From Asterias rubens (Eukaryota), in contig NC_047066.1 of the NCBI RefSeq assembly GCF_902459465.1, forward strand, positions 5,084,001 through 5,148,000: DNA of 64,000 bases. Direction: 5' to 3'. This document shows, in pieces, positions 1 through 64,000 of the stretch. The stretch's first letter is position 1, and each line of letters starts with the position of its first letter. The translations under genes were made by a program, and so were the position numbers. The notes beneath the pieces are model-generated. The model was not told where the DNA came from. It made no database searches and saw only the letters and a program-made list of their open reading frames with translations.

Positions 1-871
1 CGCTATGTGCGCGCGCTCCAAGTAAAGTTTAAAGTTTGTACATGGCACAATTTCATAAAGCCGGTAAGCATTAAAACTAACTAAGCACAGACAAATTTTG
101 CTCAAAACCGGTTACCCGCATTATTTCATAGTTGCAACTGGTGCCCCAAAGCAGTATTTTCTGTTCAGAGTCTTTTGTGAAATTGGGCCCAGTTCGTATC
201 TTAAATCTGGAGCACTTTCCCAATGTCCCTTCAAAGACACCGTACGATGTAACAAAAAGCGCTGGATAAAGTGACTCTATACTTCCATGGATTAAGTCAA
301 AGTGTGCCTTCGGAAGATAACATTGCTCATCCTGGAAGCGGAAATATCACTGCCGCATGAGGGCGTACCTTGCTAATCACAAACACACCTCGATCTCAAG
401 TAAAATTTGAGAAATTAATGTTCACGGCATTAGTTGACCTGTTTTAGTGTGCTTACAAGTTTCCTTTGGTACAGTGAACGATTTCCCTTGTTTAAGCAAA
501 GTTAAATGCACACTAAACACTCCAGTTACTACTCAATATTGGGTTCCAATCAGTACTCACAAAATAAGCTCAGTCTAGTTGTTGACAAAGTTTGGACGAA
601 ATCGTTCCCTGCAAGTAATTAACCCAGTTTGAAACCATCAGCCAACGCACTAGGTTGTTTGTTTATACCAATTTACTTTCTGTCATATGTACAGCCATAA
701 AACATGTACACCCATGACCCATGCCTATTTGTCAACCTACAACCCAATCTTACACCCATGTTTACACCAGCACCCAACTTTGTCACACTCATTTATTTGC
801 AGTGTGACACTCCCGTTTATTTTTATACTCTATATATTTACACCCTTTTCCCTCTCCTTCCTTGTGCCCAG

Positions 872-1077
872 GGATCTATCTGCACCAGCTCCTCGTCCAT
901 CTGCTCGGCCACACCCTGGGCTTGGGTCACTCTCCGGACCCCAAGTCCGTCATGAACCCGGCCGTGCGACCCTACGACCCCGAGTTTGCCCTCACAAAGA
1001 ATGACATGATGGGCTTGCACTCCCTCTACGGCAGGAAAAAGAGAGACAGCGTCCGCCGACAGCGTCGCCATCATTGA
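872..1077 (+). CDS. Terminal coding exon of an MMP-like (M10A) protein with catalytic Glu->Leu substitution and no hemopexin domain (upstream exons not seen in the window)
   Basis: Polypyrimidine tract plus AG acceptor at 870-871, phase 1, the same position as the catalytic exon-4 acceptor of the two other MMPs. Translates GIYLHQLLVHLLGHTLGLGHSPDPKSVMNPAVRPYDPEFALTKNDMMGLHSLYGRKKRDSVRRQRRHH*: three zinc His, Met-turn SVMNP and the LYG end of the catalytic domain. AATAAA at 1094-1099. Confidence 0.85.
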
Positions 1078-1167
1078 CCTGAGAAGGAGTTTGAATAAAA
1101 ACAACTTTTTCTTTATTTTGTGAGTGAGCTCTCCGAATCACGCAAATGCAACGAAAACATTACCAAC

Positions 1168-1320
1168 TTCTAGTTGGTTGACACTGCTCTAGAATTGCAC
1201 TGGTCGGCCGTGGTTCGAGTCTCACCCGAGTAATATGCCTGTGATATGTTTTCCAACAGAACTCGAGAAAGTGCTGAGCATACAGTGCTAGCACACATGG
1301 GTAAAACAAAATGCATATTC
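1168..1320 (+). mobile_element. tRNA-derived SINE, family 1 (in the 3' flank/UTR of the MMP-like gene)
   Basis: TAGTTGGTTGACACTGCTCTAGAATTGC...GGTTCGAGTCTCACCCGAGTAATATGCCTGTGAT matches the reverse complement of 57240-57430. Confidence 0.65.
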
Positions 1321-3407
1321 ATAACCCCCGATGCAAATTTAACATCTATTACTACCAACTTTGGTATCAATCTCTTGTGTTGCCAGACGAAGACCAGACC
1401 CGAGAAAAACCAATGATTTTTGTAATTAAAAACCCATATCCGCTAAACTTCTTTTATGGAAGGTGTGACTACCTCCACCCCCCCCCCCCCGATCACCAAC
1501 AACCACCCCACACGGTGAACCACAAACCCCCAAACTGACATTGATACTTCACATATGTTCATGACCCTAAATCCTTCTACCTTATGTACATAAATGATTC
1601 TTGTAAATAAAGCAAAGGAACCAGTTGGGTAAGGTCTTTTGTTCTAACCAAGATGTCAAAAGCTGACCGATGTGCCTGCTCAGCAGAATTGTTTTTGTTG
1701 AGAATTAATGCACAGAAACGAAACGGGCATTATTTCGGTACCATCGAATTTTATAATGTGCTTAAACGGCCATACAGTGACGGGCCTTTACACATACAGG
1801 GTACCGAAAGCAGAGTGCTAAACTGGGGGTGGGCCAATTTCAGAGAGCTGCTAAGCACAACAGATGATATTGACCTAACAGCATTTCCAAAAAGGGAACA
1901 TTTTAACAACTTGTTATTTAAACCTTCCATAATACTGATTATGGTCCTAGCATTCCCTTGTTTTTATGTGGATTAGTGGCCCCAAAATGAAACACCTTGC
2001 GTAATACGGAGAGCTCCGTGTATATAATGCCATGTAAATAAGCTGTAAAGATAAAAACGAAATACTCTGCCTAACTGTTTGAACTTTTAATTTTTTAATC
2101 AACCAAAGATATACTAATCAAACTATTATGATATTTTCTTATGCTCTGTTATATATCTTTTATGTACACTTTCTGTTTGATAAGCTTTTGAAGTTTGTGT
2201 GTATAATAAAATATTGTACAAAGTTTAACTTCTGCAGCAGTCATGGTGTTGTATTATGATTATGTTTGAGGAAGACATTATTTAGTCTGGAGTTTCAATG
2301 ACTTTCGTAACGATATTATGATGTCAATCTGATAACCATGGGTTTAGTATGGTTGTCAAACCAAAGACCAAGGACATTTTGGGTGAAACGCTCACGTTGA
2401 AGCTTGTTTCGTGCTTACTAACATAGCAGAAATAAACTGTTTTTTAAAAAGCCTGAAGCGCATTTCACAGGTTAGCCATGAAATTAGGTAGCCATTTTTG
2501 CGCGTTTACCATGGTTTTGCATCGTTACGTCATTCATTTTCAGAAACCGGAAGGCAAGCATGCCTTTTCGTGTGCTAATGCTGAAAAAGAAACTCGTAAA
2601 GTAAGCACAAAGCAGCTAAGCAGCTCTACGAAATTTTGCCCAGTGTGCAATTTAAACGGAAGCGCAAAATGCCTGATCTCTATAAACAGTGTTCTAGTTT
2701 ATGTGTGTGGATCAACACAGTTCTTCCAAGGAACTACTGTTAATTTTACTTTAAAAGATCCCGCGGGGACTGTAAATATTTATGTAATCTATTTCCCAAA
2801 ATAACTTAATTCTAAGAACAACCACAGGTGCAAAAACTTGTAAGTGTTGACATTTCGAACTTTATACTGCGTTTATTTTTTTTGGGATGCACTTGGCACC
2901 GGATAATGTTTTCCCCCTGCCTAAAAGAGAAGCCATTTTGTTGTCGTTGTTTTGTTTTGTTTTGTATTTCGCAAATTATTCGGGTCCCGCTGCTTTATGC
3001 CCGAAACACCTTTGTTCAGTTTCTGTTTACCGCGGTCTGATATTGGCTTAGTGTTGTTCATAAAAACAAGAGACATTAACCAGCGAGATATTAATAATGT
3101 TCCTTTGCCAGCTAGCTTGGCGTCTAACATCCCATGTTCAACTCCCATGGAAGTTACTGAGTTCCCATCGGGGCAACCCAAGTAATCAAAATAGTTCATG
3201 TTCCCCCAAATCTGGGTTTAGTTTCAGATCGAACGGGTCTCTTTACATCCTTTACTCTGCTTATGACCCGTCATTCCATGAGGCCAAGGCCTCCGGTAAC
3301 CGAATGTTTTACGATTCTATATTTTATTTCTGAGATGTCCGCGGTTGTTTTTGACAGTGTCGTAAAAACCCCAAGGAGTTTCGAAGTAAGGAGGGAAGTA
3401 GAGCAAG

Positions 3408-3830
3408 GAGGTTGTTAGTCTTGGTTCAAGACGAGAACAGACGATGCAAAACTAAGCGGGTGATACGGCACACTACCCATGGTGGTGTGCGCTATATAAG
3501 ACCTCGATATTATATTATTATAGCGAGGCTGTGAAATAATCCATGCGAAGAGCTTGAAACCAAGACTATGAGGTTGTTAGTCTTGGTCCAAGACGAGAAT
3601 AGACTATAAACGCAAAGCTAGCAGTCGATACGGCGAACTGCCCATGGTATAGCGAGGGTGGGAAATAATTCATGCGAAGGGCTTGAAACCAAGTCTAGGA
3701 GGTATTACATGTTAGTCTTGGTCCAAGACGAGAACAGACTTACGCATAACTAGCTGGCGATCTTTGCGTGCTGCAAGGCTGGGAAATAATAAAATCGAAG
3801 GTCTTGGAACCAAGACTATCCAGGAGGTTG
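3408..3830. repeat. Degenerate 130-160-bp tandem repeat x3
   Basis: GAGGTTGTTAGTCTTGGT(T/C)CAAGACGAGAA...CTTGAAACCAAGACTA recurs at ~3408, 3570 and 3698. Confidence 0.75.
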
Positions 3831-5169
3831 TGGACTTGTGGTGTTGGGAAGGCACGTAAACCAGATTTGGATTGATTGATTATTCCAATGTTGATTGTCG
3901 GTTTCTGTTTGTGGCTTCTAAGATGTAATTAATTGCACATATACCTTGGAATACCGGGAACTTGGATGGGGGAAAATGTAATGTAGGCCGTACAAATAAA
4001 CCGAATACTGGGTGGAGAGAGCTAGCACATTCCAAGCCGGCCGTGAACTTAAACTTACCCCGGTGTATCAACGCGCCGACCAGCCGCCTCCTGCATGGTC
4101 TTGGGTTGGAGATTTATGGCCCTGGGTCTGAAATTGAAAACCATTTGCAGAATGTTTTTAATACAGAATGTTTTTAATCTTGACGAAAGTATTTTTAATC
4201 AAGAAAAAATACTTGGCAACTTTTCCACGTCCGGAAACGATATGCCTAAGCCTGCTATAGTGCTACATGACTAAGAGCATGTAGGCCTACCATCAGCATT
4301 TTTTCTGTCATTCTTTACTTGATGATAATACGATTTCACTTGCACCTGGTCGTGAGACAAAGTTGGCAAGAAATGCTTAATTTTGAAAGTTCGATGTCCT
4401 TTTTTAAATATTGCCTTGTGCGAAAAAGCACTTCGTCTGGATTTGAGCTCTCTTGATACACGGAACTTCCGTTTAGTTCTATTGAGCCGTCGTTCACAAA
4501 AAACAGTCACAATTCAAGACGCCTACTAATCTAGATTTCTCAGTCCTCATGGACTCCTCATCAACCAAGCTGTTGCACTTTTTATAAAAACTTCGTCAAG
4601 TGCAAAAAACTTCACGCTGGGTCACGAGAAGTGTCTTTTGTCTATATAGTCATTTGACGCAAAAAGTTTTGTAAAATGCAAAGATATTAAAGGGTTCCAG
4701 TGGTTCTCGATTTAGTCTGGCGACATTGCGAATGATAGTGCTGTCACGGTTCATCGGTGCTGTCAATTTGATCATTTAACATTTTTGTAGTTATGCATTA
4801 CGGCGTTCTGCGTGCATCGAAATAAGGGTGTGGGCTAGACTCCCAGTCATTACACTTGTCCGTTATTATACTTGACGGTATTATTTTGCTTATCTTCACC
4901 GAGGAGTAAATGGGTACTTGAGGACAGAGTTGGTTCATATAGGACTGATGGACGGTGAACTGTATGCCCAGGGAGGAGCTGAGCTGGATCAAGGATTGAC
5001 TCAGTAAAGAGATGTTCACTCTTCCGGGTCAAAATTTACAAATTTTCAGGCGAAATGACGCAAAATCAGAGTTACAAGTAAATTTTTGTTTACCACTTTT
5101 CAGGTCAACCTGACCCGGAAAAAGACTAGGCTCGTGTGACCCAACATTCGGATCAATTTGTTATCTGGG

Positions 5170-5538
5170 TTAAAGGGAAGGTACACGTTTGGTAATTACC
5201 CATTAACTTAAAAACTGACTTGGTAACGAGCATTGGAGAGCTGTTGATAGGATAAAACATTGTGGGAAATGGCTCCCTCTGAAGTAATGTAGTTTTTGAG
5301 AAAGAGGTTATTTCTCATTAAAATAATAAAATACTTCTATAGCTAGAAGTCTTTTATTCCTATCTTAAAGCACACAAATTCGTGTAACAAGGGTGTCGTT
5401 GCTTTCATCATTTTCTCGCAACTTCGATGACCGATTGAGCCCAAAGTTTCACAGGCTTGTTATTTTATGCATTTGATGGGATACACCAAGTGAGAAGACT
5501 GGTCTTTGGCAATTACCAAACGTGTACCTTCCCTTTAA
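5170..5538. mobile_element. Kolobok-like TTAA MITE (main family, variant TIR)
   Basis: TTAAAGGGAAGGTACACGTTTGGTAATT ... AATTACCAAACGTGTACCTTCCCTTTAA, with the same internal body as the other copies. Confidence 0.8.
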
Positions 5539-6342
5539 AACTTAATATAACGTAAATTTCAAAGGTAAATTTCATAGTCGATAATGATACTGTCTGTATT
5601 CCAATGGGAAATTAAGCCAGCGTCAAGAAACATGGAATCTGTGCCAAGATGTTGTATAAACGCCATGTGTGCCATCTCTATAACTTGTGACATTATTGAC
5701 GAGTGTTGGCTGTTCAATGTTTCTGTAAGAAAATGAAGGAGATATCTCCAAGATGAATTTGCCTCGAAGTCTTTTGAGGGAAGAATGCTGTGTATGTTGC
5801 CTGTAATCGAGTGATGACTAAATTCTTTTTTTCAGAAGAAAATGTTTGTCATGATTTCTGGAAGCGTCTTTTGGGAGTCACTACTGGCTGTCAAGTCAGG
5901 TTAATAGTTGTTCCAATGTTCTAATAAACGAAGAAGGAATTAGCTGCTGCAAAACGAACAAACAACTTGCTAAGCATAGAAAACTCTTGCTTAGCAAAAG
6001 TCAGCTACCAGACAAAATGCTATACATTTACAATTGTTGTCACTGGTACCCACTCATTTCTTGCTTGGCAAAGGAACTTTCTAAGCACTGCATATTGTCT
6101 GGTGCTAAACAGCTTAATGAAATTGGGCCAAGTGGTTGTGTATGGTGCAAATTAATTTTGTTGGTTAATGACCTCGCGTTTCAACCAATGGAGCAGAGGC
6201 CTTCTGAAAGGTTAACATAAGAAATTGGTAACACAAACACACGCTTACAGATTAATACTGAACAGAAACAAAATAGCTTTGACTGTGATGTTCAATATCA
6301 TGAAGAGAGGTGAACAGATAGACACATGAATATGACATAGAC

Positions 6343-6590
6343 CATGGTCGGTCCGGTTTGTGTAGTGGTTGCTTGTCTCGCTTTCAGGACCCCGGTCGAA
6401 TCACACCGAGTGCACTGTATGTGGATTGGGTTTTTCAGTCTCTACTTGACTGCGTGGGTTTTTCCCTGGAATAATTTTTATCCCACATCTAAAACTGAAA
6501 TTTCGTCGTCATCATCCTCTGTTCACATTTGGCTCTAATTAGAGCATTGAGGATATTTATCAAGATCCCTATCCAGAACCTTGGATTTCT
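6343..6590 (+). mobile_element. tRNA-derived SINE (V-domain-like family)
   Basis: A-box-like TGTGTAGTGG, B-box-like GGTCGAATC, central TGCGTGGGTTTTTCCCTGG; homologous to 20905-21360 and to a minus-strand fragment at ~26340-26410. Confidence 0.6.
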
Positions 6591-9500
6591 TGATAAAACA
6601 TTGCAAAATCCTGTTACTTTAAACATAAATCCGTGCAGAAATAGTGATTATTTGAGTCATGTCCTTCATCAACAGCTTCCAACTGTTGGTGTTCCCCACC
6701 CCCCCTTGTTTACCTTTTCTTTATTTCTAAATACCTTAAGACATAAAATGTGCCTTATACTACGCTCTTAAGAAGTCTTTTCGCACCTGCTGTGTGAATG
6801 AACACCGTGTTGTTTGTGAAGATCACGTACACCCCATCCTTCCCTTCAAGAAAAATGTTGGTCACATTTTTGCAGTCTCAGTCATATCTGGCCATGGGGC
6901 TACTGTGACGATTTAGTTACGTCGGTTTATAGGGTGTATAACAAAGTATAGTGTTTCGATTGTTTTTGGTTCACATTATCTCAAGGACCTTTGTTACGAG
7001 CGAGAGGTTCCATTCTTTGGTCAGTTTTGATGCCTGCTCAGAAGTTTATGCCGAGGTGACATCTATAGGTCGTTGACCTATGTGGCAATACGATGAAAGT
7101 CATAGCAGTTTGGGGTCCATGGCTTCCACCGTCCAACTGTGGACCTTTCACTATGGTCAAACCGATCGACACTGGGTGCTGGTCAAGTAAAAGGTTGTGG
7201 TCAAATGAGGTTTTAAAAATCACAAAAAGGAAACAACTAAAATGTTCTCTTTCCATATGAACGGGACAACATGGACGATCGCGAGCCCACTGGACTCAGA
7301 ATGTCAAAGACCAGTAATCTTACTCGGCACAAGATAATGCCGCATAAAGAAACAAATCTGTGAAAATTTGGACTTCGAAGGCCAACATTTGGACTTCGAA
7401 GTTGCAAAGTTGCAACATGGAAGTTGCAAGAGAATAATGAAAGAAAAACACCCTGTTGCATAATATGTTTTTTGTTTTCAGATGCCCAAGAGAGGCTTCA
7501 GACCCGAAGTCTAATTATTTTAGTGAGAAATTACCTCTTTCTAAAAACAACTGCGGTACTTCAGAGGGAGCCGTTTCTCACAATGTTTTATACTATCAAA
7601 AACTCTCCATTGCTCGTTACCTAGTACAGTGCTATGCTAACAATAATTTTGAGTAATAACATATTGTGTCCAGTGCCTTTAATGCCATATGACACGACCA
7701 ATAACAGTGCCAACATCTGATTCACGAGCGCAGGTGTTCCAAGTTGAACTTGTCATCAGGGTATTTCACAATCCATCTCGGGTAGAGGTTCGAGAACGTG
7801 ATCGGGGAAAAGAAAGTCAGAGTTGGAATCCCTGTCAACTATCAAAACAATTCGCTCATAAGAAGATTATAATTCACGGTTTTGAACTCAAGATAATCAA
7901 AATTCAATACTGAAAAGGGTGCGGCATGGAACCGCTCACAAATGTTGTCTTCCTTGTTGTCATTTTCTGATTTGCCGTCGGTGTTATCCATGTCTGATTT
8001 GCTGTCATTATCCACGTCTGAGTTTCTGTCATTTTCTTTTCCAATGTTGAGTTGCTGTCGTTGTTGTCAACGAATAGCTGCACTAATAGTCTTATTATAA
8101 TAACTTGTTGTGCCGAAACGTTGTGCCGGGTGTAAGAACGAGGTTCTCTGTGCAAATGGTTCACATCTCTGAGTCCCCTGGTAATTTCCATAACATTTGT
8201 GACCAGAGGAACGGGTTCAGTTTCACGGTAGGGCATATTACAATTATTGCATTAGAAGCAAAAGGGCCTATCAAAGAAACTTATGACAAACTTAGGCCTT
8301 AAAAGAATGGTTAAAATTCAGCACCGCGTTATGGTGGTACCCGGGGATGGGTGGGAGCGACTGTTTAAACATTATCTTATTTAGACCTTTACTGTCCCCC
8401 TGTCTGTATATTGCCCCTGTCTTTATCTGAAATGTATAGACAAGTATTGGTTTTACAGAACCAGTGATTTCATTGGATACAACGATTTCATAGGATTAGC
8501 GAGCAGTGACGTAAGCTTTCCATAAAATCTGATTTGATTGGTCCGATGTGATGTTTGGCAGCTGCACTTTTCGTCATCATGCAGCTTCCTGCTTTTGTTT
8601 TATATATGCATTGTACACGATCGTGTGAATTGACTGCGAATTCGAGGTTAATTGTGATTATGGCAGTGGATTGACGTAGGGCCAAGCCAAAGCTCTGGTG
8701 TAGTTCATGTAGTTTACGAGCCCCAAATGTGACGTCAGATGTTGTTCAAGCGTCTAAGTACGATAGAAACAACAGAGGGCGGGCTACGTCTCGAACGGAT
8801 CCGCGGATCAGATGGAAAAAACTAAACCACGTTTGCTAACACAAAACACATCGATTTACAAAACATCGACATTTAGAAAGGTAATCCTACCAATTTGTTA
8901 AACAATTGCTAAGCTCATGAGCAGATGAACCGATTTTGCTGTGCGTACACCAAGTGTTTCTGTAACTAGGGTTGGAAAGTATTGCAGCAAAGATTCTCTC
9001 GTGCAAGTAGTAACACTTCTTGCTAAAAAAGTGAAAGGGTTCAGAATTTTTAGCCAGGGACCAAATTGTCGATCAGTACTTTATTCTGCAGCTCCTTTAA
9101 TTCTGTACGTTCCGACTTACCTCATAGTTATTCTAAAATTATAAAATTTAAGAATGTCACATTGTGTATATTAAAACCCGCTGAAGGTTTACCGGTAGTG
9201 TGGCAAAATAATGCAATATGGTTTTCACCAAAATAACTAAAATACTTATGTTTAAACTCAACCACAATCTGTTCCAATTATAGATAATGATTTTTTACCT
9301 TGCTATTTCTGTTGCTATGACCAATGTAGGCCTACATGCGAACATCCGTAAAAGGGCCATGAGCCTCCTTAGTCACTTCCAGAAGTACAGAAATACCCAG
9401 TCAAAGTGTAAAGCCGTGATGCTCAACTTTCTTTTAAAAATGTATTTTTGTTTAATTGAAGACATCTTTGTTTTAACCCTCGGGTTGAAGTGCATTACAA

Positions 9501-9630
9501 CATTCTGTAGTTTTTTTGTTTTGTTATTTGTTTTAAAACAAATCTCAATTTGGATTGTTATTATTAACAACAACAGAATGGCTGCCGGCACAGAGGCGGA
9601 GTCCTATATAGGGCTAGGCTGCACCATGGT

Positions 9631-10027
9631 TTCAAGGCAGTGGACACTATTGGTAATTACTCAAAATAATTATTATCATAAAACCTTTCTTGATTACGAG
9701 TAATGGGGAGAGGTTGATAGTACAAAACATTGTGAGAAACGGCTCCCTCTGAAGTGACGTAGTTTTCGAGAAAGACGTAATTTTCCACAAACTTGATTTC
9801 GAGACCTCAGATTTAGAATTTGAGGTCTCGAAATCAAGTATCTGAAAGCACACCATTTCGTGTGACCATGGTGCGACAAGGGTGTTTTTTTCTTTCACTT
9901 ATATCTCGCACCTTCGACGACCGATTGAGCTCAAATTTTCACAGGTTTGTTATTGTATGCATATGTTGAGATATACCAACTGTGAAGACTAGTCTTTGAC
10001 AATTACCAATAGTGTCCAGTGTCTCTG
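9631..10027. mobile_element. Kolobok-like TTAA MITE (main family)
   Basis: AGGCAGTGGACACTATTGGTAATTAC ... ATTACCAATAGTGTCCAGTG; internal GAAACGGCTCCCTCTGAAG and GATTTCGAGACCTCAGA motifs. Confidence 0.75.
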
Positions 10028-12024
10028 AGTCAACTGGTCCTTCGTAATCCATGGCTCTAGCTTCTGTTGTGGGTCTTGCAGGCAGCTTGATTAGCCATAG
10101 CCGATGTCTGAAGCCGTGGTATCCCCATAAAATGTGAAGGCCACAGTAAATATCTCTATTAAAACAATGGTTTATAGTCAGAGCATTTTTAGTAATAATA
10201 CATCGATTTGAATCACACACAATCATGTTAAGTTTCTTGTTTTTTGTTTTAATGAATTTGGCAACAATAAAACATAATTATGTACATTGGCATATTCATA
10301 CATATTTTTTTTAATAACAATCAAAATTATCCCATATAATTTGAACACAAAAAGCGAAAAGAAAGAAGCGCGAAAGATGTAACTAAATCTGAAATGGTTC
10401 TTATATACGTCTGCATTGGTAAAATGATCAGTAAAAAATAATTCGTTGAAATACTATTGAAATTAGTGGGATCTGATTTTGCAATTTTTTTTTAATCTTT
10501 AAAGCTTCGGCGCATATCCAGTGGTTTAGACACGGTATACGCTAGCTGGCAACATGAACTTCAATCGTCTGTAGCAAGATTAGGGCTGTTATTACATAAT
10601 TGCACAAGCTTAAAGGAAAAACATCTAGATAGGAGAAAAAGAAAAGTTTGCGACAGCAGGGAGGGGGTGGACCCACCAACTGGATTCGAACCCAAAGCTA
10701 TATAACTTATTACTCTTCTTTAATAATCATTATAAAAAATACGAGGTAAATCTCTTTTAAAAAGGTATGAATTGTGAATTAAAAATCAAGAAAAAAGTGT
10801 TGCATATTTGGGGACTTTTGCCAAACCCAATGTTTTCTTAATCACAATAATGATGGCGTAAGGGACAATTATTAATATAACAAACCATGAAAAATACTAA
10901 ATTATAAAATCTGGATAATAATGGAGAATTTGCGTTTAATGTTGTTCAATATTACATTCATCTATATATTAATTAAGTTGATACTCTTATTGGTTTGGTA
11001 TTCGACAGTGTGTGACAAATGGAACACGTAAACTGTAACCTGACACCAACCACACGTTCGTAACTATAAATGTGATCCTGCACAATACAACTGGTATCTC
11101 TGATAGATAGTTACTTCACTTATTTACTATTTATTATTTATTTATTTTACAGATTGTTACAAATTAATGTTTTCGTTATTTATTGATGTCTCGGTCCTGG
11201 CTTTGACGCCGGTTGGTTCCGACTGAGACCCTTGTTGCTGTTTCTGGCTTTGACTTTAGTTCTCTTTTCTGACTCCGGCTCCAGTTCCTAATCCGGTCTT
11301 GCCAGGAGTTTCTGTCCCCCGTATGGCGAACTGTGTACAAACTTCTTCTGATAGCGCCCTCTTTTGAATCCACCTCCTCAAGGTCAAGTTAATTTCCCAT
11401 ATGGATGGTGGGGTGGGGGGGGGGGCAGAAATTCAATGACAGGGCTCTGGCTTAAATTCCCATGTTGGCTTCATCTACAGTTACCATTCTGGCTCTGGCT
11501 TTTGCTCAGTCGAGGTTCGAGGTTCGAGGTTCTGACTCTGGATCAATGACCCTGGTTCTGATTCCACTGGGATTTAAAAAGAATGTTGTGGAGTCCGGAG
11601 GCGGTTTCAATGGCTGATAGGGCTAAAGACCAATTCAGAAAAGGCCATCAGTTGGTTTTTAATTTCATTCATCAGTTTGATTTGGGTGGCGTTAATCTTT
11701 CATATACACTCCTTGCACTGACGTCACACAAGGCTGCCCTCTGCTGCATAAAAGGTGCACTGCACTACACACGAGGTGTCTGCTCCTAAAATGGCGCAAC
11801 CAAGAGTTATCATGGGTGATGACATCAGATACAAATGTTTGTACATGACTGCAAAGATTTTTTAGATAGTCTGTTCTCTACGTGTCGTCGATCCATTGTG
11901 TTGTAGCGATCGAGGGTTGTAATCCGAATCAAGTATACAGGGATCCTGACCAACATGGCTATACGCAGTGGTAAACTGTTGATCATTGGATGGGCTAATG
12001 ACTTCGCATGTTACTGTATTTTAT

Positions 12025-12160
12025 GCCCTTTTCGAATCCACGGCTCAGTTGTTTTGACCATGATTGCACGTGCTTAGCGTACCTGTTTAGTCATGGCTTC
12101 AGACGAGAGAACGGAGCCTGAAGCCGAATCCAAAGCCAAAGCCGTGGATTCGGAAAGGGC
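12025..12160. mobile_element. Small hairpin MITE in the predicted MMP-B 3' UTR; second copy at 36211-36379
   Basis: GCCCTTTTCGAATCCACGGCT ... AGCCGTGGATTCGGAAAGGGC. Confidence 0.7.
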
Positions 12161-12187
12161 ATATGTATCTCAGCAGAGTGAAGAGTT

Positions 12188-15100
12188 CTATTTAATAAGC
12201 TGATGACATACAGCCGTTGACATCATCAGCATGGCGGGCAAAAGCGCCCAGGTGCGACCGTGCGCAACGGAGGTTTGGCCGCTGCCGGTGTTCTCCGGTG
12301 TCCCGGCGACGATGTTACCACACCCGAAGAACTGCCGATCGAATCTCGGCAGCTGTCCGTTCGGTGGGATGGCGAGCTTGCTAGACTCCCATAGATACTG
12401 CTGGTAGGTGTTTCCAGTTACAAAATAAACTGATCCTGTGTGAATGGAAACGATGAGAAATTATCATGGGTTAGTTTATATACCAAGTTGTGGAGAGACT
12501 AACAACTATAACCAACGGTATAACAAGCCATACGCCGAAGTCTCATAATTTTGCGGAGCACGGCAAATTACGGAGTCGGAGGCCTTCACGGGAGAGGACT
12601 CGTGGGGGCCGGCGGAGCTCCGTGCCCCACGAGCCTCCAGACCACAGCCTGACGGAAAATAATTGTGACTTCTTTAGCATGCATATCCGTCACTCAGTGT
12701 CGCTAAAGGCGTTAACTTTTAATACAATATTTTCCTGCAAGGTATGTGGGACTACGTTTGAATTATGAAATCAACTCCTTTACTGTATGGTTTACAAGTG
12801 CTGTGGCGCGATATGCTGCCAATCATTACAGAAATAGAACATATAAATAGAAGAGAAGGGAAACAAAATGTGTACAAACCACTTGAATAGAAGGCTGCTG
12901 TGAATCCCGATTTGAGAGACCGCGACCATCTCGTCAGGGGTTGAGGATACCCTTGATCAATGCGGTTATCCTCGTCGTTTAACCTCCAGTACTGCCTCCC
13001 GTTGAACAAGAAGACGTGGTTATTGTTGGGTGGTACGATCACCGCGGCCTGGATACTTCGTGGGGCTCCAGCGCGCTGTCGACGGCGGAATAAATCTCGG
13101 ATGACACCCTTCTGGACGAGTTCACCCGATGGACTGAAATCGTGGTAATTCCTTCCTGAAGGCAGTAATTGGTGATAAGAAACAATTATTTGCATATGAT
13201 ATTTCAATGACAACACGGTAAAGTACGGTAAATGAGACAATGAACAGCCGCATAATGTCACCCTCGAAAAATGTATCTACCACACTCTCTTTGTAAAGGA
13301 TTGAAAACCACTCGTTTTGTCCGCCGTACCACTCGTGCAAAGAGCAATATGGATAAAAGTTACTTTCAACTCGATTTAGAGTGAAGTGTGATCCGATTTT
13401 CACTTTAAAGAAGAATGAAACAGATCGACTTTCGCATGAAAGGAGCGAGGTGACGACTCGGACAAGAGAGTGAAATTTTCACTCTTCAACATTAAGAGAG
13501 AATGATATACGACCAAGTTTCTTCGAGTTGCAAATATTGAATGTTTTCTTGTAAGCAAACACTAAACAGGATAACAGTCACAGATGGTACTAGTCTTTTT
13601 TGTTGGCAACATTGTTCACGCACACACCTAAAGCAAACAGTGCACTCTTATTTACAGTCCACCTCAAAAAGGGAAATATAGTTTGACTCGTTTACTGTCA
13701 CCTTACCTGAGAACAGCCTATAGGATCCGTCGTGACGTTGGTATGACGCGTCCACGGTGGCCAGTTGTGTCTGGAAGCGAGTGGTAATCGGCTTCGGGAA
13801 GCCTGGTCCGGCTACGGAGAAAGTTCGTTGAGCCTCATTGGTAATCAGATCCCAGTACTGATTCCCCTGGTATATGGAAAAGTTGAAGAAAAAAAAAGGT
13901 TTACCATGGAGGAAGATGAAAATGAAACTTTGGCGATCAAAGCCCACACGTTCTTTGCAGACAATATTGGTAGATTTATTTGGTATTTGTAAACAATTGT
14001 ATTTCTATCTGAGTATCTACTAATCGCCGCTTTCTCGCGTGATCCATGCTTCTACAATTATAGTCTTTAGCCTTCGAGAAAGACTCTGCTTGGGTCGTAA
14101 AGTCAGACCAAAACAATTGTTTTGCTTCTAAAATTTGTCTTATTTTAAACTCTGGTGTCTTGGATGGTCTGTCCTTATGAAGCCCCTGTCTGTAAAACTT
14201 GTCTTTTTATCAACGCTTAACTGTGTTTGGATAACTCTAATTTGCTTGTTTTATTCATGCTAAGACTGTAGTGCAGTTACAACGTCACGTGTCTCACACC
14301 CTGCGCCAGGAGTTTAAAGTTGACAGATACGGCGCGTTACAAATGGCCATTATTTAGTTGAAACGGAAATCAGTTTCATTTGTTTTTGCCCAATGCTTGT
14401 TGTATTAAGAAAGAATTTGTATGAAACCATTGGCCAGAATTTAGTGTCTTATCTGAGAACGACAAATTTATTTTCCTCATGGGTTCTCAAAGATAAAACC
14501 ATTATGAGTTGTGTTGCGAAGTACATTATTCTCTGCTTTTAATTTAAAGGAAACCCAAACGTATTTATATAACTTAATATTTGTTCTTGCTGTAACCTCT
14601 CCTTCTTTGTTGTACTATAAGTTTAAATTTTGTTATTGTTGTATTCCTTCCCCATGGTATGGGGTTTGTTATGAACAAAATCGGGTTATAAATAAGTTAT
14701 TCCATACCCTGATCACCATCATTTCAGTCGGTGATGTCATCATTGCCGACCCGATGTGGATGTCACAGGTAGAGGGGGTGTTTGGCCCGGTTGGCGGCCT
14801 CGGGGGCTGGGGTTTGCCTGGGGGTGGCTGGTTTGGGGGATTGCCCGGAGCGGGTCTGGGGTTAGGTCCTGTGGGTGAAATGAAAACATAAACATAAATA
14901 TCGGTTTATAACTTTTGTTTATATTATTTATTTTATCTGTTAGAAGAGTATAGTATAAGCTTTCTTCGTACGTTTATGTGTCTCTGAAGGTGTTAGAAGA
15001 ATCCGTCGAAAAAGGTTGTACCTGTCCTGAATTTAATTTTCTTATGGTAGTTTTAAACAAGTTTAAAGGAACACGTTGCCTTGGATCGGACGAGTTGGTC

Positions 15101-18100
15101 TATAAAAAGTGCTTGTAACCGTTTGTTATAAAACGTACATGGTTAGAGAAAGATGTTTTAAAAGTAGAATACAATGATCTACACAAGTATGCCTCAAAAT
15201 TGCGTGGTTTTCCTTTTACCTCGTCGACTAACACGGTCGGCCAATGGCCGACCGTGTTAGTTCGCAAAATAAAAGGAAAACCACGCAATTTCGAGGCAGA
15301 TTTGTGTAGATCATTATATTCTACTTTTGAATTATCTATCTAACCATATGCATTTTATAACAAACGGTTTCAAACGCTTTTCAACGACCAACTCGTCCGA
15401 TCTAAGGCAACGTGTTCCTTTAAGCTATACGTCAAATCCCGTTTATCCAATAAAATAATTGTAGCCAATGAAATCATATGTCCTGTAAGACCAGTGCCTC
15501 TCTTTGCCAAGTGACCAGTTTGTATACAGTCCTCGGCATTTAGCTTACCTACCATAAAGACTCTGTATTCCCCGGACGTCGTCCGAGGCCAGTTTGAAAC
15601 CGTGCCTGTAGCCCTGGTAGAAGGGCGCCATCAACGACGTTTCCACATCGGAGTGGCCGAGTCCCAGGCTGTGTCCCAACTCATGGGCTGCCACCATAAA
15701 GAGATTCGTCCCTATGAATAAGATTTGTAACACATTAAATTAATATATAAAAACAAAGTTGTCCACACTTTCAACACAAAAATTTTAAAAATCGCTTCCA
15801 TTTTATGTATGCTTGATTGATCTTGTGAAGAGCCTTGCTTAATCTAGCTACTTGGAAATGTGTACTTTCACCAACAATATTGAGAACGTACCGTGAGCTC
15901 TATTTGCTGTGAACATCTCCCCTTCATCAAAATGTGCGTCTCCGTCAATGGTCCGGGATCCCGGGAAGAAAGCGTGTGCCAGGACACCACCCCTGCCGTC
16001 AAACTCGTACCCATCCCCGTGCTGGCCGTGGGCGAACCGCAGCATGATATCAGCGGTGTTACCGGCCGGGACCTGGTGGAAAGTCAAAGGGGTGACGTCA
16101 CTCCACGTCTTAAACGCCCTCTGAAGTTCAGATTTGGTTATGCTAGCGGGTAAATCCTCAGTTAAGTTCTCGATGCTATAAACAAAACAGTCATTCAAGA
16201 TTAATCTTTAAAAAAAAGGTAGCGGTAACAGATTCTGTTTGTCATTATGTTTGAGACCGCAAGAGAATGCACATTGTAACCGCACCGACAGAGGGCGCCC
16301 TGTAAAATCAAACCCTCACCTGTACGTCAGACTCGTTCTCCTCCATCTCCTCCCCGAGGTGGAGTATCTCCTTCTGCGCCTGCGCAGTCTCTCGGCTGCC
16401 CCGTTGATGTCCTTGTTCCCGCACCGGGGCTTTCTCATCATGGCGATTGTCTCCTTGTTCAGCTTCCCGGTCACCAGAATGTGCGCCTTGTACTGCATGT
16501 GAGAGATGGCCTTCTCCATGTTGAGCGGGGACGACCTGTGGTCTGGGTTGGCATCGTCGTCATCGTCGAAGTAGCCAAACTTCCGCAAGTACATCTACAG
16601 AGTGGAGAAGATTTTCATGGGTCAAAATAGGAATTAAGCACAACGCAGTTTTTGTTGACGTGATATACAAAAATATGTGAGACGTCACATTCACTTCAAA
16701 TAATGTTGAAGATGTAAGGTCTGCGGTAACACCATGTAATGATAATCTCTACTATTAATGAGTTGAGGTGGTTTTGAAAAGAACCGTAGGTTCAAGCTCG
16801 ATGTTTCGATCAGTATTCTCTGATCGTCTTCTGGGCAAAACGTGGAGATGTTCAACTGAAAACGCTCGATACCATTAAAGGCAGTGGACACTGTTGGTAA
16901 TTACTCAAAATAATTATTGGCATAAAACCTTTCTTGGTAAAGAGTAATTGGGAGAGGTTGATAGAATAAAACATTGTGAGAAACGGCTCCTTCTGGCTTG
17001 ACGTAGTTTTCAAGAAAGAAGTAATTTTCAATGAAATTGATTTCGAGACCTCAAGTTTAGAATTTGAGGTCTCGAAATCAACCATATAAAATCACACAAC
17101 TTCGTGCGACAAGGGTGTTTGATTACTTCATTCATATCTCGCAACTTCGACGACCATTTGAGCTCAAATTTTCACAGGTTTGTTCTTTTATGCATAAGTT
17201 TAGATACACCAAGTGAGAAGACTGGTCTTTGACAATTACCAATAGTGTCCACTGTCTTTAAGCACTATAACGGTGCATTTATAAGTAAATCAAAACACTT
17301 TAAAGCTGCCGGTGCGACACACAAACTGTGATTGTGTAATATTGGCGAATAAATGAAGACTGCTGCACAACAAGTTCAACAAACTCTAAAAAGGGAGGGG
17401 TGCGTTACAAAACTCACAATATTGAGCCTCTCTGTTAGGGCACAAGTGATTTTTTAAAATTTCAATTAACTTGTATGTTCCCATCTGTTGTGCTTAATAA
17501 TGACAGGTTTTCATATTAATGCTGGCTTTTGTATTTTAAACCAGAATTCGTTTAAAAGAGCTAATTGTTTGCCTTCAATGGGTTGCACCATTGATCGAGT
17601 AAAAAGCTCTGCTGTGCAAGGTTGGCAAAATAAACGTGCATGGATAGTGTAAATACAACTCGTTACAAACACTGCATTCAACTTTGTTGTGCTGTTTTGA
17701 AATTTATGGACATATGCTGTGTTTACGTGGATGAAATTAATTAAAAAAGGCGTCACTGTCCTTGTTGATGTTATAATTGACGTTTTGTTTTGTGTGTCAA
17801 ATCTGCACGTGCCAGTGACGCGACTGTGTGCCTCTACGGTTGCCAGGCAGTGAACCACACGGGAGCTAGCCTTGTGCAAGCACCTAGCTTTGTTGAACAA
17901 GGTTGAAAACCATGCTTCGACCCCACGGTATACTGTGCTATACTGTACACAGTACCATGCAGTTCGTCGTCCAACGTGTGATTCATGCTACCTGGTGAAT
18001 TCAAAGCTGGATTCTTGCTTTTAGAGCCTTGGGACAAGACTACCCAGGAGGATAAGATTCATCATTGATGATGCCCGGACGTTCGTATTACGTAGACGGT

Positions 18101-19753
18101 AACTATGGCCACGGAGCCCAAGTGCTTAATAAGTACTTCCGGGTCACCTTCAGTTAACCCCCCATAGTGTTGAAAAGGTCAACGTGGTTACCGTTGACCT
18201 TTCGTCGAAGGCGAACTGGTTAATACAAGGGAAAGGGCATGGTTATTCTAGAACGGAGGCCAGGTACCACTGGGAAATGACGTCACCGGTCCCGTGTGTG
18301 AAGTCTGACTTCCGGTACATCGAGGTTGGTTCGGTAACAGCATTTGTGACGCATGTTTGACGTTGGGGGCTGGCCTCGTGATGGCTCACTGTCACATGTC
18401 TTCTGGGTGAAATGGTTTTATTATTAGAATAGAACGAACACAGAAATATAAAAAACACTAGCATTGACATCGATCAAAAGTTTTCAAACTTTGTAACATT
18501 TCGTGAAGACCAGACACGATTTTCTATTATCACTTTTCTCGTAAAACCAATCACACATATGTACGAACATTTAAACCATAAGAGTTGGATCCCTTCTTAT
18601 GGGTAACGTCGACATTACTGGTATTGTACGCAGGGAACACGACCTAGGTAGAAGCTATAAACTGTTGACGCAAGTCTGATGTCACCACTCCTATAGGAAT
18701 GTACAACTTTCGAAGATTTTGTACATGTTGAGAGAAATGCATGGACAACAACAATGTTTGTATTAATTTACATATATTTCAAAGTCAAAACAGGGAGGGT
18801 AGAAAGCACTAGCTTAAAGACTAACTAATTACGTAAACAATTGCAGCTTTCGAATCAAGATAAATTGCAATGTTTCAAACTCAGGCAATGTTTCTTTACA
18901 CATATTGTTTTAAGGCTTTCTTAATAATTGGTCTGACCACACACATCTGTTGTTAAGACACAGATGCCATGTTTGGAAGCCATAGCTTAGTCATATAGTG
19001 ACATCCAAGGGATCGTCTTAGGAAAGCTTAGCAATGCAAGGGCAAAACCGCATTGGGCGTTGTTCAAATTGTCTGATCTTTTGTCTTATTAACACCGATG
19101 ATTGGGAAAAGACGCCACATAATCCATATTCATAAATACCTCAGACAGTTTCGCTATTCCTATTGGTGGGGAGCGCGTCACGTGGGGGGTGTTTAAACCG
19201 TTCATATAGTGACCAGCTGGATATGTTTATAAACCGGTGTCTTCGGATATGTGTGTGCGGGATAGCCCACAACCTCGTTCTCTAAAGAGGCTTCATAGAT
19301 GAGTCTTGGAAAGTCACGATCACCGACGCCATTATGGGTTTTTTTAAGACACAATAAGAGGGTACAATGTTTTGCAAATTAATTTGTTTGTATAACACAC
19401 CCAAACTGAACAATGAGTCTTTCTCGAAGGCTTAAATGAAAACAAAGCAAACATGAACAGGTAACTCACATTAAGATGAAATACTTCAACTATATAACTA
19501 TTGTTTTCTTGACTACAAGAATTAAAAAAAGTCCTCTTACCATTCCTTCATCCATCTCGACGGGATCAATATCATCCTCCGATGAGACACTGACTCCGGT
19601 CTCGCCTGCTCCTCCTCCAACAGCCCCCGCCGAGGAAAACTGCGTCACCTGCGGCATCATCCCTTGATTGCCGTGCATCTGGGCCGAGAGTGTCCCGCAC
19701 AAAATACATCCCACTAAAAGGCCGAGAAGGGGGCGAAAATCATTAAGCGTCAT
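12188..19753 (-). CDS. Matrix metalloproteinase MMP-B, membrane-type/GPI-anchor-like (MMP17/25-like architecture), 8 exons, ~591 aa
   Basis: Exons (minus): 19753-19541, 16594-16320, 16175-15892, 15711-15553, 14868-14708, 13866-13707, 13155-12880, 12435-12188. All introns GT-AG, phases 0,2,1,1,0,1,1, total 1776 nt in frame. Signal peptide [24 protein letters not shown], cysteine switch PRCGNKD, furin site [17 protein letters not shown], Met-turn LMAP, Pro-rich hinge, hemopexin repeats closed by FFGC, hydrophobic tail [21 protein letters not shown]. Confidence 0.92.
15063..15423. mobile_element. Near-perfect palindromic (foldback) MITE, TTAA-flanked, Kolobok-like, in MMP-B intron 4
   Basis: TTAAAGGAACACGTTGCC ... 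GGCAACGTGTTCCTTTAA; the arms are complementary almost to the centre ACACGGTCGGCCAATGGCCGACCGTGT (~15232-15258). Confidence 0.8.
16875..17261. mobile_element. Kolobok-like TTAA MITE (main family), MMP-B intron 1
   Basis: TTAAAGGCAGTGGACACTGTTGGTAATT ... AATTACCAATAGTGTCCACTGTCTTTAA. Confidence 0.82.
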
Positions 19754-19994
19754 GTTTATAGCCGCACTTCAATCGTGTTCTACAACTTCACTCGTGCTCA
19801 CACTGAGTTCTTGTCCACAATTCAAGGGGGGTAAATCTGATACTGCTTCTGATGATGAAAGAGAATTTCTTAACTGACTTGGATGGATTCTCCCTGTTGG
19901 GGAAGGGGTCGCAAAGAGGGGGAAACTGTTCCTCCACCCGGTGTAAGCTTGTGACTCGTACCTACCTTACTCCACGGTGATTAAGACCCCCACA

Positions 19995-20460
19995 CAGGAA
20001 ACCATCATTACGAACCAGCCAATCACAGCGCGCGTTTCAAACGAGTAGAGGAAGATGACTAATCCTAGTAAGTGTTTTATTTTGGTCGGCACTTATATTT
20101 AATCATCATGTGGTGATTTTTTCCCAATGGATTTGTTTAAGGGGTTCACAGCCCACGCAAGAGATGCGAGAACGTTTGTGAGGAGGAGGAGGGGGGTTAG
20201 CATATTTTTACAAACCCCTCGACCTCTAAATTCTTCCCTGCCAGGGAGGATCAGAGGGGCCGTGACGCAGTTTACTCACCGGACGTGACGTAATGGACAG
20301 GGGGGAGGGGTTGGGTTGCTAACATGTTAATCCCATAACATGACCAGTGAATCTCAGATCAAACGCCCTTAACACACCTTCATTGTTGTTCGCCTGATTT
20401 GGTCTACGGATAATTAGATACATCGAAGAGCAACGGCAGGCTGTCACAGTTGCGTCAATA
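19995..20460 (-). promoter_or_regulatory. Putative MMP-B promoter: NF-Y, ETS, AP-1-like and CRE-like motifs
   Basis: AGCCAATCA 20017-20025; AGGAAG 20049-20054 abutting TGACTAA 20056-20062; TGACGCA 20264-20270; TGACGTAA 20286-20293; TTGCGTCA 20450-20457; all 250-700 bp upstream of the ATG. Motif match only. Confidence 0.4.
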
Positions 20461-20649
20461 TCCAAGTCATCAAAAACAGTGCACAGATGAGTAAAGTCTT
20501 ATTCAAGAAAACATTAATGAGAGAAAAACAAATTGGTCCTCAAATGGTCCTTGATTTCTCTCCCACACCATGTTTGGTTATTTTCACTTTTGTTTGTATA
20601 GTGATTAGGTACCATACCAAATCATGTGTCAAGTTTGACAAGAATTGTG

Positions 20650-20650
<1 letters not shown>

Positions 20651-20704
<54 letters not shown>
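20651..20704. repeat. (TAA)18 microsatellite
   Basis: Perfect trinucleotide run. Confidence 0.95.
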
Positions 20705-20904
20705 GAGTTCTTCATAATTTACTTGACAGTCATGACTTGTTCAACCTCATCAAGCCTGATCAAAGAGGAAAAAAGTTACGTATGTTACTTTTTTGTTAAT
20801 GTCCATTCAATTATAATATGGATTATACCCCCTTGCCTTACAACGCCAATCAACTGTTTCATCCGAACATGATGTGGGCGATCTACCCCCCCCCCCCCTA
20901 TCCT

Positions 20905-21360
20905 CAATGGATGCACAGTGGCATCAAAACTATCACTGGGACCCCGGTTCGAATCCCAAGAGGGGCACTATGTAGATGCACTGTAAAAATAAAAATAAAC
21001 GGTGAAGTTTACGACACTTTACATGGCACCCTAGCTGCCAGGTAAAGTGCCGTAAATTTCACCGTAGAACTACCCCTGTAAGGCACAATTTACAAAACTT
21101 CCACTGTAAAATAAACGGCACTTTACCTGGTATAGCTATAGGGTGCCAGGTGTGAAGTGCCGTAAATTTCACGGATATTTTTTTACAGCGATGGGTTTGC
21201 AGTCCCTACTTGAATGAACGGGTTTTCCCTGGAATAAACTAAGTGGGGTGTTCCTCCCACGTCTAAAACTTACAATTTCCTCATTGTCTTCTCTCTTCTC
21301 GTTTGGCTCTAATGAGAGCGTTGGGAATCCATATTACCCAGATCCAGAACCGTGGGAACC
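20905..21360 (+). mobile_element. tRNA-derived SINE (V-domain-like family), interrupted by the CACTA MITE
   Basis: B-box GGTTCGAATCC at ~20946; the body GGGTTTTCCCTGGAATAA...CCCACGTCTAAAACT...TTTGGCTCTAAT aligns by eye with the copy at 6343-6590. Confidence 0.6.
20979..21190. mobile_element. CACTA/EnSpm-like MITE with 3-bp ATG TSD, nested in a SINE
   Basis: CACTGTAAAAA ... TTTTTACAGCG; ATG at 20976-20978 and 21191-21193; internal inverted subrepeats (GGCACTTTACCTGG / CCAGGTAAAGTGCC). Confidence 0.7.
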
Positions 21361-21409
21361 CACGAACAACCGTCAACATAAGGCTAGATAACTCAGTTGA
21401 TAGAGCGCC

Positions 21410-21870
21410 GGTGTCGCATGCAATTATGTCCTCTATGCAATACCATCCGGAGGACATTATTGCATATGCAATAATGTCCGCTGCATATGCAATCGTGTCC
21501 TACCGGACGCTGCTGCATAGTGCAATTGTGTCCGCCCGGACACATTTGCATATGCAGTTGTGTCCGCCCCCCCGTGCAAAACCGTCCTTGCAGTAAACTA
21601 AACGCCCGTGGTCGACGGACCACGTTCGTCATTTTTTTTACAAGCTATTAAGTGCATGTCATGAATGACATGGTAATGTTCGGCCGTTGGATGGGTATTC
21701 GCTACAATCATACGTGAATATTCATGCTGCATATACGTAGGTTCAATGCAAGCATGCTCGCTTACGCGCGCACATGTACAGTCATGTACATGTCCACCTG
21801 ACGGTTTTTGCATAGCCCCGGACACGATTGCATATGCAAAAGTGTCCGGAGCGGACAGTATTTTATGGCG
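21410..21870. repeat. Cluster of palindromic subrepeats GGAC-N-TGCATATGCA-N-GTCC
   Basis: About 5-6 degenerate copies, e.g. CGGACACATTTGCATATGCAGTTGTGTCCG and CGGACACGATTGCATATGCAAAAGTGTCCG. Confidence 0.6.
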
Positions 21871-22242
21871 TACGCACGTTAGTCGTGGGTTAAAGTCCTA
21901 CTCAGTTTGTCTTAGTCCAACCCCAACATCATTTATAAAAACTTACCCAGTCAGTTCCCCTTGTGGTTTGAAATGATAATTTAACTGATTAAAGAATTGT
22001 CTACAGACTAATCTAAAAATCTTACTCGGCGACAATGTCATCTCCACAAACCGCGAATTCTTTGTTACTTTCAAGGTTCTCTTTATACTTCAATTCCTTC
22101 TTTTAAGTTGACAAACAATGAGGCAAGACTTACATGACGAAATAATGATTTTGAGTAATTTTCAATAGTGTCCAGTGCACTTATATAGGCACTGGAAACC
22201 TTTGGTTGTTGTCAAAAACCAGTCTGCTCATTTGGTGTATCT

Positions 22243-23133
22243 TACTAAGCCCGGGAAGGGACAGTGGTAAGAAAAAAATATGCAGGGGCTAATTCGTTCG
22301 CACGGTTAAGTAATCCGTTCGAACGAATTAATAATCCGTTCGAACGAATTAATAATCCGTTCGCACGGTTTAGTAATCCGTTCGCACGGTTTAGTAATCC
22401 GTTCGAACGAATTAATAATCCGTTCGCACGGTTTAGTAATCCGTTCGCACGGTTTAGTAATCCGTTCGAACGAATTAGTAATCCGTTCGAACGAATTAGC
22501 AATCCGTTCGAACGAATTAGTAATCCGTTCGCACGGTTTAACTAAGGCATGAAATGGCGCTGCACGCATGCGTAAGCAATCCCCTCACAACAACACTTTG
22601 CTTCAAGATGTCCACCCTCGTCTTTTCAATTAGCAATGCATCTATTGACAAACTTATCAACACGGTCATCATCAGAGTCAGAACTTGTGTTGCGGCCCTC
22701 TGCCATCTTGAAGCAAAAAGTTGTTGTGAGGGGATTGCTTACGCATGCGTGCAGCGCCATTTCATGCCTTAGTTAAACCACTGAACGGATTACTAATTCG
22801 TTCGAACGGATTGCTAATTCGTTCGAACGGATTACTAAATCGTTCGAACGGATTATTAAACCGTGCGAACGGATTACTAATTCGTTCAAACGGATTGCTA
22901 ATTCGTTCGAACGGATAACTAAACCGTGCGAACAGATTATTAATTCGTTTGAACGGATTACTAATTCGTTCGAACGGATTACTAAACCGTGCGAACGGAT
23001 TATTAATTCGTTCGAACGGATTACTAAACCGTGCGAACGGATTATTAATTCGTTCGAACGGATTACTAAACCGTGCGAACGAATTAGCCACTGCATATTT
23101 TTTTCTTTCCACTGTCCCTTCCCGGGCTCCGTA
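22243..23133. mobile_element. Non-autonomous foldback DNA transposon with TAC...GTA termini and 6-bp TSD (IS3EU-like), containing inverted 21-bp minisatellite arms
   Basis: GTATCT duplicated at 22237-22242 and 23134-23139. About 50-bp imperfect TIRs (TACTAAGCCCGGGAAGGGACAGTGG / CCACTGTCCCTTCCCGGGCTCCGTA). 21-bp arrays at ~22291-22541 and ~22780-23085 are inverted relative to each other, with an inner inverted repeat at ~22542-22610 / ~22703-22780. The element interrupts the GGTGTATCTCAAC motif of a Kolobok-like MITE. Confidence 0.8.
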
Positions 23134-23287
23134 GTATCTCAACATGTGCATTAAATAACAAATATATGAACATTTGGATTCGAAGTTGCGAGAGTATAAT
23201 GGTTATCGCACAAGTCGTGTGCATTATGCATTGTGTTTGTATATATACTCAGCGCCTTGAGTACCTTGTTTGGTAGATACGTGCGCT

Positions 23288-23470
23288 NNNNNNNNNNNNN
23301 NNNNNNNNNNNNNNNNNNNNNNNNNNNNNNNNNNNNNNNNNNNNNNNNNNNNNNNNNNNNNNNNNNNNNNNNNNNNNNNNNNNNNNNNNNNNNNNNNNNN
23401 NNNNNNNNNNNNNNNNNNNNNNNNNNNNNNNNNNNNNNNNNNNNNNNNNNNNNNNNNNNNNNNNNNNNNN
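23288..23470. other. Assembly gap (N run)
   Basis: 183 N. Confidence 1.
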
Positions 23471-24000
23471 GAATTCAGTTCAAATATTTGAGTGAGAAAG
23501 TTCAAGTTTCTCAACAACACGTTACTTAAGAGGGAGCCGTTTCTCACAATAATTTATACTATAAACAGCTCTCCATTGCTCGTTACCAAGTAATTTTGTT
23601 TATGCTAACAATTATTTTGAGTAATAACCTAAAGTGTCCAGTGGAACACAATAGATGTAATAATAGACTTGCTATCAGTCTGGTTGAGACCGTGACCCAC
23701 TGAGTGTTTCCTGAGTTCAATGTTTGAGGATTATTCACCACAGCAACCTTGCTTGTCTAATGTTCCTGTTGATGATTGACGGTTCACAGGGTCAGTAAAG
23801 GTCATTGTGGCAGGAGAACTCCCTCCGACCCCCCCTTTCCCATGGCGTACTGCGCACAAATTTCTTCTGTTGTCAATTGAAAGAAATGGTTCGAGCAAAA
23901 CAAATATGAAGAAATCATAATGAATCATTTTATCTGGAGAATTGACAACGTTACCTCATGGACGATTCTTTATCACGCCACTTCGACCAAGATAAAAACC

Positions 24001-24318
24001 AGGTGTCGATTTCACAAAGATAGTCATAGATAGTCCTGGGAGACATAAAACTAAAAGCAAGTCCTAAAGTTAGGACGAGTAACTCATCCTAACTCACGAG
24101 TAACTACTCGTACTATTGAGTAACTAGTCCTAACTCGTACTAACGAGTAACTCGTCCTAACTCGTACTAACGAGTAACTCGTCCTAACTCGTACTAACGA
24201 GTAACTCGTCCTAACTCGTACTAACGAGTAACTCGTCCTAACTCGTACTAACGAGTAACTCGTCCTAACTCTAACTCGAGATTAGACTATAGTCTTAACT
24301 CTTTGTGAAATCCGCCAC
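24001..24318. mobile_element. MITE with imperfect TIRs carrying a 27-bp minisatellite (~5.7 copies, 24118-24271)
   Basis: GTCGATTTCACAAAGA ... CTTTGTGAAATCCG; unit GAGTAACTCGTCCTAACTCGTACTAAC; related repeat-poor copy at ~34735-34870. Confidence 0.7.
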
Positions 24319-25988
24319 ACTATTCTGTGTGAGTGAATAGTTACAGGGAATAGTTTTTGATAGACGGTTCTTACTACGGGAATTACTTACCACACTTTCA
24401 GTGCATCATCAATTTTAAGAGTATTGCATTTATTTCGTTTCCAGGGGGTGCGAATCCCTACCCACCTATTGCTTTTCAATGTATAAAATACTGAAGCAAT
24501 ATTCGTAGATTGTGGAGATTGGCCAATGTAGCCTTTTCCAGTTAAATTTACTAATTTCATTTTTAGAACATAGAAATGCAACAAACATGTTCTCAAAAAG
24601 CATGAAGACTCTGTAAACCAATAACTTAGCACTGCGCACATTTTTATCTATAAAGCTGTATTTAATACTGCCATGTCATTTCTTGCTGATGTATAAAAAT
24701 AGAAAATAATTTTAAAGGGTCTCTTTAAAAATAGTGACCCCTCTAAAGGTAGGCCCCGGGCCGTTAAACGCGGCTCCGTGCCCCACCCTTAGTCACGAGC
24801 ACACAGGGTCAGTAATGAAAAGGGCAAACTATAATTCTCTGACCCCATAGCATTTCCTTCATCCATCCCGGTGGAAAGAATTTTAAATCACTGATGTAAA
24901 ATAATCGATTGGCAGTAAATGGATTAATATAAACCACTGCATTATCTTGTTATTCGGAAAATAAACCACTATAACCCCTTGAAGGTTAATGCTACACAGA
25001 CTCGTACTAATGAAATGTGTAGTTATTTGTACAAATCTACTGGCGATTGAGTTAACTTTTTTACAACAAGTATAAATGAAAACTTCGTTTTCAATTTTTA
25101 CAACATCTGTACAATTTCTGTACACAAAATATCAATCAATAACATTTGAATCAAGCAAAACCCTTGATTTCAGAAAACAGAAACCTAAAAAACTAATAGT
25201 TATGATAAGAATCAAGAAATCAAATACAACTAAAGGGAACGATCGCGATTGTCATTCAGCAACAAAAGTTTTTAACAAAGTTCTAGGACGCGAATGTAGT
25301 ATCAAACACACGGTTTAAGACCTTTGTCAGTCTGGCTGATGTTATTTCCCCGAGAGAGGGAGCTCATACGGATGCCAAGCCGATTATTGGAACTGGGTCA
25401 TTAGTGTGAATAATTCATAGTACTTTACAAAATCAATTTATATAACCCAGAAAGAATGGTGAAAAGTTAAAGTAAAATACAGACACCAAAGAAGCAGTAA
25501 TTTTATATAAACAAAATACACTATCGAAGTACTTTGTGAAATAATATTTTTGAAACAATTCCCATTACTCTTATAGAGTGGAATTTCTGTACGTTATCCT
25601 TGCCTGCAACGATAAAACAATGTTCAAAAACATGATCATAATATAATTATATGAAACCAATGATACATGCAACAATAAATCTCATACCACGACATGTGTA
25701 CATGATGATAATTATCATAATATTGTACTGGCTTGACTTTGACAGATTAAATTTCGAAACAGGAACAACTCTTTTTGTTTTCGCCCCTCCCGCCCCCACC
25801 CCCACCTATATTAGACGAGTCAGTATAAATAAGGTTGACTTTATGACATGCCAGCACGTGCGACGTTTCATCAACATTTGCCTGTCAAAGTTAACTATAT
25901 ACTCGTATTCGTTTCAACTGTTCGCAGTTATCTCATCAATGCACTGCAGTGTTGGCTTTTCGCAACCAATTCACCAATGCATTGCTCA

Positions 25989-38060
<12,072 letters not shown>

Positions 38061-38254
38061 GTTTTTAAACCACCTCGTGGACCGTGGAATGAAAAACTCG
38101 CGACAAAATATCAACCGAGATGTACCTTTTTCAATATCACTTTGTTTTATGCTTTGCACCACTTCATGCGTTATCGCTTTATCTGGATATGGAACTGCAA
38201 TGTTTTCAGTCCGTTGCTTTTAAACCAACAGAAATAAGGACCTTGTTCCACAAT

Positions 38255-38305
38255 ACCGGAAATCGTCACTGTTTTATTATCAGGAAGTCACTCGACCCGA
38301 GGTCA
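38255..38305 (-). promoter_or_regulatory. Putative MMP-C proximal promoter with two ETS motifs
   Basis: ACCGGAAAT 38255-38263 and CAGGAAGT 38281-38288, each next to (C/G)GTCA/AGTCA half-sites, ~200 bp upstream of the ATG. Motif match only. Confidence 0.4.
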
Positions 38306-38625
38306 TTGTTTTAACAGATTTGATCGACCTATTGTTCCTAAGCTCTTCTGCGAAGGCCGGTTGCTCATTATTTCGACGTGGTTTTTGCGAAATTATACAC
38401 AATTTGAATGCGATTACGTAGTGGATTAGACTTATGGACAAGTCGTTCAATGTTTGTCGTGTATAAACGGTTCTATAGTGCATCTCAACTGTTCTCGCGA
38501 GACTCTTGGCTCCCGACTACACACAATCCCATATAACTTTGAAATTTTAATGTGGCCACAAGTATAGTGGAAGTTATAATCCAGTCGAGGACAATGCAGG
38601 CTTGGCCATTCACATTCACAGAAGA

Positions 38626-41600
38626 ATAGATGGATAGATAGATAGATAAAAGGTTTATTGACAATAGCCATCACAGCATAAAAACTGAATTGCAACTATG
38701 ATACAATATTTTAAAAAGATTAAAAGGACATCATTAAGAGAACAACAATTAATATACAAAAATGGTTATTATAAAATACACAAGCAAAAAGGGGAATAAA
38801 ATTAAACAGCAACCACACACCTTTGGCAAGACACACACCACACCAGCACACACAAAAAGGAACAAAAACGCACGTACACACTTGGACTAAACAAAAACAG
38901 CATTTAACAAGAACTCTGCAACACAAACAAGACCAAGAGCTTTATAAAACGGAATGCAATAAAAAATCAATTAATATTGTACAAATCGAACCAGGTAACA
39001 AAATACAACAAGCCATGAGTCATAAGCACAGGCCGGAGAACTATGGGGTCCGGATGGGAGAAAAAAAAACATTTGAAAAATAAATCAAAGTCAAACAGAA
39101 CTGTTATTCCACATATTAGCCATATATATGAGAGGGTTTTTCTGACAGCGAGTTGTTCTACATCTAGGAACGGACAGTTTGTTTGAGTTCCTTAGGTCTC
39201 TATTGTGGATGGTACTCTTCTTTGGAGGGACCCAACTATGGAAACGCTCTGATTTCATTAGTGATTTGAAGAAATTAAGGCAAAGCTGTTCTCGTCTATC
39301 AAACAATGTGGATAACTTACAGAGTTCAAGTGCCTCATCATACTGTGTGTACTGATTGCCAAGGATGATCTTACAAGCCCTTCTCTGAACTCGTTCCAGT
39401 GCAGCGCTCTCCTTGGCAGTAAGACCAGGATGCCACACAGGGGCAGCATATTCTGCCAGGGGACGTACGAAACCAGAGAAGATGGTGATAAGATCATCCA
39501 TTGGCAATTTGAAGCGCTTAAGAAGTTTCAGTAGATACAATCTGCCATTAGCCTTTTTAAGCATTTCTGCGATCTGACTATCCCATTTTAAATCAGACCG
39601 TATGTGAACACCTATAATTTGTGCAACTTCCACAGTCTGTAAAGTAACATTGGCAATTTTGGGAGATTGTTGAACGGGGCTGTGTTTCATGAAAGATACT
39701 TGCATGGAAGCACATTTCTCAGGATTAAGTTTCATATGGTTCACTGCGGCCCAGTTCTCAAGTTCATCCAGATGATCTTGCATGACAGATGGTTCTTTAT
39801 GCGCTCTTGTCTCAATCAAGGTTAGATCATCAACGTACTTCAGGGATGTAAGGGAGGTATCAGAGGCTGCATCATTCACCATGGTTACAAAACCAAGTGG
39901 GCCAATGCGAGTGCCTTGGGGTACTCCACCATTTAACTTGATCCAATCGCTGGTTTCACCTTGGTAGCGAACACATTGTTCTCTTTCGGTGAGAAAACTG
40001 GCAACCCACGTAACAACCGATGGCCAAACGTCGAGGGAGATGAGTTTTCTCAGGAGAACATTATGGTCAACTAGATCGAAGGCCTTGCTAAAATCAGTGA
40101 TAACAACAGAGCTTACGTGACCAGGCTTATCAGAATTCATGAGCAAAGTGTCCATAAGTTTCGCCAGGTAATGAGTGGTAGAGACTCCCCTTACCGTACT
40201 GGTTGGGGTCTATAGATTTATCCAAGTCCTTGCGCAGCCACTTAGCCATGAAGCCTTCCGCAACTTTCGCAAAGTGGTCAGTCAGGGATATTGGTCTTAA
40301 CTTGTCCCAAGTCGCTGGTTTAGATTTGGGAATAGGGACGACCACAGCTCTCTTCCATCGAGGTGGGACAATACCTTCATTGTAGGATTGATTGAGGATG
40401 CTCGAGAGGGGTTTGCTAAGTTCGTACGCGAACTCTCTGATTAACCGTGCAGATATACCATCAGGTCCAGGGGCTTTCCCTGGCTTTGTCTTCCTCAACA
40501 TGTCGTAAACTTCGTAGTCCTGAACAATGGGACAGGGATGTTGATCAGGTCGATACACAGGGAGTTGAGAAGTATCGAGGGCTTCCAGATCTTTAGCAAC
40601 CGAAGCAAAGGTGTCGTTAATACCGCTAGCATTGGCTTGAAAATCTTGGGAGTCAACGCCTGGAGGAGGTTGTATACATGATTGAGAGTTGTTCAAGTTA
40701 GCCATGAGCTTAATCTGCTTATACCACTCTGCTGGGTTAGCTTTTTTGTGTCGTTGGACTCTCGTTTTGAAATGTTCTTCTTTGGCCTTGGCGATTTCAC
40801 GACGGACCTTTTTTCGTAGTCGTTTCCATTTGCAAGAACGATGCTCGTGGTGGAAAACGTGTTGGCGCTTCCGGATAAGACGTTTGACGTAGGTGGTCAT
40901 CCAAGGTTTGTCGGTACTATGGAGTGTCATGGTTTTTGTAGGGAAGTAGTGGTCTATTTTGGATTGCAAGGTGTCATTAAACGCATCACATTTCTCGGTA
41001 GCACTTGTTTGTCCATGAACTTCTGGCCAGTCATGATCCACAATCCAAACCCCAAACGCTCTGATGTCTGAGTCTCTCATAGGTCGTACAACTCGGGATC
41101 GCGTTGTGTTGATCTTTGTGAGGGTGCTGTTCAGAGGCGACCAAAGAACTGAAGAATGGTCGCTTGTGCCAACCGGGGAACATATTTCAGGGACATTGTA
41201 GTAACATGCCAGGTTGGTGATGATTTGGTCAAGGATTGCGTCTTTACGTGTAGGTTGCTTCACCACTTGGGACAGCCCATTCCCACAGCAAATCTGACTG
41301 GTTTCAAGGTGGTTAAGGTCGCCGAACAAAGTCACACCAGCATGCGGGTAGTTGGTGTGAATATAATCGAAACCATCCAGTAAATGATCAATAAGTTCAC
41401 GTTCATGGGTACAGTTAGGTGGGTGATAAATAATTGCATAAAACAGGACAGCAATATCACGTGGTAGTCTTTGCGGTCTGGCTTTCACCCACAATACTTC
41501 AAGATGGTCTGGCACTGTAATAGCATCAAATCTTTGAACCCCAAAGTTCTCACGAGCATAAATGGCTACCCCACCTCCACGTCTATGTGAACGGTTCTTT

Positions 41601-42390
41601 GTCATGAGGGTGTAATCTTTGATTTGGAAATGTTCCATTGGGTTTCCAGTAGAGAACCATGACTCACACACTCCAGCAATATCAATATTCAAGTCTTTCA
41701 ACATTGTACTGAATTCATCAAACTTGTTGTTTAAGGACCGGGGGTTGCAGAGGTAGACTTTGGGCAGTAAACGTGCTTTAGGTTTTGTTACAGCTGCCGG
41801 TATAGCAGCTAGGTTTGCATGGCAAGCTCCACTTCGTTTTGGATAGTTGTTTTGAGGACGAGTTGTAATACGGATAGTTATTCGTCTATATTTTCTTTTG
41901 CCAGAGCGACAACCACGACGAGTGACTTTGGCTATCTTTAGTTGTTTCATCAAGTTCCACACTGCTGGCACAATAGTACTCTTTGTTCTAACAGGCACAC
42001 TGGAATCGCGTATGTTCAAAAGAGCCTGTTTTGTATAGCTGTACATTGTCTGATTGTCACTCACTGATGTATGCAAAGCTATGGTACAGTGAAGTAGTAG
42101 TGCGTCAACCAAGCAGGCGTGTACATGTACATGCATGCATGTATATACTGCGTGTAATGAATGGTGGTCAATCTTCTAGTCCAGATCAAGTGAAGTTGGA
42201 AGCAAAATTGTGTTGGATGTGCAGAATTATAAGTTCAAATTGCACCCAGAAAGTCTAGCATATACACAAGTACTCACGCAATCAGCACACACAAATCTTG
42301 GAGGTTAAAAATCAACAGGAGACATAAACAAGACGAAACAAGTTACAAGACGGTAGAGCGGCCTTGCAACCGTGCAGCGCTCTTACTTCT
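38626..42390 (-). mobile_element. Near-full-length non-LTR retrotransposon, CR1/L2 group (Daphne/Crack-like); single APE-endonuclease+RT ORF broken by one frameshift
   Basis: ORFs 42136-40130 and 40155-39091 join across a frameshift near 40190 (NQYGK / GVSTTHYLAKLMD). Endonuclease motifs NPRSLNNK, GVCESW, GGGVAIY, GDLN, SDH. RT motifs KAPGPDG, RPISLT, DFSKAFD, GVPQGT, KYVDD. 3' UTR ends in AATAAA (38659-38654) and a (CTAT)n tail (38648-38626). The 5' boundary is approximate and no TSD was found. Confidence 0.9.
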
Positions 42391-44867
42391 GAGGAGTTAT
42401 GGCAATCATTTCATTTAAAATCGGACTTTTTACAGCATAAACCTTATGCATAGTGAAGTCATTTGTGTAGCCACCCTTGATATTAAGGAAGTTGCAGTGT
42501 GCACCGCGCGTATATACGTGCGTTTTCTCGTTATCGGTTTATTTCTAAGATGGCGGTTTGATGACGTCAATGCATATTAAGTCTAATACCACTGTAACTT
42601 TAGTAGAAAGGGTGAACATTGTTTTTTCACTTGAGGGTTGATCCAATAATATGAAAAGGATTCTGTGTCAAAAATTACCGAGAAATGGGTCAAAATTACG
42701 CAAAATCAGAGTAATTGTTATCTCCTCTTTGCTTGATGGGAAAGTGTACCATTAGTATTTGAAATTCGTGGGAAACTATTTCTTTCTCTAAAACTGCGTC
42801 ACTTCAGAGGGAGCCGTTTCAGTGTTTATACTATAGACCTCTCCCCATTTTTCGTTACCAAGTAAGGTTTTATGACTTTAATAATTATTTTGAGTAATTA
42901 CCAATCGTGTCCACTGCCTTTACTTTTAAGAGTGACTATACGAAACGTGTACCTTCACTTTCAGACAACAACCAGCGCTAATGTCGCATGTCAGTCATTG
43001 CGAAATAATACTTCAAAATCGTGATCACCGACAATCCATGTCGTGGTTAATGTTTCAAATTTCAATCAGAGACAGGATCATGCGCCTGTCATCAGATTAT
43101 CGGAAAACATATGTAAGAAAGCTCGTGAGTTTAGACATATATTATTAATGTAGTGAGAGACTTGCCACAAACGGAAGTCCGGGAATCGGTCAGACACCTC
43201 GTGTTTTGTTGTTGTTTACTTTGCGGGGGGGGGGGGGGGGCAAGCATTGCTTGCCTCGTTTGATGATTATGTGACAAGTATTATGATATAATTTCAAAGG
43301 CAAAGCTACACATTTTTGCTGTTTATAATTTAAAAAATAAACAACAAATTTAAACCAAGACGAATGCTCTATTTGGACATACTCATTTGGATTACGAAAC
43401 ACTTTTTAGTTTTTGGTACCACAACACCACAACAGTAAATCAAATTATGTTTTGAAAATCGAAATGACAACGCCTTTCCTATTTTTGTTATTATAATTAT
43501 AATAATAAGCCGTGTCTGGGTATGGTTTACTGATCTGATTTCCTGGTGCTAAATAGGCACACTAGTACACAATCTCTGGGCTTTTCAACGAATGTGATAT
43601 GCTTTTAAATAAATGTCATTTTAACTGCCTATACACGCAGGTGAACATTTGCTGTTCATGCTCCCTCTGGGTACGTTGTGAATATCAGCGCTAAAAAACG
43701 GTAGCCTGAACATCTGACGTCACACTTCGAGGCTCGTGAATTACGCCAGAGATCTGCCGTTGTGCCTATACGTCACATCCCCGTCCATAATCACCTTTCA
43801 CCACCATTAATTTCACAAGCAAGTACATGTTCATGTGCACACTGCGTGTGTAACCCGGAAAAAGGGTACACTTAGAAAAAGAATGAATAAAGCTAAATAA
43901 AAATGCTAACTATGGGGGCACTCGCTTGAACAATGAGAAAAAGCAAGATCGTTAGGGCTAAGACGCGAGGAGATGCAAAAATAGGAACAGTGACTCAAAG
44001 TGTAGGTTTCTCAACAAAAACAAAACAAAATAACTTATTGACTATAAACCAAAAACCTTTAGACCGAAAACTCTTGATCTAAACCTTCTTCCTTATAAAC
44101 CTTAAATTAAACCAGTCAAACCTAAACCAAGATATTTAACTGAGACTCAAAAACCAAAACTAAAATACAAAACACAGTTAAACCCGATTAAAACTAAACC
44201 TGAAACACAGTTAAACCAGATTAAAACTAAAACACAGTGCCAAAGAAAAGTTACAGATTAAAATCAAAATGGCGTTAGGAAACCGAGTCCAAAACAGCAG
44301 GAAATACTTGAAACAGGCAAAATTACATGGTGAAGAAAATCAACACTTGAAGAAGAGAGAGCTAGAACACATGTGCTCCCTGCGCTACCAGGCTGCTATC
44401 TGATTATTTACAATGCACTGTATGGGTGAATACACTACCAAAGGATTAAGAAACTGTTTACCAACATGTAACAAAAGACTTCTAAGAAATAACAACCTAC
44501 ATGTACAGTGGTGCAATAAAACAGCTGAAGGGACAATGTAAACAGGAAAGGGCAATTATTAACTAGAACCTGGAATTAACTAACTTGAATAATAACACAA
44601 TGAATTTTCTACCCCTACTACACATGCAGACGACCGAAAGTAAGCTTTCCGTGTGTTTTGATTGGTCAGAGGGGATGCATGTCAGCTGCACCCAAATCAC
44701 CTTGGACCAATCAAAACACAAACATGGGTAGCCTACGTCACTGCACGTTATCTAATGAAAATATTGTATCCAATGAAATCACTGGTTCTGTAAAAGCAGT
44801 ACATGTCTTCATCTGTGCAGATAAAGACAAGGGACCAGTCTAAGCTGAAATGTCCTCATCTTCAGTT

Positions 44868-47800
44868 TTAAAAGTTGTACTTCTTGTCGCTCACGTAGTC
44901 TATGTTCCAGCCGTGTTTATCCGCAAGTAGGCGCATGCATCGCTCGGCCACCATAGCAATAGTCAGACTGGGGTTGACTCCAAGACTACGTGGAATGATC
45001 GCACCGTCCATGACGTACAAACCCGGATGTACATCTGATGTATTGCCAACAAAAACCTTTTTCATAAAATGAAATAACAGTATGCTTAGAATTGTGTAAG
45101 GGATTGAATTACACTGACTGTTTTTATAAAGGGATATCACACAGCATTTGTTGTTGTAAATTTATAACAATTTGAATATCTCCTGAGAAGAAAATTATTG
45201 TCGTGACATTGTTTTACGCGTTTCTTAAAAACTACAGCATCTCAGCAAGTAATATTTAAGGGAAGCTTTCTATCATCATCATCTTCGAACCGCGTGAGTT
45301 TAATGTAAATCTGTGGACATCGTGTTTTGTGTCGCACAAAAATTATTCATATCCTTTAGAATGTGTGCAGGGAACCTGGCAGAAATGGCTGAAGTGCAAT
45401 TCATTTTCGTCATATTCACCTGTCCTTCGTGGCTGACCACACCCTCTTCACCTGTCTCGCCCATGCCACACCCACCGAGAGGGTGCACCGTAGTTACACC
45501 TTTAGTGTGTCTCAGCTTAGCGAAGAGACCAGCCCAGAGGGGGTTTGGTATGTAGTGACCGTGCAGCGAGGCCGTGGCTTCCTTTATACCTGTGAATCAA
45601 GGTTTTAAACAAATTACCAACAAATGTAAATTTTGTTTTACATTTATTACCATAATGGTCCAGATATTAAACACATGGAAGGACGTGGTTGTACTAGTCT
45701 AAAGGTCTCAAAGATTATCATAGAAGTACGTTTATACAAATAGTGACCCGTTTCAGACAGAGTCGCGCCGAACCAAATTATAAATTAAGTACATGAACAG
45801 TTCGACGTCTGAAACAGTTAGGAGCGCCTGGACGCACTGGAAGTTGATACACGACTGTTGCATGGTTTAACCGCTTACCCCTACCCAAGAGCAGGGGTAT
45901 GCCAATTTGCCCGGGGCACTGACAGAGGGCAGACAAAGTGCGGACCTGGGGTAAAGCGATCATAGTGTGAAAAGGCCGGCCGTTATTTCCCGGGGGCAAC
46001 CCCGGGGAATAGAGTTGTGTTAAAAGGCCTATGAACAAGACTCTGGAGCTTACCTTCGTGGACTGTGTTGAAGTTTTCGCCGTCCCCTACGCCCGGATAG
46101 TCGATCCAGACTCTTCCATTCTCTTCGTCCAGTCGAACGACACCTTCGGACGTGTCGACACTCATGGCCAACATACATGCGGTATTGGTGAATGCCTTCC
46201 CTGTGATGTGTCGAGCTAGTTCCCTCCAGTCGTCCTCTCCCGGCGTGGTGTCGACAGCGCTGTGAGGTGCCTCTAGCCACTTCAAGATGAACTTATACGG
46301 GAGCTCGGCGGCGGAGGGGACGGTGCCGTCTTCCAGCACGTAGCTGTGCTCGACACCCTTGTTGTTCCGGTCTCGTAGATCGATCACCTTGGTGATCCCG
46401 GGACCGGGTCCTTTTCCCTTGTCCTATTTCGGTTGAAAAATAAAACAAAAGACCTTATTCACCTGATTTCATTGTGGTAGGGTGCCCCCTCGCCTATAGG
46501 TCTCAAGATAAACGTGTAGTGACGTAAGCTTTCTATATATGTGTTTTGATTGGTCCGAGGTGACGTTTGGAAGCTGCACTTTCGATCGCTGGCATAATGT
46601 AGGTGAAAGGTGAATATGAACAAGGTGAATATGAACGAGGATTGACCTAGACTAGAGGGCACTCTCTGACTTAACTCAATAGCTTTGAAGGGTGACGTCA
46701 GGTGTTCAGGCTAGAAAGCGGGTAGACTGGTCAAATATTGGGTGCGTTCGTTTATCTGCACACGTTCGTCCTGGAAAGAAAACCCGTCACACACACCGGG
46801 GTTCGACCCAGGGAAGCTAAACGAACGCACCCACAAGTATTGGTTTTACATAACCAGTTATTATGCACGGGGACTGGCGTGTGACGTCAGATTTTTAGGC
46901 TATAAAGGAAGTTGTTCTGGTCAATCATGTGCGCCATAGTGTCTATTGAAACTTTACCGCACTTACATCCAGTAGTACTGATTAATTTGTCTTAAATGTA
47001 GTACAAATTAAAGATGTTGAGACATTTTGCAAACTTGGACTTGTTTTTAACCTTTTGTCAATAACCGACCGGGAAACATCCCAAAAGTGTCAAAGAGGAT
47101 TCCTACCTTTCTGGCCTCCTTAGTGGAGATCCCAACCGGTTTTAACGGCATCTTGGTGTTGTAGCTAAACCCAACCGTGTCTCCATTCGTAGTGAACGAC
47201 TGGCCGAGCCGCGAGGAAAGCTCCAGCATATCACGGCTTTTTGAATTCAGCAGGATGTTGGTCGAGCCAAGGGCGCCCCCACCGAGGATGACCACCGGAG
47301 CGGTTATGACGCGTTGCGTTGCGTTGAAGTCACCGTTGACGTAAGGGGCGTAATGGACGCGCCACTCGGCGCGTTCGTCGTCTCGAGAAATGACCCTGAC
47401 CTCAACCTGTCAAGAACACAAAAATGTCATAAAATCTTTCGACTATGATGATGCTGTTTTCAAAAACTTGTGCTCGTATGAATATAAATAATGATTTAGC
47501 AACGATATAACAATGATTTAGCTCTTCGTGAAAACGCAGTTCCAGGGTTCTTCAGATGTTTGTCTTTCACCAACTTAGCATAATTAATGTAGACGACTTT
47601 TAGGTCTATAAATTTGAAAATTTTGTAGATACTGTTCAACTAAATCGAAACCACCAAAAAGTCAAAATTAGTTGTTTTTGTTCTTCTCGACTTTCATTTT
47701 TTCGTCCCTTCGTGAAACTGCTGGCGATGTGGACAATGGTTTCTGTATCAGAGAAAAAAAAAAAAAATTCCCCCAACGGCAGTAACTAGGGAGATTGTTC

Positions 47801-50800
47801 CAAATCATTGGCCTAGCTACACTTTGTTTGCTGGGGAACATTCAAGCGAGTGATGTCAAGTGTGGACCGGGAAGAAATCGGGGAGTCAGTGTACTATCAA
47901 AGTAAAGTTGAGTTTATCGAGGAGTAGTCATCGATCTGTGTTTGTGAGAGAATGTTTACCTCCGTGAAGATGTGAGCACCATGTGCCTTGGCATCAGGAA
48001 GGTAGTTCATATTTAAGGTGTTCTTTGCTCCCGTATTACAACCTCCGCAGCAGTTGCCGCAGTTGTTACACGCTGGTTGCGGGATACCAACGTGGTTCTT
48101 CTGACGATCCTCAAAGTTTACGTAAATCGGGGTACTATTGGGCAACCACAGCAAAGTAAAATACATATTGTTTAATTACTAAAATGTCTTCAAAGGTGAA
48201 ATTGATATATTTTGAATTGATGCATTTTCCTCAAGAAAGTACGACTATTACGACTACATTTTTAAAGACACTGGGCGCTATTGGTAATTGTCAAAGACCA
48301 GTCTTCTTCAGACGTTACTTCAGAGTGAGCCGTTTCCCACAATGTTTTATACTATCAACAGCTTCCCATTACTCGTTACCAAGTAAGGTTATATGCTAAT
48401 AATTATTACGTGTCCACTGCCTTTAAGTATGGTTATTAACTATTAGCATAAAACCTTTCTTGGTAACGAGTAATTGGGAGAAATTGATAGTATACAACAT
48501 TTTGAGAAACGACTCCTTCTGAAGTTATGTAGTTTCTGAGAAAGAAGTAATTTTCCACAAATTTGATTTTGAGACCTCAGATTTAGAATTTGAGGTCTCG
48601 AAATCAAAGGCACACAACTTTGTGTGACAAGGGTGTTTCTTTCTGTGATTGTTATCTCTCAAATTTTCACAGGTTTGTTATTCTATGCATATGTTGAGAT
48701 ACACCAAGTGAGAAGACAATTACCAATAGTGTCCAATGTCTTTAAAAAGGAGCAATATGAGCAAGATTTGAAAGTAAATTTTTCATGAACATCTTTTACA
48801 AACATTGTGATAATGTTTTACTACATCTTTCATCAATATCTGACCTTGTATGCCGACAGAGGGCGCTCTATTTGGTGCAAGGCTGTGCATTATAATTGGT
48901 GAGAAGTGACGAAAAACTAAACCTGGCGTGCATCTGTATCCTTATCTGGAAGTTCTGTGTGTACATCCACCTGGAGCTTTGGTCATTCAATAGAAAAGGG
49001 CACCCTCCTTAAAGGCAGTGGACACTTTTGGTAATTACTCAGAATAATTATTAGCATAAAACCTTACTTGATAACGAGTAATGGGGAGTGGTTGATAGTA
49101 TAAAACATTGTGAGAAACGGCTCCCTGTAAAGTGTTTTAGTTTTCGAGAAACAAAGTAATTTTTTCACGATTTTGATTTCGAGACCTCTGATTTAGATTT
49201 TGAAGTCCCGAAATCAAGCATCTAAAAGCACACGTACAACTTCGTGTGACAATGGTGTTTTTTTTCTTTCATAGCTATCTCACAACAAGTGAGAAGACTG
49301 GTCTTTGACAATTACTGATAATGTCCAGTATCTTTAAAATGTGTCTTTTTGGCGCAGTTTTGTCGTCCTACCTCTTATAAATCTTATCCAGGGGTAGATC
49401 CTCAATATCTGCTAGGTGTATAGCGGCAGTCTTGAAGGCTTTCTGCTTCGGTAGCTCTGGGTAGTGTGACGGGTACTCGGTCGGCTTCATCATATCTAGG
49501 ACAAGCTCTCGATCGACGCCGTTCAGTGTGTCCAAGTCGTCCCGCAGTGCTTTGGGCCATACCTTGGTGGCAGTGAAAGGATCCGTATTTATACGCTATT
49601 CAGTTGAGACACGAAAGGAGGCCTGTGTGGCGGGAGATTCTCTCCCCCGAAGATTGTCACCCAGCACGGCGATGTGCGTACAAACTTGTTCCGATAGCAA
49701 TATCGACAAGCGAATCGCTATTTTTAAGGGATTCGTGGCTGAATCAAAATCATGTCTCATATGACTTATTATTGTTGTTTTGACAAATATATGTTTAGAG
49801 AATGTATACTTGCATGTATCTCTTAAAAGACCTTTTACTTGGTTCCCAAACTCACCTTATCTTTAAATATCCTCGGGTCGCAGTCGAGAGCCACATTTGC
49901 ATTAATGAGCGACGTCCCGCCTAGGCCACACCCCTTTAGCACTAGAACATCCGGGCTTATGGTGACGTCAAACAGATCGGTGGGGTTACCTTCGTTTTCA
50001 TTGACATAAATAGTTACATTAAGAAATGAATAGCAATCCTTGCAATCATTTCTGTGTAGTTTACCAGTAAATCATCGGGAGTTGTTGTGCTGTGAGATTA
50101 AATTCAAACGCATTGCGGTGGGCTGATAGTTCATAACTGCCATTGGTTATCATTGTAAAAAAAATTCTTTTTAAAACAAAAGAGCACAGGTTTCCCTTAA
50201 GTTTTGTTTAAAAGCAGTGGACACTATTGGTAATTATTCAAAATAATTACTAGCATAAAACCTTTCTTGGTGACAAGTAATAGGGAGAGGTTGATGGTAT
50301 AAAACATTGTGAGAAACGGCTCCCTCTGAAGTGCCATAGTTTCCGGGGAAGAAGTTATTTTCCACGAATTTGATTTTGAGAACTCAGATTTAGAACTTGA
50401 GGTCTCGAAATCAACCATCTAAACGCATTGTCGTGTGACAAGGGTGTTTTTTTCTTTCATTAATATCTCGCAAATTCAATGACCGATTGAGCTCAAATTT
50501 TCACAGGTTTGTTATTTTATGCATATGCTGAGACCCACCAACTGTGAAGGCTAGTCTTTGACAATTACCAATAGTGTCCACTGCCTTTAACCATTCATAT
50601 GGAAAGTGTGACACTGACATCACTAGTAAAATAATTTAAACATGATCATCGTATATTAGTTTAAAGGAAAATTGATTTATGCAAAAGACTGATCGATTGT
50701 TGCTAAAGACCGATCAATCGATGCAAAAGATCAATCAACGCAAAAGATCGATCAGTCGATGCAAAAGATCGATCAATCGATGCAAAAGATCGACCAATTG

Positions 50801-60606: not shown

Positions 60607-61599
60607 ATGAGATTATTTAGAAGGGGACGCTGTAAGTATTTTTGTCTAACTTTGGTCTATATTTTAGTGGTGTATGTTATCTTTAACAACATTCCCATTT
60701 CGATCTTCAATCGCCATGAGTGTGACCCTTACCTGAAAATGAAAGACGGCAAACAATTTCATCACACTTTCTTCCTGGCCGAGCCACAGACTTGTTTTCA
60801 CGCTTCGAGTTCGCATCCGAGGCCCGTGTTCTTGTTAGTTGTGATCGCTTCTTCGGGGGACAACTTCGAGAGGCGTCAAGCGATTCGCGAGACATGGGGA
60901 AGTCCCAAGGAGATCATGGGGAGGGGTATCGTCACAGTCTTCCTGCTCGGCGAGGAGCCCCTGGAGAAGTTTTCTCCCGAAACCCGAGATTTACTTCAGG
61001 ATGAAAGCGCTGCACACCATGACATTCTCCAGGCAGACTTCATTGACACTTATAAGAACCTCACCATTAAGACCATAGTTGGACTGAAGTGGATCCACGC
61101 GTACTGTTCCCATGCCTCGTACTTCATGAAAACAGACGATGACATGTACATCAGTTACGCTAACTTAGTCAAGAATCTGTCTGCTCCCTCGACCCCAACC
61201 ACTGACTTTGCGATGGGTCATCTCTTCGAGAACAATTTTGCCTCTCGAAGTTTTCACAATAAATTCTACATGCCGAGATGTATGTTCCCGGAGAAGTTCT
61301 ACCCTCCGTATCTTGCAGGGTCAGGCTATGTCATGTCTGGCGATTTGGCGGGAAAGATCTTCCGAACTGCTTTGTATAGTAACTTCGTTTATTTCGAGGA
61401 CGTCTTTGTTGGGGTGTGTTTTCGGACGCTAGGGGTAAAGCCCACAGGACACAGCGGTTTTAATTTTATACACATTGGTTATGAGTTTTGCAAATATAGA
61501 AATGATGTGGTTTCATCTCATGGAGTTGAGACGAAGGAAATGCACGATATATGGAACGATCTACAAAATTCTGAAACTAAATGTTTACCGTCAACTTAA
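60607..61599 (+). CDS. Beta-1,3-galactosyltransferase-like (CAZy GT31), single coding exon, 330 aa, type II membrane protein
   Basis: ATG at 60607: MRLFRRGRCKYF followed by a TM segment (CLTLVYILVVYVIF). Motifs RRQAIRETWG, DILQADFIDTYKNLTIKT, YFMKTDDD (DxD), YPPYLAGSGYVMS, EDVFVG. The longer ORF from 60430 (GTG) only adds the translated (AAC)n repeat after an in-frame TAG at 60421. Confidence 0.93.
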   Translation: MRLFRRGRCKYFCLTLVYILVVYVIFNNIPISIFNRHECDPYLKMKDGKQFHHTFFLAEPQTCFHASSSHPRPVFLLVVIASSGDNFERRQAIRETWGSPKEIMGRGIVTVFLLGEEPLEKFSPETRDLLQDESAAHHDILQADFIDTYKNLTIKTIVGLKWIHAYCSHASYFMKTDDDMYISYANLVKNLSAPSTPTTDFAMGHLFENNFASRSFHNKFYMPRCMFPEKFYPPYLAGSGYVMSGDLAGKIFRTALYSNFVYFEDVFVGVCFRTLGVKPTGHSGFNFIHIGYEFCKYRNDVVSSHGVETKEMHDIWNDLQNSETKCLPST

Positions 61600-62175
61600 G
61601 TTTTTTTCAAAAACAAACCTTGCAACCCCAGTGTGAAATTGTCACGTAATTTGTTGATCAGGTTTTAGCAGGAAAACACGTCAATATTTTAACAAAGTTT
61701 TGTTGATAACTTTTCTCGTCAAATCAAAATGAACTCTTACTGTACGATTTGCGCAGCCACAAATTCGTGGGTAGACATGTTTTCGTGTCCCTTTTATAAG
61801 CAATAGTTTGAAAGCCGCTATGCCGACACAGTAATTTTACTTATATCAATTAACAATATTGTTGTGTTAATGATGAAAAAATGTGCTTGAGCTTGTCATA
61901 CATGACCTGCAATTGTGTTACTCAATATTTATTGGTCTTTTGGTACCTTTGTATAACAAAAAGTGTGTATTTTTTTAAAGAGATCAATTAAACAAGGGGT
62001 ATTCCATGATAATGGTGTTCATGATTCTTTTATGTGCACTTACCAACCCTAGTACACGTGACCAATGGCTTAATGTCCCATCCGAAGGACCAAGCAATTA
62101 TTTGTTACTATATCTTGCTCAAGGACTCGAGTCCAGTGCGCCTGAACACATACGAAAGCAAAAGGTGGGCAACCA

Positions 62176-62417
62176 GGGCCCAATTTCATAGAGCTGCTAA
62201 GCACACAAATTTGCTTAGCATGACATTTCTTTCTTGATGATAGACAGGATTACCAACTAAATTTCCATTTGTTGCATATTGCTTGTTACTGTAACAGTTC
62301 ATGTTGGTTTATACTGAACATCACGTGGAAATTTGGTTGGTAACCCTGTTTTTATCAAGGAAGAAATTCCATGCTGAGCAATTTTTTGTGTGCTTAGCAG
62401 CGCTATGAACTTGGGCT
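62176..62417. mobile_element. GGGCCCAATTTC-TIR MITE (Harbinger-like termini)
   Basis: GGGCCCAATTTCATAGAGCTGCTAAGCAC ... GTGCTTAGCAGCGCTATGAACTTGGGC; related copies at ~44-191, 1830-1985, 5940-6130, 28150-28310 and 62875 onward. Confidence 0.6.
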
Positions 62418-64000
62418 GGTAAAAGAGAAACACTACCACGTGAAACAGAAACACTTCCGTGTGAAAGACGATTGGGATCCAGTGAACACTTTTGGTATTT
62501 ACTCAAAATAATTATTAGCATAAACCCTTACTTGTAAACAAGTATTGGGGAGCTGCCGATAGTCTGTTTGTTTTCAGCTAGCTCCATAAATAATTAAATT
62601 TCAGGTTCGGTTCAAGTTCATGAAAAAAAAAAGACAGAGTTTGATCTATCGTAATACTTACAGTGTAATTGTTTTTATTGTCTTAAAAAACTCCCACCAA
62701 ATTAAGATCTAGAAAAACAACAAGAATACAAACAATTCCTTGCCCTATTAAACAGCACTAAGCTTTTATTTACATTATAATGAACACCTCGCCTGCGAGA
62801 TTGTTTACAGCCATTCAATTATAATCAAAATAGAGATCAAGTTTCATGAAGCTATTTACACTGTCATGTCAATCAAGTCCCAATTTCATAAAGCTGTTAA
62901 GCAGAAAATACTGCTTAAAGACACTTGACACTATTGGTAATTGTCAAAGACCAGTCTTCTCACTTGGTGAAGTTTTCGAGAAAGAAGTAATTTTCTACGA
63001 ATTTGATTTCGAGACCTCAGAATGACATTTTGATGTCCCGAAGTCAAGCATGTGAAAGCACACAACTTTGGGTGACACGGGTGTTTTTTCTTCAATTTTT
63101 ATCTCGAATTTTCACATGTTTTTTTATGCATATGTTGAGATATACCAAGTGAGAAGACTGGTCTTTGACAATTACAAATAGTGTCTATTGTCTTAAAGAC
63201 AAAATTAACCAACAATTACAATATTAGGGCAATGATTAGTTCCTTAAACGTGAATATCACATTGGTTGACGCAGATTATGCAAATCATTATTGCAATGAT
63301 CAACATCTAATACTTTGAACATAATCCAGATTTAAGAAGCTGCTTAGCACCGACAAATCTTGCTAAGAAAAGAAGGTATCGAGATCAATGGCTGACTGGT
63401 TCCCCTAAGACAAAATTTGGCAGTGCGCGTTTTCTGCAATACAGCTTTATGAAACAGCGCCAGGCATTCTTAGTTGGGCGCTAATATTTCTAACCCAATT
63501 GAAACACATGGGGATGTGTACAACACTGTTACCCGCTCAACGTTTTCATTATTAAATAGCCCAATTACAGTTTGTGATATTAAGTACTATTTGAAGTAAG
63601 GGTAATAAATAAACAGATTTTCAAGATGTAAGTTAAATATAAAACTTGTTATATAGGTGACAAATTTACAGATATTATTTTAAGATTGTCAAAATTATTT
63701 TTTCCATTGGACCACCGTACTATGAAATGGAATTTAAAATTACGTCAGGAAAATATACTTTACCTACACAATTTGGTTAATTTGGTTAATTTGGTATGAA
63801 TTCATAGTTCATTTGGTGTAGGGCCTATGGCGACATGCTGTTTTCTGTAATGGAACCAATCCACTGTTTATAATAACGACAAAAAGAGCATGCCCCATTG
63901 ACTTCAAACTCACACTTTTTACCACTACTGGTGTACATATTGATTTGACTGCTGGATTATATACTGTTCCCTTACCACCGAGACATCGATCTCGACCTGA

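What the first reader, a model, noticed from the sequence alone, without database searches (positions are those of the whole stretch)
872..1077. Catalytically dead, hemopexin-less MMP (HLLGHTLGLGH) facing two active GPI-type MMPs
Seen: the zincin motif reads H-L-L-G-H-T-L-G-L-G-H. The general-base Glu is Leu (CTG, two changes from GAG) and the preceding AA is LV, yet all three zinc His, the Met-turn and the LYG end are kept, and the frame is open to a stop followed by AATAAA. Established: Glu substitution in HExxH essentially abolishes metzincin proteolysis. Inference: a pseudo-protease under selection (decoy for TIMPs or substrate, or a zinc-binding matrix protein) rather than a decayed pseudogene, co-located tail-to-tail with active paralogues it might modulate.
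Basis: partly seen in the sequence, partly recalled or inferred. Interest (0 to 1): 0.72.

Follow-up and report, generated by a model that had tools for sequence, protein, structure and literature searches.

The report
Conserved glutamate-less starfish matrix metalloproteinase
This is the last exon of a small secreted starfish matrix-metalloproteinase gene whose catalytic glutamate is a leucine; the gene is intact, spliced, transcribed and under purifying selection in several sea stars, so it is a real pseudo-protease and not a dead gene or an assembly error.

Summary
Window 872-1077 is the fourth and last coding exon of a 290-aa gene, annotated "matrilysin-like" (Asterias rubens, XP_033628488.1). 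Its zinc motif reads HLLGHTLGLGH.

The three upstream exons lie 1.1-9.3 kb before the window. They encode a signal peptide, a prodomain with a PRCGCGDP cysteine switch, and the first half of the catalytic domain. All are open, with GT/AG introns.

Intron-less contigs from public runs show the mRNA in A. rubens and A. amurensis, with the CTG codon unchanged.

Orthologues carry Leu in A. amurensis (CTG), an unnamed forcipulatid (TTG) and Acanthaster planci (CTT). Patiria miniata has Glu (GAG), as does the nearest outgroup, which carries a hemopexin domain.

Pairwise dN/dS is 0.15-0.29, and 0.13-0.18 for the catalytic domain within the Leu-bearing clade. All zinc ligands, the Met-turn and the cysteine switch are kept. 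The other 20 MMP catalytic exons in this genome read HE.

The AlphaFold model (pLDDT 89) matches proMMP zymogens.

Verdict: a selectively maintained pseudo-MMP, or at most a crippled one. I found no naturally Glu-less MMP described. The TIMP-decoy, substrate-trap and matrix-binder roles remain untested inference.

The parts
872..1077 (+). Fourth and last coding exon of the matrilysin-like gene (residues 223-290 of P0152, plus the stop). It holds the second half of the catalytic domain and a polybasic C-terminal tail.
   Evidence: The exact exon model reproduces the annotated protein P0152.
898..930 (+). Zinc-binding motif HLLGHTLGLGH, with all three His ligands present.
901..903 (+). CTG = Leu233, at the position of the general-base Glu of HExxH.
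   Evidence: Glu occupies this column in 100% of 84 other MMPs.
952..954 (+). Met-turn methionine (SVMNP).
   Evidence: M250 is conserved in 99% of MMPs and in all five orthologues.
1033..1074 (+). Polybasic C-terminal tail RKKRDSVRRQRRHH. A basic tail is present in all orthologues.
   Evidence: Its function (glycosaminoglycan binding or convertase processing) is inferred only.
1078..1660 (+). 3' UTR, with AATAAA at 1094-1099 and 1606-1611. Its distal end is approximate.
   Evidence: X1 record 2 reaches L013 5769 (window 1169). X3 record 16 runs about 363 nt beyond window 1300.
1169..1298 (.). About 126-bp interspersed repeat inside the 3' UTR, present in at least 60 copies across the genome.
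   Evidence: No Rfam match.
12191..16600 (-). Neighbour N1, a tail-to-tail active-type MMP. It has a PRCGNKD switch, an RRRRRR furin site, HELGH, hemopexin repeats and a C-terminal hydrophobic tail.
26642..32951 (-). Neighbour N2, a second active-type MMP. It has PRCGMPD, an RNKR furin site, HELGH and hemopexin. An N run lies in the intron between its catalytic exons.

Best explanation
The exon ends a four-exon, roughly 10.4-kb gene at G000:C5:5074708-5085077. It encodes a 290-aa secreted protein with the architecture of a hemopexin-less (matrilysin-type) MMP zymogen: signal peptide, prodomain with cysteine switch, catalytic domain and a short polybasic tail. The catalytic general base Glu is Leu. 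The three catalytic-zinc His, the four structural-zinc ligands, the Met-turn and the switch Cys are all kept. I infer that the protein still folds as an MMP and still holds zinc, but cannot polarise the catalytic water efficiently. It would therefore act mainly by binding rather than cutting: it could occupy ligands of the MMP cleft (TIMP-type inhibitors or substrates) or sit on sulfated matrix through the basic tail. Shown here: the gene is intact, spliced, transcribed, Leu-bearing in four species and under purifying selection. Inferred: loss of activity (about 0.85), retention of zinc, and a binding-based role. The specific TIMP-sink version is about 0.25.
For: - Gene model: the exon boundaries reproduce annotated P0152 exactly, in the same four-exon layout as three other species.
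- Transcription: X1 record 2 and X2 record 8 join exon 3 directly to exon 4. X3 record 16 joins exons 2-3-4, and its 8 amino-acid differences are exactly those of the A. amurensis protein P0157.
- Leu codons: CTG, CTG, TTG and CTT in four species, so Leu has outlasted synonymous turnover.
- Selection: dN/dS is 0.15-0.29 overall. For the catalytic domain alone it is 0.13-0.18 within the Leu clade. Crude branch values are 0.15-0.18 for the forcipulatid branch, 0.27-0.29 for the Acanthaster branch and 0.29-0.32 for the Patiria (Glu) branch.
- Active-site residues: H232, H236, H242, M250, H180, D182, H195, H209 and C95 are conserved.
- Fold: the AF2 model has pLDDT 89.4 and pTM 0.88. The best Foldseek matches are the proMMP-10, proMMP-3 and proMMP-1 zymogens (TM-score on target 0.91-0.92 for the first two).
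- Precedent: the top sequence match in the PDB is a proMMP-7 form that reads HALGH at the zinc motif. A proMMP-2 E404Q mutant is also solved. Glu-substituted MMPs therefore fold as normal zymogens.
- Uniqueness in the genome: the 20 other genomic MMP catalytic exons all read HE.
Against: - No biochemical data exist for this protein.
- From my own recollection (Cha and Auld 1997, not checked here), matrilysin Glu mutants keep low residual activity. 'Dead' may therefore mean 'very slow'.
- Patiria miniata keeps Glu in an otherwise equally odd protein, so the selected function may still be proteolytic in some lineages.
- The orthogroup also lacks a calcium-site Asp (D187W) and the Tyr of the PxY wall of S1' (Y254 to V, A or M). 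This could alter cleft binding, TIMP binding included.
- Tissue and timing of expression are unknown.
Confidence: 0.72

Rival explanations
1. It is still a working protease. It would use zinc-bound water without a carboxylate base, or another nearby residue as the base, perhaps with a narrow substrate range.
For: The zinc ligands, Met-turn and cysteine switch are strictly conserved. A latency device makes most sense for an enzyme. The Patiria orthologue keeps Glu. Residual activity of Glu mutants of matrilysin is my own recollection, not checked here.
Against: Glu is invariant in 84 of 84 other MMPs aligned and in 121 of 126 motif instances scanned; four of the five exceptions belong to this orthogroup. 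Leu has no acid-base chemistry. No compensating acidic residue stands out in the alignment. I had no access to the model's coordinates, so the geometry could not be checked.
Confidence: 0.15
2. The MMP fold is only a carrier. The selected product would be something else, such as the polybasic C-terminal peptide released at RKKR, or the prodomain.
For: A basic tail with R-x-K/R-R-like sites is present in all orthologues.
Against: The catalytic domain is the most constrained part (omega 0.13-0.19), against 0.19-0.55 for the signal peptide plus prodomain. The tail sequence itself varies in length and order between genera.
Confidence: 0.08
3. It is a decaying duplicate, that is, a young pseudogene that still has an open frame.
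For: It sits in a tandem MMP cluster where duplicates arise. It carries several substitutions at otherwise conserved MMP positions.
Against: The frame is open and the splice sites intact in four genomes from two orders. dN/dS is 0.15-0.29 at dS up to above 1. Transcripts are spliced.
Confidence: 0.03
4. It is an assembly or sequencing error at the Glu codon.
For: None found.
Against: Independent contigs from two A. rubens runs show no difference at the codon. Three other assemblies encode Leu with different codons.
Confidence: 0.01

Closest known systems
Human matrilysin (MMP-7) zymogen, e.g. PDB 2MZE and 5UE2
   Same: It has the same signal-pro-catalytic architecture without hemopexin. It is the best sequence match in the PDB, aligned over residues 37-280 at E 8e-39. 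It shares the cysteine switch, both zinc sites and the Met-turn. The fold matches proMMP zymogens.
   Different: Natural MMP-7 has HELGH and is an active protease. The starfish protein has HLLGH, lacks a calcium-site Asp (D187W) and the PxY Tyr, has a CGC-type switch (PRCGCGDP) and carries a polybasic tail. The resemblance is structural. In the tree the starfish group does not sit with vertebrate MMPs, so it is not a vertebrate MMP-7 orthologue.
ADAM7 (HQLGH) and ADAM29 (HHLGH), natural pseudo-metzincins of family M12
   Same: They are metzincins that keep the three His and the Met-turn but have lost the general-base Glu. They are regarded as non-catalytic binding proteins (PMC11266112, Table 2).
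   Different: They belong to a different family (M12B adamalysins), are membrane-anchored and multidomain, and have a different biology. The same review lists no M10 (MMP) pseudopeptidase.
Patiria miniata orthologue XP_038056456.1 (P0151)
   Same: It is 65% identical, with the same four-exon structure, PRCGCRDPEF switch, HGDRRAFW, LLVH helix, NDMAGLH and basic tail.
   Different: It reads HELGH (codon GAG), so it may be catalytically competent.
P0160, a 501-aa protein from transcriptome run ERR6349665 (organism not known to me)
   Same: It is sister to the asteroid group with 100/99 support. Its best matches in the A. rubens genome are exons 2 and 3 of this gene. It shares PRCGCRDP, KWNKT and IHLD.
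   Different: It keeps Glu (HEIGH, codon GAG) and a hemopexin domain. It is about 35% identical.
Echinoderm 'matrilysin' class in the review PMC8467561
   Same: [quoted passage not shown] This gene fits that description.
   Different: The review says echinoderm catalytic domains carry HEXXHXXGXXH. Where the term search hit that review, it does not report loss of Glu.

Membership tests
Matrix metalloproteinase (MEROPS M10A / Pfam Peptidase_M10) | Significant match to the Peptidase_M10 profile | tested here: met
   Exon 4 scores 47.1 bits against a cut-off of 24. Exon 3 scores 70 bits in the genome scan. PF00413 is on record for P0152.
Matrix metalloproteinase (MEROPS M10A / Pfam Peptidase_M10) | Three His zinc ligands in HxxxHxxGxxH | tested here: met
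   H232, H236, G239 and H242 are invariant across the 90 aligned sequences.
Matrix metalloproteinase (MEROPS M10A / Pfam Peptidase_M10) | General-base Glu after the first His (HExxH) | tested here: not met
   Leu233, codon CTG. Glu is present in 100% of 84 other MMPs. The protein is a homologue of the family but fails the catalytic criterion for a peptidase.
Matrix metalloproteinase (MEROPS M10A / Pfam Peptidase_M10) | Met-turn | tested here: met
   M250 and P252 are conserved.
Matrix metalloproteinase (MEROPS M10A / Pfam Peptidase_M10) | Cysteine-switch prodomain (PRCGxPD) | tested here: met
   PRCGCGDP, with P93, R94, C95, G96 and D99 conserved. It is a variant: the usual Pro is replaced by Gly or Arg and there is a second Cys. 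The PG_binding_1 profile did not reach threshold on exon 2.
Matrix metalloproteinase (MEROPS M10A / Pfam Peptidase_M10) | Structural zinc ligands (His, Asp, His, His) and calcium-site residues | tested here: inconclusive
   The zinc ligands H180, D182, H195 and H209 are kept, as are D211 and E214. The Asp of the FDG calcium site is Trp187, and the following Gly is His, Arg or Gln. Assignment of the residues to metal sites rests on my own knowledge of MMP-3 numbering.
Matrix metalloproteinase (MEROPS M10A / Pfam Peptidase_M10) | MMP zymogen fold | tested here: met
   AF2 pLDDT 89.4. Foldseek top hits are proMMP-10 and proMMP-3 (E about 1e-22, TM-score on target 0.91-0.92) and proMMP-1 (E about 4e-21).
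Matrix metalloproteinase (MEROPS M10A / Pfam Peptidase_M10) | Proteolytic activity inhibited by chelators and TIMPs | not testable with these tools
   Needs recombinant protein.
Matrilysin-type (minimal-domain) MMP | No hemopexin domain after the catalytic domain | tested here: met
   The stop comes 14 residues after LYG. No + strand Hemopexin hit follows the gene. Transcript contigs run from the stop into the 3' UTR. All four full-length orthologues end the same way.
Pseudoenzyme (pseudo-protease) | Homologue of active enzymes that lacks a key catalytic residue, yet is expressed and evolutionarily constrained | tested here: met
   Loss of Glu; transcripts; omega 0.13-0.29.
Pseudoenzyme (pseudo-protease) | Demonstrated absence of catalysis | not testable with these tools
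   Inferred only.

The most novel reading that the evidence does not exclude
An asteroid-specific MMP lineage first shed its hemopexin domain. It then replaced the catalytic Glu by the same residue, Leu, each time through two nucleotide changes. This happened either independently in Forcipulatida and in Acanthaster, or once with a reversion to Glu in Patiria. In either case the zinc site stayed under strong constraint. The Leu form would be a naturally occurring MMP-family pseudoenzyme acting as a zinc-dependent trap for TIMP/tensilin-type inhibitors or for matrix ligands. That would add a non-catalytic layer to the control of echinoderm connective-tissue remodelling.
Probability: 0.15. Interest if true: 0.8.

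Novelty: new variant of a known kind. Interest (0 to 1): 0.6.

Why it matters
Pseudo-proteases are well documented among ADAMs and carboxypeptidases. The 2024 review of pseudo-metallopeptidases (PMC11266112) lists none in the MMP family, and the echinoderm MMP review (PMC8467561) assumes HEXXH throughout.

This gene is a natural equivalent of the E-to-A and E-to-Q mutants that MMP biochemists build by hand, maintained by selection for a long time. It also has a Glu-bearing orthologue in Patiria, a laboratory model species, which serves as a built-in control.

The pair makes a clean system for asking what an MMP fold does without catalysis. Echinoderms have expanded MMP and TIMP repertoires and mutable connective tissue, so a non-catalytic MMP could matter for how that tissue is regulated.

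The Leu/Glu pattern across sea stars is also a small but sharp evolutionary puzzle: convergence or reversal at a catalytic residue.

Tried and rejected
- **Fragment search:** a search for short orthologous fragments with the 67-aa exon peptide found nothing. This says little, because of the word and length filters.
- **Collection scans:** scans of metagenome contigs and genome contigs with the orthologue alignment returned only the contig already known (JACSEG010005260.1) and nothing new. No further asteroid taxa could be added.
- **Gene tree:** the protein tree leaves Patiria, Acanthaster and the forcipulatids as an unresolved three-way split (support 53/34). AU tests reject none of the three arrangements (p 0.45 and 0.26). 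One versus two Glu-to-Leu events cannot be decided from this gene. Hidden paralogy is not excluded, although dS distances (Patiria-Acanthaster 0.70 against 1.2-1.35 to Asterias) and taxonomy fit the species tree.
- **Synteny:** the 10-kb flanks of the orthologous loci do not reach a neighbouring MMP. Synteny is undetermined.
- **3' UTR repeat:** Rfam gave no match on the 3' UTR or its repeat.
- **Literature:** searches for the four protein accessions found no paper.
- **TIMP complex:** Complex prediction was not run. The TIMP genes of this genome (tandem cluster on C2:2.71-2.88 Mb) are multi-exon, so no unaltered reference sequence of an N-terminal TIMP domain was available.
- **Model geometry:** I had no access to the AF2 model's coordinates, so I could not look for an alternative base near the zinc site.
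- **Pseudogene and assembly-error readings:** both rejected (see rival explanations).

Full report
**1. What is in the window**

Searches show a polypyrimidine tract and an AG at window 870-871. An open frame follows from 872 to the stop at 1075-1077. It translates, after a split Gly codon, as IYLHQLLVHLLGHTLGLGHSPDPKSVMNP...NDMMGLHSLYGRKKRDSVRRQRRHH.

Pfam Peptidase_M10 matches the peptide at 47.1 bits (cut-off 24) over profile positions 107-159, the C-terminal third of the catalytic domain. The codon after the first zinc His is CTG (901-903).

**2. The rest of the gene**

The window is G000:C5:5084001-5148000 of a 417.6-Mb assembly. A genome-wide Peptidase_M10 scan found the first part of a catalytic domain (profile positions 8-102, 70 bits) at C5:5082571-5082861 on the same strand.

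Reading the upstream DNA and fitting exon borders to the annotated protein gives four coding exons:

| Exon | Position | Content |
|---|---|---|
| 1 | C5:5074708-5074821 | Start codon and signal peptide |
| 2 | C5:5080613-5080881 | Prodomain, PRCGCGDPEF switch, start of the mature domain (KWNKTELTY) |
| 3 | C5:5082579-5082862 | First half of the catalytic domain (HGDRRAFW...VAHGF...GDIHLD) |
| 4 | window 872-1077 | Second half of the catalytic domain and the basic tail |

All introns are GT/AG. The spliced frame equals P0152, the 290-aa protein annotated "matrilysin-like [Asterias rubens]", XP_033628488.1, on a contig of 22,602,731 bases, the length of C5.

No hemopexin exon follows on the + strand.

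**3. Transcription and the codon**

Contigs of public runs were laid on C5:5079401-5085300. They include pieces that skip the introns exactly:
- X1 record 2 joins exon 3 to exon 4, with 0 and 1 differences.
- X2 record 8 shows the same joint.
- X3 record 16 (1680 nt) joins exons 2-3-4 and continues into the 3' UTR.

The only difference listed in exon 4 for X1 and X2 is a synonymous C>T at window 942. Nothing is listed at 901-903.

The listed differences in X3 comprise 9 synonymous and 8 non-synonymous changes. The 8 amino-acid changes are exactly those of the A. amurensis protein P0157, so X3 is that species.

The runs are recorded only as "RNA?". The evidence for RNA is that the contigs lack introns.

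**4. Orthologues**

An exhaustive HMMER search with exon 3 gave one close representative, from Acanthaster planci (72% identity). The next hits were at 40% or below.

Word-based searches found Patiria miniata (P0151), A. rubens (P0152), A. amurensis (P0157) and an unnamed 288-aa protein (P0153). P0153 is 86% identical to A. rubens and comes from an intron-less contig.

I solved or read the coding sequences of all five. At the general-base position they read:

| Species | Codon | Residue |
|---|---|---|
| A. rubens | CTG | Leu |
| A. amurensis | CTG | Leu |
| Unnamed forcipulatid (P0153) | TTG | Leu |
| Acanthaster planci | CTT | Leu |
| Patiria miniata | GAG | Glu |

P0160 comes from transcriptome run ERR6349665. 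It is sister to the five with 100/99 support, and its best matches in this genome are exons 2 and 3 of this gene. It has HEIGH (codon GAG) and a hemopexin domain.

The likely history is therefore a hemopexin-bearing, Glu-bearing ancestor, then loss of hemopexin in asteroids, then Glu to Leu.

Acanthaster and Patiria are both Valvatida, while Asterias is Forcipulatida. That implies either two independent Glu-to-Leu replacements or one replacement plus a reversal. Each event needs two nucleotide changes. The gene tree cannot discriminate between these.

**5. Selection**

Pairwise NG86 dN/dS is 0.15-0.29 for all ten pairs.

Within the Leu-bearing forcipulatids, the catalytic domain alone gives 0.13 (A. 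rubens against the unnamed species, dS 0.58) and 0.18.

A crude three-taxon split gives omega of about 0.15-0.18 on the forcipulatid branch, 0.27-0.29 on the Acanthaster branch and 0.29-0.32 on the Patiria branch. No relaxation is visible where Glu is lost, although dS is near saturation for the deep pairs.

The block QLLVH-x-LGHTLGL-x-HSP-x-P-x-SVM-x-P is almost invariant across the five.

**6. What is kept and what is odd**

I compared the five orthologues with 84 other MMPs.

Kept:
- the switch residues P93, R94, C95, G96 and D99;
- H180, D182, H195 and H209, the structural zinc ligands by my knowledge of MMP numbering;
- D211 and E214;
- the three catalytic His, and M250 and P252.

Changed in all five, Patiria included:
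- the Asp of FDG becomes Trp187 (a calcium ligand in other MMPs), and the following Gly becomes His, Arg or Gln;
- VAA before the first His becomes LLV;
- the Tyr of the PxY wall becomes Val, Ala or Met;
- DD becomes ND, and IQ becomes LH, before LYG.

Changed in four of the five: Glu233 becomes Leu.

In this genome the other 20 catalytic-exon copies all read HE. Among 126 motif instances in the proteins retrieved, 121 have Glu. The four Leu are this orthogroup, and one Gln is an unrelated Logan protein.

**7. Structure**

AlphaFold2 with a 90-row alignment gives pLDDT 89.4 and pTM 0.88.

The Foldseek top hits are zymogens: proMMP-10 and proMMP-3 (E about 1e-22, TM-score on target 0.91-0.92) and proMMP-1 (E about 4e-21).

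By sequence, the best PDB entry is a proMMP-7 form that reads HALGH at the zinc motif. A proMMP-2 E404Q mutant is also in the list. Glu-less MMPs therefore fold as normal zymogens.

**8. Mechanism**

- **Shown:** an intact, expressed, constrained, secreted-type MMP homologue without the general base.
- **From established metzincin chemistry:** the Glu polarises the zinc-bound water and shuttles the proton. Its replacement lowers kcat by orders of magnitude. My recollection of matrilysin E198 mutants (not checked here) is that residual activity can remain.
- **Inferred:** the protein works by binding. The conserved zinc site and cysteine switch argue that the cleft, and regulated exposure of the cleft, are what selection keeps. 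This fits a trap for cleft ligands such as TIMP-type inhibitors (a tandem TIMP cluster exists at C2:2.71-2.88 Mb) or substrates. The polybasic tail, basic in every orthologue, suggests tethering to sulfated matrix or convertase processing.

I put about 0.85 on strongly impaired catalysis, about 0.7 on a binding-based role and about 0.25 on the TIMP-sink version specifically.

**9. Neighbours**

Two MMP genes lie tail-to-tail downstream on the minus strand:
- N1 (window about 12191-16600) has a furin site, HELGH, hemopexin repeats and a C-terminal hydrophobic tail compatible with a GPI signal.
- N2 (about 26642-32951) has RNKR, HELGH and hemopexin. Its anchor type was not checked.

Further MMP genes follow beyond the window at C5:5.15-5.18 Mb.

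**10. Comparison with the literature**

The echinoderm MMP review (PMC8467561) recognises one matrilysin-type MMP per species and states that the catalytic domains carry HEXXHXXGXXH. The passages returned by the term search in that review do not mention loss of Glu.

The pseudo-metallopeptidase review (PMC11266112) tabulates M1, M12, M13, M14, M24 and M41 examples. These include ADAM7 (HQLGH) and ADAM29 (HHLGH), but nothing from M10.

No paper cites the four accessions.

I therefore rate this a new variant of a known kind: a pseudo-metzincin, here inside the MMP family. The gene itself is already annotated.

Noticed in passing
window 1169-1298: An element of about 126 bp in the 3' UTR recurs in at least 60 places in the genome at 82-87% identity. 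Copies often sit in short tandem or inverted clusters spaced about 260 bp apart, for example C9:508408-509052 and C5:5838557-5839437. It contains a tRNA-like GGTTCGAGTC stretch but has no Rfam match.
   Followed up: partly
window 942: A synonymous C>T (Pro codon CCC to CCT) appears in contigs of three runs (X1, X2, X7). It is probably a common polymorphism in the species.
   Followed up: no
L034 / L037 (JACSEG010005260.1, 2712 nt): This intron-less copy of the orthologue from an unnamed forcipulatid is preceded by about 1.6 kb that is colinear with the A. rubens DNA upstream of exon 1 (70-80% identity). That suggests a very long 5' UTR or a mixed DNA/cDNA assembly. The 3' end of the contig carries direct and inverted partial duplicates of exons 3 and 4, probably an assembly chimera.
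   Followed up: partly
P0156 (Logan contig, 263 aa): An unrelated MMP that groups with vertebrate collagenase-like sequences reads HQVGH and lacks the segment before the zinc helix. It may be another natural Glu-less MMP, or a mis-assembly.
   Followed up: no
window about 30700-31100: A run of N lies inside the intron between the two catalytic exons of neighbour N2.
   Followed up: no
G000:C2:2717022-2881150: A tandem cluster of TIMP-domain exons on the + strand gives at least 11 Pfam TIMP hits. This indicates an expanded TIMP family in this genome.
   Followed up: no
G000:C10:20450997-20451161 and 20464263-20464427: Two near-identical MMP-like exons read HEVGHVLGLTH, but they match only profile positions 86-142 and lack the usual DD..GIQ.LYG ending. 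They look like a divergent tandem pair.
   Followed up: no
window 22248-22541 (-): A minisatellite with a 21-nt period translates as a NGLLIRS/NGLLNRA repeat. It lies between the two neighbouring MMP genes.
   Followed up: no
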